Source: a virus | Reading direction: 5' to 3' (one strand) | IMG/VR virus record: IMGVR_UViG_3300012347_000350 | Coordinates: 1,401 to 65,400 of that record | Length of the DNA stretch: 64,000 nucleotides | Shown: positions 1-64,000 of the stretch, piece after piece | How the letters are laid out: each line of letters starts with the position of its first letter | How positions within the stretch are numbered: the stretch's first letter is position 1 | Position numbers and translations under genes: made by a program | The notes under the pieces: generated by a model | Databases searched by the model: none | The model's input: the letters and a program-made list of their open reading frames with translations, nothing else | Told to the model about the DNA's origin: nothing

Positions 1-575
1 TACATCGCCAAGAAACGGCTGTAGATGTCACGCAGCTCGCGTGGTGCATACACCATTGCTTCTCTGATTTGCACCGTCATGTTCTCGAGCTGAAGCTCGA
101 TCTCCACACGATCGATTGCACTGTCTTCGATTGTCGTCGTAGTTTTAGAGATTTCCTCTAGCTCCCGACAATAGGCCGTGAGATTCCGACGAATCTCAAA
201 GAAGGTCTTGAGCTGCTCGCAGACCTGGTGAATCGCCTGGGTCTGATATTCCTCGTAGCTGAGCTCAGGCTCTTTATGCTTGGTCTTCTTAACCGGCTGA
301 GCTACGGGTGCAGGAGCTGCAGGCTTGGGAGTGTCAGCAACAGGTTGCTGGATCTCGACCTTCTTAGCCGGCGCTGGAGCAGCTCCAAATAAACCAAGAA
401 GCCACGACCATAGGCTCGTGACTTCTTTGTAGATGGCTTTGGCATCGCCAATGCCTTGCTCGACTGTCTTCTTGAGCTTGCCTATCTCAGCCTTGCCCTC
501 GGAGAGCATCTCGCAGCCTTTCCTGACAGCTGCAACAGCTGCCTGCGCGGCCATGAGTAGGCTGATGGGGTCCAC
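1..575 (-). CDS. Hypothetical phage protein, truncated at the left window edge (MDPISLLMAAQAAVAAVRKGCEM...)
   Basis: Translated by hand: GTG at 575, open to base 1, starting just after the stop of ORF 577..888. Missing from the supplied track because it has no stop in the window. Confidence 0.8.
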   Translation of the reverse strand, partial: MDPISLLMAAQAAVAAVRKGCEMLSEGKAEIGKLKKTVEQGIGDAKAIYKEVTSLWSWLLGLFGAAPAPAKKVEIQQPVADTPKPAAPAPVAQPVKKTKHKEPELSYEEYQTQAIHQVCEQLKTFFEIRRNLTAYCRELEEISKTTTTIEDSAIDRVEIELQLENMTVQIREAMVYAPRELRDIYSRFLAM

Positions 576-576
576 A

Positions 577-888
577 TCAATGCGGGCCGATACCTAGCTT
601 TGCTTGGGCACCTAGCCACAACAAACCAATGGCAATCACCAAGGCACCGAGAACACCCTTCTTGATGATCTCTTTCTTGAGATCAGTCCAGAAGGCTTCT
701 TGCGCTTCAGCAGCTTTGATCAAGCTCTCGTGGTATTTGCGATGGCCGTCGTAATCGACTTCACCATCTTCGCCTTTTGGAAAAGCACTACGCATGTGCT
801 TGATTTCCAGCAGGATCAAATCGAGCTTGTGCTCGATCGTCAGTTCATCAGGGGTTTCTCGCTGTGAGCCTTGGTCATCGGTGAACAT
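577..888 (-). CDS. Small membrane protein with one C-terminal TM segment (holin/XhlA-like candidate)
   Basis: 103 aa; coiled N-terminus then hydrophobic GVLGALVIAIGLLWLG; lies at the distal end of the tail operon. Confidence 0.5.
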   Translation of the reverse strand: MFTDDQGSQRETPDELTIEHKLDLILLEIKHMRSAFPKGEDGEVDYDGHRKYHESLIKAAEAQEAFWTDLKKEIIKKGVLGALVIAIGLLWLGAQAKLGIGPH

Positions 889-897
889 TTACTGCTT

Positions 898-1167
898 TCA
901 GGGTTTTGGGTATTTGTCTTTTACCGCTTGGCATGCAGCGATGTATGCGTCGATTTGTGCTTGGTCGCCCTTCACCACGCCGTCTAGGTAGTCGGTGATT
1001 GGCGGGTATTCGGCGGCACGTTTATCCTTGTATTCAAACGAAGCCGCAAGCGCTTCTGCGGCTGCCAAGTCGAACTCAACTTCATTGTCGTTGATGTCAA
1101 AAGCCACACCGTCGCGCACATACGCGATATGTGGGTTTAGCTTAAATATTGCGTCTCCGAGAATCAT
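898..1167 (-). CDS. Small tail-fibre partner/chaperone-like protein
   Basis: 89 aa ending YKDKRAAEYP...VKDKYPKP, a pattern common after fibre genes in aquatic phages; overlaps the stop of the upstream fibre gene. Confidence 0.6.
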   Translation of the reverse strand: MILGDAIFKLNPHIAYVRDGVAFDINDNEVEFDLAAAEALAASFEYKDKRAAEYPPITDYLDGVVKGDQAQIDAYIAACQAVKDKYPKP

Positions 1168-2126
1168 GCGGCCACCTCAAGCAATGTAATTGACGACGGA
1201 CTTTGCGCGTTTCCGTACTGAAACCACGCATTCCCAGTATTTGCCCAGCACGACACGCGAACCTTGTATGTGAGCGCAGCTACGCTCGCGGGGCTGTCTA
1301 AAAATACTTTACCGGTGTAACCATGAATACGGTTTGAAATGCCTGTGTACGAAGACGTAAAACCGTTTTCACCTGTAATATCGACTCCGTTACGCATGAG
1401 CTTGTTACCAGTTCCCTGAGCGCCCGTCGCATCATGGAAATGAGACTGCTGCACCAACACCAAAACTTTGCTTGATGTAGATGAAGGCGTAATAGTTGCC
1501 TGTGTGCCAGAGTCATACCAAGTGTTGTAATTCGCTGAGTTAAGAATTAACTCAGTTGTATTTACCGCAGACACAACCTGCAATATTGCACCGGGCGTCA
1601 AAGACGTTACGTTACGGCCAACTTTCTTATCGTAGCCGCCAGTTGGCTTTGTTGACTGTGTTGTGTCGGAGTAGATGTTTGTGATGATTCCGAGATTGCC
1701 ATACGCAAGCGCCAACACCCGCGAGTACGGCTGCACTTGAATCCACAAATCCCAAATGAAATCCGTAGCGCCTTTTACGGCGTAGCACGCTGTCACCAAT
1801 GGGAACGTGGAACTGCTGTTGACCACGTTGGTCATTAAGTTGTTAGCGCTAGCGTCGTTGCCAATCGTGATGTAGATTGCAGATCCACCAGCAATGTTGT
1901 CGTCACCGGCAGAGAATCCGTTTGAACCAGTAAGCTGAATTGTCAAACGATCGTTCTGGCTACCAGATACGGTACAGAGCTTGACCCAAGTAGAAGTGCC
2001 ACCGACCAGGTTTAGCGCAGTCCATTCGCGAACGCCTGCAGCCCCCACAGCCAAACCAGCAGCAGGTATCTTGCCATCAGAACCAACCAAGGCTCCGAGC
2101 TTTGCTAAATATCGTGAGAGGCCCAT
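1164..2126 (-). CDS. Putative tail fibre/receptor-binding protein
   Basis: 320 aa, Gly/Ser/Thr-rich and beta-rich; C-terminal ITPSSTSSKVLV...DSPASVAALTYKV...SITLLEVAA fibre-tip-like domain. Confidence 0.65.
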   Translation of the reverse strand: MGLSRYLAKLGALVGSDGKIPAAGLAVGAAGVREWTALNLVGGTSTWVKLCTVSGSQNDRLTIQLTGSNGFSAGDDNIAGGSAIYITIGNDASANNLMTNVVNSSSTFPLVTACYAVKGATDFIWDLWIQVQPYSRVLALAYGNLGIITNIYSDTTQSTKPTGGYDKKVGRNVTSLTPGAILQVVSAVNTTELILNSANYNTWYDSGTQATITPSSTSSKVLVLVQQSHFHDATGAQGTGNKLMRNGVDITGENGFTSSYTGISNRIHGYTGKVFLDSPASVAALTYKVRVSCWANTGNAWFQYGNAQSPSSITLLEVAA

Positions 2127-2129
2127 GGC

Positions 2130-2411
2130 TTACTCCTGTTGAGCAGCTGCCATGGCTTCGCGTTCAGCGGCCACACGTGCTTGTTCTGCTTGATAGGCAG
2201 CGATGACTTCGGGTGTGTGAACAGCTGCACAAATTGCCAATACCTTGGCATCCATGTCTTGCGCGGCTTCACCTGGGGCTACTACGAAGCGATGGAAGTT
2301 CTGAGCAATGATTTCGCCATCACGAAGAACGCGCAGTGCTTCGCGCACTTGTACGTTGCCGTTTTCTAGCACTTCGATTTTGTCGATGACTTTGGTTTCT
2401 GAGATAGACAT
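2130..2411 (-). CDS. Small fibre-associated protein
   Basis: 93 aa (MSISETKVIDKIEVLENGNVQVREA...HRFVVAPG), a type often found after phage fibre genes. Confidence 0.65.
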   Translation of the reverse strand: MSISETKVIDKIEVLENGNVQVREALRVLRDGEIIAQNFHRFVVAPGEAAQDMDAKVLAICAAVHTPEVIAAYQAEQARVAAEREAMAAAQQE

Positions 2412-2420
2412 ATTTGTTCC

Positions 2421-3425
2421 TTATGTACGGTAAGTAAGTGAACCGATGATGTGAGTTCCATTCTGGACATGCGAAGGGGATAAATACGAAGTGCTGCCAG
2501 CACCGCCAGCAACATATGTCAACACAAACCCAGACGCGCCGGGGTCAACGTAACACCCCACCGAAGCAGGAGTAACCGTAAGCAGACCCGCCCAGTACCC
2601 AATACTTCCGCCAGTCCATGTATATCCAGTCGCTCCGAATGGGAGGCCGCCAACAAATATGAGTCCAGTACCGGTATGTGTTGATGAACAATTAATAGAA
2701 AACCCGACAGTTACCAAATTCCCCACTTTGGTATACGTGCCCTTATTGTTTACTGTATTGTATGTACCAGTGCCAGTTGTGCTCGAACCATAAAGATATG
2801 GCGTCCAAGTACCTACTTCATAATCGTCAAGCACTTCGCTTGTCGCGCCACTAGCATTTGCACTGGCAGAAAAGTCAATGCCTTTGCCTGCTGGAAGCGC
2901 AATACCACCACTGTTAAATATTGCATAAACCGTTGAGCCATCAACACTACGGACCTCACTTGTAGTGGCATCTAGAAACGCTCGGTAATCCCGAGTCAAT
3001 TCAAGGTTTGCACCAGAACCAGATGTACCACCACCTTGCAACACAAGCGTGGTGTCTGTACCAGAAGCAAAACCAATGACACGGTTGCTACCGGCATTGG
3101 GTGCCATGATCAAGTTGCCATTGACCAGCGGTGCAAACTTGGCATCAGCTTCAGACTTCAAGTAGCCATCGCTCAAACCACGAGGCAACCAAGTCTTGAT
3201 CTTGACCGTGTCACCGACTGCCGCAGCAGTACCCAACGTGACGGTCACACCATCAGGAGCTGTGAAGTCAGTAGTGTCAATCTCGACACCGTTGATGAGC
3301 ACATCTACATAGCCTTTGATGTAGCCAGAGATGGGTACAAAAGCAGATTTAGGAGATCCAGTGATGACTTCTTCCAGCACCACTCGCTGGGAAGAGACGC
3401 CTGGGGTATTGCCGATGTAGCTCAT
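2421..3425 (-). CDS. Putative tail fibre protein
   Basis: 334 aa; MSYIGNTP start; LDDYEVGTWTP...GTYTKVGNLVTV...GLPF fibre C-terminal motif. Confidence 0.7.
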   Translation of the reverse strand: MSYIGNTPGVSSQRVVLEEVITGSPKSAFVPISGYIKGYVDVLINGVEIDTTDFTAPDGVTVTLGTAAAVGDTVKIKTWLPRGLSDGYLKSEADAKFAPLVNGNLIMAPNAGSNRVIGFASGTDTTLVLQGGGTSGSGANLELTRDYRAFLDATTSEVRSVDGSTVYAIFNSGGIALPAGKGIDFSASANASGATSEVLDDYEVGTWTPYLYGSSTTGTGTYNTVNNKGTYTKVGNLVTVGFSINCSSTHTGTGLIFVGGLPFGATGYTWTGGSIGYWAGLLTVTPASVGCYVDPGASGFVLTYVAGGAGSTSYLSPSHVQNGTHIIGSLTYRT

Positions 3426-3428
3426 GGA

Positions 3429-3722
3429 TTACTCCTGAACAGCTTGCTCGGCTGCGGCTTGTTCAGCAGCTTTTGCTGCTTCGTATTCAGCCATCACTTG
3501 AGCAGCGGATTTAATGTCAGTTGCAAGCACCAAGTCTTCTCGACTACCAGTGATAGCTTCACCTGCGTCTAGTTTAGCTTTAACAATTTCTGCAACGATC
3601 TCGTCAATGGCGGCATTACAACGAACATTGACGACGTTCTGAATCCAAAATTCAGGAGATACAGCAACATGGGCTAACGCTTTTTCTTGCGCATCTGAAA
3701 TGGTGATCGTGTAAGTTTTCAT
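3429..3722 (-). CDS. Small fibre-associated protein
   Basis: Start re-assigned to ATG 3722 (AAAGGA RBS upstream); MKTYTITISDAQEKAL...; Ala/Glu-rich tail. Confidence 0.65.
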   Translation of the reverse strand: MKTYTITISDAQEKALAHVAVSPEFWIQNVVNVRCNAAIDEIVAEIVKAKLDAGEAITGSREDLVLATDIKSAAQVMAEYEAAKAAEQAAAEQAVQE

Positions 3723-3732
3723 TGTTTTTCCT

Positions 3733-4590
3733 TTACGCAATTAGAAAGCCAGACCAGCCGCTGTTATCCAGCGTTACTGTTGTAGGGCCGCTTGCCCAGT
3801 CCATAGCTAAGTTAACCGTGTCGCCTTGAGCCAACGGCAAATTAATTGAACTATTCCAACTAGCATACGCCGCACCATTGATAAAAGTACCAAGAATTGC
3901 ATCGCCCACAATAAATTCAACATGCGCTCCGTTCTTCATGAATCGCGCACGAAAGTACCCACTAAAAGTAGGCACGTTATTTAAACGAACAGTGCCTGAA
4001 AAATGGTAATAGCCCGCAACCGGTGCAGTAAACAGCCCAGTAGTTGGGTCATAAAGCGACATTGGGTCATATTCGGAACCCGCCATTTTTAAAACAGCAC
4101 CTCCAGCGTATGAGCCACCACTTCCAGCAATAGAAAAACGTGGTTGATACGGTTTCAACACATGCCCTGCACTGTTAATTTGCATACCCTTGACGATACC
4201 AGTACCGTTAGGGCCAAGCGTTGAGATACCGGCTCCAATGTTTACACCACCGTTATTCTGACCATTAAACTCAACATAACCCATCCAACTTGAGTCGACT
4301 TTAGCTTGCAAGCGCAAGCCAACAGTTGTCCAGTTGTTGCCTGCAGCAGCACGCACAGCCATTGCATAAAGCGAATCAGCATTACTACCATCGCTTAACG
4401 AAATCTGGTCAAAGATTTGTTGATCACCAGCAGTTGCACCGAGAGTTGAAATAGATTTATTCAACGTCCCGGTCATAGTGTCACCAGCTTTATTGACTGG
4501 CGTGTAACCAAGGTGCCCAACCACTGCGCCGGGAGCAAGGTTTCCGGCAGCAATCAGGCCCTGATAAGGAGCATTGCCGATCATTCCCAT
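3733..4590 (-). CDS. Putative tail fibre with C1q/TNF-like C-terminal domain
   Basis: 285 aa; LGYTPVNKAGDTMTG fibre repeat; C-terminal YDPTTGLFTAPVAGYYHFS...LAQGDTV...WSGFLI C1q signature. Confidence 0.7.
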   Translation of the reverse strand: MGMIGNAPYQGLIAAGNLAPGAVVGHLGYTPVNKAGDTMTGTLNKSISTLGATAGDQQIFDQISLSDGSNADSLYAMAVRAAAGNNWTTVGLRLQAKVDSSWMGYVEFNGQNNGGVNIGAGISTLGPNGTGIVKGMQINSAGHVLKPYQPRFSIAGSGGSYAGGAVLKMAGSEYDPMSLYDPTTGLFTAPVAGYYHFSGTVRLNNVPTFSGYFRARFMKNGAHVEFIVGDAILGTFINGAAYASWNSSINLPLAQGDTVNLAMDWASGPTTVTLDNSGWSGFLIA

Positions 4591-4600
4591 GGTCGGCTCC

Positions 4601-4927
4601 TTAGCTCAAGTACGAGACAACAGCATCAGCAGAGTTGCTGGCGCTTGCATAGGCAGTGACGGTGTCACCTTCTTCGAGCACAACCTTTTGGTCACCACCC
4701 ACAATGACAATGGCTCCACCAGGGAGCACCGTGGCATCTTTGACCAGGAACGCTGAGGTACCCCCGTTCTTGTTGAGCTTGGCTGACACCGTGATGGCTG
4801 TGCTGACCGTGTTGGCCAGTGAGAGCCCAATCAAGGTCGCTGTAGCGCCGCTACCCACCGTAGGGGTGATAGCAGTTGGGCTACCTGAGGTGCCCACGTT
4901 GGGGGTTGCTTTTGATTTGAAAGCCAT
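4601..4927 (-). CDS. Putative virion structural protein
   Basis: 108 aa beta-rich ORF in the tail operon with phage-typical codon use. Confidence 0.55.
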   Translation of the reverse strand: MAFKSKATPNVGTSGSPTAITPTVGSGATATLIGLSLANTVSTAITVSAKLNKNGGTSAFLVKDATVLPGGAIVIVGGDQKVVLEEGDTVTAYASASNSADAVVSYLS

Positions 4928-4936
4928 GATGAATCC

Positions 4937-5161
4937 TTAGCCGAGAGCAATCGCCATCGCAATGGCAGCTGACGTTGCTGCAGCATCGGCTTCAGCCTTG
5001 CTGTAGACACCCAAATTGGTACGTGAAGTCGGAACATCAGCAAGATCGCCTAGGTTCGACGCCTTGGCCATCTTGTCTGCGTTCAGGTTTGCAAAGTTCG
5101 CATCCACCTCATCGTTCGTGAGGGGAGATCCCTTAGTAGCGCGTGAGGTGATGTCGCTCAT
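4937..5161 (-). CDS. Putative tail-associated protein
   Basis: 74 aa with the RATKGSPLTNDEVDANFANLN motif typical of fibre N-terminal anchors. Confidence 0.55.
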   Translation of the reverse strand: MSDITSRATKGSPLTNDEVDANFANLNADKMAKASNLGDLADVPTSRTNLGVYSKAEADAAATSAAIAMAIALG

Positions 5162-5181
5162 TTGCAGCCTCTATCTGTCGA

Positions 5182-5646
5182 TTAAGCGGCAGCAATCGTG
5201 ATCACCCAAGTGATCACCATGGTGTCGTCAGAAGCCTTGTTCACCACTGGGAACACAGTGCGGCAAAGCATGTCACCACCGGTACCGGCGTTGAAGATGC
5301 CCGCTTCAGTTACAGCACCTGTGCCGTCACCAGCTTCAAACGAAGCCACATACGAAATTTTCTCGCTGTTGTCACCGGTGATGGTTGAGCTGTCCAGCGC
5401 TTCGCGTGAACCCAGCAAGGTCACGAGATCCGTCTGGCCGCCTGCCGTTGCAGTGGTACCGGAACCCAAAGCCATGTGAGACATGACGTTCTTGGCAGTG
5501 CCAGCCATCCGGCTGATGATGAATGCCAAGCCAGAGTTCACCACGAGGTTCTTGACTTCGCGGGTGTCTTTGACGTTGCCGTCTTTGTCTTTCAGGACGA
5601 TGCTCAGCTCGCCAGAGAGTTTGATGTTGTCTTGGATTTTGGACAT
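5182..5646 (-). CDS. Putative tail structural protein
   Basis: Start re-assigned to ATG 5646 (MSKIQDNIK); NLVVNSG...MALGSG...GAVTEAGIFN...VVNKASDDT...W pattern seen in tail-fibre N-terminal/baseplate-like proteins. Confidence 0.65.
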   Translation of the reverse strand: MSKIQDNIKLSGELSIVLKDKDGNVKDTREVKNLVVNSGLAFIISRMAGTAKNVMSHMALGSGTTATAGGQTDLVTLLGSREALDSSTITGDNSEKISYVASFEAGDGTGAVTEAGIFNAGTGGDMLCRTVFPVVNKASDDTMVITWVITIAAA

Positions 5647-5659
5647 GGTGTTTCCTTGG

Positions 5660-6679
5660 TTAGAAAGTTTGGGAAGCCCCGACATAGTCTTCGGCAAAGT
5701 AGGAGAACTCACAGTACCCCTGGCTTCGAAGAGAACCGCTATCGGTAATAGTGGTGGAGTCTTGTTTCACCAAACCAGTTCCAAGCGATGGTTGATCGGT
5801 GACAGCAAACTGATCCGTGATTGGGGCTTTGCTTAAACCCTTCGAGATCTGTTCACCGATTATAGGTACGTCGGACAGGGGCTTTGCCAGATCAAACGAC
5901 AAATGGTCTGCCGCTGCAGCTGTGTCATCGAATGCCCGGGTGTAATTGACCAGCCGGTAAAAGAGATCCGTAAAGCCAACGACATCAGTCACACCCTTGT
6001 TGAACAGCATGGTTTGGTCATCATTGACCGAAGCCACACCGTCAAAGTCATCGGTGACTGTGATCTGGTCATAGATCGTTTTGGTCAGTGCCTTGGCACT
6101 GGATTCCAAGACCCCGACTGCATCTGCCAAAGGCTTGGCAACGTCCAAAGCCACCTGTTCAGCTGCCCCAGCGGTGTCAGTCAAGACCTTGCCAAACTCG
6201 ATGACCTGGTCATCGGTAAAGCCAGCTGACTCAGTCAAGGCCTTGTAGAAGGCAATGACTGCGTCTTCCATGACACTGTACTGGTCAGCCACTGGCTTGG
6301 CCAAGAAAGCTGAGTAGTGGTCAGAAGCTGCGGCTTGGTCGGACAGGTTCTTGAAGAACTCGAAGATCTGAACGTCCGTCAGCCCAGCGTTATTGCGCAG
6401 GTTCTTGTGGAACTCCAGCGCAATGGCTTCAGCCACAGACGCGTTGTCAGTCTTGGTCTTGAAGAAGTTGATGAACATCTCGCTGACAATGCCAGCGCCG
6501 TCAATCACACTGATTGGGTCTAGCTTGTTGAAGCGGATGATCCACTGGCCGATCTCATAAGCCAGGTGGATGGACTGAATCTGAACTGCAGCAACCGTGC
6601 TTTGTGCCTGAGCAGAAAGAGACATTCCCAGCCGCGCGGACGCAACTGAGATGGCTTGAGCTACCGCAGTGAGCTTCAT
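5660..6679 (-). CDS. Repeat-containing putative tail protein (~18-aa period)
   Basis: 339 aa with tandem K-x-L-x-D...F-x-K units (see findings). Confidence 0.6.
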   Translation of the reverse strand: MKLTAVAQAISVASARLGMSLSAQAQSTVAAVQIQSIHLAYEIGQWIIRFNKLDPISVIDGAGIVSEMFINFFKTKTDNASVAEAIALEFHKNLRNNAGLTDVQIFEFFKNLSDQAAASDHYSAFLAKPVADQYSVMEDAVIAFYKALTESAGFTDDQVIEFGKVLTDTAGAAEQVALDVAKPLADAVGVLESSAKALTKTIYDQITVTDDFDGVASVNDDQTMLFNKGVTDVVGFTDLFYRLVNYTRAFDDTAAAADHLSFDLAKPLSDVPIIGEQISKGLSKAPITDQFAVTDQPSLGTGLVKQDSTTITDSGSLRSQGYCEFSYFAEDYVGASQTF

Positions 6680-7011
6680 GCAAAGTCCTTGCGGACCTTG
6701 AATTTGAGGAGCTCGTAGATGGTTTCGCGCTGGCCATCACCTTTGATGACCTCGATCTCACCTTCGTAGTCACCCTCTTCCACGTCCAAGTCACCGGCTT
6801 CCCACTCGAGGTAGCAGATGCCGGTGGTGTCCGTGTCCGGGTTGATGTAGGCAGCACGGGAGAAGATCACCGTGTCCGAGCCAACTGCCCGAAAGTGCAG
6901 CGTGACGGTAGCGCTGGTCAAGTCAATCGGGGCTCCCGTGACTTGATTGGTGAGGGTCAGCTTGATTTGCGGCCCAGTGTCACCCTGAACCAGTTTGATT
7001 TTGTTGCTCAT
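6676..7011 (-). CDS. BppU-N-like tail/baseplate adaptor domain protein
   Basis: 111 aa; IKLVQGDTGP...PIDLTSATV...GDLDVEEGDYEGEIEV pattern. Confidence 0.65.
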   Translation of the reverse strand: MSNKIKLVQGDTGPQIKLTLTNQVTGAPIDLTSATVTLHFRAVGSDTVIFSRAAYINPDTDTTGICYLEWEAGDLDVEEGDYEGEIEVIKGDGQRETIYELLKFKVRKDFA

Positions 7012-7097
7012 AGCAGTACTCCGACGAGGAATTGGGTCGGAAGTTCCTGCTATTCAGTCATCCGGTATGGCCAATATTAGACCATAGATCGTGTGTT

Positions 7098-7409
7098 TTA
7101 CCCTTGACCGTCCGGCACATCTTTGATGCTGCCGTCTTCATCTCGCACGGCATGAATGCAATAAGCCAAGGTTCCTGCTTCAAGTGCCACCAGTTGATGG
7201 TCCTTGTCTTTGGCTATCCAGATCATCTGAGGAGCCACAAAGACTTCGGTTTTACCGTCGACCGTGATTTCTACGCTGCCCTTGGCAAGCAAGGTCAAAT
7301 GGTCAAACTGGTGAACGTGAGTTTCTTTCACGTCGCCGGCGTTCACGAATAACATTTGACGGGCAAAAATATTGCCAGCCATGGCAAGTTTGACTTGTGG
7401 AAAGGCCAT
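7098..7409 (-). CDS. Cupin-fold protein
   Basis: 103 aa; HVHQFDHLTLLAKGSV...FVAPQMIWIAKDKDH...CIH metal-binding cupin motifs. Confidence 0.7.
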   Translation of the reverse strand: MAFPQVKLAMAGNIFARQMLFVNAGDVKETHVHQFDHLTLLAKGSVEITVDGKTEVFVAPQMIWIAKDKDHQLVALEAGTLAYCIHAVRDEDGSIKDVPDGQG

Positions 7410-7416
7410 AAAAATC

Positions 7417-7836
7417 CTAAAGAACAGCTACTTGAATAGCGTTGAGTGATGGTTTTGCTGGGATGTCTGTCATCGCCAGATCCGGCCAGTGATTGAGTCT
7501 GGGCAGATCGCGCAGCTTTTGTCGGTAGATTCTTGCAGCGGTTTGAAACGCCGAATCACCAACGTCTGGTAGCAGCATGAAGTCTGACTCAGCCAAAAGC
7601 TTGTTACGGTGATTCTTCCAAAACAGAGTTTTATCGACTACCGAAGCCTTTCCAGACGAGACATATTCATGGCTCAAGCGCTCTACTAAAGCGTCGTCAA
7701 GCACAACATATCCTGCCAGGTCTGACATGCCTTTGGTTGAGTACAAGACGGCACCTTCATCTTGCGCAACTTGCGCAATGCCGGAAACAAAGCCAATGAT
7801 TTCCCCGGACGTCGGGTCGTATTTGATGGTGTTCAT
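7417..7836 (-). CDS. Phage tail fibre assembly chaperone
   Basis: C-terminal RNKLLAESDF..LPD...YRQKLRDLP...WP signature; translationally coupled to the upstream fibre gene. Confidence 0.75.
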   Translation of the reverse strand: MNTIKYDPTSGEIIGFVSGIAQVAQDEGAVLYSTKGMSDLAGYVVLDDALVERLSHEYVSSGKASVVDKTLFWKNHRNKLLAESDFMLLPDVGDSAFQTAARIYRQKLRDLPRLNHWPDLAMTDIPAKPSLNAIQVAVL

Positions 7837-9533
7837 TACTGCCCAATGATTGTTAGTGAGTATGCGCCAGCATAACCCGCACGACCCGGAATACCGCCTG
7901 CACCTCCAGCACCTGCGGCTCCCACAACTACGGTAATGTACCCACCAAGAGGAATAGTAATAGTACGACTATCGTAACCACCTACTGAGCCGTTCTGACC
8001 CATTTCACCCAAGTACCACTCATATCCACTTCCTCCAGCAGCACCGTCTTCGGCTCTGATAATAACGGGAGAGCGAAGAATAATGAATGGAGGCTCAGGC
8101 TGGTTGAAAATCTTAACTGTCGAGCCGCCAGCTCCCCCTAGCGTTGTGTAAGTCGCAATATGCGCCCCAGCTGCGTTATAAACGTAGGCAATACTGTTGC
8201 CACCTGCGCCGCCAGCCGTGTGTGCTTGTGGATACGCGTTAACGTTTCCTGTACCACCTCCTCCACCGCCAACCATTTTCAAGTTAAAAGAAGTGAATAG
8301 GCCGGTGTTGTTTGTATAGCTGAACGTTCCAGAGATGCCTGAAGACCCAACTACAGAACCAGGTTGAGTAACCGAAACTGATTGGCCGGCAACTTGCAGT
8401 CCATCAGTAGCAGAGTACCGAAACAACCCGTTAGGGCCTCCAATGGCAACGCCTGCAACACCTGCAGAATCTACTCCAATCCAAAAGCCTGCGTTGGCAA
8501 CGTCTGCCACCGATGTTTTACCAAATCGGATATAGGTAGCCGTGTTTGGATCACGCTGCATAGTGATCTGACCCACCTTCTGCGTGATCGAAGATAGGTT
8601 GTTGATCGTAGCCGTGTTGATCTTGGCAAAATCAATCGTGGCATTCTGAATCACTGCTTGGTTGATAAAGACTTCATTGTTTTGAATGATGAAGGGCTTT
8701 TTCTTGTTGGCTGCAGTGCGGCCTACCCAGAATGTGTCGACGTCAAAGCCTGCTTCGACACTGGTCCCATTGTTGGCTAGACCAAAGCCACCCACCAAGC
8801 CATTGACGGTCAGCTTGGCCGTGTACATAGCACTCACGTCACCTGTGACCGAGTCGATGCTGGCTTGCAGTGATGTCTGCGCCGTGGCCAGGTTCTCCTC
8901 TGTTGCCACAGCCAAGGTGTTGATCGAGCTGGCAAACGCCTGCTCGGCGCTCTGGCGAGCTGTTACCTCATTGGTGATGAGCACAAACGACTCTTCGAGG
9001 TCAGATTGCACCAGCGCAATGGCATTTCGAATAGACACTTGCTCGGCAGACAGCAAGCCATTTACTGATTCCTGAGCGACTTGGTACAGATCAGCTTTGT
9101 CGACTTGAGTCTTCATCTCAACCGACAACATGCTGTAGTCGATCTGAGCCGTCAGGTTCTCGATGATCTGGTCAATGGTCTGGCGAGGCACTGCAGCAGC
9201 TGGTCCATATGGTGCTGATTCGGTGCCATTGATCGACACAAACACCACCCAGTAATACTGAGTCGCCCCAAGACCGGTAGTCCAATCAAAACGGTCGAAG
9301 AATCGATCGCCTCCTGTATTTGCCACCAGCAAAGCCGCATTGAAGCTATTGACGTAGCTGCGAAAAACTTTGGTAAAAGCCACGGCAAACGGATTGGTTG
9401 CGGGCATGTTCCAAGAAACTTCAACCCCACCAAAAGCCGGCGATGCGGTAACGATTGCAGTGCCGCTCGGATCCCCGGGTAGGATCACCGTCCCGATGCC
9501 GGTACCGCAGGTATTGTCAGAACAAGTCATCAA
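7836..9533 (-). CDS. Central tail fibre / host-specificity (J-like) protein
   Basis: 565 aa: FN3-like N-terminus, coiled region, YTAKLTVNGLVGGFGL...FDVDTF...PFIIQNNEVFINQAVIQNATI (DUF1983-like), Gly-rich tip. Confidence 0.75.
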   Translation of the reverse strand: MMTCSDNTCGTGIGTVILPGDPSGTAIVTASPAFGGVEVSWNMPATNPFAVAFTKVFRSYVNSFNAALLVANTGGDRFFDRFDWTTGLGATQYYWVVFVSINGTESAPYGPAAAVPRQTIDQIIENLTAQIDYSMLSVEMKTQVDKADLYQVAQESVNGLLSAEQVSIRNAIALVQSDLEESFVLITNEVTARQSAEQAFASSINTLAVATEENLATAQTSLQASIDSVTGDVSAMYTAKLTVNGLVGGFGLANNGTSVEAGFDVDTFWVGRTAANKKKPFIIQNNEVFINQAVIQNATIDFAKINTATINNLSSITQKVGQITMQRDPNTATYIRFGKTSVADVANAGFWIGVDSAGVAGVAIGGPNGLFRYSATDGLQVAGQSVSVTQPGSVVGSSGISGTFSYTNNTGLFTSFNLKMVGGGGGGTGNVNAYPQAHTAGGAGGNSIAYVYNAAGAHIATYTTLGGAGGSTVKIFNQPEPPFIILRSPVIIRAEDGAAGGSGYEWYLGEMGQNGSVGGYDSRTITIPLGGYITVVVGAAGAGGAGGIPGRAGYAGAYSLTIIGQ

Positions 9534-9562
9534 GACACTCCAAGGCGAAAGCCTTCCCGATT

Positions 9563-9575
9563 TCCCTTAAACCAA
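9563..9575 (+). promoter_or_regulatory. Candidate middle (RNAPII) promoter motif TCCCTTAAACCAA
   Basis: Lies in the 56-bp divergent gap before thyX; exact copy at 17301-17313; variants at 42666 and 53893. Confidence 0.35.
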
Positions 9576-9589
9576 CCAAGAAAGAAACC

Positions 9590-10333
9590 ATGAAAGCAGA
9601 ATATTTAGCCCATTATCTCACCGACCGCGACGTTGCCAATTACGCTCGTCAGTCGTTTGCTACCTTGGCAGACAACTTCAGTGAAGAACAAAACAACAAC
9701 CTGGTCCGATTCCTAGCACGCGGCATGGCCAGCGGGGACTGGGAAAAGTTACTTCAAGAAATCATGGGTACCGACAACAAAGACCGTGACCGAGTACATC
9801 AATTGGCCACCTACATGCGCAAGATTCCTGAGCATTGGGTGCCCTTCGGTCACCCGCACATCACCTTGCGCATGAATGCCCCGATCCCAATCCGAGTCCA
9901 GTGCTTCAAGCACAAGGTCGGTTTTGTGGAATCGGAAGAGTCCCGCCGCTACATTTCAAGCCGCCCCGAAATTTACGTGCCAGACCACATCCGTGAGGCT
10001 GCAGCTTCCGTCAAGCAGGGTTCTGCCGGCGTGCACCCCAACAACGCCTACTGGATTTCTCGCTACTGGTCTGAGTGCAGTCACATGATCGACCTCTATG
10101 AGGAAGCCATCAAGGACGGTGTGTGCCCAGAGCAAGCCCGCTTCATGTTGCCGCAGGGTTGTGAGGTCAACTGGGTGTGGACTGGCTCGCTTTATGCGTT
10201 TGCCAATGCCTACAACCAGCGCTCAGACAGCCATGCGCAGAAAGAAGTACAAGATTTGTTTGCGCAAGTAGACCAAATCATTAGCCCCCTATTCCCAGTG
10301 AGTTGGTCGGCTTTGACACAAGGTGCGTACTAA
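9590..10333 (+). CDS. thyX: FAD-dependent thymidylate synthase
   Basis: Start re-assigned to ATG 9590; PFGHPHITLRM.AP...KHKVGFVESEESRRY...PEQARFMLPQ...W.GSL...R...HAQKE ThyX motifs. Confidence 0.9.
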   Translation: MKAEYLAHYLTDRDVANYARQSFATLADNFSEEQNNNLVRFLARGMASGDWEKLLQEIMGTDNKDRDRVHQLATYMRKIPEHWVPFGHPHITLRMNAPIPIRVQCFKHKVGFVESEESRRYISSRPEIYVPDHIREAAASVKQGSAGVHPNNAYWISRYWSECSHMIDLYEEAIKDGVCPEQARFMLPQGCEVNWVWTGSLYAFANAYNQRSDSHAQKEVQDLFAQVDQIISPLFPVSWSALTQGAY

Positions 10334-10373
10334 CAGCGAAAGCCGCTAAACTCAGCATCCCCCTCCAAACAGG

Positions 10374-10419
10374 GCCAAAGCTCCCGGGTAATTCCTGGGG
10401 GAGTTTTGGCTCTTTTTTT
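10374..10419 (+). terminator. Intrinsic terminator after thyX
   Basis: GCCAAAGCTCCC/GGGAGTTTTGGC stem followed by a T7 run. Confidence 0.75.
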
Positions 10420-10447
10420 GTCCAGGAATATGAAAGCGCTTCCATAC

Positions 10448-12388
10448 ATGCAGACAGAAAAACAACTACCCACCCCGCTACAGGAATACGTGCACAAGAG
10501 CCGCTACGCGCGCTGGATCGACAAAGAGCAGCGTCGTGAGACCTGGCCTGAGACCGTCCAACGCTACGTGGATTACTTCAGCAACAAGTTCCCGCACTAC
10601 CCAAGCCAGCAGATCTACGACGCCATCGTGGACCTGAAAACCATGCCCTCCATGCGTGCGCTCATGACCGCAGGCCCTGCGCTTGAGCGTGACCCCATGG
10701 CTGGCTACAACTGCAGCTTTACGGCCGTAGACGACGTCCGAGCCTTCGACGACATCCTGTACATCCTGATGTGCGGTACCGGTGCAGGCTTCTCGGTGGA
10801 GCGTCAGTTCATCACCAAGCTGCCCATCGTTGGCATCGAAGTGACTTTCAACAGCGAAGGCAAACCCGTGGTGGGCTGCGTCGACAAGCTGACCCCCATC
10901 GACGTGACGATTGAAGTGCGTGACTCCAAAGGTGGCTGGGCCATGGCTCTTCGCCAACTTTTGAATCACCTCTACGCCGGTCACATCCCCAAGTGGGACA
11001 TGAGCAAAGTCCGCCCTGCCGGCGAAAAGCTCAAGACCTTCGGCGGCCGAGCCAGTGGTCCTCAGCCCTTGATCGATCTGTTCACGTTCTCCGTGGACCT
11101 CTTCAAAGGTGCCGTGGGCCGCAAGCTCACTTCCATCGAATGCCATGACCTGGTCTGCAAGATTGCTGACATCGTGGTTGTAGGCGGTGTTCGCCGCTCT
11201 GCATTGATCTCGTTGAGCAACCTCAGCGATGACCGCATGCGTGGTGCCAAGAACGGTCAGTGGTGGGTCATCGATCCACAGCGCGCCTTGGCCAACAACT
11301 CAGCTGCCTACACCGAGCGCCCAGGCATGGAGCTCTTCATGAAGGAATGGCTGAGCCTGATCGAATCCAAGTCTGGTGAGCGCGGCATCTTCAACCGCCA
11401 AGCTGCCATCAACAAGGCTATCGAATCAGGACGCCGTGATCACACCAAGATTGTCGGCACCAATCCCTGTGCAGAGATTACCTTGCGTTCAGCCGGCGTG
11501 TGCAACTTGTCCGAAGTTGTCATCCGCAAGGAAGACACCTTGGCCGATCTGCTCTACAAAGTTGAGATGGCCACCATCATTGGTACCTACCAAGCGATGT
11601 TGACCAACTTCCGTCACGTTCGTTCGATCTGGAAGAAAAACCAGGAAGAAGAACGCCTGCTTGGTGTGAGCTTGACCGGCATCATGGATCACCCAGTGCT
11701 GAGCCAAACAGACCGCGTTGCCATTGACTGGCTGCGCGCAATGAAAGCCAAAGCCATTGAAGTGAACAAGGTGTGGGCCGACAAGCTTGGCATCAACCAA
11801 GCCGCAGCGATCACCACGGTCAAGCCATCAGGCACTGTGTCTCAGTTGGTGGATTCAGCCTCTGGCATTCACCCACGCTACTCCGAGTACTACATCCGCA
11901 CCGTCCGTGCCGACAAGAAAGACCCGCTTGCGCAACTCATGCGTGAGCAGGGCTTCCCAGTCGAAGACGATGTGATGAAGCCACACAGCACTGACGTGTT
12001 TGCATTCCCTGTGCAAGCACCCAGCCATGCAGTCTTCCGCAATGACCGCACTGCTCTTGAGCAGCTCGAGCATTACCTGATGCTGCAAGAAGAGTGGACG
12101 GAGCACAACGTGTCGATCACGGTCTACGTGAAAGACCACGAGTGGATGGGTGTGGGTGACTGGGTCTACCGACACTTCGACCGCATTGCCGGCGTGAGCT
12201 TCTTGCCTCATAGCGATCACAGCTACAAGCAAGCGCCCTACACCGAGTGCACCAAGGAAGAGTACGAAGCATTGCTTGCACGCATGCCTCAGTTCGATTG
12301 GCAAGCACTGGCTACGTTTGAACAAGACGACAGCACAGTGAACACCAAAGAACTGGCTTGCACTGCCGGCGTCTGCGAAATCCTCTAA
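10448..12388 (+). CDS. nrdJ: Class II (adenosylcobalamin-dependent) ribonucleotide reductase, monomeric type
   Basis: SRYARW...RRETW, PSMRALMTAG, YNC, GGVRRSALISLS, NPCAEI, TTVKPSGTVSQL, C-terminal CTAGVCE. Start re-assigned to ATG 10448, downstream of the terminator. Confidence 0.93.
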   Translation: MQTEKQLPTPLQEYVHKSRYARWIDKEQRRETWPETVQRYVDYFSNKFPHYPSQQIYDAIVDLKTMPSMRALMTAGPALERDPMAGYNCSFTAVDDVRAFDDILYILMCGTGAGFSVERQFITKLPIVGIEVTFNSEGKPVVGCVDKLTPIDVTIEVRDSKGGWAMALRQLLNHLYAGHIPKWDMSKVRPAGEKLKTFGGRASGPQPLIDLFTFSVDLFKGAVGRKLTSIECHDLVCKIADIVVVGGVRRSALISLSNLSDDRMRGAKNGQWWVIDPQRALANNSAAYTERPGMELFMKEWLSLIESKSGERGIFNRQAAINKAIESGRRDHTKIVGTNPCAEITLRSAGVCNLSEVVIRKEDTLADLLYKVEMATIIGTYQAMLTNFRHVRSIWKKNQEEERLLGVSLTGIMDHPVLSQTDRVAIDWLRAMKAKAIEVNKVWADKLGINQAAAITTVKPSGTVSQLVDSASGIHPRYSEYYIRTVRADKKDPLAQLMREQGFPVEDDVMKPHSTDVFAFPVQAPSHAVFRNDRTALEQLEHYLMLQEEWTEHNVSITVYVKDHEWMGVGDWVYRHFDRIAGVSFLPHSDHSYKQAPYTECTKEEYEALLARMPQFDWQALATFEQDDSTVNTKELACTAGVCEIL

Positions 12389-12416
12389 GACGTGCAGACC
12401 CCTCCGGGGTCTCTTC

Positions 12417-12448
12417 GAAGAGCCACGAATCCCGTGGCTCTTTTCTTT
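12417..12448 (+). terminator. Intrinsic terminator after nrdJ
   Basis: GAAGAGCCACG/CGTGGCTCTTT stem plus T-rich tail. Confidence 0.7.
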
Positions 12449-12465
12449 CCCCAGCCGAGGAACCT

Positions 12466-12828
12466 ATGACTCTAAAACTAGAACCCCGACGATGCAAAGC
12501 CATGAACTGCAGCACGATTGTGAGAGACAACGGCGAGTTCTGCCCATCTTGCTCTGAAAGCATCAGCCAACGACTCCAAAAGCCAGCGTCGTTATCCATT
12601 GCCGACAAGTACCCCCAGTACTACAAGAAGACCCAAGGTCTCACCGAAATCGACGTCTATGCCGTGCATCACCTGTTCGACATCCAAGACCCGTCGGGCT
12701 GCATTCAGCATGCCAGCAAAAAGCTGCTGCTCGCCGGCGTGCGCACCGGTGGCAAGTCACCCATCAAAGACATCACCGAAGCCCGCGATACGTTGAACCG
12801 TTGGCTCGAGCTGAACCAAACCCTGTAA
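12466..12828 (+). CDS. Conserved phage protein (DUF3310-like) with N-terminal Zn ribbon
   Basis: ATG 12466 after GAGG; CxxxxC...CPSC, then EIDVYAVHHLF...CIQHASKKLLLAGVRTGGK...DI.EA. Confidence 0.6.
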   Translation: MTLKLEPRRCKAMNCSTIVRDNGEFCPSCSESISQRLQKPASLSIADKYPQYYKKTQGLTEIDVYAVHHLFDIQDPSGCIQHASKKLLLAGVRTGGKSPIKDITEARDTLNRWLELNQTL

Positions 12829-12879
12829 CCCCCCAAGCGGGTTCCTCCCGCTTTTTCGATCAATTAACCAAGGACCAGT

Positions 12880-13866
12880 ATGTCTGCTCTCTATGCCAAC
12901 GTCTCGGAGGTGCCACTCGCACTTGCCGTTTTCCTCGCCAGTGATTTCTACGATCACGACGATGATCCCCACACGATCAGTGCGACCACATTGCTCAAGC
13001 CGCTTCGCCAAATCATCTTGGCAGCGCGCGTGCCCCCAGGCGATGGCTTAGTCAACCTGGCCGACATGATGAGCAGCCGTATGGGTAACGCCATTCACGA
13101 CGGCATCGAGAAGGCTTGGACCACCAACTACAAAGCGGCCATGGCAGCGCTGGGCCTGCCCCAACGCGTCATTGACCGCATCCGCATCAACCCCAAACCA
13201 GAAGAGCTCACCGAAGACATCCTGCCGATTTACCTCGAGCAGCGTCTGAAGCGCCAGCTCGGCAAGTGGACGATCAGCGGCAAGTTTGACTTCGTCGGCG
13301 AAGGCCGTGTGCAGGACTTCAAGTCCACCGGCACCTTCACCTACAAGAAGCAAACCAACGCTGAGAAGTACACGCAGCAGGGCAGCATCTATCGCTGGCT
13401 TGACCCACAGCTGATTACCCAAAGTGAGATGGACATCCATTACATCTTCACCGACTGGAAACCCAGCATGGCCAAGACAGATCCCAGCTACCCACCACGA
13501 CGCTTTCACAAGCAGAGCTTCCCGCTCATGTCATTGGTGGAGACAGAGAACTTCATCCGCCGCAAGCTCGAGATGATCGAGCAGTACTGGGATGCAGACG
13601 AAGACGACATCCCACTGTGTGATGACTCCGAGTTGTGGCGCTCAGAACCCCAGTTCAAGTACTACAAGAATCCGCTCAAGACGGCTCGCAGCACAAAGAA
13701 CTTTGAAACCCGACCCGAAGCCATGATCCGCATGGCTGAAGACGGCAATGTCGGCATCGTGAAGGAAGTCCCTGGCCAAGTCACCGCTTGCAAGTACTGC
13801 CCCGCATTTGCCGCTTGCTCTCAAAAAGATCAACTCGTCGCCTCAGGCGATCTCATCCTCACCTAA
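12880..13866 (+). CDS. PD-(D/E)XK (Cas4-like) exonuclease, N4 gp42-like
   Basis: ISATTLLKP, GNAIH, ISGKFDF...VQDFKST, C-terminal CKYC.AF..C; immediately upstream of the primase, as in N4. Confidence 0.8.
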   Translation: MSALYANVSEVPLALAVFLASDFYDHDDDPHTISATTLLKPLRQIILAARVPPGDGLVNLADMMSSRMGNAIHDGIEKAWTTNYKAAMAALGLPQRVIDRIRINPKPEELTEDILPIYLEQRLKRQLGKWTISGKFDFVGEGRVQDFKSTGTFTYKKQTNAEKYTQQGSIYRWLDPQLITQSEMDIHYIFTDWKPSMAKTDPSYPPRRFHKQSFPLMSLVETENFIRRKLEMIEQYWDADEDDIPLCDDSELWRSEPQFKYYKNPLKTARSTKNFETRPEAMIRMAEDGNVGIVKEVPGQVTACKYCPAFAACSQKDQLVASGDLILT

Positions 13867-13877
13867 GAAAGGCTCTC

Positions 13878-16019
13878 ATGAAATCCTACGACGAAATGGA
13901 GTTCAACCCGACCTCAGAAAAACTTGTCAGCATCCTGTGCAACAAGACCCAGAACAGCAACCCGTTGTTCTTCCGAGTGCTCGTGGGTTACTACTTCAGC
14001 CTGGTCGCATCGATGATGCGCACCACCATTGCAACACATGATCGCGGTGACATCCCCGTGAACATGTATGCCCTCAACTTGAGCACATCAGGCTCTGGCA
14101 AAGGCTTCTCCACCAACATCATGGAGAACGCCGTCATCAACCAGTTCCGTGGTCGCTTCCTTGAAGAGACCTTCCCGGTGCTGGCAGAACAGAACATGCC
14201 CAAGCTTGCTGTCAAGCGAGCCAACCGCAAAAGCTCTGATCCCGATGAAGAACTCGTGCGCGTGCAGAAGGAGTTCGAGTTGCTGGGCCCACTGGTCTTC
14301 AGCTTTGACTCTGGTACGCCGGCAGCCGTGAAGCAGATGCGTCACAAGCTGCTGATGGCAGATGCCGGTTCAGTGAACCTGCAGATTGACGAGATCGGCT
14401 CCAACCTGGTCAGCAACACGGACGTGCTCAACACGTTCTTGGAGCTCTACGACATGGGCTTGATTAAACAAAAGCTAGTCAAGAACACATCGGAGAACGT
14501 GCGCTCGGAAGAAATCCTTGGCCGCACACCGACCAACATGCTGTTGTTCGGCACACCCTCCAAGTTGCTGAACGGTGCAAAGACTGAGGAAGAGCTCTAC
14601 TCGATGCTCGAGACAGGCTATGCACGTCGTTGCTTCTTTGGCTACAGCCGTGCGTCTAACAAGACCATGGACATGACGCCTGAGCAAGTCTATGACCAGC
14701 TCACAAACCAAGATAGCAACACGTACCTGGAAGAGATCTCTGATCGCTTGGAGGGCCTGGCCGACATCATCAACGTCAACAAGCGTTTGGTGATGAGCAA
14801 GGAAACCTCACTGCTCTTGATCGAATATCGCATCAAGTGCGAGCGTGAAGCAGAGCTCTACCCAGAGCACGAGGAGATCAAGAAAGCCGAGATCTCTCAC
14901 CGCTACTTCAAGGCATTGAAGTTGGCCGGTGCCTACGCGTTCATCGACGACTCACATGAGCTGACCCAAGATCACCTCTACCAAGCCATCAAGCTGGCTG
15001 AGGAATCGGGCACAGCGTTCACGCAGTTGCTGACTCGTGATCGTGCCTACGTGAAGTTGGCCAAGTACCTTGGCTCGACCAAGCGTGATGTCACCCAAGC
15101 TGACCTGACTGAAGACTTGCCGTTCTATCGCGGAGCTGCAGCGCAGAAGACAGAGATGCTGACCCTCGCTACTGCGTGGGGCTACAAGAACAACGTGATC
15201 ATCAAGAAGTCATTCAGCGATGGCATCGAGTTCTTGCGCGGTGAGACGCTCAAAGAGACCGACATCGACAAGATGGTGTTGAGCTACAGCACCGACATCA
15301 CGACCGACTACCGCAACGAGTACGCCCCGTTTGACCAGCTGCACAAGCTGACTCAAGCACCGGGCTTGCACTGGGTGGCCCATCACCTCAATGGTGGCTA
15401 CCGCAACGAAGAGAACTGCATTCCAGGCTTCAACCTGGTGGTGATCGACGTTGATGGTGGAGTCAACATCAGCACTGTGCAGCTGCTGCTCAAGAACTAC
15501 AAGTACTTGATCTATACGACCAAGCGTCATACGGAAACAGAAAACCGTTTCCGCATCATCATGCCGATCAATTATGAGTTGTCGCTTGATGCCAAGGACT
15601 ACAAAGAGTTCATGAGCAACATCTATGAATGGCTTCCATTCGAGGTGGACACAGCAACCAATCAACGTGCACGCAAGTGGCTGTCTAACGACGGCACCTA
15701 TGTGTACAACGACGGTGAAGTACTCGACGCCTTGCCCTTCATTCCGAAGACCAGCAAGAACGAAGAGCGCAAAGAGCTGATGCACTCACAGCATTCGATG
15801 GACAACCTCGAGCGCTGGGTGATCAACAACATTGGTGACGGCAACCGAAACAACATGCTGCTGCGCTTTGCCATGATCTTGTTGGATGGTGGCTTTGACT
15901 TCGAAAACATCCGCCAACGCGTGATGAGTTTGAACGAGAAGATTGTCGACAAACTGGACGAGGCCGAGATCATGAGCACCATCATGATTACCGTAGCCAA
16001 AGCCATTGCTAAACGATAG
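13878..16019 (+). CDS. N4 gp43-like DNA primase
   Basis: ATG 13878; P-loop-like STSGSGKG, IDEIG, VIDVDGG...YTTKRH...RFRII, C-terminal GNRNNMLLRFA (PriCT-like). Confidence 0.85.
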   Translation: MKSYDEMEFNPTSEKLVSILCNKTQNSNPLFFRVLVGYYFSLVASMMRTTIATHDRGDIPVNMYALNLSTSGSGKGFSTNIMENAVINQFRGRFLEETFPVLAEQNMPKLAVKRANRKSSDPDEELVRVQKEFELLGPLVFSFDSGTPAAVKQMRHKLLMADAGSVNLQIDEIGSNLVSNTDVLNTFLELYDMGLIKQKLVKNTSENVRSEEILGRTPTNMLLFGTPSKLLNGAKTEEELYSMLETGYARRCFFGYSRASNKTMDMTPEQVYDQLTNQDSNTYLEEISDRLEGLADIINVNKRLVMSKETSLLLIEYRIKCEREAELYPEHEEIKKAEISHRYFKALKLAGAYAFIDDSHELTQDHLYQAIKLAEESGTAFTQLLTRDRAYVKLAKYLGSTKRDVTQADLTEDLPFYRGAAAQKTEMLTLATAWGYKNNVIIKKSFSDGIEFLRGETLKETDIDKMVLSYSTDITTDYRNEYAPFDQLHKLTQAPGLHWVAHHLNGGYRNEENCIPGFNLVVIDVDGGVNISTVQLLLKNYKYLIYTTKRHTETENRFRIIMPINYELSLDAKDYKEFMSNIYEWLPFEVDTATNQRARKWLSNDGTYVYNDGEVLDALPFIPKTSKNEERKELMHSQHSMDNLERWVINNIGDGNRNNMLLRFAMILLDGGFDFENIRQRVMSLNEKIVDKLDEAEIMSTIMITVAKAIAKR

Positions 16020-16028
16020 GAGGCCCCC

Positions 16029-16505
16029 ATGGGCTGCGATATTCATTGGTACTCAGAGACCAAAAAAGACGGCAACTGGGTCTGCGACCAAGCGGCATCA
16101 TTTGAGATTGAAAAAGAAGCCGACGGTAGCGAGTACACGCACATGGATAACTTCCCTGATCGTGGCCGTGACTACTGGTGGTTTGGTTTCATTCAACCAG
16201 GTGTTCGCAGTTCGTGGACCATCGGCTTTGACGAATCGTCATTGCCCGATGACCTGTCAAAAGAAGTTGCGGCAATTGTTGAGAGTTACGGCGTAGATGG
16301 TCATAGCCATGGCCATTTCACTCGTGCAGAGCTCAAAGCAAAGTTGAACGAGTTCCATGTGCATCGCACAGAACAACTTATCAACCCAACGACTGAAAGA
16401 GAAGCTGTCAACCACTTTGTTGAGCGTCTCGAAACCACGATCCGCAACCTCAGTGCAGACGTACCCGATGACGACCAACGCGTGGTCTTCTTCTTTGACA
16501 ACTAA
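16029..16505 (+). CDS. Hypothetical phage protein
   Basis: 158 aa with GGAGG RBS; MGCDIH...RDYWWFG...RVVFFFDN family pattern. Confidence 0.7.
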   Translation: MGCDIHWYSETKKDGNWVCDQAASFEIEKEADGSEYTHMDNFPDRGRDYWWFGFIQPGVRSSWTIGFDESSLPDDLSKEVAAIVESYGVDGHSHGHFTRAELKAKLNEFHVHRTEQLINPTTEREAVNHFVERLETTIRNLSADVPDDDQRVVFFFDN

Positions 16506-16552
16506 ACGGTAATGCGCCTCCGGGCGCTTCTGCGAACTACTTAGGAACTTTC

Positions 16553-17278
16553 ATGTCCGAAACCAACGACCATCTCGTCCTGCTGTGCGGCAAATCTGCC
16601 ACCGGCAAATCAGCCTCGCTGATGGGATTGCAGAACCCCGAAGGCGTTCTCTATCTCAATTGTGAGTCTGGCAAGAAACTGCCATTCAAATCCAAGTTCA
16701 TCCAGAAGACGGTCACTGACCCGCTGCAGATCAACGAGGCATTTGACTGGGCAGAAACCAACCCCAATATTCACACCATTGTGGTTGACTCTCTCACGTA
16801 TCTTCTGGATATGTATGAGAGCGTGTACGTGCTGAATTCCAGCAACGGCATGCAAGCGTGGGGCCAGTTTGCTCAGTACTTTAAAACACTGATGCAGCAA
16901 TACGTCGCACGCTCAACAAAGCGAATCATTTTCATTGCTCACACCAGCGACACGCTGAACGAGTCTGAGATGCTGATGGAAACCAAAGTGCCCGTCAAAG
17001 GTTCTTTGAAAAACAACGGCATCGAGAGCTACTTCACTGTCGTGATTGCATCGAAGAAAGTCTCGCTCAAAAATCTGAAGGATTACGGCAGCGATCTGCT
17101 GACTGTGACACCTGAAGAGGAAGCGCTTGGATTCAAGTACGTCTTCCAAACCAAGATCACCAAAGAGACGGTCAACGAACGTCTGCGCGGTCCTCTTGGG
17201 TTGTTCGATACAAAGGAAACTTTCATCGACAACAACATGCAATTGGTCTTAGACCGACTTCACGAGTACTACGCTTAA
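16553..17278 (+). CDS. AAA-family ATPase, N4 gp44-like (Sak4-like)
   Basis: Walker A GKSATGKS, Walker B IVVDSLT; located before SSB. Confidence 0.85.
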   Translation: MSETNDHLVLLCGKSATGKSASLMGLQNPEGVLYLNCESGKKLPFKSKFIQKTVTDPLQINEAFDWAETNPNIHTIVVDSLTYLLDMYESVYVLNSSNGMQAWGQFAQYFKTLMQQYVARSTKRIIFIAHTSDTLNESEMLMETKVPVKGSLKNNGIESYFTVVIASKKVSLKNLKDYGSDLLTVTPEEEALGFKYVFQTKITKETVNERLRGPLGLFDTKETFIDNNMQLVLDRLHEYYA

Positions 17279-17331
17279 CCGCGCGGTAGTCATTCAAAAA
17301 TCCCTTAAACCAAATCGAAAGAAAACACATC

Positions 17332-18069
17332 ATGAACATGCTCGCATCATTGACGACCGACTCCTCTATTGCCGAAGAAAAAGATTCCGTAGGCGGTGGT
17401 GGTGTACTCGAGTCTGGCATCTACGCAGCCAAGATCGCACTGGCCTACATCACCAAATCAGCTGGTGGTGCATTGGGCTTGGTCTTGAACCTGAAGACTG
17501 ACGCCGGCCGCGAGATCCGTCAAACCTTGTGGATGACTTCTGGCACTGCCAAGGGCTGCAAGAACTACTACGAGAAAGATGGCCAGAAGAACTATTTGCC
17601 TGGCTTCAACCATGCAAACAGCTTGGCCCTCTTGACCGTTGGCAAAGAGATCTCTGCACTGGAAACCGAGACCAAAGTGGTCAACGTCTACAGCGCTGAA
17701 GCCAAAGCCGAAGTGCCCACGAAAGTGGAAATGCTGATGGACTTGCTCGACCAAGACATCATCGTTGGCTTGATCAAGCAAACGGTCGACAAGACCAAGA
17801 AGAACGAATCCACCGGTGTCTACGAAGCCACTGGTGAGACTCGTGACGAGAACGAGATCGACAAGTTGTTCCGTGCGCGCGATCGCATGACGACTGCCGA
17901 GATCCGTGCTCAAGCCGAAACTGCAACCTTCATCGACACCTGGGATGCCAAGTTCTCTGGCCAAACCAAGATGAAGGCCAAAGGCGCACAGGGTACTGCT
18001 GGAGCTCCCAAAGCTGCAGCTGGTGCCCCAGCCGCTGCCAAGAAGCCGACAACTAGCTTGTTCGCTTAA
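17332..18069 (+). CDS. ssb: Single-stranded DNA-binding protein / late transcription activator, N4 gp45-like
   Basis: 245 aa; YLPGFNHANSL; Ala/Lys-rich C-terminal tail ending SLFA; N4 synteny. Confidence 0.85.
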   Translation: MNMLASLTTDSSIAEEKDSVGGGGVLESGIYAAKIALAYITKSAGGALGLVLNLKTDAGREIRQTLWMTSGTAKGCKNYYEKDGQKNYLPGFNHANSLALLTVGKEISALETETKVVNVYSAEAKAEVPTKVEMLMDLLDQDIIVGLIKQTVDKTKKNESTGVYEATGETRDENEIDKLFRARDRMTTAEIRAQAETATFIDTWDAKFSGQTKMKAKGAQGTAGAPKAAAGAPAAAKKPTTSLFA

Positions 18070-18127
18070 TCTGCGCAGCATGAGGGCAGTGGCAACGCTG
18101 CCCTTCTCTTCTCTCTCTAGGACTCTC

Positions 18128-18316
18128 ATGACAACTCAAAAAATCGTGCTTCAGGTCTCGTTGAATGACGCCGGCAACATCATGAACGCCTTGAACTCCA
18201 AGGCCAATGATCTCGTTGGCATCATCAATGTGATCCAAGCTCAGGTGTCTGCGCAAGTAGCACCTGCTCAACCTCCAGCCCCTCCAACACCTCCTGGTGA
18301 CGGTACGGCTGAGTGA
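18128..18316 (+). CDS. Small hypothetical protein
   Basis: ATG 18128 after AGGA; amphipathic helix plus Pro-rich tail. Confidence 0.55.
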   Translation: MTTQKIVLQVSLNDAGNIMNALNSKANDLVGIINVIQAQVSAQVAPAQPPAPPTPPGDGTAE

Positions 18317-18407
18317 TTCCCTCATGCGGTCAAAAGCTGAGGCTGTCAGAGGGTGGGTCACTGCTCTCTGTATCCCAGTGAGTAGGCTGCACTCTTAGAA
18401 AGACCAC

Positions 18408-18698
18408 ATGACTGAACAACCACAAGAAAACGTGATTCCCAGCCGAGTGACTGTCAGCGACATGGAAGCCAAGATCAAGATGACGATTTATCAACGTCTT
18501 GAAGGAACGACCACGACGATCTGCCAGATCACAATGCAGAACGGTTTCACCGTCACAGGGACCAGCGCATGCGTTGATCCGAAGAACTACAACCAGGCCC
18601 TAGGCGAGAAATACGCCTACGAGCAAGCGTTCAACAAACTCTGGGAGCTGGAAGGCTACCTGTTGTTGCAACGTCGTTTCGAGGCAGGTCTGCAATGA
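18408..18698 (+). CDS. N4 Gp49/Sf6 gp66-family protein (possible Acb4-type sponge)
   Basis: TTTICQITMQNGFTVTGTSACVDPKNYNQALGEKYAYEQAFNKLWELEGYLL is the Gp49-family signature. Confidence 0.8.
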   Translation: MTEQPQENVIPSRVTVSDMEAKIKMTIYQRLEGTTTTICQITMQNGFTVTGTSACVDPKNYNQALGEKYAYEQAFNKLWELEGYLLLQRRFEAGLQ

Positions 18699-19180
18699 AA
18701 CAGTTCATCGGCGTCAAACTGATCCATGCCAAACCAATGACACGCGCTGAGTACAACGCTTATCGCGGCTGGGAACTCCCAGCTGACGAGAACGTCTCAG
18801 ATGCAGGATTCCTGGTTGAGTACCTGGATGGCGGCAAGGCCAACACCCCAGACCATGCTGGCTATGTCAGCTGGTCACCAGAAGACGTGTTCAATCGCGC
18901 CTACAAGCCCACCGACGGCATGTCCTTCGGCCTGGCTGTGGAAGCGATGAAGCAAGGCTTCAAGGTGTCCCGTGAGGGCTGGAATGGCAAAGGCATGTTC
19001 CTCTACTACGTCACTGCTGACTACTACCCTGTGAAGATGCCAGCAGCAAAATCGTTCTTTGGTGAGAACAGTCTCGTTCCGTACCGAGACTACATCGCCA
19101 TGAAGACGGCAAACAATGACGTGGTGCCATGGGTGGCCAGTCAATCGGACATCTTGTGCAACGACTGGAGCATCGTATGA
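18695..19180 (+). CDS. Two-domain protein with C-terminal DUF2829 (Tad2-like Thoeris anti-defence) domain
   Basis: MSFGLAVEAMKQGFKVSREGWNGKGMFL...PWVASQSDILCNDW; separate ~70-aa N-terminal domain ending WSPEDVFNRAY. Confidence 0.8.
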   Translation: MKQFIGVKLIHAKPMTRAEYNAYRGWELPADENVSDAGFLVEYLDGGKANTPDHAGYVSWSPEDVFNRAYKPTDGMSFGLAVEAMKQGFKVSREGWNGKGMFLYYVTADYYPVKMPAAKSFFGENSLVPYRDYIAMKTANNDVVPWVASQSDILCNDWSIV

Positions 19181-19479
19181 GTGAAAACCAAACAGCTCCA
19201 GAAGCAACCCAAGAAGTCGAGACCATCCAGGTCGATGACTTGAACCAGTTCGTCACGCTACTCAATCGCTGGCACGATACCAAGGTGCGTCTGCTCAAAC
19301 ACATGGAGCAGATTCCCGAAGGCACCGTGATCGAGATCGATGGCAAGGACGAGGAGTTCACAGGCGATCTGCGCCGTGGCTTCATGCTGGGCATCACCGT
19401 CTCTTTGTCGGAGCTTGGCAACCTCCCGTTTGCTGCTGAAGTAGACGAAACGCCGCCGGCTGCAAATGACCCTGCCTAA
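19177..19479 (+). CDS. Conserved N4-like hypothetical protein
   Basis: ATG overlaps the upstream stop (ATGA); acidic; ends ELGNLPFAAE. Confidence 0.7.
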   Translation: MSENQTAPEATQEVETIQVDDLNQFVTLLNRWHDTKVRLLKHMEQIPEGTVIEIDGKDEEFTGDLRRGFMLGITVSLSELGNLPFAAEVDETPPAANDPA

Positions 19480-20053
19480 AAGCAGAGTCATCAAAGTCGT
19501 CGGACAAGATCCCAGTCTTCGCAACTGGGGTCTAGCCGTTGGCTCCTTGGATCTGGAAACCAAAAAGCTCACGATCGACTTTGTTGATCTGACCAATCCT
19601 GTCTTGCCTACCGGCAAGCAAGTGCGTCAGAATAGCAGCGATCTTGAGTCAGCACTCCAGCTTTATAAAGGAGCTACTGACGTCTCAATAGGCGCGCATG
19701 CAGTGTTTGTAGAAGTCCCGGTTGGCAGTCAATCTGCTCGAGCGATGGCTTCCTACGGCATCTGTGTGGGCGTCCTTGGGGCATTACGAGCGAACGGTAT
19801 CCCCTTCTTCGAAGTGACCCCAACAGAGGTCAAGCTTGCGAGTGTGGGCAACAAGACAGCCACCAAGCAAGACATGATCAAGTGGGCAATGGCCAAGCAT
19901 CCCGAAGCCAATTGGCCCACTTATAAGCAGAATGGCTCTACCATGGTCAGTGAAGCGAAAGCCGAACACATGGCAGATGCCATCGCTGCGATCTATGCGG
20001 GCATGACCTGCAATTCGTTTCAACAAGTGCTGCCGTTCCTGGCAGCCAATTAA
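19466..20053 (+). CDS. RuvC-like Holliday junction resolvase
   Basis: VVGQDPSLRNWGLA, VFVEVP, EVTPTEVK...ATKQDMI.WA, EHMADAIA catalytic pattern. Confidence 0.85.
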   Translation: MTLPKSRVIKVVGQDPSLRNWGLAVGSLDLETKKLTIDFVDLTNPVLPTGKQVRQNSSDLESALQLYKGATDVSIGAHAVFVEVPVGSQSARAMASYGICVGVLGALRANGIPFFEVTPTEVKLASVGNKTATKQDMIKWAMAKHPEANWPTYKQNGSTMVSEAKAEHMADAIAAIYAGMTCNSFQQVLPFLAAN

Positions 20054-20063
20054 GGGAATACCC

Positions 20064-20393
20064 ATGCAAATTCAATTCAAGCAAGCAGAAATCACCGCTG
20101 CACTGAAGCAGTACATCGTTGCCCAAGGCATCAACCTGAATGGCAAGAGCGTGGACATCGCGTTCTCTGCCACTCGTGGTGCTGCCGGCATCGTGGCTGA
20201 CGTGACCATCGAAGAAACCGAAATCCCCGGTTTCACCGATAGCGTCGGTGATGACACTGTGAAGCCTGTACTTGCTGTGGTTCAACCTGCAGTGGCCAAG
20301 GCCGCGATTGCAACAGAAGCCGTGGCTCAACCCATGGCCGAAGCGCAAGAAGCGGCTGAAGCACCCAAGACCACGAGCCTGTTTGGCGGTTAA
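20064..20393 (+). CDS. Conserved N4-like hypothetical protein
   Basis: MQIQFKQAEI.AALKQYI..QGINL; ends KTTSLFGG, resembling the SSB tail (KPTTSLFA). Confidence 0.75.
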   Translation: MQIQFKQAEITAALKQYIVAQGINLNGKSVDIAFSATRGAAGIVADVTIEETEIPGFTDSVGDDTVKPVLAVVQPAVAKAAIATEAVAQPMAEAQEAAEAPKTTSLFGG

Positions 20394-20405
20394 TCACCGC
20401 TGGAC

Positions 20406-20579
20406 ATGGAGACTCTTAGAGCCTTCGGTTACCTGGTAGCCGCTGTTGTGGTCGTCGGTGTACTCGCGTCATTCGGTGCTTTTGTGATGGCAGTTGTCAC
20501 AGCCGTAGGGTTCGCCCTATGCGTGTTGACTGTCATTGCCTTTGTTGCCGCATGCTTCAAAGAGTACTTCGAGAAATAG
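20406..20579 (+). CDS. 57-aa membrane protein
   Basis: Translated by hand (METLRAFGYLVAAVVVVGVLASFG...FKEYFEK); almost entirely hydrophobic; below the track cut-off. Confidence 0.6.
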   Translation: METLRAFGYLVAAVVVVGVLASFGAFVMAVVTAVGFALCVLTVIAFVAACFKEYFEK

Positions 20580-21246
20580 GATCTGGCCTACCCAGGCTAG
20601 GTGCTTTACCCGTTACGTCTGCCATGACGGGTAATAAAATGCAGACCGACTGATCCCCGTAAGGGATCACTATCATGAGTGGGGACTGACACCGGGTTAG
20701 CGCCGGTGTTCACAGCGATTGCTATGAGACTCCTTCCCCACACTGCTTTATGTGAGCAGTCCCCACCCATGATGGTGAAAACCAAACAGACCCTGCGCTC
20801 ATTAACCCTATGCAGCTACAGTAACAGGGCCTGTTTGGCGAATATTGTTCTATCTCCGCTGTTCCGTCGGAGCCTACGCTCAAAAATGAACGGAACCACC
20901 ATCAACCTATTACCCTTGGGGAGTTATGACCCTGACCGTCCGCCCGGAGTAGAGGGGTGCGGCACAAGCTGGATTGTTTGTAATTGCGTCATGAGAAAGC
21001 CTGGAGAGCAGAAGTCCAGCAGAACGGCTTGACAGATCGGAGAGACGATCACCTAACATTAACGAGCAGCGGTAATACACGATCAACCAGCATGAGTCGC
21101 CAAGGTAGTGCACTAACCCTTGGGGCAAGCAATAGTGCAAGAACATTCGTGTGACACTTCGGAGAGACGAAGACCTTCAAGAATGGGGACGAATTATCCG
21201 GCGATAGAGTGGCAACCCAGCCACCCGTCCCCACCCTTGAGTGTTA
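20580..21246 (+). ncRNA. Putative large, highly structured ncRNA (strand tentative)
   Basis: About 665 nt with no credible CDS and more than 12 nested helices, multi-way junctions and a duplicated TCGGAGAGACGA hairpin (see findings). Confidence 0.65.
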
Positions 21247-24200
21247 CTTGACCAGTGCCATACCTGCCTGCACGGTCAAGAGATCATCCAAGACACTCGG
21301 CAGGTTGGCCGCGCCGCCCTTGAACGGTGTGTTGCCCACATGATGAACCAGTGAAGAGTCCAGAACGATGGGCCCTAAATTCACAAATCGGTTCAACAGA
21401 ATCATCCCCAATACCCTGGCAGGACGCTCCCTTGCGGTTTCCATCAACACGCGCTGCACACGGTAGAAGTACTTCATGAACGGGGTAAAGCCCATGTCAT
21501 CGAGGTACTGCAAGTTGCGCTGCATCGGCACGTCGTAGTGCACGAACGCGTTCAACGCCTTCATGACTGCCTTCTCGTGGCTCATCGGCTCCTTGCCTGT
21601 GGTCAGGTGCTCGTACATCGCATAGCGAGCCACGAAGTCTGAGTACTGCGTTGCACGGCTCAAGACCTTGTAAAGCGGCGTGTCGTGGGTCATGTAGACC
21701 ACCTTGCCTGCCTTGCGGATCGGCTCAGGAATCTTGCTGGTCCACTGCTCGAGCTTCTCAGCCAGCTCGCTCTTGTAGCTGTACGGGTCTTCCTGCAGGT
21801 CCACGTCTTCGACGATGGTAGGCATCAAGCCTGCATCGACCAGACGGGTCACTGGGTTGCGCGCAATCGCATCCTTCAAACGAATCACTTCCTGCCCCAA
21901 GCGCTTGCGATCGTTGCCGGCATAGCCACTGTCAAGCTTAAGCTCCAGTTCCATCAAACGCTTGCTGTCATCTTCGTAGGCCATGATGCCGCGCAGTGCT
22001 GTCCACTGACGCTTCCAACCGTCATCGACACCCAGCAACCAGAGCATCGACACGTTGCTGTGGATGTTGCCCAGCAAAGTCACCAAGTTCTTGACGACCA
22101 CGATGTCTTTGACTTCCTTGTAGATCTCCTGCCAGCCGCGCTCACCCTTGACCACTGCAGCGCCCAGACGCTTGGCCCAGTCATCAGCAGCATCCGTGTT
22201 CATGCCACGGTACAAAGCCAACGAGTGGAAGAGCTCGCGCGCAGTCTTCTGCAAGCCATCCAAGTCACCACGCTCCTTGTTCAGGAAATCTCCAGCCGAC
22301 AACTTGCGGTAGCCGAAGATGATGTCCATCGAGTCCTTGCGGATCATGATGGCATCACGGCCCCAGATCTTGCGGATGTCCATACGGGCCTGCTCAGGCA
22401 ACAGGTTCCAGAGCTCACGGTTCTCAGGATCGCTCGAGAGCGGACCGACTTCCGTGTAGGACCATGGGGTCACACTCTTTTCGACCGTGTACTGGTCCAA
22501 CAGTGCGCCGATTGCCTGCTCGTTCAGCTCACGGCCCTTGTGCTTGTCGATGATCGAGCCAGCCAAGGTACCCATCACCTTGTCGAAGCGGTTCTCACGC
22601 TTCAAGGTTGTGTCCTTGGTGTGACCACCCATCAGGTGAGTCCAGTTGACCACGTTACCGTTGTCATCAAAAACCGGGGAGACGTTCACCTGCTTGTTGG
22701 CCGAGGGATCGAAGTTCACATTCGACGCCATGGCAGCCAACTCACCCTGCTTGGCGATGTTCACCGAGTTCTGCAGCGACGCATTCCAGGTTCCCTGGTA
22801 GGTGTTCGTGTTCATGAACCCGTTGTGGATCGTCGTGCCCTTGGCCTTCATGCCTGTCAGCGACATCACTCCCGACACGCGGCGAGTCATTCCACCGTCA
22901 CGGCGGATGTACAGATGCTGCTTGACCCCGTAGGCACCAGACGCATCCGGCACGTTTTTGTCGGACGTCACCGCATCAGCTTTCTCGTAGCCTTGAGCCA
23001 CCAGTCGAGCACCCTCGATCTCGTTGGCCACCTCGATCGTCACGTAGGCATCGTAGATTTCAGGCGTGTAGCCATGGATCATCTGCACTGGGTTGCCGTT
23101 GAAGAGGCGATCCAACGATTCCTGCTCCATGTCCTTGTGCAACTTCAGCATCAGGTCGACCCCGTTGCCATCGGTGCGCACATTCTCTTGCTCCATCACC
23201 GCAGCCACTGCTTGACGCTGAGCCATGGTGCTGTACTTGATCGCATAGAGCGCGACCAGCGTAGCAATCTTGGCTTCTTCCTGAGCGGCTTGCACTTCAG
23301 TGATCTGGCTTGCGTACTGGGTGCCCAGCATGCGCGCAATCACATGGGCGTTCTTCATCAAGAAGGGCACCGTGTTCAGGTCAGTCGCCTTGTAGTAGCC
23401 CAAGCCCTTGGCTTGGTTGATGTGCAAGGTCTTGAGGCCAGAAGACAGTGATGCCTCCACAGTGCTGATCTCTTGGTCCAGCGCCGCATTGCTGCCCACG
23501 ACTTGTGCAATCTGAGCCAACGAGTACTGGCCCAGCAGATGGTGCGCCCCACTTCGCAGCAGCACAGCCGTCAACGCTTTCTTGCTTTCCTTGGTCAGGC
23601 TCTTGCCGGCGTCCTTGAATTCCTTCACCAACACGCTGGCCGTTTGGGCAATGGCATTCTGGCGAAGGTTTTCGCTGTGCTTTGTCATCAACAACAACGC
23701 TTGCACCAGTTCCCCAGGGCCCTTCATTTCACGCATCAAGCCAGCCCAGATACCGTCACGCTCATCGGTTGCGTGGTCACGCAGACTGCGCAGTGCCGTC
23801 ATGACAGCAGCTGCACGACCCGAGGCCGCAACCTTGGCAATGTTGGCACCCCACTTCACTACCCCAGACGAGGAGTTGCGAACGATCGGGCTGTTGGCAA
23901 AGTCGATGACCTTCTGTTTGGCAGCATCGACCACACCCTTGGTCATGTCTTCGACGACATCGCCGTACTTCTGGAACTGGGAGTCACCGGCTTCTGCAGC
24001 AAAGCGGTGCTTGGCTTCGATGTCCATCAAACGATCGATCAACGCTTCCAACTTGGCATCAGCCTTCTGGCCGGCAAACGTGTTTGTCGCCTTGTGGTTG
24101 AAGTAGGCCAAGATCTGTTCGAACCAAGCATTCAAGCGGTCAAACAACGAGCCTTCATTACCCAAGTTCACGCGGCCGGCTTCTGTCTTGAAGTTCAACA

Positions 24201-27200
24201 GAGCCTTGAACTTCTCATTGGCCATGCCAATGGCAGCAAAGCGGGACAAGTAGTCCGAGCGGTCACCGTTGCCAGCTTCCACATCAAACACGAAGTCATA
24301 GTCAGCTTGCGTGAAGCCAGCATTGACAAAGTCTTGTGCTGTCAGCGTAGCCTTGGCTTCCGAAAACAACTTGTAGAGCTCGCGGTAAGCGGGCTTGGTG
24401 GTGATATCAGTGATGCTGAGTGCCGTAGCCACAGTGGCTTCGACCTGTTCCATCACGAACACTTCCTGTGCACTGGCAGCAAAGCCAGAGTTCACGAGCT
24501 TCGAGGCCAACACGGCTTGGCCAGATGCCAACACCTTGGACCATGCGTCGATCGGTGTAGCAGCAACCGTTGAGACCATGGCCGACTTCAGTGCACCCAT
24601 GGGACCGTAGACGGCTTGGACCATGCCAGTTAGTAGGTTGCTCAGGTGGCTTTGGAAGGCAGCGCTCACGTTGCCCTTGTCCAGCGCGCGGAACACCTGA
24701 GCGGTGCTGTACGGTGACCCGGGGTTCGTTGCTTGGCTTGCCTGGGACAGGTTCAGGCTGGTTGCCTTGGCATTCTGCTGAGCCGCATCGGCAAAGAGAC
24801 CCGACACGTTGCCCACCAGCACCGACAGACCACTGTTCAGGTTCTCATCTGGCTTCTTGTAGAGCATGCCCATCAGTGTGGAGATGAACTTCTCCATGCC
24901 GGTGATCAAGGCATTGCCACGGGTCTTGGACTCAAACGTGATCTGGGTCAACACTTCCTTCTGGAAGGCCAAGTTGCTCATGCCCCAAGCCACGAACTCT
25001 TGCACATCCACCAGTGCTGCATCGAACTGGGTCAGCCCGTTGGCAGCCGCAAACTCCTTGGCCTTGGCCATCAGCGATTCCAACTCAGCTACCAGCTTCT
25101 TGCCCTCGGCCGACGGATCAGTAATCGTCTTGGCTACGGCAGCATGGATCAGCTCATGCAACAACGTTTCTGCAGTCAAGCCAGAGTTCTTGAACTCAGG
25201 GCTCAACACGTAGATCGACTCGGCATTGCCCTTGACCACGTACCAGCCGCGCGATGGGGTCTTGGCCTTCTCGAGCACCTGATCGTCAGTGGTTCGCGCA
25301 GTCACGTACTGGATCGGCAAATCGGCTGAGACCACACGGCTCACCAGCTGGAGCAGCTTGCGGTTGACTGGGTTCAAGCGCCCTGCTGCAGACAGCAACT
25401 CAATGACCTGTTTGGCCGTAGCATTCGGGTTGACCCTGAAGAAATCCACCAGGTCACGGTCACTTGGGATCGCTGGCTTGCCAAGCTCACCCAGAGTGCT
25501 GCCACCCACGGTCTTATCTTGCTCCACTGCCACCGGTTCGGCTTTGACGGACGTCTCTGCCAAGGCCTTGTTCAGGCGCTCAGCAGCCGCAATCAACGCT
25601 GGGTTGACCGCAGATACCTGCAGGTGGTTTTGGAGGGCTTCCTGGGCGTTCTGGCGGTCCTGATCCGTCACGCGGTACTCACCGCCTTCCCAGGTGTACT
25701 GGTCGATGGCTGTCATCTGAGCCAAAGTCTCCAAGCGCACTTTGTTCGCATCGAATTGGGCCTGGAAAGCCAAGTCCAACACCACCGATGCCAGCTTCTC
25801 GTCAGAAACGCTCTTGCGCAGCGCGTAGGGCAGCTGTGCACGCAACGCTTGCTTGATGCCGGCCAGCGCCTGGGGTGACAACTCACCTGCATCGAGCATC
25901 TTGATCGTGTTCTCGACTGCACGCACCAGCATCTGGTAGCTCTCAGTGGCAGGAGAGAACTTCAACATGGCTTCCCATGTCGACTTGTTGATGGCCTTGG
26001 CTGTCTTCTCCACATTGCCCACGCCGTTGGCGGCTTCGTCGTGCACGTTCAGCGTTTCGGTCCCGATCAGGGACATGTGCATGATGAAACTGTCCAGCGA
26101 GTGCATGAAGTACGGCAAGCCAGCCACACCGGGGCTGCGTTCGCTCTGAGTCACTGCTTGGCCGTTCATGGTCGACACGGGGTAGCCGTTCTTCTTCGGA
26201 ATGCGCTTGCCCAACTGAATCTTCACGCGGTTGCTGGTCTCGTCGCTCGTGGCCGGATTGGTCTTGGCCATGTACAAGCCCGCATCCAACTGGTTGTCGT
26301 CCACGGTGTAGGCCGTGTTGGCAAACGGGAGGATCGCTTGGACCTTCTCACGCAGCGCCTTCTCTTGAGCCACGGTCATGTTGTGGATCGGTACCTTCTT
26401 GCCGTCACGTTCAACCGTGTCAATCTCGCCAGCGTCAATCAAGCGCTGGATCTCATTGGCCCGCAGGTCTTGGTAGATCGCGTTGTAGATCTCGAACGAT
26501 CCTTGAATCGTGCGGTTGATCTCGTTGCGGCGGTTCAGGTACGTCTCGAAGTAGCCCTTCATGGTCTCTTCGACTCGTGAACCGATTTGCTCGTAGAACT
26601 TCTCAGCCAGCTTCTGGCGGTCGGCCTTGGTGAAAGGACGTGCCATCAACGCTTCGATCGAAGTGTTCTCAGACATCTGGGTGCCGAGCAACGTGTTCAA
26701 GCCACGGATCAAGTCCACGCGGCTGGTCTTCTTGTCTTGGCCAGTGGCCACCGCTTCGATGCGGTCGATCACTTGCTGGACGAAAGCTTCCTGCATGCTG
26801 CGCACCGAACCATCAATGGATGAACCAAAGATGAAAGCGGTCAGCGGCGTCTTGGCTAGTTTGCGACCGTCGGAGGTGACTTTCTCGTTCTTGTCGATCA
26901 ACTCCTTGGTGAAAACGCTGATTGCCGCAAAATCTTTAGTCACGGCAATGCCGTTCAGGATCTGGTAGGCCAAGTCTTCGTACAGGTCCAGGCTGGTTGC
27001 GCGCTCGTACCAGTGGTTGTAGTTGACGACGCCGTCATCACCTTTGTACATGCCGCCACGGTTCAGTCGAGCAAAGAGCTCCTTGACCGTCTCTGCAGCA
27101 CCCAAAGCCAACTGGGTCAGGATCGGGCCGTTGGTCTTGCCGTCCACACCTACCAGCATGTGCACGGTGACTTCACCAACATCAGCTCCTCCTGCGCGCT

Positions 27201-30200
27201 GAGCTTGGGCATTGAGCACCTTGCCGTATGCCACCAGGGCTTGCAGTGTTTGCATGCCTTCACGGCCGGCAGCAAACTCAGCCACTTCCTGCTTCTGGCC
27301 ACCGGTCAAAGCATCTGCCTTGCCGGCTTCGATGGCAGTAGCCACGGCCATGGCCAACTTCTTGATGGCACCGTCGTTCTCGGCCATGCGATCGTTGAAG
27401 ATCTGCAGCGTGGCTTCGTTGTTCTGCTGGTCAATCTTGACCCCAAACGCTTGAGCCACAGAGATCTCGAAGCGGTTCATCGCCTTGGCATCGCTCAAGT
27501 CCAGCTTTGTCGCCCACTCAGGACGGTAGAACATGAAGCGGTGAATCTTGCTGCCCTGCAGGTTCATGTCCTGTGTAGCCACACCGACGCGGAAGTTCCG
27601 CCACACCTCGTAGGTTGCGTAGAACGCTTGCTCGAGTTTGTTGGGGCTGTTCTTCTCGGCGTCTTGAACCAAGTTCTTCATGGCTTCAAGCTGAGTCTCT
27701 AAGCCGTCGTTCTTGGCTTGCATGGTCAGTCGGTTTTCCAACTGCACTTTTGACTCGTCGTACTCTTTCCAGCCGGCGGCTTGCAGGATCACGGTGTCAC
27801 CCAGCACCTGCAGCGCATTCCACATCGATGGGATGATGCGGTGCGGTACCTGCTGGGCTTCGTCAAGAATCTTGCGTTGCTGTTCGGTGATGTTCTGACC
27901 GGTCTTCTTGGCCATGGCTTGGCTGAAGCGGCGAGGTGCCCACGATGCAAAGGTAGGGGAAGCCTCTGAGCTAAACATGCGGGTCAACACCCCGCGCGCG
28001 CCCACGCTTGTGTCTTTGATCTCTTTGTTCGAGCCATCGAGCTTCAAGTTGCTGCGCACCACACGCACGTACTCAAACTGCGAATTTGGGTTGCCTGCAT
28101 TGAAGCCATCAATGAAGTCATTCATCTCGGCACCGGTGAAGTTCACGGTGTCAATCAGATTTTGTGAAGCCAAGAGCACCACGCCGTGCAGACCAAACGC
28201 CGTTTCCAGCTTGGCCATGTAGTTGGCTTCTGCCTTGCTGTTGGCACGCAGGCCCAAGGCGTCGACGATGTACTTGCCGATGTTGGCAGCCGCGCGGTCT
28301 TGGGTAGTGGCCAGATCCGACAAGGCCTTCATGCCTTCGCCCGTCACCGACACATCCATGGTCTCGCGCAGGCCGTGCATCTTCAGGATCGCTTCGGAGT
28401 CCTTGAGCGCCGAGCCATTGACGGCCTCGCTCATGTAGTTGTAGGCACCGTAGGCAATGGCGGTCACCAGGTTCTCATCGACCTTGCCGTCTGCACCCAG
28501 GAAGTCCTGGATCGGGTCTTCAAACAGGAAGTCTTCACGCGGGCCCTTGCCAGACTTGACATTGGCCAAGCCACCCTTGATCAGCTGCTCGCGGATGACC
28601 GGTGCCCACTGGTTGGCAAACTTCTGGAAGTTGTTGAGCGACCCGATCTCTTCATCGGTCAAGGACTCGGCGAAGAAGTCGGTCGGCACCACAGTGCCGG
28701 CGTTCCACAGGCTCAACAAGTTGTTGACCGAAACCAACGGACGATCCTTGGCGATGTCCGCATCTTTTTCGATGCGCTTCTTGGTCTGGGTCAGGAATGC
28801 CACAGCCTTGTTGAGCGTGCGGTACACAGAGCCCAGCACAGTGCCGGCAGGCAACACATCATCAGACGACTTGTCCTGGAAAACCGACAGGCCTTGAGTG
28901 CTCTTGGCATCTTCAAGTGCCGCTTCGGGCACGTCTGCGACTGCCGTGTCTGCAGCACTCTCTTCAGAAACTACTTCAGGTGTGCTAGTCTTCTCAGTAG
29001 ACTGAGTTTCAACTGTAGTTGTCTGAGTTGACTCAGCTTCTGCAGTGTTCGCAGAAGAGCCGGAGGCTACTCCATCAGCTTCACTGGCTTGACTTGCAGC
29101 ACTTGCGTCGCCGCTCTGAACATCTGACTCTGCGGTTCCCTGCTCACTGCCTGCAGTTCGCGCATCGGCACTTGCTTCTGCCGAGGACGCTGTGGATTGT
29201 TCCGAGCTTGCTTGGTTCCCCTGGGCGGGTGATACGTTCTTGACATCGTTTCCACCAAAGACAAAGTTGTTGGCAGCGTCAAGCTCTGCATAGGCAGCGC
29301 TCAACGCATCTGCTTCAGTTCGGATCTGGGTTGGCAACTTGGCTGATGCAGCAGTGATGTTCAATCCGCCGTTCTTCACCCGAGCTTCGTCCGTGATCCA
29401 AGCCCCCTCTTTCATGATCCAGCCAGCCTCAGTTTTGATGAGGCGACGGTTCTTGCCATCCTGTTTGGTTGCCGTATAGGCTTCATCCACCAGCGTGGCT
29501 TTTTGTTCGTGGTCATTCTTGAACTTGCTCAAGAGACCCAGCAAATTGGCAGCGGTCTTGACATCCTTGTTGCCAAACGCTGCATTCAACTGCTCGCGGT
29601 AGTTGGCAATGCCAAGCATCTGCGAGATGTTCTTTTTCTTGTCCCCAGCACGACCCAGGAAGATGTCCTTGCTGACATCGCCCAGCTTCAACAAGCTGTT
29701 TTCCTGTGCGCGCGCAACTGAGAACTCACGGAAGTACGTGCGCTGGGCATCGCTCAATCCGTTCGATGCGTCATCGGCCAAGGCCTGTGCAGTCTGAGCA
29801 CTCAAGCGCTCAGGAATCGCCATCGACAAGTTGATGATCTTGGTGGCTGCAGCCTGTGAAGCCACAGGATCAGCTGCCGTGATGTTCTTGGCTTCGGTTT
29901 CCACATCGACGGACGTCGACTTCACGTCCTTGTTGAACAACGACACGGCATCCTTGGCCGTGACGATCTGGTTCTCCAAATCGGTGATTTCAACCAAGCG
30001 GCTGGCCAGTGTTTCCTCAGCTGCCTTCGCATCGAAGCGCTCGAGCTTGCCCTGCACTCCTGAGATCCACGCATTGATGGCAGCAACCTGTGCGGCATCC
30101 GTGGTGTCGGCGTTTGACAGGGCTTCTTGGGCCTGAGCCAGGTCAGCTTCCAGACCGTCTTTCGTGATTCGACCCAGGCTGCTCTTCAAAGCTTGAACGC

Positions 30201-31596
30201 GGGACTCTGCGTTGGCCACGATCTGTGCGGCCTGCTCAAAAGCGGCTTGTTTCTGCTCGTCCGTCTTGCCTTCTTGTGCGGCATGCGCTTGCAGGCCCTG
30301 CACGGCCAGGCCGGGGTTGTAGGTTGCGCTGTTGGGATCAACCAGTGCCGACACATCGCCGGACTTGGCCACGGCCTGCAGCGTTTGCGTGTCGGTGGCT
30401 TCTTTTTCAGTAGCCACGGCCAGTTTCTTGAGCGATTCCGGCATCGAGGTGTTCAAACCTTGAATGCCACCGCCCAGAATGCCGCCCATGGCAGCACCTT
30501 GACCAGCCGCTGAGCCCACACCCTCTGCCAGTGACTGCGCAGGGTTGATTTGCTGGACACCTAGGTTGGCCAAGGCCTGGCCGGAGCCTTCCTCCAAGCC
30601 TTCTTGCGTGCCTTCAGCAGCAAACACCTTGGGCACCATGCCAATGCTGGCCTTGCCCTTGCCAACGAGCGCTTTTTCCAGTGCCGCACCGCCCGGGACA
30701 AGCTTGGTGCTGACCAACGAGGTACCGGCCGCTGCCAAAGTAGCTTGCGTGGCGAGCTCGGAGGCGATCTGTTGCTTGGCTTGAGCAGCAGGCATCGTCA
30801 TGGCGAGCTCAAGGTACTGAGGGTTCTGTTCCCACAGCGCATCAGGCAAAGCCATGAGGCGTTCCATGGTGTCTGAGCCAACGTCCACACCTTGCAGGGC
30901 AGCACCGGTAGCCACAGCCCCTGCAGTGGCACTCTTTTCAAGAGCCATCTCACCCAAGCGCGTTGCCGCAACCTTCGGAGCGACCTTGGCAGCCGTCGTT
31001 GCAGCGAGTTCTACCCCACGGCCGACCTTGCCGGCCACGCCCAGCTGCGCGGCTTGTTGAGCCACGAACTCAGGGATGCTGCCGGGGTCTTTCAAGGACT
31101 CCCAGAAGGACACACCAAACTCGGCAGCAATGCGTGCCGCTGTTCCTGCAGCGCCGCCGCCTACCGCTTCGCTCGCGGCGTCGCCTGCATCCTTGGCAGC
31201 AAGGTTTCGTTCTTGTGTCTTGTACTGCGAGAGTGCTGATTTCAGCTTTTCACGCTCGTTCGACATGGCCGAGATCTTCTGTGTCTCGGGGCCATAGAAA
31301 TTGCCGGTCGTAGCCTTGTCATAAGCCATGGCCGGAACCTTGGCCAAGCTGTCCAGACCCTGGAGAGCCGACAAACCAATGTCCTTGGCATCTTCAAAGA
31401 GGGTCGAGCCTTGGCGGCTTTTCCAATACAGGTCGTCATTGCGGGGATTGGTGCGAATCAGGTCTTTGAGGTGCGCAATCTTGGCATCACTGGCCGCTTG
31501 CAGTGCGTCGTATTTCTTCGACAGCCCGCGCTGGGCGTCTGCTTCCATCTCTTGAGTGGAGGCGTCATTGAAAAAATCACGGGAAATGTCAGCCAT
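21244..31596 (-). CDS. Virion-encapsidated RNA polymerase (N4 gp50-like vRNAP)
   Basis: 3450 aa; motif A VDGKTNG, motif B RKLAKTPLTAFIFG, motif C NVHDE; no Cys seen on read-through; N4 synteny. Confidence 0.95.
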   Translation of the reverse strand: MADISRDFFNDASTQEMEADAQRGLSKKYDALQAASDAKIAHLKDLIRTNPRNDDLYWKSRQGSTLFEDAKDIGLSALQGLDSLAKVPAMAYDKATTGNFYGPETQKISAMSNEREKLKSALSQYKTQERNLAAKDAGDAASEAVGGGAAGTAARIAAEFGVSFWESLKDPGSIPEFVAQQAAQLGVAGKVGRGVELAATTAAKVAPKVAATRLGEMALEKSATAGAVATGAALQGVDVGSDTMERLMALPDALWEQNPQYLELAMTMPAAQAKQQIASELATQATLAAAGTSLVSTKLVPGGAALEKALVGKGKASIGMVPKVFAAEGTQEGLEEGSGQALANLGVQQINPAQSLAEGVGSAAGQGAAMGGILGGGIQGLNTSMPESLKKLAVATEKEATDTQTLQAVAKSGDVSALVDPNSATYNPGLAVQGLQAHAAQEGKTDEQKQAAFEQAAQIVANAESRVQALKSSLGRITKDGLEADLAQAQEALSNADTTDAAQVAAINAWISGVQGKLERFDAKAAEETLASRLVEITDLENQIVTAKDAVSLFNKDVKSTSVDVETEAKNITAADPVASQAAATKIINLSMAIPERLSAQTAQALADDASNGLSDAQRTYFREFSVARAQENSLLKLGDVSKDIFLGRAGDKKKNISQMLGIANYREQLNAAFGNKDVKTAANLLGLLSKFKNDHEQKATLVDEAYTATKQDGKNRRLIKTEAGWIMKEGAWITDEARVKNGGLNITAASAKLPTQIRTEADALSAAYAELDAANNFVFGGNDVKNVSPAQGNQASSEQSTASSAEASADARTAGSEQGTAESDVQSGDASAASQASEADGVASGSSANTAEAESTQTTTVETQSTEKTSTPEVVSEESAADTAVADVPEAALEDAKSTQGLSVFQDKSSDDVLPAGTVLGSVYRTLNKAVAFLTQTKKRIEKDADIAKDRPLVSVNNLLSLWNAGTVVPTDFFAESLTDEEIGSLNNFQKFANQWAPVIREQLIKGGLANVKSGKGPREDFLFEDPIQDFLGADGKVDENLVTAIAYGAYNYMSEAVNGSALKDSEAILKMHGLRETMDVSVTGEGMKALSDLATTQDRAAANIGKYIVDALGLRANSKAEANYMAKLETAFGLHGVVLLASQNLIDTVNFTGAEMNDFIDGFNAGNPNSQFEYVRVVRSNLKLDGSNKEIKDTSVGARGVLTRMFSSEASPTFASWAPRRFSQAMAKKTGQNITEQQRKILDEAQQVPHRIIPSMWNALQVLGDTVILQAAGWKEYDESKVQLENRLTMQAKNDGLETQLEAMKNLVQDAEKNSPNKLEQAFYATYEVWRNFRVGVATQDMNLQGSKIHRFMFYRPEWATKLDLSDAKAMNRFEISVAQAFGVKIDQQNNEATLQIFNDRMAENDGAIKKLAMAVATAIEAGKADALTGGQKQEVAEFAAGREGMQTLQALVAYGKVLNAQAQRAGGADVGEVTVHMLVGVDGKTNGPILTQLALGAAETVKELFARLNRGGMYKGDDGVVNYNHWYERATSLDLYEDLAYQILNGIAVTKDFAAISVFTKELIDKNEKVTSDGRKLAKTPLTAFIFGSSIDGSVRSMQEAFVQQVIDRIEAVATGQDKKTSRVDLIRGLNTLLGTQMSENTSIEALMARPFTKADRQKLAEKFYEQIGSRVEETMKGYFETYLNRRNEINRTIQGSFEIYNAIYQDLRANEIQRLIDAGEIDTVERDGKKVPIHNMTVAQEKALREKVQAILPFANTAYTVDDNQLDAGLYMAKTNPATSDETSNRVKIQLGKRIPKKNGYPVSTMNGQAVTQSERSPGVAGLPYFMHSLDSFIMHMSLIGTETLNVHDEAANGVGNVEKTAKAINKSTWEAMLKFSPATESYQMLVRAVENTIKMLDAGELSPQALAGIKQALRAQLPYALRKSVSDEKLASVVLDLAFQAQFDANKVRLETLAQMTAIDQYTWEGGEYRVTDQDRQNAQEALQNHLQVSAVNPALIAAAERLNKALAETSVKAEPVAVEQDKTVGGSTLGELGKPAIPSDRDLVDFFRVNPNATAKQVIELLSAAGRLNPVNRKLLQLVSRVVSADLPIQYVTARTTDDQVLEKAKTPSRGWYVVKGNAESIYVLSPEFKNSGLTAETLLHELIHAAVAKTITDPSAEGKKLVAELESLMAKAKEFAAANGLTQFDAALVDVQEFVAWGMSNLAFQKEVLTQITFESKTRGNALITGMEKFISTLMGMLYKKPDENLNSGLSVLVGNVSGLFADAAQQNAKATSLNLSQASQATNPGSPYSTAQVFRALDKGNVSAAFQSHLSNLLTGMVQAVYGPMGALKSAMVSTVAATPIDAWSKVLASGQAVLASKLVNSGFAASAQEVFVMEQVEATVATALSITDITTKPAYRELYKLFSEAKATLTAQDFVNAGFTQADYDFVFDVEAGNGDRSDYLSRFAAIGMANEKFKALLNFKTEAGRVNLGNEGSLFDRLNAWFEQILAYFNHKATNTFAGQKADAKLEALIDRLMDIEAKHRFAAEAGDSQFQKYGDVVEDMTKGVVDAAKQKVIDFANSPIVRNSSSGVVKWGANIAKVAASGRAAAVMTALRSLRDHATDERDGIWAGLMREMKGPGELVQALLLMTKHSENLRQNAIAQTASVLVKEFKDAGKSLTKESKKALTAVLLRSGAHHLLGQYSLAQIAQVVGSNAALDQEISTVEASLSSGLKTLHINQAKGLGYYKATDLNTVPFLMKNAHVIARMLGTQYASQITEVQAAQEEAKIATLVALYAIKYSTMAQRQAVAAVMEQENVRTDGNGVDLMLKLHKDMEQESLDRLFNGNPVQMIHGYTPEIYDAYVTIEVANEIEGARLVAQGYEKADAVTSDKNVPDASGAYGVKQHLYIRRDGGMTRRVSGVMSLTGMKAKGTTIHNGFMNTNTYQGTWNASLQNSVNIAKQGELAAMASNVNFDPSANKQVNVSPVFDDNGNVVNWTHLMGGHTKDTTLKRENRFDKVMGTLAGSIIDKHKGRELNEQAIGALLDQYTVEKSVTPWSYTEVGPLSSDPENRELWNLLPEQARMDIRKIWGRDAIMIRKDSMDIIFGYRKLSAGDFLNKERGDLDGLQKTARELFHSLALYRGMNTDAADDWAKRLGAAVVKGERGWQEIYKEVKDIVVVKNLVTLLGNIHSNVSMLWLLGVDDGWKRQWTALRGIMAYEDDSKRLMELELKLDSGYAGNDRKRLGQEVIRLKDAIARNPVTRLVDAGLMPTIVEDVDLQEDPYSYKSELAEKLEQWTSKIPEPIRKAGKVVYMTHDTPLYKVLSRATQYSDFVARYAMYEHLTTGKEPMSHEKAVMKALNAFVHYDVPMQRNLQYLDDMGFTPFMKYFYRVQRVLMETARERPARVLGMILLNRFVNLGPIVLDSSLVHHVGNTPFKGGAANLPSVLDDLLTVQAGMALVK

Positions 31597-31640
31597 GCGC
31601 GTCTTTCTACTTATCGGGTGGCTGATCTTGCATCAGCCAT

Positions 31641-31673
31641 AAAAAAAGAGGGGCACCGTTTCCAGTGCCCCTC
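31641..31673 (-). terminator. Intrinsic terminator upstream of the vRNAP gene
   Basis: GAGGGGCAC/GTGCCCCTC stem with an A7 run on + (T7 on -). Confidence 0.7.
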
Positions 31674-31686
31674 CATTATCTGCCAA

Positions 31687-33186
31687 TCAAGGTGCTGGTT
31701 TAGCAACAATTGCAGCGACATCCTGTTTGCGTTGCATTTTCTGAGCTTTTTCTGCCTCAGCAATGCGGGCTCGCACAGCGTCTGTTTGAAGAGACTTTGT
31801 CAAAATCTCTCGTACCTTAGTTGCGCGCTGAGCGTCTGTGTACCAACCACCTTCTGCAGTACGGATTGCGTTGCGGATGTCATTGACAGACGGGCTAAAG
31901 AACTTGCCAGAGCCTTCTTTGGTTTCAATGCCACGCGTTGCCATCTCATAAACCAACTCTTGGACCTTTGGAACGTCTTCCAGTGGGCTATTACCGTCCG
32001 TTTTGTTGATAAGGTTCGGTACATCCTTGGCCAAAGCCTCGTAATCCGACGCAGCAGTGGGGTTGCCTGGGGCATTCCAGTTCAATGCCTTCATTTCTTT
32101 CAAGGCCACTTGATTTTGAGCGTTTGCTACTGTGCGCTCCCAAGCATCGTTACCCACCAGGCCGCTGGTGCCGTAGGTATCAAAGCCTGCGCGGATGTCG
32201 TTCTTGAACTTCTTGAGCGTCGCTGGCTTGTATTTGCCTGAATCAACCAAGGAGTTGTAGAAGTCGTTGGCTGCTTGGGTGTCACCGTTGATCAAGTTGC
32301 CAGAAATCGGCATGTTGGCTTTGGTAGCTGCCGCATCATAGGCTGCAACTTGTGCCTCGGTCATGTTGCCAAAATCAGGATGGCCTGATGAGGTCAACGG
32401 CAAAGGCTTTCCATCAACTGCAATGGTTTTAGCAAAACCACCCATTTGTTTGCCGATGCTGTCACGCAGCTGAACGTAGTTGGCTTGCGCACCAGCAACG
32501 TCATTCTGAATGGCTCGAGTCTCTTGCAGGTCTGCCAGTTCCAGCTTGCCTTTGGTTAGGTTCAAGCTGTTCAGTGCACCCGACGTGCGGCTGTTGCTGA
32601 TTTCAGCCTTCAGCTTGTCCATTTCCAAGGGGTGCTTCTCCGCAGCCCACTTGCGTTGCAGCAATTCTTGGGTCTTGGCATCAGCGGCGTTGTAGAGCGA
32701 TGCTTGCGCGCGCGTAGACAAGGCACTGGTGATCTTGTCAGCACCGTTGATGTCGCCTTGGGCAATCAGAGCCTTGGCTTTGTCGACGTCCGGCGCTTCC
32801 TTCTGATCCAACGCCGCGTTCTGGTAGGCCCAACCTTCTTGGTCACGCTTTTGAAGCGTACCCAGGCGCGTGTCGAGCGCGGTACGTGCAGCTGTCTGGT
32901 CGACTTGTGCACCGAAACCAGACAACATCTTTTGCAACTCGCCTGAGGCTTGAAGCGCTTGCATGCCCTCGGCACCTTGCGCTTCGTACAAGCGGTTCAA
33001 GAATGCGTTGGTGTTGTTCTCTTTCTGGACTTTGAAGTTCTGCTCGTCAATCGCAGACTGCTGCTTGAGTGCATCGTCGAATGCACCAAAGCCAGAAGTG
33101 ATCATGCGGTTTGCAGAGTCCAGTGGACGGCTGGCCTCAGCCAGCGACGGACCAGCAACGGTCCGCCAAGTGATGGGACCGTTCAT
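31687..33186 (-). CDS. Virion (ejected) protein, N4 gp51-like
   Basis: 499 aa, helical; MNGPITWRTV start; directly upstream of vRNAP. Confidence 0.7.
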   Translation of the reverse strand: MNGPITWRTVAGPSLAEASRPLDSANRMITSGFGAFDDALKQQSAIDEQNFKVQKENNTNAFLNRLYEAQGAEGMQALQASGELQKMLSGFGAQVDQTAARTALDTRLGTLQKRDQEGWAYQNAALDQKEAPDVDKAKALIAQGDINGADKITSALSTRAQASLYNAADAKTQELLQRKWAAEKHPLEMDKLKAEISNSRTSGALNSLNLTKGKLELADLQETRAIQNDVAGAQANYVQLRDSIGKQMGGFAKTIAVDGKPLPLTSSGHPDFGNMTEAQVAAYDAAATKANMPISGNLINGDTQAANDFYNSLVDSGKYKPATLKKFKNDIRAGFDTYGTSGLVGNDAWERTVANAQNQVALKEMKALNWNAPGNPTAASDYEALAKDVPNLINKTDGNSPLEDVPKVQELVYEMATRGIETKEGSGKFFSPSVNDIRNAIRTAEGGWYTDAQRATKVREILTKSLQTDAVRARIAEAEKAQKMQRKQDVAAIVAKPAP

Positions 33187-33728
33187 TACTTGACTCCGTT
33201 CTGTGCCATGTACTCACCCACCGACTGGTAGGCACCTGCGTTCGATGCCACGCGTGCGCGCTGGCGATCTTCAAGCGATGCGTTGGTGGTCGTCTTCTGA
33301 GCAGCAAAGTTGCGCTCAAACTGGCTCTTGCTGTTGGCCAGCGCATCTTTCGCCAGGTTGTACTGCTGCATGCCCAGGTACAAGCTACCAATGCCTTGGG
33401 CTGCACCCAGTGCCAAGCTGCCGTAGCCACCGACCTTCTGGCCGGTCTGCGGATCAATGCTGTCGATGACACCATTGGTACGAAGCCAGTTGGTAAATGA
33501 ACTGCCCATGTTGGGATCAGTTGCCATAGGGCTAGGCGTTGCAATAGGTCGATTGACTGCGCTGCCAGCAAACATGCCCTGTCCGGGCATTTGTTCGTAG
33601 TCAGCACCAATCATGGCAGGCGGTCCGCCAGCAGTGCCAGGAACAGCTACTGGAGTGTTCCAGTTGCCAAAAGAATAGGGACGGTTTTGTTGGCTCTGGT
33701 ACATGCCCGCCAAAGAATAATCAGCCAT
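33186..33728 (-). CDS. Virion protein, N4 gp52-like
   Basis: 180 aa; LGAAQGIGSLYLGMQQYNLAK...NASLEDRQRAR; synteny. Confidence 0.75.
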   Translation of the reverse strand: MADYSLAGMYQSQQNRPYSFGNWNTPVAVPGTAGGPPAMIGADYEQMPGQGMFAGSAVNRPIATPSPMATDPNMGSSFTNWLRTNGVIDSIDPQTGQKVGGYGSLALGAAQGIGSLYLGMQQYNLAKDALANSKSQFERNFAAQKTTTNASLEDRQRARVASNAGAYQSVGEYMAQNGVK

Positions 33729-35985
33729 AAAGGGGTTCTCCTAACGTGTCTTGAATCTTCGGAAGGGTGAGTGCCATGTCCACGTAGGAGGAAATTGCAG
33801 TGATCCCCAATGTTCCGATATTGCCATAGTGTACCGTTCTATTGAAATAATCTTCGGGCTTCTCCCCGAAGATCGTGAACGGGCTTAAAACAGTTTGATT
33901 CTCTAAAAGCTTGTTGGCTTGCTCGAGTTCTTTGTTCTCTTGGTTTGCGTAATCCTCGAACAATCGCTGTTCTTCCATCAGATCACCAAACTTTGATTGA
34001 ATAACAGCTTGCTGCAATCCATTGGACAGCATCAGCATTTCTTTGGCCCACGGCGCACCAGAAACACCTTTGGTGCCCACTTGGTATCCCATGTAGACCA
34101 GCGCGGCAATGGTCACGAGCGTTGCAAACTCTTGGCCAAACGTTTTGACGAAAAGACGAAAACCTGCGGTGTAGATCGCATTCATCACCACTAGGTCAAA
34201 AATGACGACAGCAACCAGTGCAGCAGTACCCTCCAATCCCAGCGCTGCTGCTAAAGTTTTTCCACCGTCCGATCCACCGGTTTGGACCGTGATGTAGACG
34301 GCCACCACGATAATGAAAACCTGGAACCACTCCTGCTCGTACCATTCGACTTCAGTCACCGTGCGGCTGTTGAACACAAAATGCAGCGACCGTGAGTAAA
34401 GAATTTCTTTCTCAGCAATTGAATAGTTTGTGGTCACCGACTTGTCGATGGGAACCAACAAGATGTCATCGGTTCCGTAGCCCGTGGTCGTGTAGCCGCC
34501 GTAGATGAAATAAGTCATCTGCAAGTCCGAGACCATCACCTCTTCGTAGAGGTTGGGCGAGAGCTGGTGCTGGTATCGATGAACTTTGACAGGCACCACT
34601 CGGGTAGAGCTTTGGCCGGTTTCTTGATCCACAGTCACTGCCGAAATCTCGGTGGAGTTAAACACGCTCGTGTAGGTGTTGACGGGACCAATCACGCCGG
34701 CTTTGACCCGCTTGTAGATGCCGTTGTGAGACAACGTCATCTTGAATCGAGCGTCTTGAATGACCGTGGTATGGCGATTCATTGTGGCAAGAAAGGCCGA
34801 GATCACTGAGCCAAACCACCCATCTCCACCGCCTTCGGCAATGGTCGACAAGATGCCAGCGCCGATTGGGCCGTTGTTGCCACCCAGTGCCGCGTGCATG
34901 TTGTCGAAGTAGTCAAACAGATACTTGTTGTCAATTGCATTGGTTGACACCGGCGGCATGGCCATGACCAACATGGCTTGCTCGACGTCGGCAATGCTGG
35001 GGTTTTCATTGATGGCTTCGGCCACAGCAGCGTAGTCGATGCCCAAGTACTTGAGCATGCGCTTACTGGTCTTGTACGCGTCAGTCGTCGTGTTCGATGT
35101 CGTCGACGCTTTGTTGTATCGGAAGTAAGCAAACGGGAAGTACGAACCCGATACAGCAGGTGACTCCACAAACACCGCATCCAAAGTGGGGTAGGTGCCA
35201 GAGTCGTTCTTGTACATCCAGAACTTGAGTTGGCCGTCGACCAGATAGCTCGCATGGAAATGGCCATCAAGCAAAGCAAAGTCTGCAGTGGAAATTGTGA
35301 ACGCTGCTTCGTGAAGCACGGCACCGACCTTCCACACGTAGGTCACGTAGAGCGACACTTCGGTAGCCGTCGCGCTGGTGTTGATCGGCGAGTGCTGCAC
35401 GAAGTTCCTGACATCACCCACGTTCATCGGACGCTCGGGCGTGTAGCCAGCACACGGCGCGGTGCCCCACTGAGCAATGGCAGCGGATGAGATGCTGTTA
35501 ATGCGAGAAGCTGGAACCACCACCACCATGTCTTTCAAGTACACCGGCGTGCCCTTGGCAGCGGTCAGAGTTCCAAGCTGATTGGTTTCGTAGTTGTAGC
35601 CATGGTTGGCCACTAGCTTGGTCCAACCCAGATGCAGCGCATTGGGTGCCCCAAAGTGCGAGTACTGCATTGAGACTTGTCTGCCTTCGACCAATGTCTC
35701 AATGACTGCTTCTACTTCTTGCCGACCTTGGGTCGATGAGTAGATCTCGCCTGAAGGCAAGCCATAGGTGTAATACTGCTCGGCATAGCGGTACATCCGC
35801 TCGGCCTTGACACCGATACTGGCCACCAGCTCTTCCATGATGTAGTTCGGCAGGTCTCCGTCATTGAAAAATGCCTTGATGACCCCGGCTTTGATCGAGT
35901 TGGGGACGGACTCGTTGTTGACCACCCGGGACACTTGCGTGGCAACCCGTGTGACCTCTTCGCTTCCAAAAGGGTCCCATCCCAT
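33721..35985 (-). CDS. Virion structural protein, N4 gp53-like
   Basis: 754 aa with hydrophobic C-terminal segments; synteny. Confidence 0.75.
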   Translation of the reverse strand: MGWDPFGSEEVTRVATQVSRVVNNESVPNSIKAGVIKAFFNDGDLPNYIMEELVASIGVKAERMYRYAEQYYTYGLPSGEIYSSTQGRQEVEAVIETLVEGRQVSMQYSHFGAPNALHLGWTKLVANHGYNYETNQLGTLTAAKGTPVYLKDMVVVVPASRINSISSAAIAQWGTAPCAGYTPERPMNVGDVRNFVQHSPINTSATATEVSLYVTYVWKVGAVLHEAAFTISTADFALLDGHFHASYLVDGQLKFWMYKNDSGTYPTLDAVFVESPAVSGSYFPFAYFRYNKASTTSNTTTDAYKTSKRMLKYLGIDYAAVAEAINENPSIADVEQAMLVMAMPPVSTNAIDNKYLFDYFDNMHAALGGNNGPIGAGILSTIAEGGGDGWFGSVISAFLATMNRHTTVIQDARFKMTLSHNGIYKRVKAGVIGPVNTYTSVFNSTEISAVTVDQETGQSSTRVVPVKVHRYQHQLSPNLYEEVMVSDLQMTYFIYGGYTTTGYGTDDILLVPIDKSVTTNYSIAEKEILYSRSLHFVFNSRTVTEVEWYEQEWFQVFIIVVAVYITVQTGGSDGGKTLAAALGLEGTAALVAVVIFDLVVMNAIYTAGFRLFVKTFGQEFATLVTIAALVYMGYQVGTKGVSGAPWAKEMLMLSNGLQQAVIQSKFGDLMEEQRLFEDYANQENKELEQANKLLENQTVLSPFTIFGEKPEDYFNRTVHYGNIGTLGITAISSYVDMALTLPKIQDTLGEPLYG

Positions 35986-36015
35986 GTGTAATCCTGACTG
36001 TTTGCTTCAGATATG

Positions 36016-36048
36016 AAAAAAGGGAGCGCTTTGCTCCCCCTGTTTTTT
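36016..36048. terminator. Bidirectional-type intrinsic terminator
   Basis: A6-GGGAGC/GCTCCC-..T6. Confidence 0.65.
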
Positions 36049-36059
36049 GCCTTGAGGAG

Positions 36060-36704
36060 TTAGGCCCCCACCCCCGACAACAGCTTGGTCACCGCTCGGC
36101 CCACGGCTGAGTCGTTAAGCATGTTGGTGCCATCGGCAACCGTGCCTTCGTCCGTGGTTCGACGCACGTTCCAGCTGTCGACCATGACCTTGGCTGCCTT
36201 CTGTTCGGCATCGCGCTTAAAGCCATCGGTTTGAGCCACGTACAGGGCCTTCTGCCGGCCCAAGATGCTGTCGGCATCGACGCCCAAGGACAACGTTTGC
36301 GCACGCTCGGAAGCGGTCTTCTGGGTGAGCAAAGCAATCTCTTCGTTCACACGCAAGATGTTGGCCATGGTCAAGTCGTACTCGGCGCGCAGCTTGCACT
36401 CTTGGGCAACCAGCACCGTGTTCTCGGCTTCGGCGTTCAGCTTTTGCTGAGCGACCAGCTCAATTTGTTTGGTCAGCAGCTGCGCTTCCAGGTCTGCCTT
36501 CTGTTTGGTCAGGAGGAACTGGGTCGCTGTCTGCAGTACCTGTGTCATGGCACCCAGATAGACCTCAGCATACTCACTGCCCTTGATCCGATTCTTGCCA
36601 AACTCCGACTCAAGGTGAGCCGCAGCGGCTTGCATAAGGACGTCGAAGACGCCTGTGCCGTCCACCGCCTTGGTGGTCAGATCTGCATTGGTAATTGCTG
36701 TCAT
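36060..36704 (-). CDS. Virion structural protein, N4 gp54-like
   Basis: LTTKAVDGTGVFDVLM...NRIKGSEYAEVYLG...FKRDAEQKAAK; synteny. Confidence 0.8.
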   Translation of the reverse strand: MTAITNADLTTKAVDGTGVFDVLMQAAAAHLESEFGKNRIKGSEYAEVYLGAMTQVLQTATQFLLTKQKADLEAQLLTKQIELVAQQKLNAEAENTVLVAQECKLRAEYDLTMANILRVNEEIALLTQKTASERAQTLSLGVDADSILGRQKALYVAQTDGFKRDAEQKAAKVMVDSWNVRRTTDEGTVADGTNMLNDSAVGRAVTKLLSGVGA

Positions 36705-36725
36705 AGGTCTATCCGGGATTTGGTT

Positions 36726-37316
36726 TTAGTTTTCGATCGCGCCGCTCATGGCTTGACGTTGAGCCAAGTCATGCAGCTCTTCAGCATTGAGCTCAGGCAA
36801 GATCTCAATGGCGAACTCACGGATGAGCTTGCCCTTGCGAGACTTGTTGCCACGGCTGTCTGTGGTGGTCACGAAGACCTGGCACATACGGTCGGCCAAA
36901 GCCTTGTAGATGATGTTGGGGACGTGCCAACCTTCATCTGCGTTGAACGGAATGAACTTGCTGAAGGCACCCACGCGGGCATTGCCTACGCTGATGATCT
37001 CGCCTGGCCACTCGGACTTGGCTGGGTTCATGCAAGTCAAACGGATGCGCACCAAACGGGCAGCATCGTCTTTCAAGCGCTTGGTCTTTTGACCTTCTGT
37101 CTCGACTGCAGTGTTGATCACAGCGGCGGCAGAAGGTTCAGGTGTTTCGGGTTCAGTGGTTTCGCCAGCAACGGCAGCGTTCACTTTTTCGCGGAGCTTT
37201 TCCAAACCAATCGAGGGATGGTAGGTCACGCCCATCATGTCAGCGCGCGCTTTCAAAGCGACGAGCTCGTCTTGGGTCGTTGTTTGGATATCGGTGTCTT
37301 GAGTTTGTTCAGACAT
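36726..37316 (-). CDS. N4 gp55-like protein
   Basis: LKARADMMGVTYHPSIGLEKLREKVN; LVRIRLTCMNP.K; synteny. Confidence 0.8.
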   Translation of the reverse strand: MSEQTQDTDIQTTTQDELVALKARADMMGVTYHPSIGLEKLREKVNAAVAGETTEPETPEPSAAAVINTAVETEGQKTKRLKDDAARLVRIRLTCMNPAKSEWPGEIISVGNARVGAFSKFIPFNADEGWHVPNIIYKALADRMCQVFVTTTDSRGNKSRKGKLIREFAIEILPELNAEELHDLAQRQAMSGAIEN

Positions 37317-37336
37317 TGCGTTCTTTCAGAGTTGGG

Positions 37337-37380
37337 AAAAACAAAAGCGGGGAAGGAAGGTTGCCCTTCCCTCCCCTAGC
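37337..37380 (-). terminator. Intrinsic terminator after the major capsid gene
   Basis: On -: GGGGAGGGAAGG-GCAA-CCTTCCTTCCCC then TTTTGTTTTT. Confidence 0.7.
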
Positions 37381-37383
37381 GAC

Positions 37384-38802
37384 TTACATCTTGGCTGCAG
37401 TCTTGATCAAAGCGATACGCTCTGGACGCAGGGCCATGAAGCCGTAGTACCACTTGATGGACATGAAGCCAGTCTCACCATAAGGATCTTCCTTGGTAGC
37501 CATCGCTTCACCAGGAGCCTTGTGCATGATCTTGAACTTCACGGTCTTGCCGTCGGTTTGGAAGCCGATGGTTGTGAAGGACTCATCGCCCACCACCAAG
37601 ATTGGGAACACGTCGTAGCGACCAGCGGTCTCGTAGCAGGTGGCATCGCCAGAAGCGTCAGCACCGGCACCAGCCCACTTCATCATCTCGGGAACCACAA
37701 CCAGACGGAACTGGTCAACGGTACCGACTTCACCGTTCAAAGTCGTGCCCACGGCATCGCCGTAACGCTCAACGCCCACGAATGCAGGGTTGTCGTGCAA
37801 GTCTTTCATCGCACGGAAGGTAGGCAGCAACTCGGAGCCGATGTAGGCCACGCGTGCAGACGGGATCGTCTTGGTGTCGATCATGCGCGAACCAGTGATG
37901 ATCTTGGTTTGCTTGGGGCAACGGTTCTGATCCAACTGGATCGACACGCGCAGCAAGTCACCGTAAGACACCAAGTCAGAGCTTTGCACTTCGGCATTGG
38001 TCGTTGCGTCACCGGCGAAGCGAACCACACCAGCAGCGTTGATCAAGTCGATTTGCAGAGCATCTTCAGTGATCTCGTTGGCACCCAACAGCATTTCGCG
38101 GTTGATGTGTTCCATGAGTTCAGCGTCGGTGTCGAAGTCCATCGACTCTTGGGTGTACTCATCAAAGAAGCCGAACTTCTCGAGAGTGCCTTCGAGTTCG
38201 ATACGCTTGAAGCCCACGCGGTTCACGCGGCCACCGGTTTCGCTCAAAGCAGGCATCTTGCCGGAGATCGTACCGATGTCCTTGCTGGTGCCGTAGAGGT
38301 TGCCAGAGCCTTGTTGAGACACAGCGCCGATGTTCAAAGCGACGATGGTGTTGGCTTTGGTTGCGTTGGCGACTTTGAAGTTCAAAGAACCAGTCACAGT
38401 CACGGTAGCCAAACCAGTACCAGCAGAGCCGTCAGAACCAGCAACAGCAGTGACGCCGTCCAAGTTGTCTTCGATGGCGGTAACAGCAGCACCCTTGCCA
38501 GCGTTTGCTACGGCGAGCACTGCGCGAGGCAGAGTCACGTAGTACTGGGTGTTGGTGATGGCCACGCCGGCAGCGTCAATACCTTGGTCGTTGATGTTGC
38601 GATCATCGAGCATAGGCATGTAGTGGTAGCGCTTGATCTTCTTGCCGTAGTTCTTAGGCATAGAAGTCGTGTCAGCCAACTGGCTGAAGAACTGCAGTTT
38701 TGGCAGTTCGACCAGGGCCTTCTTCGCGTAGAAGAAGTTTTGGATTTGAGAGCCGACGCTCGAAGCGCTACCGGCAGGAGGATTGTTGAATTGCATACCC
38801 AT
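37384..38802 (-). CDS. Major capsid protein (N4 gp56-like) with an 82-aa insertion
   Basis: MPKNYGKKIK..HY.PMLDDRNINDQGIDA.G...GNLYG.SKDIG...ETGGRVNRVGF...DPYGETGFMSIKWYYG. Confidence 0.95.
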   Translation of the reverse strand: MGMQFNNPPAGSASSVGSQIQNFFYAKKALVELPKLQFFSQLADTTSMPKNYGKKIKRYHYMPMLDDRNINDQGIDAAGVAITNTQYYVTLPRAVLAVANAGKGAAVTAIEDNLDGVTAVAGSDGSAGTGLATVTVTGSLNFKVANATKANTIVALNIGAVSQQGSGNLYGTSKDIGTISGKMPALSETGGRVNRVGFKRIELEGTLEKFGFFDEYTQESMDFDTDAELMEHINREMLLGANEITEDALQIDLINAAGVVRFAGDATTNAEVQSSDLVSYGDLLRVSIQLDQNRCPKQTKIITGSRMIDTKTIPSARVAYIGSELLPTFRAMKDLHDNPAFVGVERYGDAVGTTLNGEVGTVDQFRLVVVPEMMKWAGAGADASGDATCYETAGRYDVFPILVVGDESFTTIGFQTDGKTVKFKIMHKAPGEAMATKEDPYGETGFMSIKWYYGFMALRPERIALIKTAAKM

Positions 38803-38817
38803 GATGAGTTTCCTTCG

Positions 38818-40044
38818 TTACAGAAATTGTTTGTTGACCTGCTTGCTGAATTCTTCGTCTGACATCGACAGGGGGTTGAAGTCCTGAGTACCAGAGTTGG
38901 GAACCACAGCGTTAGTGGAGCTTGCAGCTCGCTTTTTGTCTTTCAGCTTGTCGCCATCAACCTGCTTCGGTTTCGGTTGCACCACAACTTTCTCGGGGGC
39001 AGTGTCTGGCTTAGGCTGGGAGCTACCCTTGGCCAAAGCGTTGAACTCACCTCGAGCATGCAATGCGTCACCGACTTGCCGGTAGGCTTCGATGTCTGAC
39101 ACGCCATTCAAGCGACCAAACATGCGCTCGTTTTCAATCTCCTTCTGGATGCGGTCATAAATGCCAGTTGAAATGTGGTCATTGATAACTCGCAACAGCT
39201 GGGGATTTCCAGCGATCACATTTTTGCTTGCAGCGTCCCACTTAGTGCTAACAATATCGAGTGTCCGGGTGTACGAAGGAGTTCCTTGAATTTCATCAAG
39301 GACCGTATCCAGCTCAATCTCACGGTCGTCAACAGTGTAAGTAGACTGCTTGTATGCGCTTGCCTTATCAGCGTCAAGATCCATAGGATCAATGCCGCTG
39401 TCCTTAACTAGCTTGTTGATTGCGGCTGGGTCTTTACGATTCAGGTCAATCAAAAAGCTAATTTTTTCTTCGCTCAAGAGTTCTGCTTTTTCAAGCAGCT
39501 TCATGAGTTTCAGATTGGGTTTCAGAGCCGCCATCTTCTTGTTGTAGTTGGCACCCATCTGCATGAGCGTGATTGCCTCGTCGACGTTGCCGACTTGGAT
39601 GTCACGGCCATTGGCCTTGAAGGGAGCCAGAAGACGCTTGTACTCTGTCTCAAAGTTAATTGTAGATTCATCTGCAGGCTTTTTCTCATCAGCAGCTGCA
39701 GAATCTTTTGCATCAGGTGTTTTACCGTCCTGACCTTCTACGGGTTTGGTGTCAACCGCGCCTTCAGCCGATTCCTTCTCGGCCGGCTTGGCAGCCGCCT
39801 CGTCGTCATCGCCTTCGGCCGGATCATCGTTCTTCTCGTCGTCCTCAGCAGCAGCTGGGTCGGCGTTTGAATCTTCTGGGTCGTCCTGAGTGCCCGCTTG
39901 GTCATTGCTGACCTGATCGTCATCTTCTTCCTCATTGGCTTCAGCAGTGCTTGCCACTGGACCAGTCATGTTTCGGATCTCTTCGTCCGACATGTTGAGG
40001 TAGTCAGGCTCTTGAACTTTGTTTTCAGTTGAGGCTTCAGACAT
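38818..40044 (-). CDS. N4 gp57-like protein (scaffold/tape-measure candidate)
   Basis: Acidic N-terminus; PFKANGRDI...LMQMGANYNKKM; synteny. Confidence 0.8.
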   Translation of the reverse strand: MSEASTENKVQEPDYLNMSDEEIRNMTGPVASTAEANEEEDDDQVSNDQAGTQDDPEDSNADPAAAEDDEKNDDPAEGDDDEAAAKPAEKESAEGAVDTKPVEGQDGKTPDAKDSAAADEKKPADESTINFETEYKRLLAPFKANGRDIQVGNVDEAITLMQMGANYNKKMAALKPNLKLMKLLEKAELLSEEKISFLIDLNRKDPAAINKLVKDSGIDPMDLDADKASAYKQSTYTVDDREIELDTVLDEIQGTPSYTRTLDIVSTKWDAASKNVIAGNPQLLRVINDHISTGIYDRIQKEIENERMFGRLNGVSDIEAYRQVGDALHARGEFNALAKGSSQPKPDTAPEKVVVQPKPKQVDGDKLKDKKRAASSTNAVVPNSGTQDFNPLSMSDEEFSKQVNKQFL

Positions 40045-40046
40045 GT

Positions 40047-40382
40047 TTATGCCTCCTCAGCTGCAATTTCTTCAATGGCCGCTTCGTCCTGCTCGATACT
40101 CTTGCGAGCCATGGCAGCTTGTTGGACGAGGGTCGTGAAGAACAGGTTCAGATTGCCGATTGCGTCGATCTGGGTGATGATCAACTTCTGCATCTCGGGA
40201 GATTGAAGCGCGGGATTGGACTTGGCCTGAACCAAACGGATTGCTTCTTTTTCGAAGTAGCCTTCCATCACAATGGTTTTGAAGTCCTTGTTGGACTTCA
40301 GACGCTCAAGTGCGTCGGCCAGCTCAACCAGCTTCTTTGCTGACTTGATGCTCTCTTCGATGACTTTGATTTGGTTACTCAT
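40047..40382 (-). CDS. N4 gp58-like protein
   Basis: LERLKSNKDFK.IVMEGYF..EA.RLV; synteny. Confidence 0.8.
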   Translation of the reverse strand: MSNQIKVIEESIKSAKKLVELADALERLKSNKDFKTIVMEGYFEKEAIRLVQAKSNPALQSPEMQKLIITQIDAIGNLNLFFTTLVQQAAMARKSIEQDEAAIEEIAAEEA

Positions 40383-40449
40383 TGTCTACCAGTGCTTTCA
40401 AAAAAGTTAATAGAGGAATGGACAGGGTTCTGTCCACTCCCCGATCATA

Positions 40450-42633
40450 TTACTTTTTTGGTGCAGCCCTATTCAAAACGTACTCTTTTAAAAGATCGTG
40501 GCTTCGTTCTTCACGAGCAAAGTCATGTTCCATGGTCTTCGTTGCCATTTGCGCGCGGGCTTGCTCACCGTGCAATTCCTTGGCACGTTCCTGCTTGACC
40601 CCTGACTCGGTCTCCACAAAGTCGAGGTTTTTGAGGTCGGTGTCGGACTGTACGTTTGCAGCCACAGCTTGCTCGGTACCGGACTTGGCAGCATTCAACT
40701 GAGCGGTTGCCTGGTGCTGCGCGGCCATGGCGTTTTCCTTGGCAATCTGCGCTTTGAGCAATTCGATCTTGAGTTGCTTTTCTTCTTGAACCAAAGGATC
40801 AGGCTGAGCTTGGAAGGTCTCCACGCGGTGCGCAAAGTCAGGCATCTTGCGAAGACGAGCGATGTCGGCCAGGATCATCTTGACCATGTCGGGATCGCCA
40901 TTGGGGCCCACGGTCTGGAGCAAGAAGGCCAGCTGCTCGGCCTTGTTGTTGTCTTCTTCGGCAGTGCTGATCGACAGCTTCAAGTCGAAGTTGCCACCCA
41001 GGTCGTCGCGGCGGATCACGGCAAACTCGTCGTTTGTGATGCGCACGACTTCTTCTTCGCTCAGGAACTCAGCGTTCATGCTGATGATCTTGCGACCGAT
41101 GCGAACCATGCCATTGGACAAGCGACGCAGAATGCCGAGCTCGCGCTTGGATGCAGCGTCCAGTGCACCGCGCACGCCGGCGGCCACATCACCCAGTGAC
41201 TGGCCAGAGACGCCTTGGCTGTAGGCCTTGACGCCTGTGATCGACTCGGCTTCCATGTTCTGGAGGCTCAGCATGAACTGGGCTGACTGTGGGATCTCAG
41301 GGTAGGTGTGCATGAAGACACCTTGGCGAGGATCGACGTTCGCGTTGAACTCGTAGTCCAGACCCTTGTCGAACTTGCGGCGGTTCGTGGCATCGAGCAT
41401 GTCCTTGCGGATACCCGTCTGGCCGTTGGCCGACTTGCCCATGATGTCGATCATGCCGCGCGTGACGGCACCAACCACCTTCTGGTTGTCTTCCAAGAGC
41501 GCGCCGTCTGGCTCGCCGTAGATGGCTTTGCGCACCGGCAGGTACTGCTCGATTACGAACGGGATCTTCTTGTCGGGGTATGGGTTTTCTTCCATGCGGA
41601 TCATCGTGTCGCCCACCCAGGCGGCCACGAACGGCTCGGTCTTGCCGTTGCCATCGACGTCCCAAAAACCCCAGTACTCGTGCACCACAATTTTTTTGCG
41701 CGGGGCGTCCTGGAAGTTGAAGCTGCGCACACCGTCTGACGGGGTGTGGTCGGGCGTGCCCAAGACGGTGTTGCCGTCGACGTTCACGTACTGCAGGTTC
41801 TTGTAGCGCTTGTCCTTCTTCAACTCCGACATGGAAGTCTCGAAGGTGTAGATCAGGAAGCCTGCCTTGTCGATGTTGCCCAAGCAGGTGGGATCAACGA
41901 TGACGTTTCGGAAGTCACAGACTTCCAGCGTTGGTCGGTTCACCAACGTCTTCATCTGCTTTTCTTTTTTGGAGCCAACGATCACAGGCTCGATCGGCTG
42001 GCCCTGCTCCTTGTAGAGCTCGTGTGCTTGCTTGAGTTCCTCGGGTACATCGGTCATGTACTCGCTGGGGGACTCTTCTTCCATCTGGTCCAGATGCTCG
42101 TGCATCGGGCCGTATTCTGGGTTGACCACGTACTGGACATCTGGCACGTCGACTTCGACTTCTTCTTCCTGGAAGTCCCAACCCACTCGAACAATGACAG
42201 TACCTTCGTCGACAGCGGCTCGCACGTATTCGTCGACGAACTTGGTCTTGTCCACATGCACGTTGAACTGGTGATTCAAAACCAGTTCATTTTGCTTTGC
42301 TGCATTGCGGTCTTCCCAAGTCACAGGACGCACGTTGAACACGTCGTCGGTGCTGAGGAATGGCTCGCTCAATGCGGCATATCGCCACTCGGCTTGTTTT
42401 CGAATCAGCTTCGGAACAATGCTCGAGTTTCCTTTGGGTGTATTGACCTTCGCTGAACCGGTGACGTTCAGGTTGTCAAGCCACTCGCCGATCTTGGTCT
42501 TCTGAAGATTGTGGGTGGGTTTGGCAAAAATCAAATCTTGCTTCAACGTGCCCAACTTAGGTGGATTCTTCCACTTGGTCAACGCAGGGGCTTCGAGCCC
42601 TAGCTGTACTGCTTGTGTATCGTTGTCGGTCAT
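40450..42633 (-). CDS. Portal protein (N4 gp59-like)
   Basis: PKLIRKQAEWRYAALSEPFL; YGEPDGALL.DNQK.VGAVTRGMID.MGKSANGQ. Confidence 0.93.
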   Translation of the reverse strand: MTDNDTQAVQLGLEAPALTKWKNPPKLGTLKQDLIFAKPTHNLQKTKIGEWLDNLNVTGSAKVNTPKGNSSIVPKLIRKQAEWRYAALSEPFLSTDDVFNVRPVTWEDRNAAKQNELVLNHQFNVHVDKTKFVDEYVRAAVDEGTVIVRVGWDFQEEEVEVDVPDVQYVVNPEYGPMHEHLDQMEEESPSEYMTDVPEELKQAHELYKEQGQPIEPVIVGSKKEKQMKTLVNRPTLEVCDFRNVIVDPTCLGNIDKAGFLIYTFETSMSELKKDKRYKNLQYVNVDGNTVLGTPDHTPSDGVRSFNFQDAPRKKIVVHEYWGFWDVDGNGKTEPFVAAWVGDTMIRMEENPYPDKKIPFVIEQYLPVRKAIYGEPDGALLEDNQKVVGAVTRGMIDIMGKSANGQTGIRKDMLDATNRRKFDKGLDYEFNANVDPRQGVFMHTYPEIPQSAQFMLSLQNMEAESITGVKAYSQGVSGQSLGDVAAGVRGALDAASKRELGILRRLSNGMVRIGRKIISMNAEFLSEEEVVRITNDEFAVIRRDDLGGNFDLKLSISTAEEDNNKAEQLAFLLQTVGPNGDPDMVKMILADIARLRKMPDFAHRVETFQAQPDPLVQEEKQLKIELLKAQIAKENAMAAQHQATAQLNAAKSGTEQAVAANVQSDTDLKNLDFVETESGVKQERAKELHGEQARAQMATKTMEHDFAREERSHDLLKEYVLNRAAPKK

Positions 42634-42692
42634 AATCTGCGTCGTTCTTTAGGTACCTAAGATCATCCCGTTAAACCTTGAAAGTAAACAGA

Positions 42693-43112
42693 ATGGACAT
42701 TCAATCTCTTCATCAGGCATTCATTATGCCAACAAAGGCTTCTGACAAAGCAGGAGCATTCGACATCTTTATGCCTGAGGCGGGTGTAGCCACCGGTTTG
42801 AGCCAATTAGTTGGTCTCGGATTTGCAGCTGCAGTTCCCGATGGCCATGTGGCTTTGTTGCTGCCCCGCTCGAGTGCCGGCGCTAAACACGGTGTCGAGT
42901 TGAACAACACTTGCGGTGTCATTGACTCCGATTATCGCGGAGAATGGAAGGCAGCGATACGAACCAAGAACAAAGTACCCTTTAGCTGGGCTGCTGGCGA
43001 CCGAGTTCTGCAGTTTTTGGTGGTACCGATCGCCAATATCAGCCTAAACCAGGTGGATTCTCTCGATGAAACCGTTCGCGGGGAAGGTGGATTTGGGTCG
43101 ACCGGCAAGTAA
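42693..43112 (+). CDS. dut: Trimeric dUTPase
   Basis: ATG 42693 after GAAAG; AGAFDI, PRSSAG, GVIDSDYRGE, RGEGGFGSTG motifs. Confidence 0.93.
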   Translation: MDIQSLHQAFIMPTKASDKAGAFDIFMPEAGVATGLSQLVGLGFAAAVPDGHVALLLPRSSAGAKHGVELNNTCGVIDSDYRGEWKAAIRTKNKVPFSWAAGDRVLQFLVVPIANISLNQVDSLDETVRGEGGFGSTGK

Positions 43113-43129
43113 AACCCGATGAACCAAAG

Positions 43130-43157
43130 AAAAAAGCCCCTTGATTGGGGCTTTTTT
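43130..43157. terminator. Bidirectional terminator between converging genes
   Basis: AAAAAAGCCCC-TTGATT-GGGGCTTTTTT. Confidence 0.8.
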
Positions 43158-43171
43158 CATGGGCAAAAGGT

Positions 43172-43432
43172 TTACCACTTCACTTTGTCTGCCCAGTAGG
43201 CTGCACTCATCTTGCCTTTGGCGATGTTCTTGGCATGTCGAGCCTTGAATGCCTCGTTGCGCTTGGAGCCATCGGGCGAACCCTTGACCCCTTGCTGCCC
43301 AAAGCGGATGGTCTTGACCGTCTCACCCACCTTGGCCACAACGATGTGGCTTTTGCTGCCATGGCCCGGGGTGCGCTTGGGCTTGTTGTAGCCGCTGACC
43401 CCTGCGCGCGCAAGTCTTGAATCGGTAGCCAT
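43172..43432 (-). CDS. Small basic conserved phage protein
   Basis: ATG 43432 overlaps the upstream stop; GYNKPKRTP...IRFGQQG...FKARHAKNIAKGKMSAAYWADKVKW. Confidence 0.8.
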   Translation of the reverse strand: MATDSRLARAGVSGYNKPKRTPGHGSKSHIVVAKVGETVKTIRFGQQGVKGSPDGSKRNEAFKARHAKNIAKGKMSAAYWADKVKW

Positions 43433-44169
43433 CAGACCCACCCACCTTTCTGCAGGCGGTTGTACTGGGTGCCATGATCGATTTGCAGGTTCTTGTTCTC
43501 GAGCTCTTGACAAGCCAGCTCGTACTTTTGGAAGTACGTGTTGCCGGTGTTGTCTTCGCCGCCGATGCCGATTGGGGTGTGCACGCGCGAGGCAATGAAA
43601 AGCAGCAGCGCTTCGAGATGGGTCTCGGGCAGATCGATCTCCAGATCTTCTGGCTCCACGTCCTCGGCTTCGAGCTTCGGATGGTTGGCTCGGAAGTGCA
43701 CAGTCAGCGCGCTGGTTTTCAGGTCATCGGGCAACCAGTCTGCGCGGGCCACGATGTCTGCCGGCACCACCAACATGCGCTGGCTCGGGGTGTTCATCGA
43801 CAGCGCATCGGCTGGGTTGTTGACCCCGAACTCATAGCCCAGATCCGAGTAGATGTTCTCGACCTTGAGCAAGTCATCACGGAACGGCATGCCGGTGTCG
43901 TTGATGAACTTGACTGCTTCACGGCTGCGGGTGTTGGTGACAGCGTACTTGCTGTTGAGCGCATACATCGTCACACCGGGCTGAAGCACCAGCTTGAACT
44001 GACCGCGCTTGAGGTTGAAGCGCTTGTAGAGCGCCGTCAAACCAAGATTCACATGGGCCACCAGCTTGGGGTAATCCTCAGGGCGGACTGTGCCGGCCGC
44101 GCCCCCACCGATGGAGATTTGAGAGAGCTCACCGTAGGTCAGCTGATCGAAGATTTCTTTGAGTTTCAT
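43432..44169 (-). CDS. Head-tail adaptor / virion protein, N4 gp67-like
   Basis: 245 aa; HVNLGLTALYKRF; LEALLLFIASRVH; adjacent to the terminase. Confidence 0.75.
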   Translation of the reverse strand: MKLKEIFDQLTYGELSQISIGGGAAGTVRPEDYPKLVAHVNLGLTALYKRFNLKRGQFKLVLQPGVTMYALNSKYAVTNTRSREAVKFINDTGMPFRDDLLKVENIYSDLGYEFGVNNPADALSMNTPSQRMLVVPADIVARADWLPDDLKTSALTVHFRANHPKLEAEDVEPEDLEIDLPETHLEALLLFIASRVHTPIGIGGEDNTGNTYFQKYELACQELENKNLQIDHGTQYNRLQKGGWV

Positions 44170-44178
44170 GGTAGTTCC

Positions 44179-45789
44179 TTACACGATGTACGACGCCATC
44201 CGGTCAGTAGGCTCGTCGTCAACGTCGAGTTCCCACATCCCATCGCCCGTCCCTGCAGATTTCATCGGCGCTTCCTCCGATGGCTTCCAAGGGGTCAGTG
44301 ACGACAACATCGAGATCGTGTCGATAAAGTCATCGTGCTTGCTGCGGAATCCAGACACGGAAACCAGGCTTAATTCATTCATGGCTTCTTGGATTGTAGG
44401 CTCGGTCTTCTTCTCTAATGGGAAAAAGACTTTCCGTGCTTTGAACAGAGGAACCACGGTATTAAACCGAACGAGTTTGTTGGTGTTGGGCCGGATGCCG
44501 GGCTTTTGTTCATTGCCTTCGGTTGCAAGAGGAAAGTAAATATTCCTCTCCAACATTTGTCCCTGTATCCATTGGATGAAACCGCCCTGTTGGCCAGTAA
44601 CTTCAATGCCCACAGACTGTGGCTTGTAGATCTGCGATAAACGGAAGAGGTCATTGATGTTCTGGTCCATGAGTTGACGCTTACACACCCCATCCACCCA
44701 GAGCCAGTCGCCCACATTGTTGTAGGCCCACACGCTGATCACTGAGTAGTCGGCCTTGTCCTTGAGTGAGGTGGCAAAGTCAGTGGTGATGTAGAAGTTG
44801 AAACGGTGCTTGTTCCTCAGAACCAAGTCGATGCTGTACCAGCAGATGTCTGAGTCCTGAATCATTCGATCTTCTTCACTCATGATTCGCAGCATCAGTT
44901 CCTGGTTGAACGTATCGATCTTGCCCAGCTTCACCGCGTTGTCGTACTGCTGCTTGACATAGTCGTAGGTGAAGCGGTCAGGCCATGAGCCACGGAAGTC
45001 TTCACGGCTACACGGGTACTGCTCGCACACAGGGAACACGTTGACACCCCAAGCACCCGACTCAACGGCCTTGTACAGCGGGTCTTTCGCATTGAACGGT
45101 GTACCAGACCAGATGATCATGTTCTTGGTCGGGTGAAGCGCGTAGTCCACCGCTTTGTAGACGGTGTCCTCCACAGCCGCAATCACAGTGGCGGAGCGTG
45201 CGTCCTCATCGCTGATCAAGTCATCGAGCACAGCCAGCTGCGGGCGTTTGCCCAGCTCTTTCGCACCGCGCACACCGGTTTTCGCGCCGTAGCCCTTGAC
45301 GATGAAGACCTTGCCGTCGGCATTCTTGAATTCCCAGCGGATGTCGGTGAACCGGATGTCCGGCACGTACTGCTTCAGGAAATCCGAGTTGTCCCAGCGG
45401 AACTCCAAGTTCTTGCGCATGTTCTTGACCCCGTTCTCGATGGAGTCGGAGACATAGAGCGCCAGGTCGATCCGGCCGAACCCGGGGATCTCACCGTAGG
45501 TGGCGATGTAGAGGAACAGGTACTCGCCCATCACAGTGGTCTTGGCGATACCGCGGTGGCACAGGTTGATGATTCGCCGGCCGCCATAGGTGATCGTGTC
45601 CAGCATCCGGTAGTGAACGAGCGGGGTCTTGTTCTCCTCACCCTGCGCGCCGTTGACGAGCTTGATGAAGGTGACGAACTCGAGCGCAAAGTCGCTGGGA
45701 ACGTAGTTGGGATCGACCAGGTAGCTGGTCTCATTCAGATATTGCTCAACTGTCCAGGGGGCCAGCGCTTCTGCGACGGGATCAATCAT
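44179..45789 (-). CDS. terL: Terminase large subunit (N4 gp68-like)
   Basis: Start re-assigned to ATG 45789; HRGIAKTT, RPQLAVLDDL, nuclease TTDFA...HDDFIDTISML. Confidence 0.93.
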   Translation of the reverse strand: MIDPVAEALAPWTVEQYLNETSYLVDPNYVPSDFALEFVTFIKLVNGAQGEENKTPLVHYRMLDTITYGGRRIINLCHRGIAKTTVMGEYLFLYIATYGEIPGFGRIDLALYVSDSIENGVKNMRKNLEFRWDNSDFLKQYVPDIRFTDIRWEFKNADGKVFIVKGYGAKTGVRGAKELGKRPQLAVLDDLISDEDARSATVIAAVEDTVYKAVDYALHPTKNMIIWSGTPFNAKDPLYKAVESGAWGVNVFPVCEQYPCSREDFRGSWPDRFTYDYVKQQYDNAVKLGKIDTFNQELMLRIMSEEDRMIQDSDICWYSIDLVLRNKHRFNFYITTDFATSLKDKADYSVISVWAYNNVGDWLWVDGVCKRQLMDQNINDLFRLSQIYKPQSVGIEVTGQQGGFIQWIQGQMLERNIYFPLATEGNEQKPGIRPNTNKLVRFNTVVPLFKARKVFFPLEKKTEPTIQEAMNELSLVSVSGFRSKHDDFIDTISMLSSLTPWKPSEEAPMKSAGTGDGMWELDVDDEPTDRMASYIV

Positions 45790-46003
45790 CGAACCTCCGA
45801 TTTCGTTTCTCCGCGTAGCGGCCCTCAACATCCCAGCCGGCGGTAACCAGCATCCAAAAGGTGAAGCATCCAAACACCCCACCGATCCACAGGCCGACCT
45901 CTTGATCAAACTGGTAAATCAGCGCGCCCCATCCGGCACCCATGAAGACCGCGGACATCAGGCAGGTCAGGACGAACAGCCCCTGTTCAGCCAACTTACG
46001 CAT
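45782..46003 (-). CDS. Small two-TM membrane protein
   Basis: 73 aa with two hydrophobic segments and a charged tail; overlaps both neighbouring genes. Confidence 0.55.
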   Translation of the reverse strand: MRKLAEQGLFVLTCLMSAVFMGAGWGALIYQFDQEVGLWIGGVFGCFTFWMLVTAGWDVEGRYAEKRNRRFDD

Positions 46004-46703
46004 TGCTGACTTCTTTGGCTTCTACATCCACGGGCTCGTGAATGATTCGGCTGTGGGCCACCTCTTGCGCATTGGTCGACCCTGACTCCATGGCCAAGCG
46101 CTGCGCGCGGGCCAGTTCCATCGTGGCTTGGCGGAGCTGACTGATGGAGCCGTCTTCCTTGACCTTGACATCGAGCTCGACCTTCTGGGTCTCGGGCATC
46201 TTCAGATGCGTGAGCAGGGAGTTGGCGGCATCGCTTCTCACCTTCTCGCTCTTGGCAGACACCATCAGATCAGCCTGCACGTTCAACGCGCGCTGGTACA
46301 TGTCCTGGTTCAGGACATAACTTGGGATCAGGGTCTGCTCGAAGATCAGGTTGACGAGCTTGCTCTTGTTGTAGGCCGTGACATAGGACGCAATGTCCTT
46401 GGCCGTCACACCTTGAGCAGCGAACCTGGTGATCTTGTCGGGGAAGGTCTTGGAATAAGCCTCGATGTTCGTGGCCCCCATCAACTTGTGGCTCACGTAC
46501 TTCACGGCATTCACATACTCCTGCACCTTGAATCGGCCATCGGCCATCACCTTGGTGTAGCTGAGCAGGTTATCCCGGTAGCTCTCATACATCTCGGGAT
46601 CGCCAAGAGTCGTGTTGATCTGGTCGATCAGCTCTTGGTTGATGGACTTCTTCACCTTATCGGGAAGGGCCATCTTGAATTGGTCTACTGTCAGAGCAGT
46701 CAT
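45996..46703 (-). CDS. N4 gp69-like protein (terminase small subunit candidate)
   Basis: ATG 46703; YVNAVKYVSHKLMG...AYNKSKLVNLIFEQ...SEKVRSDAANSLLTHLK. Confidence 0.8.
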   Translation of the reverse strand: MTALTVDQFKMALPDKVKKSINQELIDQINTTLGDPEMYESYRDNLLSYTKVMADGRFKVQEYVNAVKYVSHKLMGATNIEAYSKTFPDKITRFAAQGVTAKDIASYVTAYNKSKLVNLIFEQTLIPSYVLNQDMYQRALNVQADLMVSAKSEKVRSDAANSLLTHLKMPETQKVELDVKVKEDGSISQLRQATMELARAQRLAMESGSTNAQEVAHSRIIHEPVDVEAKEVSNA

Positions 46704-47017
46704 GGTTTTCCTATAAAAACACCTTATAGGGTGCATATAGTAAACCAAAAAGAAAAGACCTAAAAGAGTGTACTACTTAATAGTTACAGTACAACCATAT
46801 ATACGGAGTATAGGGAGGAACCACCAAAGACAGCGGGTGCCCGCAGTTTAACGAGAAAACAATCCCCTCGACTTTGGTCAAGAATCACTGCCTAATTTTT
46901 AGGCACAGGTTTTTGGGGAAAATAAAAAATAGGTACGGATGCAGGACTGACTGTGTTTACACATCAATACCAACTACCCCCCCCCTATACGCTGCGCCCT
47001 GGCATAGCGTTTCATCC

Positions 47018-47036
47018 GCACTCCGTGCACTGGTGG
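47018..47036 (+). promoter_or_regulatory. vRNAP hairpin promoter 1
   Basis: GCAC-TCC-GTGC (template-strand loop GGA, as in N4 P2), TGG at 47034. Confidence 0.75.
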
Positions 47037-47070
47037 GCAATCTCGCCCTCCATTCCTAGGAGTACTCAAC

Positions 47071-47271
47071 ATGTTTGGAGCAATCATCAACGTCGTCATC
47101 TCTGTTTGCCTCGCACTACAGAAATACGCGAAAGCATTCGAAGCCTCAGGCGACATGGTCAACCGTGTCGTCACCGTCGCTGACAAGCACGTCCAGAACT
47201 GGGAACTTGAGCAAGACCTCAAGATCTCAGAAGTCAAGGCCAAGGTTCTCGCCAACAACAAGAAACCCTAA
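47071..47271 (+). CDS. Early hypothetical protein
   Basis: 66 aa with AGGAG RBS; first gene after promoter 1. Confidence 0.75.
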   Translation: MFGAIINVVISVCLALQKYAKAFEASGDMVNRVVTVADKHVQNWELEQDLKISEVKAKVLANNKKP

Positions 47272-47366
47272 GCCCAAGCCCACTTCGGTGGGCTAAAGCC
47301 CTCTACACATTCAACACATAGAGATAGTCAGTTCTTAGATAGAACTGTCTCTCCAATCTACTGCAC

Positions 47367-47386
47367 AGCACTCCGTGCTTCAGTGG
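47367..47386 (+). promoter_or_regulatory. vRNAP hairpin promoter 2
   Basis: AGCAC-TCC-GTGCT, TGG at 47384. Confidence 0.75.
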
Positions 47387-47535
47387 ATACCGATACCCAT
47401 CGGGTAGAGGTTTTGTGAGAGAAGGCTGAGCAACGCCTCAGTTCTCTAAATCCCCTCAGTTAGTCAGCACTAACTCACCTCATCCTCATTCCGATATCAA
47501 CCCGATATCCAAACCCAATTCCAAGGAGCATCTCA

Positions 47536-47754
47536 ATGATCACGCGCAAACAAATCTCTCGTCTGTTCTACATCTACACCGAAGCCTCTGTGGCTGTGAT
47601 GTTGGGCTTCTTCTCAATCATCGAACTCGCCTGCTACTTCGTAGTGCCTGAGTTCTTCCAACCACTAGCACTCGGCGGAGCCGTGGTGCTTGCCTTCATG
47701 ACCATCTCTTTGGTGGTCTACATCTACAACTGTGAAAAGAAATGGAGTGAGTAA
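47536..47754 (+). CDS. Early two-TM membrane protein
   Basis: 72 aa with AAGGAG RBS. Confidence 0.7.
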   Translation: MITRKQISRLFYIYTEASVAVMLGFFSIIELACYFVVPEFFQPLALGGAVVLAFMTISLVVYIYNCEKKWSE

Positions 47755-47924
47755 TGTCACGAGCCCAACTGTCCGTCGAAACCCTAGCTGACATCTATTC
47801 CGCATGGTGCCAAGCCTTGCCTCCACTTCAGGTGGCCAAGGCCCTGCGCTTGGTGCCTAGCACTGTCATCACCGAGTACGTCCGTCTGGACGATCTCGTC
47901 CTTCACTCTCAAACCAAGGGATAA
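47754..47924 (+). CDS. Early 56-aa protein (HTH-like)
   Basis: Translated by hand: MSRAQLSVETLADIYSAWCQALPPLQVAKALRLVPSTVITEYVRLDD...; coupled to the upstream stop. Confidence 0.6.
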   Translation: MSRAQLSVETLADIYSAWCQALPPLQVAKALRLVPSTVITEYVRLDDLVLHSQTKG

Positions 47925-47928
47925 CCCT

Positions 47929-48018
47929 ATGAAAACCAAACTCATTACTGCTGCTCAGACCATCCTTGCCATCGCCCTTTGGGGTGGCATTGGGGCACTT
48001 CTCGCATGGCGAGGCTGA
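47929..48018 (+). CDS. Early 29-aa membrane peptide
   Basis: MKTKLITAAQTILAIALWGGIGALLAWRG, translated by hand. Confidence 0.5.
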   Translation: MKTKLITAAQTILAIALWGGIGALLAWRG

Positions 48019-48123
48019 GCATTGATCTATATCAATGCCTGACACAACTCTTACATCTGACCTGCATTCACATGGTGCTACCTTCCGGCCCTGCTGTGTG
48101 TGTGGTCATGGGACAGCTGCGGT

Positions 48124-48145
48124 TTTGGGCTCCGCCCAAAGGTGG
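48124..48145 (+). promoter_or_regulatory. vRNAP hairpin promoter 3
   Basis: TTTGGGC-TCC-GCCCAAA (7-bp stem), TGG at 48143. Confidence 0.8.
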
Positions 48146-48183
48146 CAAATCCTGCCTTCTATCCTTTAACTCTGGAGATTCTC

Positions 48184-48459
48184 ATGGCCTTCAATCAATC
48201 CAACGCACAGCGTACTGAAACCCAAGCTAACGACAGCTGGAAAGCCCAAGGCTTCCTGAACCTGTACTTGCCCAGCAAGAACGGTCAGCGCAAGAAGCTC
48301 GGCGCTATCCCTCTCAAAGAATCCAAGCACAGCGAGAAGCATCTGCTGGCCTGGCTGAACGAAGATCCCAGCCGCGTTGCTCAGATCCTGGCCAAGCTGG
48401 AGATCGAGTACCAGTCGGCAACACCGGCTGATGCCTCGGGCTTCGCGCTCGGCGACTAA
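48184..48459 (+). CDS. ssDNA-binding RNAPII cofactor (Drc / N4 gp2-like)
   Basis: ATG 48184; KAQGFLNLYLPSKNG..KKLGAIPL resembles LUZ7 Drc as recalled; just upstream of RNAP1. Confidence 0.7.
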   Translation: MAFNQSNAQRTETQANDSWKAQGFLNLYLPSKNGQRKKLGAIPLKESKHSEKHLLAWLNEDPSRVAQILAKLEIEYQSATPADASGFALGD

Positions 48460-48479
48460 GCATCGGGTTCCTCGACCCA

Positions 48480-48513
48480 AGACCACTGCCCTAACGGGTG
48501 GTGGTCTTTTTTT
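48480..48513 (+). terminator. Intrinsic terminator after the Drc-like gene
   Basis: AGACCACTGCCC-TAAC-GGGTGGTGGTCT plus T run. Confidence 0.75.
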
Positions 48514-48554
48514 GTCCAGTCGATTCTCAGCAGAGACAGTCATGCCCTTAGTTT

Positions 48555-48573
48555 GGACTCCGTCCGTGGCTGG
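48555..48573 (+). promoter_or_regulatory. vRNAP hairpin promoter 4 (drives the RNAPII genes)
   Basis: GGAC-TCC-GTCC, TGG at 48571. Confidence 0.7.
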
Positions 48574-48605
48574 CGCTTTTGCCAGATTCCATAGACGAGG
48601 AACCC

Positions 48606-49511
48606 ATGGAAACCATCAAACAAGTCATCCTGCAAGAGATGAATGAGGAGCGGTACAACCGCAAGCACATCGATGCCAAGATCAAAGACTTCATCCTTCA
48701 CGACGTCCGGACTTCTGAACAAGTCTTCATGGGCGTCATGCTCGTAGAGAAATACATCGCTGGTGAGTACTACCCATCCAAAGCCAAGCGTGTAGCTCAG
48801 CTGCACCAACTGGACATCCCAGCACTGGTGATGGAGATGTTCATCGGCGTGGCCTACTGCCTCAAGCCTGAGCTCTTCACATCCGTGAGTGCCCAGATTG
48901 CCTGCCGTCTGAAGTTCTCTGATCGCACTGAAGCCATCACCACGGTAGCGGAGCTACTTGGTGTGCTGTGCCAAACAGATGCCTTCGACATCGACAAAAA
49001 GGACAAGATGGCAAGCCTTGAACTGGTGTCTCGCCTGAATCTGCCAGCCAATCTGGTGGACTTCATCGAGAACTCTCAATACTTGCCACCCATGGTGTGT
49101 GAACCACTGGAACTGACCCACAACTTCAGCTCCGGCTACCTGACCCACAACGATTCGTTGATCTTGGGCACAGGCAATCACCACGATGGTGACATCTGTC
49201 TCGATGTTCTGAACCTCATGAACCGCGTGGCCCTGCGACTCGATACGGACTTCCTCAGCACTGTTGAAGAAGAACCCACCTTCGAGATCGATACTCAGGA
49301 CAAAGAAGACTTGTGGGCTGACTTCAAACGTCAGTCATACAAGTTCTACAGCCTGATGGTGCAGTGTGGCAACCAGTTCTATCTCACCCACAAGGTGGAT
49401 AAACGTGGCCGCATCTATGCCTGTGGGTACCACATCACCACGCAAGGCACCGCGTTCAAGAAAGCCTCGATTGAGCTCGCTCATGAGGAGATCGTGACAG
49501 GTGCACCATGA
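48606..49511 (+). CDS. RNA polymerase II subunit 1 (N4 gp15-like)
   Basis: QYLPPMVCEP; HHDGDICLDVLN..N.V.L.LD; FYLTHKVDKRGRIYACGYHITTQG. Confidence 0.92.
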   Translation: METIKQVILQEMNEERYNRKHIDAKIKDFILHDVRTSEQVFMGVMLVEKYIAGEYYPSKAKRVAQLHQLDIPALVMEMFIGVAYCLKPELFTSVSAQIACRLKFSDRTEAITTVAELLGVLCQTDAFDIDKKDKMASLELVSRLNLPANLVDFIENSQYLPPMVCEPLELTHNFSSGYLTHNDSLILGTGNHHDGDICLDVLNLMNRVALRLDTDFLSTVEEEPTFEIDTQDKEDLWADFKRQSYKFYSLMVQCGNQFYLTHKVDKRGRIYACGYHITTQGTAFKKASIELAHEEIVTGAP

Positions 49512-49771
49512 GAGCCACCTACTTCTGGTACCAGGACAGGCTGGTTAACATCAGGCCTCAGGTTCGAACCGAGTCATTCGAGCAAGCCGTCATGCACAAG
49601 TACAGGTACTGCCCTTGTGTAGACGACTTTGAGACTGAACCCAACATGCGTTATGGCATTTGGGCTCAAGACGACAGTACTCGCCATTGGTCAGCGATCT
49701 GGGAAACCAGACATATCCAGGAATTCCCAGCTGAGTTCAGGGCACACCTACTTCTGTTGGGGGTGTCATGA
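49508..49771 (+). CDS. Small paralogue 1 (PxEF..LL.LG family)
   Basis: 87 aa; ATGA overlap; ends FPAEFRAHLLLLGVS. Confidence 0.75.
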   Translation: MRATYFWYQDRLVNIRPQVRTESFEQAVMHKYRYCPCVDDFETEPNMRYGIWAQDDSTRHWSAIWETRHIQEFPAEFRAHLLLLGVS

Positions 49772-49989
49772 GCCGGCCGTACTACCTCTGGAAAGGTGGC
49801 GATGTCCTGATCTGCAACGACTGGAGCAGCGCCTCCCAAGAAGACAACTACTTCGTCTTTGACCCTGTCGAAAATGAAGCTGACGACCGTTGGGGTGTCA
49901 TTGTCAAAGGCAGATGGTGGCCACGCGATGTGGACTCCATCCCAGCTGAGTTCAAAACCAAACTACTTATCCTAGGAGCATTTCAATGA
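49768..49989 (+). CDS. Small paralogue 2
   Basis: 73 aa; ends IPAEFKTKLLILGAFQ. Confidence 0.75.
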   Translation: MSRPYYLWKGGDVLICNDWSSASQEDNYFVFDPVENEADDRWGVIVKGRWWPRDVDSIPAEFKTKLLILGAFQ

Positions 49990-50198
49990 AAGAGTTTTAC
50001 GTATGGGCCGGTGGAAAGCTCCTTGAGTTTGACACCTGGTCTGAAGTCCGCAAGTACAAACGTGCGTGCTTGTACAAACCCAAAGCCGTGCTGCACCAAT
50101 GGCGTTTTGTGCGCAAGCACAAGTGGATAGGGTCTGAGAAAGAAAAGATGCCCAAGGAGTTCATCCTGGCACTTCTCATCATGGGCGTGCAGGCATGA
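49986..50198 (+). CDS. Small paralogue 3
   Basis: 70 aa; ends MPKEFILALLIMGVQA. Confidence 0.75.
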   Translation: MKEFYVWAGGKLLEFDTWSEVRKYKRACLYKPKAVLHQWRFVRKHKWIGSEKEKMPKEFILALLIMGVQA

Positions 50199-50413
50199 AG
50201 TCTCGCTACTACCTGTACCGCATGGGCAAGTTTGTCGAAGCCACTGACAATGCAAGCCTCTGGGAATACCAGGGTTACTACTGCCTCGACATGGGTGTTG
50301 ATCGCCAATCCCCAACCTGGGGAATGGTGCTCGGTGGACATCTTCGAGAAGTCAAGCCAGACAACTTCCCAACAGCCTTCAAAGCACATCTACTCATCCT
50401 GGATGTGCCGTGA
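50195..50413 (+). CDS. Small paralogue 4
   Basis: 72 aa; ends FPTAFKAHLLILDVP. Confidence 0.75.
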   Translation: MKSRYYLYRMGKFVEATDNASLWEYQGYYCLDMGVDRQSPTWGMVLGGHLREVKPDNFPTAFKAHLLILDVP

Positions 50414-50661
50414 TTGTCCGTCTGTACTACGCCAACCAGTTGCTCCAGCAATGGTGGAGAAGCAGCCACTTCTCCAGCCTGGGTGGCATTCCCTCTGACA
50501 TCCGAGAGACCCATGGTCTCGAGGTCTACAACGGTGGGTACATCTCATGTACTCCCAACAATCACCACGGCACCGAATGGTACCGATGTGACCTCATCCC
50601 AGTTCGACAAATAGAAGTTCCCAAAGAACTTCTCGTTCTAGAACTCCTCAACCCTCCATAG
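50410..50661 (+). CDS. Small paralogue 5 (divergent)
   Basis: 83 aa; GTGA overlap; ends VPKELLVLELLNPP. Confidence 0.7.
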   Translation: MIVRLYYANQLLQQWWRSSHFSSLGGIPSDIRETHGLEVYNGGYISCTPNNHHGTEWYRCDLIPVRQIEVPKELLVLELLNPP

Positions 50662-50670
50662 AAACCCATC

Positions 50671-51909
50671 ATGAAATTCTTCACAGGCTACCAATACCTT
50701 CTAATCGACGCTGCTACGCAGTTCGGATTGGACAAACTGACCTTCGAAGCCCGCATTGCGTGGACTGAGAAGAACATCAATGACCTCGAGTCATTGGCCA
50801 CTCAAGCTGAGACCAAGCCGCTCTACCTCAAGGCTGTTCAAGCCATCCGCAAGGCCCAGCAAGGCTTGCCCATGGGCCATCTCGTCGGTGTCGACGGTAC
50901 CTGCTCTGGCATCCAAGTCATGTCAGTCCTCACGGGCTGCGAGGCAGGTGCTCGTGCGACCGGTCTCGTTGACCCTGATGTGCGTGCCGATGCCTACACC
51001 GCGTGCACTGAAGCCATGAATGTCATCCTCGGTGGCAATCTGGTGGTGCCGCGTAGCGACGCCAAGCAGGCCCTGATGACGTCCTTCTACGGCTCCAAGG
51101 CCCAGCCGAAGTCCCTCTTCGGTGAGGACACCCCAGAGCTGGCTGCCTTCTACCAGGCTGCCAAGACCATTGCACCGGGTGCCTGGGAACTGCTCCAAGA
51201 CCTCTTGGCCAGCTGGCAACCCTACGCACTCAGCCATGAGTGGGTGCTGCCTGACGGCTACGATGCCCGCATCAAGGTCATGACCAAGAAGGAAGCCCGC
51301 ATCGAGGTGGACGAATTGGACGGTGCCAGCTTCACCTATGAGTTCTACGAGAACCAAGGGCAGAAGTCTGGCCTGAGCAATGCCGCCAACCTCACCCACT
51401 CCGTGGATGCGTACATCCTGCGCTCCATGCACCGCCGCTGTAACTACGACCGCGCGCTGGTGGAGTACGCAGCTGGCCTGCTCGAGATCGAGATGATTGC
51501 CCGCAACCTGGGCCAAACCATGCAACCAGCGGATTCACAAGATCCGGTGTGCGTGTATCTCGAGCACTTCCAGCGCAGCACCGTGGCTGATGTGGTCATC
51601 CTGCCGTATCTCACCCCTGAGAACACCGGCTACTTGTCCAGCAAGCACCTTGAAGCCTTGGCCACCATCGTCAATGGCATGCTCCAGTACCAGCCATTTG
51701 AGCTCGTCACCATCCATGACGAGTTCAAGGCACACCCCAACAACATGAACTGGGTGCGCTGGCAGTACAAGGAGATCATGGCTGAACTGGCCGATAGCTT
51801 CTTGCTGGACGACCTCTTGAGCCAGATCCATGGCACCACGGGCTACTTCCCCAAGTTGAACCACAACCTGGGCGATGTCATCCGCCAGTCCAACTATGGC
51901 CTTTGCTAA
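50671..51909 (+). CDS. RNA polymerase II subunit 2 (N4 gp16-like)
   Basis: Motif A VDGTCSGIQ, motif B RSDAKQALMTSFYGS, motif C TIHDEF. Confidence 0.93.
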   Translation: MKFFTGYQYLLIDAATQFGLDKLTFEARIAWTEKNINDLESLATQAETKPLYLKAVQAIRKAQQGLPMGHLVGVDGTCSGIQVMSVLTGCEAGARATGLVDPDVRADAYTACTEAMNVILGGNLVVPRSDAKQALMTSFYGSKAQPKSLFGEDTPELAAFYQAAKTIAPGAWELLQDLLASWQPYALSHEWVLPDGYDARIKVMTKKEARIEVDELDGASFTYEFYENQGQKSGLSNAANLTHSVDAYILRSMHRRCNYDRALVEYAAGLLEIEMIARNLGQTMQPADSQDPVCVYLEHFQRSTVADVVILPYLTPENTGYLSSKHLEALATIVNGMLQYQPFELVTIHDEFKAHPNNMNWVRWQYKEIMAELADSFLLDDLLSQIHGTTGYFPKLNHNLGDVIRQSNYGLC

Positions 51910-51928
51910 GCTCAAGAAACGGCCTTAC

Positions 51929-52228
51929 GTGTCACTCTTCAAAAAGTGCACTGAGTGCAAGTACCACATCCTCAGGGATGAGGGGTACAGCAACTACACG
52001 GTTGAGGGCACTGCCTTCAACTGTGCACTGGGGTTGAACCCGCACGCACCCTTCGACAACTTCTATTCCAAGGCCCCTGAGCTGAACTTTGCAGAGTCCT
52101 GCACGAGCTTCAAGTCGGGTCTAGGACTTCAGATAGATGTCGATGGGGAAGTCATGGACAACTTGACCCCAGCTCAAGAAGAACTTCTCGAACTCGAAAA
52201 GACTTCCATGCTGATCAAGCAGATCTGA
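51929..52228 (+). CDS. Cys-rich hypothetical protein
   Basis: GTG 51929; CTECKY...FNC...SC. Confidence 0.6.
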   Translation: MSLFKKCTECKYHILRDEGYSNYTVEGTAFNCALGLNPHAPFDNFYSKAPELNFAESCTSFKSGLGLQIDVDGEVMDNLTPAQEELLELEKTSMLIKQI

Positions 52229-52271
52229 TCCAAGCAGGCGCCTACCCGGCGCTGGGCGATTGGGAAAATTG

Positions 52272-52303
52272 GGGCTCACCGAAAAGGTGGGCCCTATTTT
52301 TTT
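52272..52303 (+). terminator. Intrinsic terminator
   Basis: GGGCTCACC/GGTGGGCCC stem plus T7. Confidence 0.75.
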
Positions 52304-52405
52304 GCCCAAAACCAAAAACTTCTCAACCGATATCCTGACTAGGTCAGGATTTCATTTTTTGACTATACCCAGCCGATAGGCTGCACAAAACCAAGAAAGC
52401 TATCC

Positions 52406-52750
52406 ATGACCCAGCCAGAATCTCCCCGCGAGTCACTGGACGACCTTAAAAAGAAGGTCTCCCAACAGATCCGCCGCATTCATCCCATGACCACTTTAGA
52501 CTTCGAAGCCTTGGACAAAGCCATGGACCAGTACGAGGAAGCCCAGCGCAACAAGAAGCTGCGTGAATGGTTGATTTACCAAGCACCTCCAGGCGTCTAT
52601 GACCTGTTCCTCAAGGAACGGCAAAAGCAAGTCCAGCTCATGATCCAGCGCAGCAAGTATGCCGCTGGTGTCTGGACCTTGTTGTGCCTTTTCATGGTTG
52701 GCCTTGCTGCCTATCAGATCTACATAGGCTGGAAGGTCATGGCACCATGA
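52406..52750 (+). CDS. Membrane-anchored hypothetical protein
   Basis: 114 aa; coiled region plus a C-terminal TM segment. Confidence 0.65.
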   Translation: MTQPESPRESLDDLKKKVSQQIRRIHPMTTLDFEALDKAMDQYEEAQRNKKLREWLIYQAPPGVYDLFLKERQKQVQLMIQRSKYAAGVWTLLCLFMVGLAAYQIYIGWKVMAP

Positions 52751-52875
52751 AAACCATCTTTATAACCATCGCCTCGACAGTCCTGGCGACCACCGTGTTG
52801 CTCGCTGCAGTGACCTTTTATTACCTCAGCCAAAAACCAAAGGTCTACACATGCCAGAAGATCGAGACGATTTAA
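52747..52875 (+). CDS. Small membrane protein
   Basis: ATG overlaps the upstream stop; MKTIFITIASTVLATTVLLAAVTFYY. Confidence 0.55.
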   Translation: MKTIFITIASTVLATTVLLAAVTFYYLSQKPKVYTCQKIETI

Positions 52876-53045
52876 ACCCGGACGATCCAGACGGCTTGCT
52901 TGAAAAGCAACCTGAGGACGAAGACGACGACGAGCCTATTTGCTCAGCCTGCAATGGCTCGGGCGAAGGCATGTATGACGGCTCCACCTGCTACAAGTGC
53001 CATGGCTACGGCCATGAGCGCTGTGAGAAAGACGATGAACCATGA
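52851..53045 (+). CDS. DnaJ-type zinc-finger mini-protein
   Basis: CSACNGSG...CYKCHGYG after an acidic stretch. Confidence 0.65.
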   Translation: MPEDRDDLNPDDPDGLLEKQPEDEDDDEPICSACNGSGEGMYDGSTCYKCHGYGHERCEKDDEP

Positions 53046-53233
53046 TCAAGACAGTACTCGCAGACGGCGCACCGTGGCCAGTTTATGAGCCCAAAGTTGG
53101 GCGAAAAGAAATTTCGCCCAAATCGCCCAACCCAAAAATTCGCCCAAAACCAAAGAAAAAACCCAGCAAGATTGCCCGCACTGATGCCAAGTACATCGAG
53201 TGGGCAGGAAAGACGTTAGGAACTGTTTTATGA
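53042..53233 (+). CDS. Small basic Lys/Pro-rich protein
   Basis: 63 aa with ATGA overlaps on both sides. Confidence 0.6.
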   Translation: MIKTVLADGAPWPVYEPKVGRKEISPKSPNPKIRPKPKKKPSKIARTDAKYIEWAGKTLGTVL

Positions 53234-53445
53234 AATACCGTGACCTCCTTGCCTACCCTGTCATGTACGCCATTGCGTATGTGCTCATGGGCTTCATCAA
53301 TTGGAACCGTGATCCTGAAACCTGGAGCGTTGCAGCTCGAGTGATCTGGATCATCTGGGGAACCATCTGGGGCATGGCCCTGCAATACCGACTCAACCAG
53401 GACATCAAATGCCAAACCCTGACAACACCATCGCCTGGGAAATAA
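53230..53445 (+). CDS. Small two-TM protein
   Basis: ATG 53230; YPVMYAIAYVLMGFINW...IWIIWGTIWG. Confidence 0.6.
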   Translation: MKYRDLLAYPVMYAIAYVLMGFINWNRDPETWSVAARVIWIIWGTIWGMALQYRLNQDIKCQTLTTPSPGK

Positions 53446-53639
53446 AAAACCACCGCCTCAAGCACCACTTGACTGAGGCCGAGTACCACAAGCTCTCCTC
53501 TAAGGTGCGCCAGTGGTACCGACCCTACGTGGCACCCGTTCCCAAGTGCCGCTGCTGTGGCACTACTGAAAACCTCCATGAAGATCTGGGTAGCGGCGGG
53601 CCATACCGCTGCAATTCACCCGACTGCATGGTCTTCTGA
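53409..53639 (+). CDS. Small Zn-binding hypothetical protein
   Basis: CRCCGTTENLH...YRCNSPDC. Confidence 0.6.
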   Translation: MPNPDNTIAWEIKNHRLKHHLTEAEYHKLSSKVRQWYRPYVAPVPKCRCCGTTENLHEDLGSGGPYRCNSPDCMVF

Positions 53640-53648
53640 AAGCACACC

Positions 53649-53915
53649 ATGAGTTGCCACATCTGCAGCAAATACGACTGCATGGGCGGTTGCATGGACA
53701 AAGTCCTCAACAAGCCCGTTGCACCGTTTACTGAACTCGTCCTTGGCTATGACAAGGCAGGTAAACCCATCCACGAAGCCAAGCCTGGCTACGTCTACAC
53801 CCACGCATTCATCATGTGCCGCGAATGTGCAGGGCCCATCCGGGCCTGTGGTGGTCCGTCCTACGGAAGCATCTGCATTCACTGCCATGAAACCTTAAAC
53901 AAGAAAGCATCATGA
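53649..53915 (+). CDS. Cys-rich hypothetical protein
   Basis: CHIC..DC.GGC; CREC...CIHC. Confidence 0.6.
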   Translation: MSCHICSKYDCMGGCMDKVLNKPVAPFTELVLGYDKAGKPIHEAKPGYVYTHAFIMCRECAGPIRACGGPSYGSICIHCHETLNKKAS

Positions 53916-53918
53916 CCC

Positions 53919-54257
53919 ATGACACCTCTGTACCTCAAATTTCTCAGCCACTTGGCTGACATCAACCCATCCAAGCACTTCACAGTCGACTTTACCGCCG
54001 AGAAACTCCTCGACATCATCGGCTGCTGCCACTTTCACGAGCCTTTGACCGTCACTGAAGCCATGCAGCTTCAGGAGATTGGCTCACCAGCCACCATTCA
54101 CCGCAAGATCGACGATTTACTGATTGCCGGACTCATCTGGCATGAACAACTCGGCGACAACCGCCGTACCAAATACCTCAGGCTCACTCCAAGGGCAGTT
54201 GCGTATTACGCACTGCTTAGTGAAGCCATGGTCAACGCCACTCTGGAAGGAAATTAA
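53919..54257 (+). CDS. Winged-helix (MarR-like) DNA-binding protein
   Basis: LTVTEAM...GSPATIHRKIDDL..AGLI...DNRRTKYLRLT. Confidence 0.7.
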   Translation: MTPLYLKFLSHLADINPSKHFTVDFTAEKLLDIIGCCHFHEPLTVTEAMQLQEIGSPATIHRKIDDLLIAGLIWHEQLGDNRRTKYLRLTPRAVAYYALLSEAMVNATLEGN

Positions 54258-54260
54258 GCC

Positions 54261-54590
54261 ATGACAGTCAAATGCCTTGATGAACACACCAAGAACTTCA
54301 TTGCTGCTGCTTATCGTGAAGGTGTCTACGACACCGATGAGCTTGCTGAGATGAACGACGTCTCTAAACGCACCATCAACCGTGTGTGTGTTGAGTTGGG
54401 CGTCAACAAGTTCCGTGTGTCCCGTCCTCGTAAACAACTCGAGCTGCCAATCAGCATGGAGCCTTCAGCTGAAGACATCCAAATTCCTGAAGTCCCAGCT
54501 CCTGTTGTTACCCCAACTCCACCTGCACGCTCTTTCAAAGACGCCATCTTGGACTTCATTGCCAAGACCATTCTGCATTTCAAGAAATGA
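54261..54590 (+). CDS. HTH DNA-binding protein
   Basis: DELAEMNDVSKRTINRV HTH motif. Confidence 0.7.
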   Translation: MTVKCLDEHTKNFIAAAYREGVYDTDELAEMNDVSKRTINRVCVELGVNKFRVSRPRKQLELPISMEPSAEDIQIPEVPAPVVTPTPPARSFKDAILDFIAKTILHFKK

Positions 54591-54778
54591 CCCACTCTGC
54601 CGTCAACCCTCAGCCGCAACTCCGCGCGGCACCTATGGGCCTTTTCCCCACCATGGGAAGCCTCCAGGAAGTCATCGACTTCGCTGACTCCAAACTGCCC
54701 ATCATGGACAAAAACGACCTGTTCAGCCTCCTGATGACCTACCACAACACCCTTCTGAAAGTTTCATCGTGCAAGTAA
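54587..54778 (+). CDS. Hypothetical protein
   Basis: 63 aa; LFPTMGSLQEVIDFA...LMTYHNTLL; coupled to neighbours. Confidence 0.65.
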   Translation: MTHSAVNPQPQLRAAPMGLFPTMGSLQEVIDFADSKLPIMDKNDLFSLLMTYHNTLLKVSSCK

Positions 54779-55788
54779 AAATCAACCAAGCCACCGCCAT
54801 GGTGACTGACTTCATCAAGGCCAACATCGTTCCGATGGTCCATGGCTCACCTGGTATCGGCAAGAGCCAGATCGTGGCTCAGATCGCCAAGGAATACGGT
54901 CTCAAGCTCATCGATTTGCGCTTGAGCCAGTGTGACCCTACCGACCTGGCTGGCTTCCCACAAATCGATGTGGCTCGCCAGAAGGCAGGCTACCTGCCCA
55001 TGGACACCTTTCCCTTGGAAGGTGAAGAACCACCAGCTGGCTACAACGGCTGGCTGCTGTTCTTTGACGAAGCCAACTCAGCTCCCAAGGCCGTGCAGGC
55101 AGCTGCCTACAAGGTCATCCTGGACCGCATGATTGGTCAGCGTTCGCTGCACAAGAACTGCGCGCTGGTAGCGGCCGGCAACCTCGAGACAGACGGCGCG
55201 ATCGTGGAAGAAATGTCCACCGCGCTGCAGTCACGCTTGGCTCACATAGAGCTCACCGTGGATGCTGACTCGTGGGTGGAATGGGCTCAGAACAACGACG
55301 TCCATCACATGATCACGAGCTTCATCCAGTTCAAACCTGGCCAGCTCTACACCTTCAAACCAGACCACACCGACAAGACCTATGCGTGCCCACGCACCTG
55401 GGAATTTGCCAACCGTGTGATGAAGGTGACCGAAGACGGTTCTCCCAACCGTTTGCCCATGCTGGCCGGCACCTTGAGCGAAGGCGTGGCCCGCGAGTTC
55501 CTGACCTTCGTCAAGATCTTTGCTGACCTGCCCAAGATGGCTGCAATCGTGGCTGCCCCTGAAACCATCAAGGTACCCAACGAGCCATCCATTCTCTACG
55601 CGTTGACTGGTTCCTTGGCCCACAACGCAACGACAGACAACTTCGGTTCGCTCATGAAGTTCATCTCTCGCTTGCCTGTGGAATTCCAGGTGGTCACCAT
55701 GCGTGAAACCATCCGCAGAAACAAAACTATGATGAGCCACGCTGCCGTGCAGAAGTGGGTCACAGAGTCTGCGGCCAAACTGTTCTAA
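54769..55788 (+). CDS. MoxR-like AAA+ ATPase (N4 gp24-like)
   Basis: GSPGIGKS, DLRLSQCDPTDL.GFP, LFFDE.N.A, VAAGN, ALQSR, CPRTWE. Confidence 0.9.
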   Translation: MQVKINQATAMVTDFIKANIVPMVHGSPGIGKSQIVAQIAKEYGLKLIDLRLSQCDPTDLAGFPQIDVARQKAGYLPMDTFPLEGEEPPAGYNGWLLFFDEANSAPKAVQAAAYKVILDRMIGQRSLHKNCALVAAGNLETDGAIVEEMSTALQSRLAHIELTVDADSWVEWAQNNDVHHMITSFIQFKPGQLYTFKPDHTDKTYACPRTWEFANRVMKVTEDGSPNRLPMLAGTLSEGVAREFLTFVKIFADLPKMAAIVAAPETIKVPNEPSILYALTGSLAHNATTDNFGSLMKFISRLPVEFQVVTMRETIRRNKTMMSHAAVQKWVTESAAKLF

Positions 55789-55791
55789 CCC

Positions 55792-55814
55792 AGCCACCTT
55801 AGGGTGGCTTTTTC
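55792..55814 (+). terminator. Intrinsic terminator
   Basis: AGCCACC-TTAG-GGTGGCT-TTTT. Confidence 0.65.
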
Positions 55815-56012
55815 TTGAAAGCCAGCATGTTCGCTACGCTAAAAAAACTGTTGAAGAAACCATCGGCCGAAGTCTTGGCCATGGAATCCCTCGAGGAAGC
55901 ACGACGCTGCTACCTCACCTCCAAAGCATCTGCCGAATACCACGGCAAAATGGCTGAGTACTACCTAGCTGTCGAAGACCGCTTGACCAAGTACCTGGCC
56001 AGCAAACGGTGA
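55815..56012 (+). CDS. Hypothetical coiled protein
   Basis: 65 aa; PSAEVLA.ESLEEARR..L...AEY; true start may be ATG 55827. Confidence 0.6.
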   Translation: MKASMFATLKKLLKKPSAEVLAMESLEEARRCYLTSKASAEYHGKMAEYYLAVEDRLTKYLASKR

Positions 56013-56016
56013 TGCC

Positions 56017-56478
56017 ATGGGTGATCGGACCTCCGTCACCCTGACAGTGCTCAAGGCGCAGGCTGCAGCAGCAGAAGCGCTGTTTGAGTATGCACCTGAC
56101 CACCATAGCGAAGACATGGGCAGCATGGCGCTGTCCTATTTCAATTTCTATGAAGTCAACTACGGCGATCTACCGTTTCTCGACGCGCTTCAAGACGCCG
56201 GCATTGCTTTTGATTCCGACTGGGATCATGGCAGTGAATACGGCTCTGGCTGCGACTTCTGTCGATTCCGCCCAGATGGCACTGTTCAGCGCAACGACTA
56301 CTCAGACGAGTACAAAAACCCCGACTTGCATCGGATGATGGGAATGCTGGATGAACCAGAGGCCTTGAAAGCCTATATTCTGGATCACCACAAAAACGTC
56401 ACCCCATTGCCCTGGGACAACCAAGTGGAATACGGCAAGCTGTATCTCACGCAAAAACTCATCAACCCTGAAACCTGA
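56017..56478 (+). CDS. Hypothetical protein
   Basis: 153 aa, acidic; MGDRTSVTLTV; coupled to neighbours. Confidence 0.65.
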   Translation: MGDRTSVTLTVLKAQAAAAEALFEYAPDHHSEDMGSMALSYFNFYEVNYGDLPFLDALQDAGIAFDSDWDHGSEYGSGCDFCRFRPDGTVQRNDYSDEYKNPDLHRMMGMLDEPEALKAYILDHHKNVTPLPWDNQVEYGKLYLTQKLINPET

Positions 56479-56504
56479 TTGAGCCCATAGGGCTCGCATG
56501 CCCT

Positions 56505-57656
56505 ATGACTCACGAACTCACACCCCAAGACGCGCTGAACAAAGCCAAGATTGCTCTGATGAGCAAGCCTGACTCAGCGTTCTTTACCACCCTTGCCTTC
56601 TCGCTGATCCACGAGTTCGACAACTCGGTGCCCACGGCAGCAACAAACGGCAAGCGCGTCATCTACAACCCCGATTTCTTCATGAGCTTGAATCATGAAG
56701 AGCGCGTGTTCTTAATGCTGCACGAGGCTATGCACTGTGCCTACCTGCACATGGAACGCACCGATGGCTATTGCCCAGACGTCTTCAACGTCGCAGCCGA
56801 CCACGTCATCAACCTCCAGTTGAAAGAGCGTGGTTTCAAAATGCCTGAGTGCGGCATTGCCAACCCCGACTACACAGGCCTATCTACTGAGGAGGTCTAC
56901 CACATCATCATCAAAGAAGGTGGCGGCAATGGCGGAGGCGGTGTTCCAGGCTTTGGCCCAGACCTGCAGCCACCTGCCGGCGGTTCTACCCCGGAAGCCA
57001 AGGAACAACTCAAGCAAGACATCCAAGACATCCTGTGTCGCGCTGCGATGCAGTCAAAAATGAGCAACGACAAGCCTGGGTCCATCCCCGGTGACATCGA
57101 GCTCTTCCTGGATCGCTTGTTGAATCCCAAGCTGCCGTGGAACCGCATCCTGCAGAAGTTCATGAACTCGTTTTCAAAGAACGACTACAGCTTTCGCAAG
57201 CCCAACCGTCGCTTCTTTCCGCAGTTCATCCTGCCCAGCATGTACGGAGAAAACCTCTGTGACCTGGCAGCGTTTGCAGACATCTCAGGCTCGGTAACCG
57301 ATCACGAGTTTCACGTTCAGCTGTCAGAGACAGCAGGTGTGATGCGCATGATGAAGCCAAAGCAAATTCTCTTTGGCCAGTTCGATACCGAGATCAAGCA
57401 GATCGACAAAGTCAATGATCTCGCCGACATGCGCAACATCCATTTCACCGGCCGTGGCGGCACGATGATCGAGCCCGTTTTCGAGTGGGCCAATACCAAC
57501 AAACCGCAGCTGTTGTTGATCTTCACCGATGGCTATTTCCGTTGGCCAGCCGAGCTCACCACCAAGGTGCCGATCGTCTGGTTGATCTACAACAACCCTG
57601 AATTCACTGCGCCGATTGGCAAGGTCATCCACTATGAAATTAAAGAATCGCACTGA
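56505..57656 (+). CDS. Metallopeptidase-like + VWA domain protein (N4 gp25-like)
   Basis: TAATNGK, HEAMH, NVAADHVIN, DISGS, GRGGT, IFTDGY. Confidence 0.9.
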   Translation: MTHELTPQDALNKAKIALMSKPDSAFFTTLAFSLIHEFDNSVPTAATNGKRVIYNPDFFMSLNHEERVFLMLHEAMHCAYLHMERTDGYCPDVFNVAADHVINLQLKERGFKMPECGIANPDYTGLSTEEVYHIIIKEGGGNGGGGVPGFGPDLQPPAGGSTPEAKEQLKQDIQDILCRAAMQSKMSNDKPGSIPGDIELFLDRLLNPKLPWNRILQKFMNSFSKNDYSFRKPNRRFFPQFILPSMYGENLCDLAAFADISGSVTDHEFHVQLSETAGVMRMMKPKQILFGQFDTEIKQIDKVNDLADMRNIHFTGRGGTMIEPVFEWANTNKPQLLLIFTDGYFRWPAELTTKVPIVWLIYNNPEFTAPIGKVIHYEIKESH

Positions 57657-57978
57657 CATTTTTGAAGCTGTCAAAAAGGTCAATGAGCAGATCAAACCCA
57701 ACTACATGATTGTCGAGCTCTCGTACAACCGGAAGTTGGTGCTGCCTCATGACGCCGGCATTGCCTTCATCAACGCGTTGAAAGACGCCGAGATGATGAC
57801 TGACGACTATGGCAAAGAGCCCTTTATCGGGCCCTTGGACAAAGACAGCATCCGCGTTTCCTCTCTCGCCCACGCGCACTACGAAGACATCAAAGTAGCG
57901 CGCCTCCTCAACATCTCGTTGCAAGAGCTGCATGACAGCCGAATGCCACAGAACACCAAAGAACTTGGATTTGTATGA
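57634..57978 (+). CDS. Hypothetical protein
   Basis: ATG 57634; fills the gap between the VWA gene and the helicase. Confidence 0.6.
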   Translation: MKLKNRTDIFEAVKKVNEQIKPNYMIVELSYNRKLVLPHDAGIAFINALKDAEMMTDDYGKEPFIGPLDKDSIRVSSLAHAHYEDIKVARLLNISLQELHDSRMPQNTKELGFV

Positions 57979-59228
57979 CCCCGACCATCACCCTCACAGA
58001 GGACCAACAATCAGCACTTGAAGCGTTTCACGCGTTCTTGCTTGACCCCATCGAGCAAGTGTTTGTGCTCAGTGGTTACTCGGGCTGTGGCAAGTCCACG
58101 CTTGTGCGCACCATCATCGATGAGATCCCCAAGTTCATCCGAGCCGCCAAGCTAATCGATCCTCAAACCAAGGACTACACGATCGAGCTCACAGCCACCA
58201 CCAACAAAGCGGCTGAGAACCTGGGCCAGATCACTGGGCAACCTGCCGGCACGATCCATTCGTTCCTGGGACTGCGTGTCAACACTGACTTCAAGACCGG
58301 TGTGACCACACTCACCCCACGTCGCGGTGCCACGCAATTGGAGGGCTACTTGCTCTTCATCGATGAGGCGAGCTACGTCGACAAGCAGTTGCTGCAGATG
58401 ATTTTTCAGCTGACTCGCAACTGCAAGATCGTTTTCATTGGCGACCCTGCGCAGCTGACTCCCGTGAAAGCCACGAGCACCCCCGTGTTCGATGCCAACT
58501 TCACTGGGGCCATGCTGAGCACCGTGGTTCGACAAGCTGAAGGCAATCCCATCGTGGACCTCTCAACCAAGTTCCGTCACACGGTTAACACGGGTGAGTT
58601 CTTCAGCTTCAAGCCCGATGGCAACGCCATCAAGTACTTGCAGCGCGAAGACTTCAACGCAGCAATCGAAGCGGAATTCACGCGCCCTGACTGGCGATAC
58701 CAAGACTCCAAGGTCTTGGCATGGACCAACAAGTGCGTGATTGGCTACAACCACTTCGTGCGCAACCACGTCAAAGGCGATCCGCACTTTGCCAAAGGCG
58801 ACTACGCAGTGGTCAATTCCTTCATCACGATTGGCAACGGCAAGAGCTTCAAGACAGACCAGCTGGTTCAGATCACTGACATCAGCGCAGACGTCATGCA
58901 GCACGATGTGCTTGGCAAGTGGTTCACGCTTGACAACGACCTGTCTGCATTCATGCCCAACGTCTTGGCTGACAAGAATGCTCGCATTCGCAAAGCCAAG
59001 GCAGACAACATGTACATGCTGATTGCCGAGATTGAAAACCAATGGGTTGACTTGCGCGCAGCGTATGCCTGCACGATCAACAAGGCCCAGGGCTCGACCT
59101 TTGACCGCGTGTTCATCGACCTTGATGACATTCGTCGCTGCAACTCTGGCGATCAGATCGCTCGCATGCTTTACGTCGGCGTCAGCCGTGCACGTCACCA
59201 AGTTTTCCTCACTGGAGATTTGGTGTAA
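57975..59228 (+). CDS. SF1 (Dda/RecD-like) DNA helicase
   Basis: GYSGCGKST, FIDEAS, IGDPAQL, VRQAEGNPI, YACTINKAQGST, YVGVSRA. Confidence 0.92.
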   Translation: MTPTITLTEDQQSALEAFHAFLLDPIEQVFVLSGYSGCGKSTLVRTIIDEIPKFIRAAKLIDPQTKDYTIELTATTNKAAENLGQITGQPAGTIHSFLGLRVNTDFKTGVTTLTPRRGATQLEGYLLFIDEASYVDKQLLQMIFQLTRNCKIVFIGDPAQLTPVKATSTPVFDANFTGAMLSTVVRQAEGNPIVDLSTKFRHTVNTGEFFSFKPDGNAIKYLQREDFNAAIEAEFTRPDWRYQDSKVLAWTNKCVIGYNHFVRNHVKGDPHFAKGDYAVVNSFITIGNGKSFKTDQLVQITDISADVMQHDVLGKWFTLDNDLSAFMPNVLADKNARIRKAKADNMYMLIAEIENQWVDLRAAYACTINKAQGSTFDRVFIDLDDIRRCNSGDQIARMLYVGVSRARHQVFLTGDLV

Positions 59229-59254
59229 TTCACCAAACCCCTTTTGAGTAAATC

Positions 59255-59770
59255 ATGGAACCACTGCAATACGAGCCGCGCACCAAGCAGCTCATCAAAG
59301 AATCGTTGTACGAATTTCTTTATGCGCCGGTGCTCAAAGCTTTCAAGCTTCGGCTCGACACCATCATCATCAGAAACACCATCCTGACGGGAAGCCCTCA
59401 CCGGTCTTTCCACTACAAAGGTGAGTTCTACACCTGTGACTCGATGCCTGCTCCACGCAAGTGGATCAAGCTCGTGTCATCGCTAAAAGATGAGATGGAT
59501 GAGTACCTCGCGGACTGTAAGGATCTTAACGAGAAGGAGCTGCCATTTGTCCTCGGGTATATCAACCAGGTACTGAACAGCAGCAACGACTTGAATGATT
59601 ACCTTCGTCTCCTTCCAGAGTCCGCTCACAGTCCTGTGCAGCAACTCCTTGCAACGTGCCCGTGCCGCGGCAACCAGCTTTCCGAAGCCAAGGTTGCCGA
59701 GTTGCGTGCCCGCCACCAGACCACGATCGACATGATGAAGGCTCGGATGGTGACCAACCTGCTTCTTTAG
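59255..59770 (+). CDS. N4 gp38-like hypothetical protein
   Basis: 171 aa between helicase and polymerase, as in N4. Confidence 0.65.
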   Translation: MEPLQYEPRTKQLIKESLYEFLYAPVLKAFKLRLDTIIIRNTILTGSPHRSFHYKGEFYTCDSMPAPRKWIKLVSSLKDEMDEYLADCKDLNEKELPFVLGYINQVLNSSNDLNDYLRLLPESAHSPVQQLLATCPCRGNQLSEAKVAELRARHQTTIDMMKARMVTNLLL

Positions 59771-59777
59771 GGGATTT

Positions 59778-60071
59778 ATGGGATACACATCGACCATCGT
59801 CATTGCGGTCAAGAAAGAAGTTCTGGCACGGGATCTCATTAAACCTGAGATCCCAGCATGCCTAAAAGAAATAGATCACAAATCCAGTGATCGCTTCAAC
59901 GCTGTCTACTGGGAGCTCGATAGCTGGAAGTGGTACAGCTCCTACGCAGAGATTCAAGAAATCGAGGCATGGTTTAACGCCATGGACTGGGAAGAGTTCG
60001 GCGCTATTCGCTTGGGCGAAGACGACAACGATTCTCAGACTTGGGGCTCGCCTTATGATTTCGACATCTGA
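59778..60071 (+). CDS. Hypothetical protein
   Basis: MGYTSTIVIAV...KWY...FGAIRLGEDDND pattern. Confidence 0.7.
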   Translation: MGYTSTIVIAVKKEVLARDLIKPEIPACLKEIDHKSSDRFNAVYWELDSWKWYSSYAEIQEIEAWFNAMDWEEFGAIRLGEDDNDSQTWGSPYDFDI

Positions 60072-60109
60072 TTAAACCGCTATCTCAGCTTTCCAGCACA
60101 GGAATAAAA

Positions 60110-62767
60110 ATGCGCCACATCATCTTCAAGGAAGCCAACAGCTATGAAATAGCACTGCTCGTCAAGGGCACCGCATTCAACGCTTCAGAGCTTCGCATCA
60201 ACTACGTCCAGCCGCTCGTCGCGCGCGGCATCACTGAAGACAACGTGATTGCATTCACCGTCAAGTACGACGACAACGGCAAGGCCTCGGCCAAGGTCAT
60301 CAAAGAGTACCTGGCCAACTTGCTGCCCGCACTCGATGGCTTGGGTGTGAAGCAGCTCCTCGTCACGGACGGCGCCTACTTCAAGACGCTTGCCGGCGTC
60401 GGTACCTCAGAGCCTCATCTGGGTTACGTGATGCCGTGCAAGATCAAAGGCTTCGAGCACATGAACGTGGTGCTCAGCCTCAACTACCAACAGCTGATCT
60501 ACAACCCTGCGTTGCAGACCAAGCTGGATCTGAGCCTGCACACCTTGGCTTCCAGCGTCGCTGGCAACTACCAAGCCATCGGTGCAGACATCATTCACAG
60601 CGCGCAGTACCCCAAAACGATCGACGAGATCGCTGCAGCGCTTGAATCGCTCCACCAATACACAAGCCTCAGTTGTGACATCGAGGCCTTCTCGCTGGCA
60701 TTCAACGAGGCAGGCATCGGCACGATTGCCTTTGCCTGGGACAAGCACAACGGTGTGGCATTCGCCTGTGATTACATCGAGAGAGACAAGCACCCTAACC
60801 CATGTGCTGCCATTGATCTCAACGACGGCTTTCATGGCCTGCAATTGATCAATCGCGGTGTGCGCTCATTGCTGCGGCAGTTCTTTGCGACCTACCAAGG
60901 CGAGCTCATCTTTCACAAAGCCGACTACGACGTCTGCGTGATCATCTACACGCTCTTCATGCAGGACCTACTGGACACAGCAGGCTTGCTGGATGGCTTG
61001 GAGCTGATGACTCGACGCTTCCATGACACCAAGATCATCGCGTACCTGGCCACCAACTCCACGGCCGGCAACGTGCTGGGCTTGAAGTCACTGGCTCACG
61101 AGTTCGCAGGCAACTGGGCCAAGGACGACATCAAGGACATCCGACGCATCCCGTTGGATGAGCTCTTGCAGTACAACTTGATTGACGCACTCTCAACCAA
61201 CTACGTGGCTGAGAAATACTGGCCAATCATGGTCCGCGATCTGCAGCACGATCTCTACCAAGGGCTCATGCTGGGCAGCCTTCGCTTGATCATTCAGATC
61301 GAGTTGACAGGCATGCCCATGAGTCGAACCAAGATCCAAGAGGTCAAGGAAAAGCTCTTCGGCATCCAGCTCGACAACCTGTTCAAGATCAACAGCAACA
61401 ACACCATCAAAGCGCTCAACTTGCTCTTGCAAGAGACGGCGTGGAACAAGGACTATGAATCACGCAAATCCAAAGCCAAGAATCCTGGAAAGATTCTTCC
61501 AAAGAACCGTTCTGCGTTCGTGGACATGGAATTCAATCCTAATTCTGGCCCTCAGCTTCAACGGCTCCTTTATGAGCAGATGGGCTTGCCAGTCATTGAC
61601 CTCACCGACACGAAGCAACCTGCCACGGGCGCAGAGACGATCGAAAAGCTGATCAACCACACCACGGTTCCTGAGTACAAGGAGATCCTAGAAGGATTGA
61701 TTGGCTACGGCAAGGCCACCAAGGTCTTGTCGACATTCATCCCTGCGTTTGAAGCAGCCATCTCCAAAGACGGTAGCGATATTGTCTGGTTGCATGGCTC
61801 CTTCAACCTCGGCGGCACGGTCTCGGGTCGACTGTCATCGTCTGATCCAAACATGCAGAACATTCCTGCTGGCTCGGAGTACGGCAAGCTCATCAAGGAA
61901 TGCTTTGTCAGTCCGCCTGGTTGGCTCTTTGCAGGTGCAGACTTCAACTCGCTTGAAGACTACATCTCTGCACTGACCACCAAGGATCCGAACAAGCTTG
62001 CTGTCTATGAACGTGGCTTCGATGGTCACTGTCTGCGTGCAGCGTATTACTTCCGTGACCAGGTGCCTCACATCGACCTGGATGATCCGAAATCGGTCAA
62101 CACGATCAAGAAGCAATTTCCTGAACTGCGTCAAGACTCCAAAGCTCCAACCTTTTTGCTCACCTACGGCGGTACCTACCACGGCATGATGAGCAACCTG
62201 GGTTGGGAAGAGGAGAAAGCCAAAGCCATCGAGAAGGGGTATCACGATCTCTACCAAGTGAGTGATGCCTACGTTCAGAAGCGCCTGAAACAAGCCGCCC
62301 AAGATGGCTACGTGGAAGTGGCCTTCGGTCTACGTGTGCGCACACCGTTGCTCAAGCAAGTGGTGTACGGCACTCGAGGTATGCCCTACGAAGCAGCAGC
62401 GGAAGGCCGCACTGCCGGCAACGCGTTGGGCCAGTCCTATGGCTTGCTCAACAACCGCGCTGCAGTGGAGTTCATGAAGAAAGTCTGGGCATCCAAGTAC
62501 CGCTTGGACATCGTGCCTGTGGCTCTGATTCATGACGCGATCTACATCCTAATCCGCAACGATGTGGAAGTCGTAGAGTTTGCCAACCGTGAGCTCATTG
62601 CGTCCATGCGCTGGCAAGAGCTGCCCGAGATTCAACACCCGACTGTGAAGCTCGGTGCTGCGCTCGACATCTTCTACCCGGACTGGGCCCATCCCACGAC
62701 GTTACCCAACGACGCGGACCAAGCCACGATTCTTCAAACCTGTTCCCCTCAAAAGGAGGCTGCATGA
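60110..62767 (+). CDS. Family A DNA polymerase (N4 gp39-like)
   Basis: Exo I SCDIE; GGTVSGRLSSSDPNMQNIP; motif A ADFNSLED; motif B RQDSKAPTFLLTYGG; motif C IHDA. Confidence 0.95.
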   Translation: MRHIIFKEANSYEIALLVKGTAFNASELRINYVQPLVARGITEDNVIAFTVKYDDNGKASAKVIKEYLANLLPALDGLGVKQLLVTDGAYFKTLAGVGTSEPHLGYVMPCKIKGFEHMNVVLSLNYQQLIYNPALQTKLDLSLHTLASSVAGNYQAIGADIIHSAQYPKTIDEIAAALESLHQYTSLSCDIEAFSLAFNEAGIGTIAFAWDKHNGVAFACDYIERDKHPNPCAAIDLNDGFHGLQLINRGVRSLLRQFFATYQGELIFHKADYDVCVIIYTLFMQDLLDTAGLLDGLELMTRRFHDTKIIAYLATNSTAGNVLGLKSLAHEFAGNWAKDDIKDIRRIPLDELLQYNLIDALSTNYVAEKYWPIMVRDLQHDLYQGLMLGSLRLIIQIELTGMPMSRTKIQEVKEKLFGIQLDNLFKINSNNTIKALNLLLQETAWNKDYESRKSKAKNPGKILPKNRSAFVDMEFNPNSGPQLQRLLYEQMGLPVIDLTDTKQPATGAETIEKLINHTTVPEYKEILEGLIGYGKATKVLSTFIPAFEAAISKDGSDIVWLHGSFNLGGTVSGRLSSSDPNMQNIPAGSEYGKLIKECFVSPPGWLFAGADFNSLEDYISALTTKDPNKLAVYERGFDGHCLRAAYYFRDQVPHIDLDDPKSVNTIKKQFPELRQDSKAPTFLLTYGGTYHGMMSNLGWEEEKAKAIEKGYHDLYQVSDAYVQKRLKQAAQDGYVEVAFGLRVRTPLLKQVVYGTRGMPYEAAAEGRTAGNALGQSYGLLNNRAAVEFMKKVWASKYRLDIVPVALIHDAIYILIRNDVEVVEFANRELIASMRWQELPEIQHPTVKLGAALDIFYPDWAHPTTLPNDADQATILQTCSPQKEAA

Positions 62768-63201
62768 AAACATCCGAACTAACAGGTGTCGCGCTTGATT
62801 GGGCGGTGGCTAAGTGTGAGGGTGACATGGGAAAGCTAGCAGCTTGTGCCGTGTGCGAAGGTAAGGGGCAGGTTACATGGTATGGGTACGCCGTTATTGG
62901 CGAGCGTACTTGCCGCACGTGCAACGGTTCTGGGGCGGTTAAGTGTGCATCTTTAACCCCAACCCAATATTCAACCGACTGGTCGCAAGGTGGCCCGATC
63001 ATTGAGCGTGAAGTGATCAGCCTAATTAAGACTTCTAAGTCTGGTTTTTGGTCTGCCTATTTTGTGCGCAACACCACTGTTGACTACGAAAAACGGCAAG
63101 CCGATGCAGACACACCACTCGTAGCAGCCATGCGCTGCTACGTTGCATCAAAGCTTGGTGATGAAGTCGAGATCCCCGCTGAACTTCAGGAGACAACATG
63201 A
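62764..63201 (+). CDS. NinX/DUF2591-family protein with an inserted CxxCxGxG zinc finger
   Basis: KTSELTG.ALDWAVAKCEG...YSTDWSQGGPIIERE...PLVAAMRCYVASKLG; insert CAVCEGKG...CRTCNGSG. Confidence 0.75.
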   Translation: MKTSELTGVALDWAVAKCEGDMGKLAACAVCEGKGQVTWYGYAVIGERTCRTCNGSGAVKCASLTPTQYSTDWSQGGPIIEREVISLIKTSKSGFWSAYFVRNTTVDYEKRQADADTPLVAAMRCYVASKLGDEVEIPAELQETT

Positions 63202-63335
63202 GACGTTACCCAGTAGGCAGCGACAACCTAGGCTGGAGCCGCCATTACCAGAAGCTGTACAACCAGACTCTGCGTGAATCGGCGGCACACCTAGCCATCT
63301 GGTACCTGTTGCTGCATCACATGCACAACGATTAA
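63198..63335 (+). CDS. 45-aa hypothetical protein
   Basis: Translated by hand (MRRYPVGSDNLGW...); ATGA overlap; ends just before a terminator. Confidence 0.5.
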   Translation: MRRYPVGSDNLGWSRHYQKLYNQTLRESAAHLAIWYLLLHHMHND

Positions 63336-63338
63336 ACC

Positions 63339-63363
63339 AAGGCCCTTCGGGGCCTTTTTCTTT
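63339..63363 (+). terminator. Intrinsic terminator (cUUCGg loop)
   Basis: AAGGCCC-TTCG-GGGCCTT-TTT. Confidence 0.8.
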
Positions 63364-63636
63364 ATGTCCAACTACCCACACATCGCCAACATCACATTGT
63401 TCTATCGCAGTGCTGATGAGAAAACCCGAATGACCACTTACAACAGTCCATATGGCAATGATGAATGGACTGAAGAAGACTGGTTACGCGCTTGTTGCGC
63501 AACGCCCTTTGTGCGGTCCACTTGGCTTCGTCTAGAAGTCACTAGAGACAAACCACAAATCCGAAAAGTGTTTACAAGTCCCTTGTATAAAACACTTCAA
63601 CTCATCAATCCACCAGAAAGAAAATCATGCGATTAA
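63364..63636 (+). CDS. Hypothetical protein
   Basis: 90 aa ORF directly after the terminator. Confidence 0.55.
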   Translation: MSNYPHIANITLFYRSADEKTRMTTYNSPYGNDEWTEEDWLRACCATPFVRSTWLRLEVTRDKPQIRKVFTSPLYKTLQLINPPERKSCD

Positions 63637-64000
63637 CTAACTTCATCCGACAAGCTTTTGTTCGTGCCGTCATGGCCGATGTGCCAAAGACTGATTACCA
63701 AGAGCAAGCCCACGCATACGCGCGCAAGATTGTTCAGACTGAGTTTGAAAAAGCTTTCCCTGACATTCCATACGCTGACGTTGCAAAAATTGGATGGTTC
63801 GATTCAGGAAGCATCAGCTTGCCTTATGGCATCACCAATATTCACGTCAATGCCATGAAGGGTGGCTACAGCATGCTAGAACACATGCCCAAAGTCTGGG
63901 ACAAGCTCAAAGAGTTTGTTGTACTTAAAAAAGCCGAAGACGCCCGCATCAACACTTTGCAGACTCGACTTGAAGGCGTTGCAAATTCGTGCAGTACGCG
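63627..64000 (+). CDS. Nmad5-like protein, truncated at the right edge
   Basis: Translated by hand from ATG 63627 (AGAAAG RBS): MRLTNFIRQAFVRAVMADVPKTDYQEQA..., open to the window end. Family assignment is from memory. Confidence 0.65.
   Translation, partial: MRLTNFIRQAFVRAVMADVPKTDYQEQAHAYARKIVQTEFEKAFPDIPYADVAKIGWFDSGSISLPYGITNIHVNAMKGGYSMLEHMPKVWDKLKEFVVLKKAEDARINTLQTRLEGVANSCST

Follow-up and report, generated by a model that had tools for sequence, protein, structure and literature searches.

The locus lies in a 71.5-kb IMG/VR phage contig of the N4 type that is 99% complete, of which a stretch of 64,000 nucleotides, called the window below, was analysed. At the end of its replication operon a rightward series of genes (Table 1) converges on the vRNAP gene (3450 aa, − strand, 21244-31596), and the tail of this operon forms a gap of 665 bases between the stop of a 57-aa membrane ORF (20579) and the vRNAP stop codon (21244-46). 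At 18408-19180, 1.4 kb 5′ of the RNA locus, are genes for a Gp49/66-family protein and a Tad2-like (Thoeris anti-defence) protein, and the operon end therefore looks like an accessory or anti-defence zone. Sequence words from the region were found mainly in freshwater metagenomes. When the gap was compared with GenBank phages by blastn no match was obtained, and the wider 12-kb region had only short primase segments in common with them. A consensus scan called no promoter, including none of the sigma-70-like type, and no terminator inside the gap; its single terminator call lay upstream, inside the 57-aa ORF. ARAGORN found no tRNA in the 64-kb window or in the loci L002-L006, and reverse transcriptase (PF00078) was absent from the genome in a search whose positive controls responded.

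Table 1. Features of the operon end and of the gap before the vRNAP gene (window positions)
Feature	Position	Strand or direction	Description
AAA_24-domain ATPase gene		rightward	Sak4-like position in LUZ7
Gene without Pfam match		rightward	at LUZ7 ssb position
Genes for Gp49/66-family protein, Tad2-like protein and RuvC-like protein; two small ORFs		rightward	operon genes
Hairpin	20581..20602	+	2 nt past 57-aa ORF stop; in MFE and centroid fold; only in closest relatives
Hairpin and conserved leader	20608..20650	+	hairpin 20608-32; leader AAUAAAAUGCAGACCGAC 20633-50
Hairpin GAUCCC-CGUAA-GGGAUC	20652..20668	+	conserved loop
Module A	20668..20777	+	~20-bp outer helix 20668-88/20757-77 around three hairpins
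117-codon ORF	20679..21032	+	not a gene
A2	20782..20838	+	optional long hairpin; found in window, L002, L016, L022
Module B	20840..20907	+	optional; hairpin GUUCCGU/ACGGAAC; 3′ end CACCAUCAACC
Core RNA	20909..21057	+	AUUACCC, P1, H-type pseudoknot, hairpin S, two-hairpin unit 1
Two-hairpin unit 1	20997..21053	+	Ha, Hb, GACA linker, stem-GAGAGA-stem, ACC tail
Two-hairpin unit 2	21077..21175	+	Ha2 encloses module D; GACA, stem-GAGAGA-stem, ACC tail
Long terminal hairpin	21183..21234	not assigned	9 nt from vRNAP stop codon (21244-46, −)

An initial sequence-only reading had described the region as ORF-poor and densely folded, and this description held. No credible gene was found, and the + strand of 20580-21246 folded to −239 kcal/mol compared with −201 ± 7 kcal/mol for dinucleotide shuffles (z −5.4), while the − strand reached −261 kcal/mol (z −4.3); on either strand none of 20 shuffles attained the native folding energy. 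The repeats seen by eye, TCGGAGAGACGA at 21037 and 21159 and ACCCTTGGGG at 20912 and 21116, were confirmed. The strand, which that reading had left tentative, could be settled as + because of the counts of G-U and A-C pairs, the UUCG and GNRA loop caps and a covarying pseudoknot, and this is also the direction of the upstream operon. G-U outnumbered A-C in each module when relatives were compared, with ratios of 10:1 for module B, 4:1 for A2, 13:1 for module D and 15:4 for the terminal hairpin. These analyses show that the gap holds a structured, conserved, non-coding RNA on the + strand.

A protein product, either the 117 aa encoded by ORF 20679-21032 or a short peptide inside the core, is extremely unlikely to be what the locus makes. 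The frame is open in the window and in L002, a 99% relative, and a 13-codon ATG frame falls within the most conserved block. However, the ORF is unbroken in these two sequences only and matches no Pfam family; it is disrupted in L003 by the replacement of a module and elsewhere by frame-shifting 1-nt indels (L020, L023, L024, L027 and L145). The internal ATG of the core reads ACG, GAG or GTG in L004, L016, L022 and L013, and the core is judged not to be coding because of this loss together with 1-nt indels at two places.

Related loci were collected from IMG/VR and metagenomes with the vRNAP C-terminus and with exact-pattern scans. In every N4-like relative the corresponding position was occupied by 200-800 nt of non-coding sequence. 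Among the freshwater N4-like relatives, islands within the gap, the core among them, were 86-99% identical at the DNA level (blastn) compared with 67-76% for the adjacent end of the vRNAP gene, meaning that parts of the gap are better conserved than the neighbouring coding sequence; in more distant relatives the vRNAP C-terminus was 54-60% identical at the protein level. The islands of identity correspond to modules, namely A, the A2 hairpin, B, the core, D with the second hairpin unit, and the terminal hairpin, and the relatives possessed differing subsets of these plus further modules. The minimal locus (L018) consisted of the core only, in ~200 nt, with the core beginning 4 nt past the stop codon. 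L145 and L021 combined module A with the core in ~330 nt, and in L021 the core was followed by a canonical + strand intrinsic terminator at the place of the window's terminal hairpin. L002 differed from the window by exactly one unit, the stretch 21055-21150 between both GAGAGA hairpins, which was precisely missing in L003 as well. The order of the modules was altered in L005 and G002. This comparison shows the locus to be a chain of separately folding, exchangeable modules, and such gain and loss argues, at the level of sequence, against one obligate 665-nt fold. The part present in all relatives was the pseudoknotted core of ~150 nt.

Two of the related versions contained additional elements. 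In the 97% relative L003, ~290 nt (L003:2470-2730, − strand) took the place of the window's 20780-20908 and included two GGTTCGATTCC motifs that resemble T-arms; neither ARAGORN nor the Rfam tRNA model made a call in this replacement segment. In L016 a gene of ~140 aa (L016:7899-8339, − strand) encoding an H-NS-like protein (Histone_HNS C-terminal domain, WSGRGRKPKW) separated the RNA locus from the small membrane ORF. This gene was absent from the window, and homologues were found in the more distant N4-like relatives L018, L020, L021, L022, L024 and L025.

The same intergenic region from the relatives displayed covariation in several of the helices that had been read by eye. Compensatory changes were present in helices 20606-15/20625-34 and 20651-57/20663-69, in the ~20-bp helix (20668-88/20757-77) and in 20689-95/20703-09, as well as in both GAGAGA hairpins and the module D hairpin 21100-05/21118-23. 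Hairpin Hb (21001-05/21015-19) and helix Ha, within the proposed helix 20997-21005/21015-30, also had compensatory changes. Helices 20743-46/20756-59, 20782-838 and 20861-67/20890-96 (module B) and most of the 3′ hairpin were too invariant to test. Other pairings proposed from sequence alone did not survive the comparison. Unrelated hairpins take the place of the segment forming 20924-30/20988-94; instead of 21109-15/21133-39 the relatives favour GCAU 21091-94 with GUGC 21134-37. Of the two long-range interactions, CCAAGG at 21100 with CCTTGG at 20914 was displaced by a local, covarying pairing of CCAAGG, and either partner of 20849/21199 was found without the other in relatives.

Upstream of the core, the stem of hairpin 20608-32 differed in sequence in L016, L020, L021 and L022 but kept its pairing, and the leader AAUAAAAUGCAGACCGAC was conserved. 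We considered this leader as a repeated promoter motif and ruled it out, since it occurs once in the window. The CGUAA loop of the following hairpin was common to three stem variants (GAUCCC/GGGAUC, GGUGCC/GGCACC and CACACC/GGUGUG), and in L004, L005 and L144 the hairpin was replaced by a two-hairpin unit with a GAAAGA loop. Module A was 81-89% identical at the DNA level in those relatives that align over it. Its inner hairpins lie at 20689-709, ~20711-27 and 20743-59; RNAalifold on eight sequences gave 41 pairs, 13 of them changed on both sides, and recurrent U-G wobbles would read as C-A on the other strand. The unpaired segment GAGACUCCUUCCCC (20726-39) of this module resembles the anti-Shine-Dalgarno end of 16S rRNA (CCUCCUU) and was kept in all module-A relatives bar L021. 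In the RNA-library contig X18 the A2 hairpin was replaced by 'TT', and it was missing or replaced in the relatives not listed for it in Table 1. Module B was 95% identical in L005 and L011, and in L011/G002 it was located ~700 nt downstream of the core rather than upstream.

Eighteen distinct copies of the core scored 162-187 bits with a covariance model, R1, and aligned over ~170 nt. Hairpin P1 (20916-35) is variable, and its caps in the relatives are UUCG, CUUG or GNRA loops. The H-type pseudoknot (20936-62) has the layout X5′-U-Y5′-C-X3′-loop ending GGGG-Y3′ and could be parsed in 18 of 18 copies compared with 0 of 5400 shuffles. Both of its helices were found in four Watson-Crick versions, CUUG/CAAG, CAUG/CAUG, CCG/CGG and CCA/UGG for helix X and CGGC/GCCG, CCGG/CCGG, CCGC/GCGG and CCAG/CUGG for helix Y. 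AC(Y)C at 20912-15 faced the GGGG of the pseudoknot loop with C-G five times, U-G eleven times, U-A once and one mismatch, which tentatively suggests a third core helix. In hairpin S (20971-85) variation was confined to the four-base loop. RNAalifold proposed a long-range helix GCUGGAUU/AGUCCAGC, both strands of which are invariant in the core copies; we set it aside for the local S and Hb hairpins because the variation in S is restricted to its loop and an A-to-G change in Hb keeps the pairing, although it is possible as an alternative fold of the core.

The full core also occurred in G002 (=L023), L013 and L027, phages in which no vRNAP was found, G002 being the only complete genome of the three (80 kb, terminal repeats). 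On this sequence evidence the core behaves as a cassette that can be transferred between unrelated phages. The same distribution makes antisense control of vRNAP, which the sequence-only reading had suggested as one function, unlikely; moreover, the conserved parts stop before the vRNAP stop codon. In G002, L013 and L027 the core adjoins Cro/XRE-type HTH genes, and in L013 its 3′ end is ~45 nt upstream of the start codon of the next gene.

The 3′ part of the core is a two-hairpin unit. In unit 1, helix Ha (20997-21001 with 21026-30) bears hairpin Hb (21001-19) and is followed by the 5-bp stem with its GAGAGA loop (21035-50). Ha covaried (AAGCC/GGCUU, ACGCC/GGCGU, ACGUC/GACGU), and in the GAGAGA stem of the core four of five pairs covaried while the loop-closing G-C remained constant. 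Unit 2 has the same plan, with Ha2 (21077-82 with 21147-52) enclosing the module D hairpin (21100-23) and a GAGAGA stem at 21157-72; at least two Watson-Crick types were observed in 10 of the 25 pairs of module D. A second model, R2, built exclusively from other phages and prophages without the window's clade, matched unit 1 at 21009-59 (43.5 bits, E 1.9e-9) and unit 2 at 21140-81 (33 bits, E 1.3e-6), and these were its only sites in the whole 71.5-kb genome at E≤0.01. The terminal hairpin behind unit 2 was present in the centroid fold of both strands and conserved in L002, L003, L005, L020 and L145, and a different hairpin occupied its place in L018. We infer that it is the transcript end; the terminator scan did not call it.

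The unit is a ~50-nt RNA motif found widely in phages but missing from Rfam. It comprises a helix of the form A-AC...GU, a GACA(G) linker, a stem of 5-6 bp with a G-C-closed GAGAGA loop, and an ACC tail. In the upstream helix the closing A-U and C-G pairs are conserved, the other three covary freely, and the loop is usually 7-12 nt long. In the whole unit ~17 invariant unpaired or closing nucleotides surround two covarying helices. A loose pattern (GTGACA-N5-GAGAGA-N5-ACC) found at least 120 loci in IMG/VR, nearly all with complementary stems, and a stricter scan located 97 occurrences in genome contigs of bacteria and archaea from many phyla, ~17 of them expected by chance. Altogether the motif was found at >150 phage or prophage loci in many phyla, including Ralstonia phage QkW1, part of its sequence conservation being imposed by the search pattern itself. 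In 86 seed sequences, which were chosen for pairing and are 100% paired by construction, 8 of 10 pairs changed on both sides, with 152 cells compared with 28.5 in shuffles and 32 further pair types. Among 188 unselected pattern matches the GAGAGA stem was entirely Watson-Crick in 129, contained G-U in 26 and A-C in one, an imbalance that indicates selection on RNA of the + strand. Searches of other whole genomes with R2 gave two sites in the relative G003, one in the unrelated 80-kb phage G002 and three in QkW1, all of the latter in one convergent gap; the four genomes searched whole thus each had a single locus with 1-3 units.

In many other phages there is a single unit, placed between co-directional genes with a start codon 10-30 nt further on. 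The downstream genes are heterogeneous and encode a head-tail adaptor, an HU-like protein, a pyrophosphatase, a gp2.5-like SSB, tRNAs and others; the Mu-like head modules have the unit between their capsid-gene region and the adaptor gene. No protein family occurred within ±4 kb of more than ~11% of 158 loci, in a survey whose ORF calling was crude in high-GC contigs. In the unrelated phage contigs L079, L083, L088, L101 and L109 the unit is directly 5′ of tRNA genes or arrays. An R2 match in Bradyrhizobium phage ppBdUSDA122-1 (L148:2503-2552, E 2e-8) falls inside an annotated hypothetical CDS of 660 aa, which means either that a gene contains the motif or that this CDS is over-called. Rfam at E≤10 matched only ordinary tRNAs, in unrelated loci, among twenty motif-bearing loci, and a literature search by motif sequence and keywords found no description of the motif. 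The Aca RNA motifs (PMC13551039) were compared and judged different. A helix closing the unit into a three-way junction was tried and performed no better than shuffled controls, and neither a pseudoknot nor a closing helix was detected in the two-hairpin unit.

Contigs covering 20724-21080 were present in three metatranscriptome runs from two studies, and one metatranscriptome contig was identical to 20930-21080; such contigs may stem from DNA carry-over or from relatives, and carry no information on strand, ends or abundance. The explanation that we rank first, with somewhat less than even confidence, is a stable, multivalent RNA derived from the 3′ UTR that presents its units to a conserved host factor. 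It would be made as a 3′-UTR extension of the operon, as suggested by the spacing of 4 nt between stop codon and core in the minimal relative and by the terminator at the end of L021, and it would probably persist as a stable RNA or RNAs. The tandem units could then offer an unchanging, purine-rich face to a host component that is conserved among bacterial phyla, the locus acting as a multivalent decoy or recruiting RNA and the other modules as interchangeable scaffolding. Because the unpaired purines are invariant in many phyla and no partner gene accompanies them, the simplest view is that the motif works through a universal host component or its own chemistry. Against this explanation, no target or partner of the RNA was found, GGA motifs were not enriched, no promoter or terminator was called in the gap, and the single intercistronic units fit a cis-acting element at least as well as a trans-acting RNA.

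A cis-acting end or processing element of this kind, which would protect or define 3′ ends or insulate converging units and would yield no trans-acting product, ranks second and appears rather unlikely overall. It would account for the location at an operon end opposite a convergent gene, here as in QkW1 (three tandem units in a 625-nt gap), for the core directly after the stop codon in L018 and the terminator behind it in L021, for the placement in Mu-like head modules, and for copies that are low in number and clustered in tandem. However, a 150-nt pseudoknotted core with ~60 nearly invariant positions, paired or unpaired, goes far beyond what a stabiliser needs, and the core transfers between unrelated phages as a cassette. 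The units are without a U-tract, and since a start codon follows within 10-30 nt in ~40% of loci they are not transcript ends there; nor was a terminator called in the gap, as opposed to the 57-aa ORF. We consider it improbable, and rank it third, that the unit is instead a processing signal, namely a new small self-cleaving ribozyme or an acceptor-stem-like substrate of RNase P with a G-C closing pair followed by A and CC, with tandem units excising the modules between them. The ring of ~17 invariant nucleotides would suit such a role, as would a scattered, gene-independent distribution over many phyla like that of hammerhead and twister ribozymes, the several copies directly 5′ of tRNA genes, and a stem-C-A-C-C that can be likened to a tRNA 3′ end. 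Yet no Rfam ribozyme or tRNA model matched, the unit has no detected pseudoknot or closing helix, and only 40% of copies have an A after ACC. The window's clade lacks G-C as the first stem pair, and 6 of 18 copies have ACU or AUU as their tail; a 5-bp stem is also short for RNase P. A bolder version of this proposal, to which we give slightly less credence still, is that the unit belongs to a novel class of small elements for RNA processing, which cleave themselves or guide a universal RNase and so cut phage operon transcripts; tandem units, here and in QkW1, would excise the structured modules between them as stable RNAs, possibly circularised, with an effect on the host.

The sequence-only reading had favoured an RNA of the GOLLD/ROOL class or a new large RNA. 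A structured, conserved non-coding RNA outside Rfam was borne out, but neither the assignment to GOLLD or ROOL nor a single RNA of ~665 nt was; the decoy or scaffold role that it also put forward is possible. One giant ornate RNA of that class, ~650 nt long with all domains needed, is very unlikely in spite of the size, helix density and phage origin, of optional domains that are closed stem-loops as in large RNAs, and of a possible link between modules by UGAUGGUG (20768-75) and CACCAUCA (20897-904). Relatives make do with versions of 200 nt (L018) or ~330 nt (L145, L021), L005 and G002 have a different module order, and UGAUGGUG is already taken by the covarying outer helix of module A. Rfam returned no match at gathering score in the whole window; at E≤10, 20400-21400 gave a chance miRNA match only and neither GOLLD nor ROOL on either strand, and seven related loci gave nothing, with RF00005 also absent at E≤5. 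The single large RNAs GOLLD (RF01998) and ROOL (RF03087), which form multimeric cages and often adjoin tRNA genes in phages or prophages, share with the locus several hundred nucleotides of dense, conserved phage RNA structure with variable peripheral domains. The locus itself has no tRNA neighbourhood, and its modules, arranged as a chain, are also found apart from one another, down to the 50-nt unit. An element acting as DNA, either a replication origin or N4-type single-stranded hairpin promoters, is more improbable again. GTGACAC, which we take to resemble the SP6 promoter core, was counted in its favour, and the locus is the end of a replication module in a phage group whose RNA polymerases use DNA hairpins (PMC9163698). 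However, the GAGAGA hairpin is found nowhere else in the genome and thus not at the starts of the early or middle operons, the motif is carried by phages and prophages of many sizes and phyla, including G002 and QkW1 in which no vRNAP was found, and the UUCG and GNRA caps, the pseudoknot and the 26:1 ratio of G-U to A-C are signatures of RNA.

Several known phage and bacterial RNAs offer partial parallels. In the N4-like phage LUZ7 the orf69-orf70 gap, ~400 nt and ORF-free, gives rise to abundant RNAs of <250 nt late in infection, and middle promoters are GC-rich hairpins (PMC9163698). LUZ7 sRNA1-3 thus come from the same kind of phage and a similar map position, close to where the rightward operon stops and 0.8 kb short of the vRNAP gene end. 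In contrast to our locus three more small genes follow that region, and R1 and R2 match nothing in it (L026), leaving no detectable homology. Sponge RNAs such as CsrB/RsmZ and TwoAYGGAY (RF01731) likewise consist of repeated hairpins with an invariant loop, variable stems and changing copy number, but the loop of our unit is GAGAGA rather than A(N)GGA, and there was no Rfam match. A CsrA-type sponge was ruled out because GGA is not enriched; to our knowledge, the hosts of the motif also include phyla lacking CsrA. The put RNAs of HK022 and the lambdoid nut boxB comprise one or two hairpins in which 5-bp stems carry purine-rich loops, act via RNA polymerase, a host machine conserved universally, and occur once or twice per genome. 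They may be compared with our unit as small hairpin elements with conserved purine-rich loops, whereas the unit is not tied to operon starts and is in tandem at an operon end here, and middle transcription in N4-like phages uses a phage polymerase. Plant mitochondrial t-elements and phage tRNA-like RNAs share the stem followed by ACC, the frequent adjacency to tRNA genes seen in other phages and the T-arm-like GGTTCGATTCC motifs of the L003 version, but the window has no T-arm or acceptor helix and was negative with ARAGORN and the Rfam tRNA model. The ncRNA arrays of UG27 reverse transcriptases contain structured, pseudoknotted units of ~150 nt, which in phage-borne arrays are gained and lost singly (bioRxiv 10.64898/2026.09.22.753630). 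Unlike these, the genome studied here has no reverse transcriptase and no conserved partner protein is found near the units.

In place of a GOLLD-like guess there is now a defined object, a pseudoknotted phage RNA of ~150 nt with a two-hairpin unit of ~50 nt whose unpaired nucleotides are kept across many bacterial phyla and which is missing from Rfam. Its invariance across phyla without a partner gene suggests a host machine of universal occurrence or chemistry intrinsic to the RNA, and in either case phage RNA biology would gain something new. The locus also shows that a large 'ornate' gap in a phage genome can consist of an array of small RNA modules open to exchange.

The motif can be tested directly at the bench in QkW1, a cultured phage with three units in one gap. 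This gap (L147:2292-2916, PP236382.1 7190-7816) is 625 nt long, ORF-free and flanked by converging genes. The loops of its units are GAAUAGCA, GAGAGA and GAAAGA, and it also contains a hairpin with a GGAUCAGC loop like one in G002.
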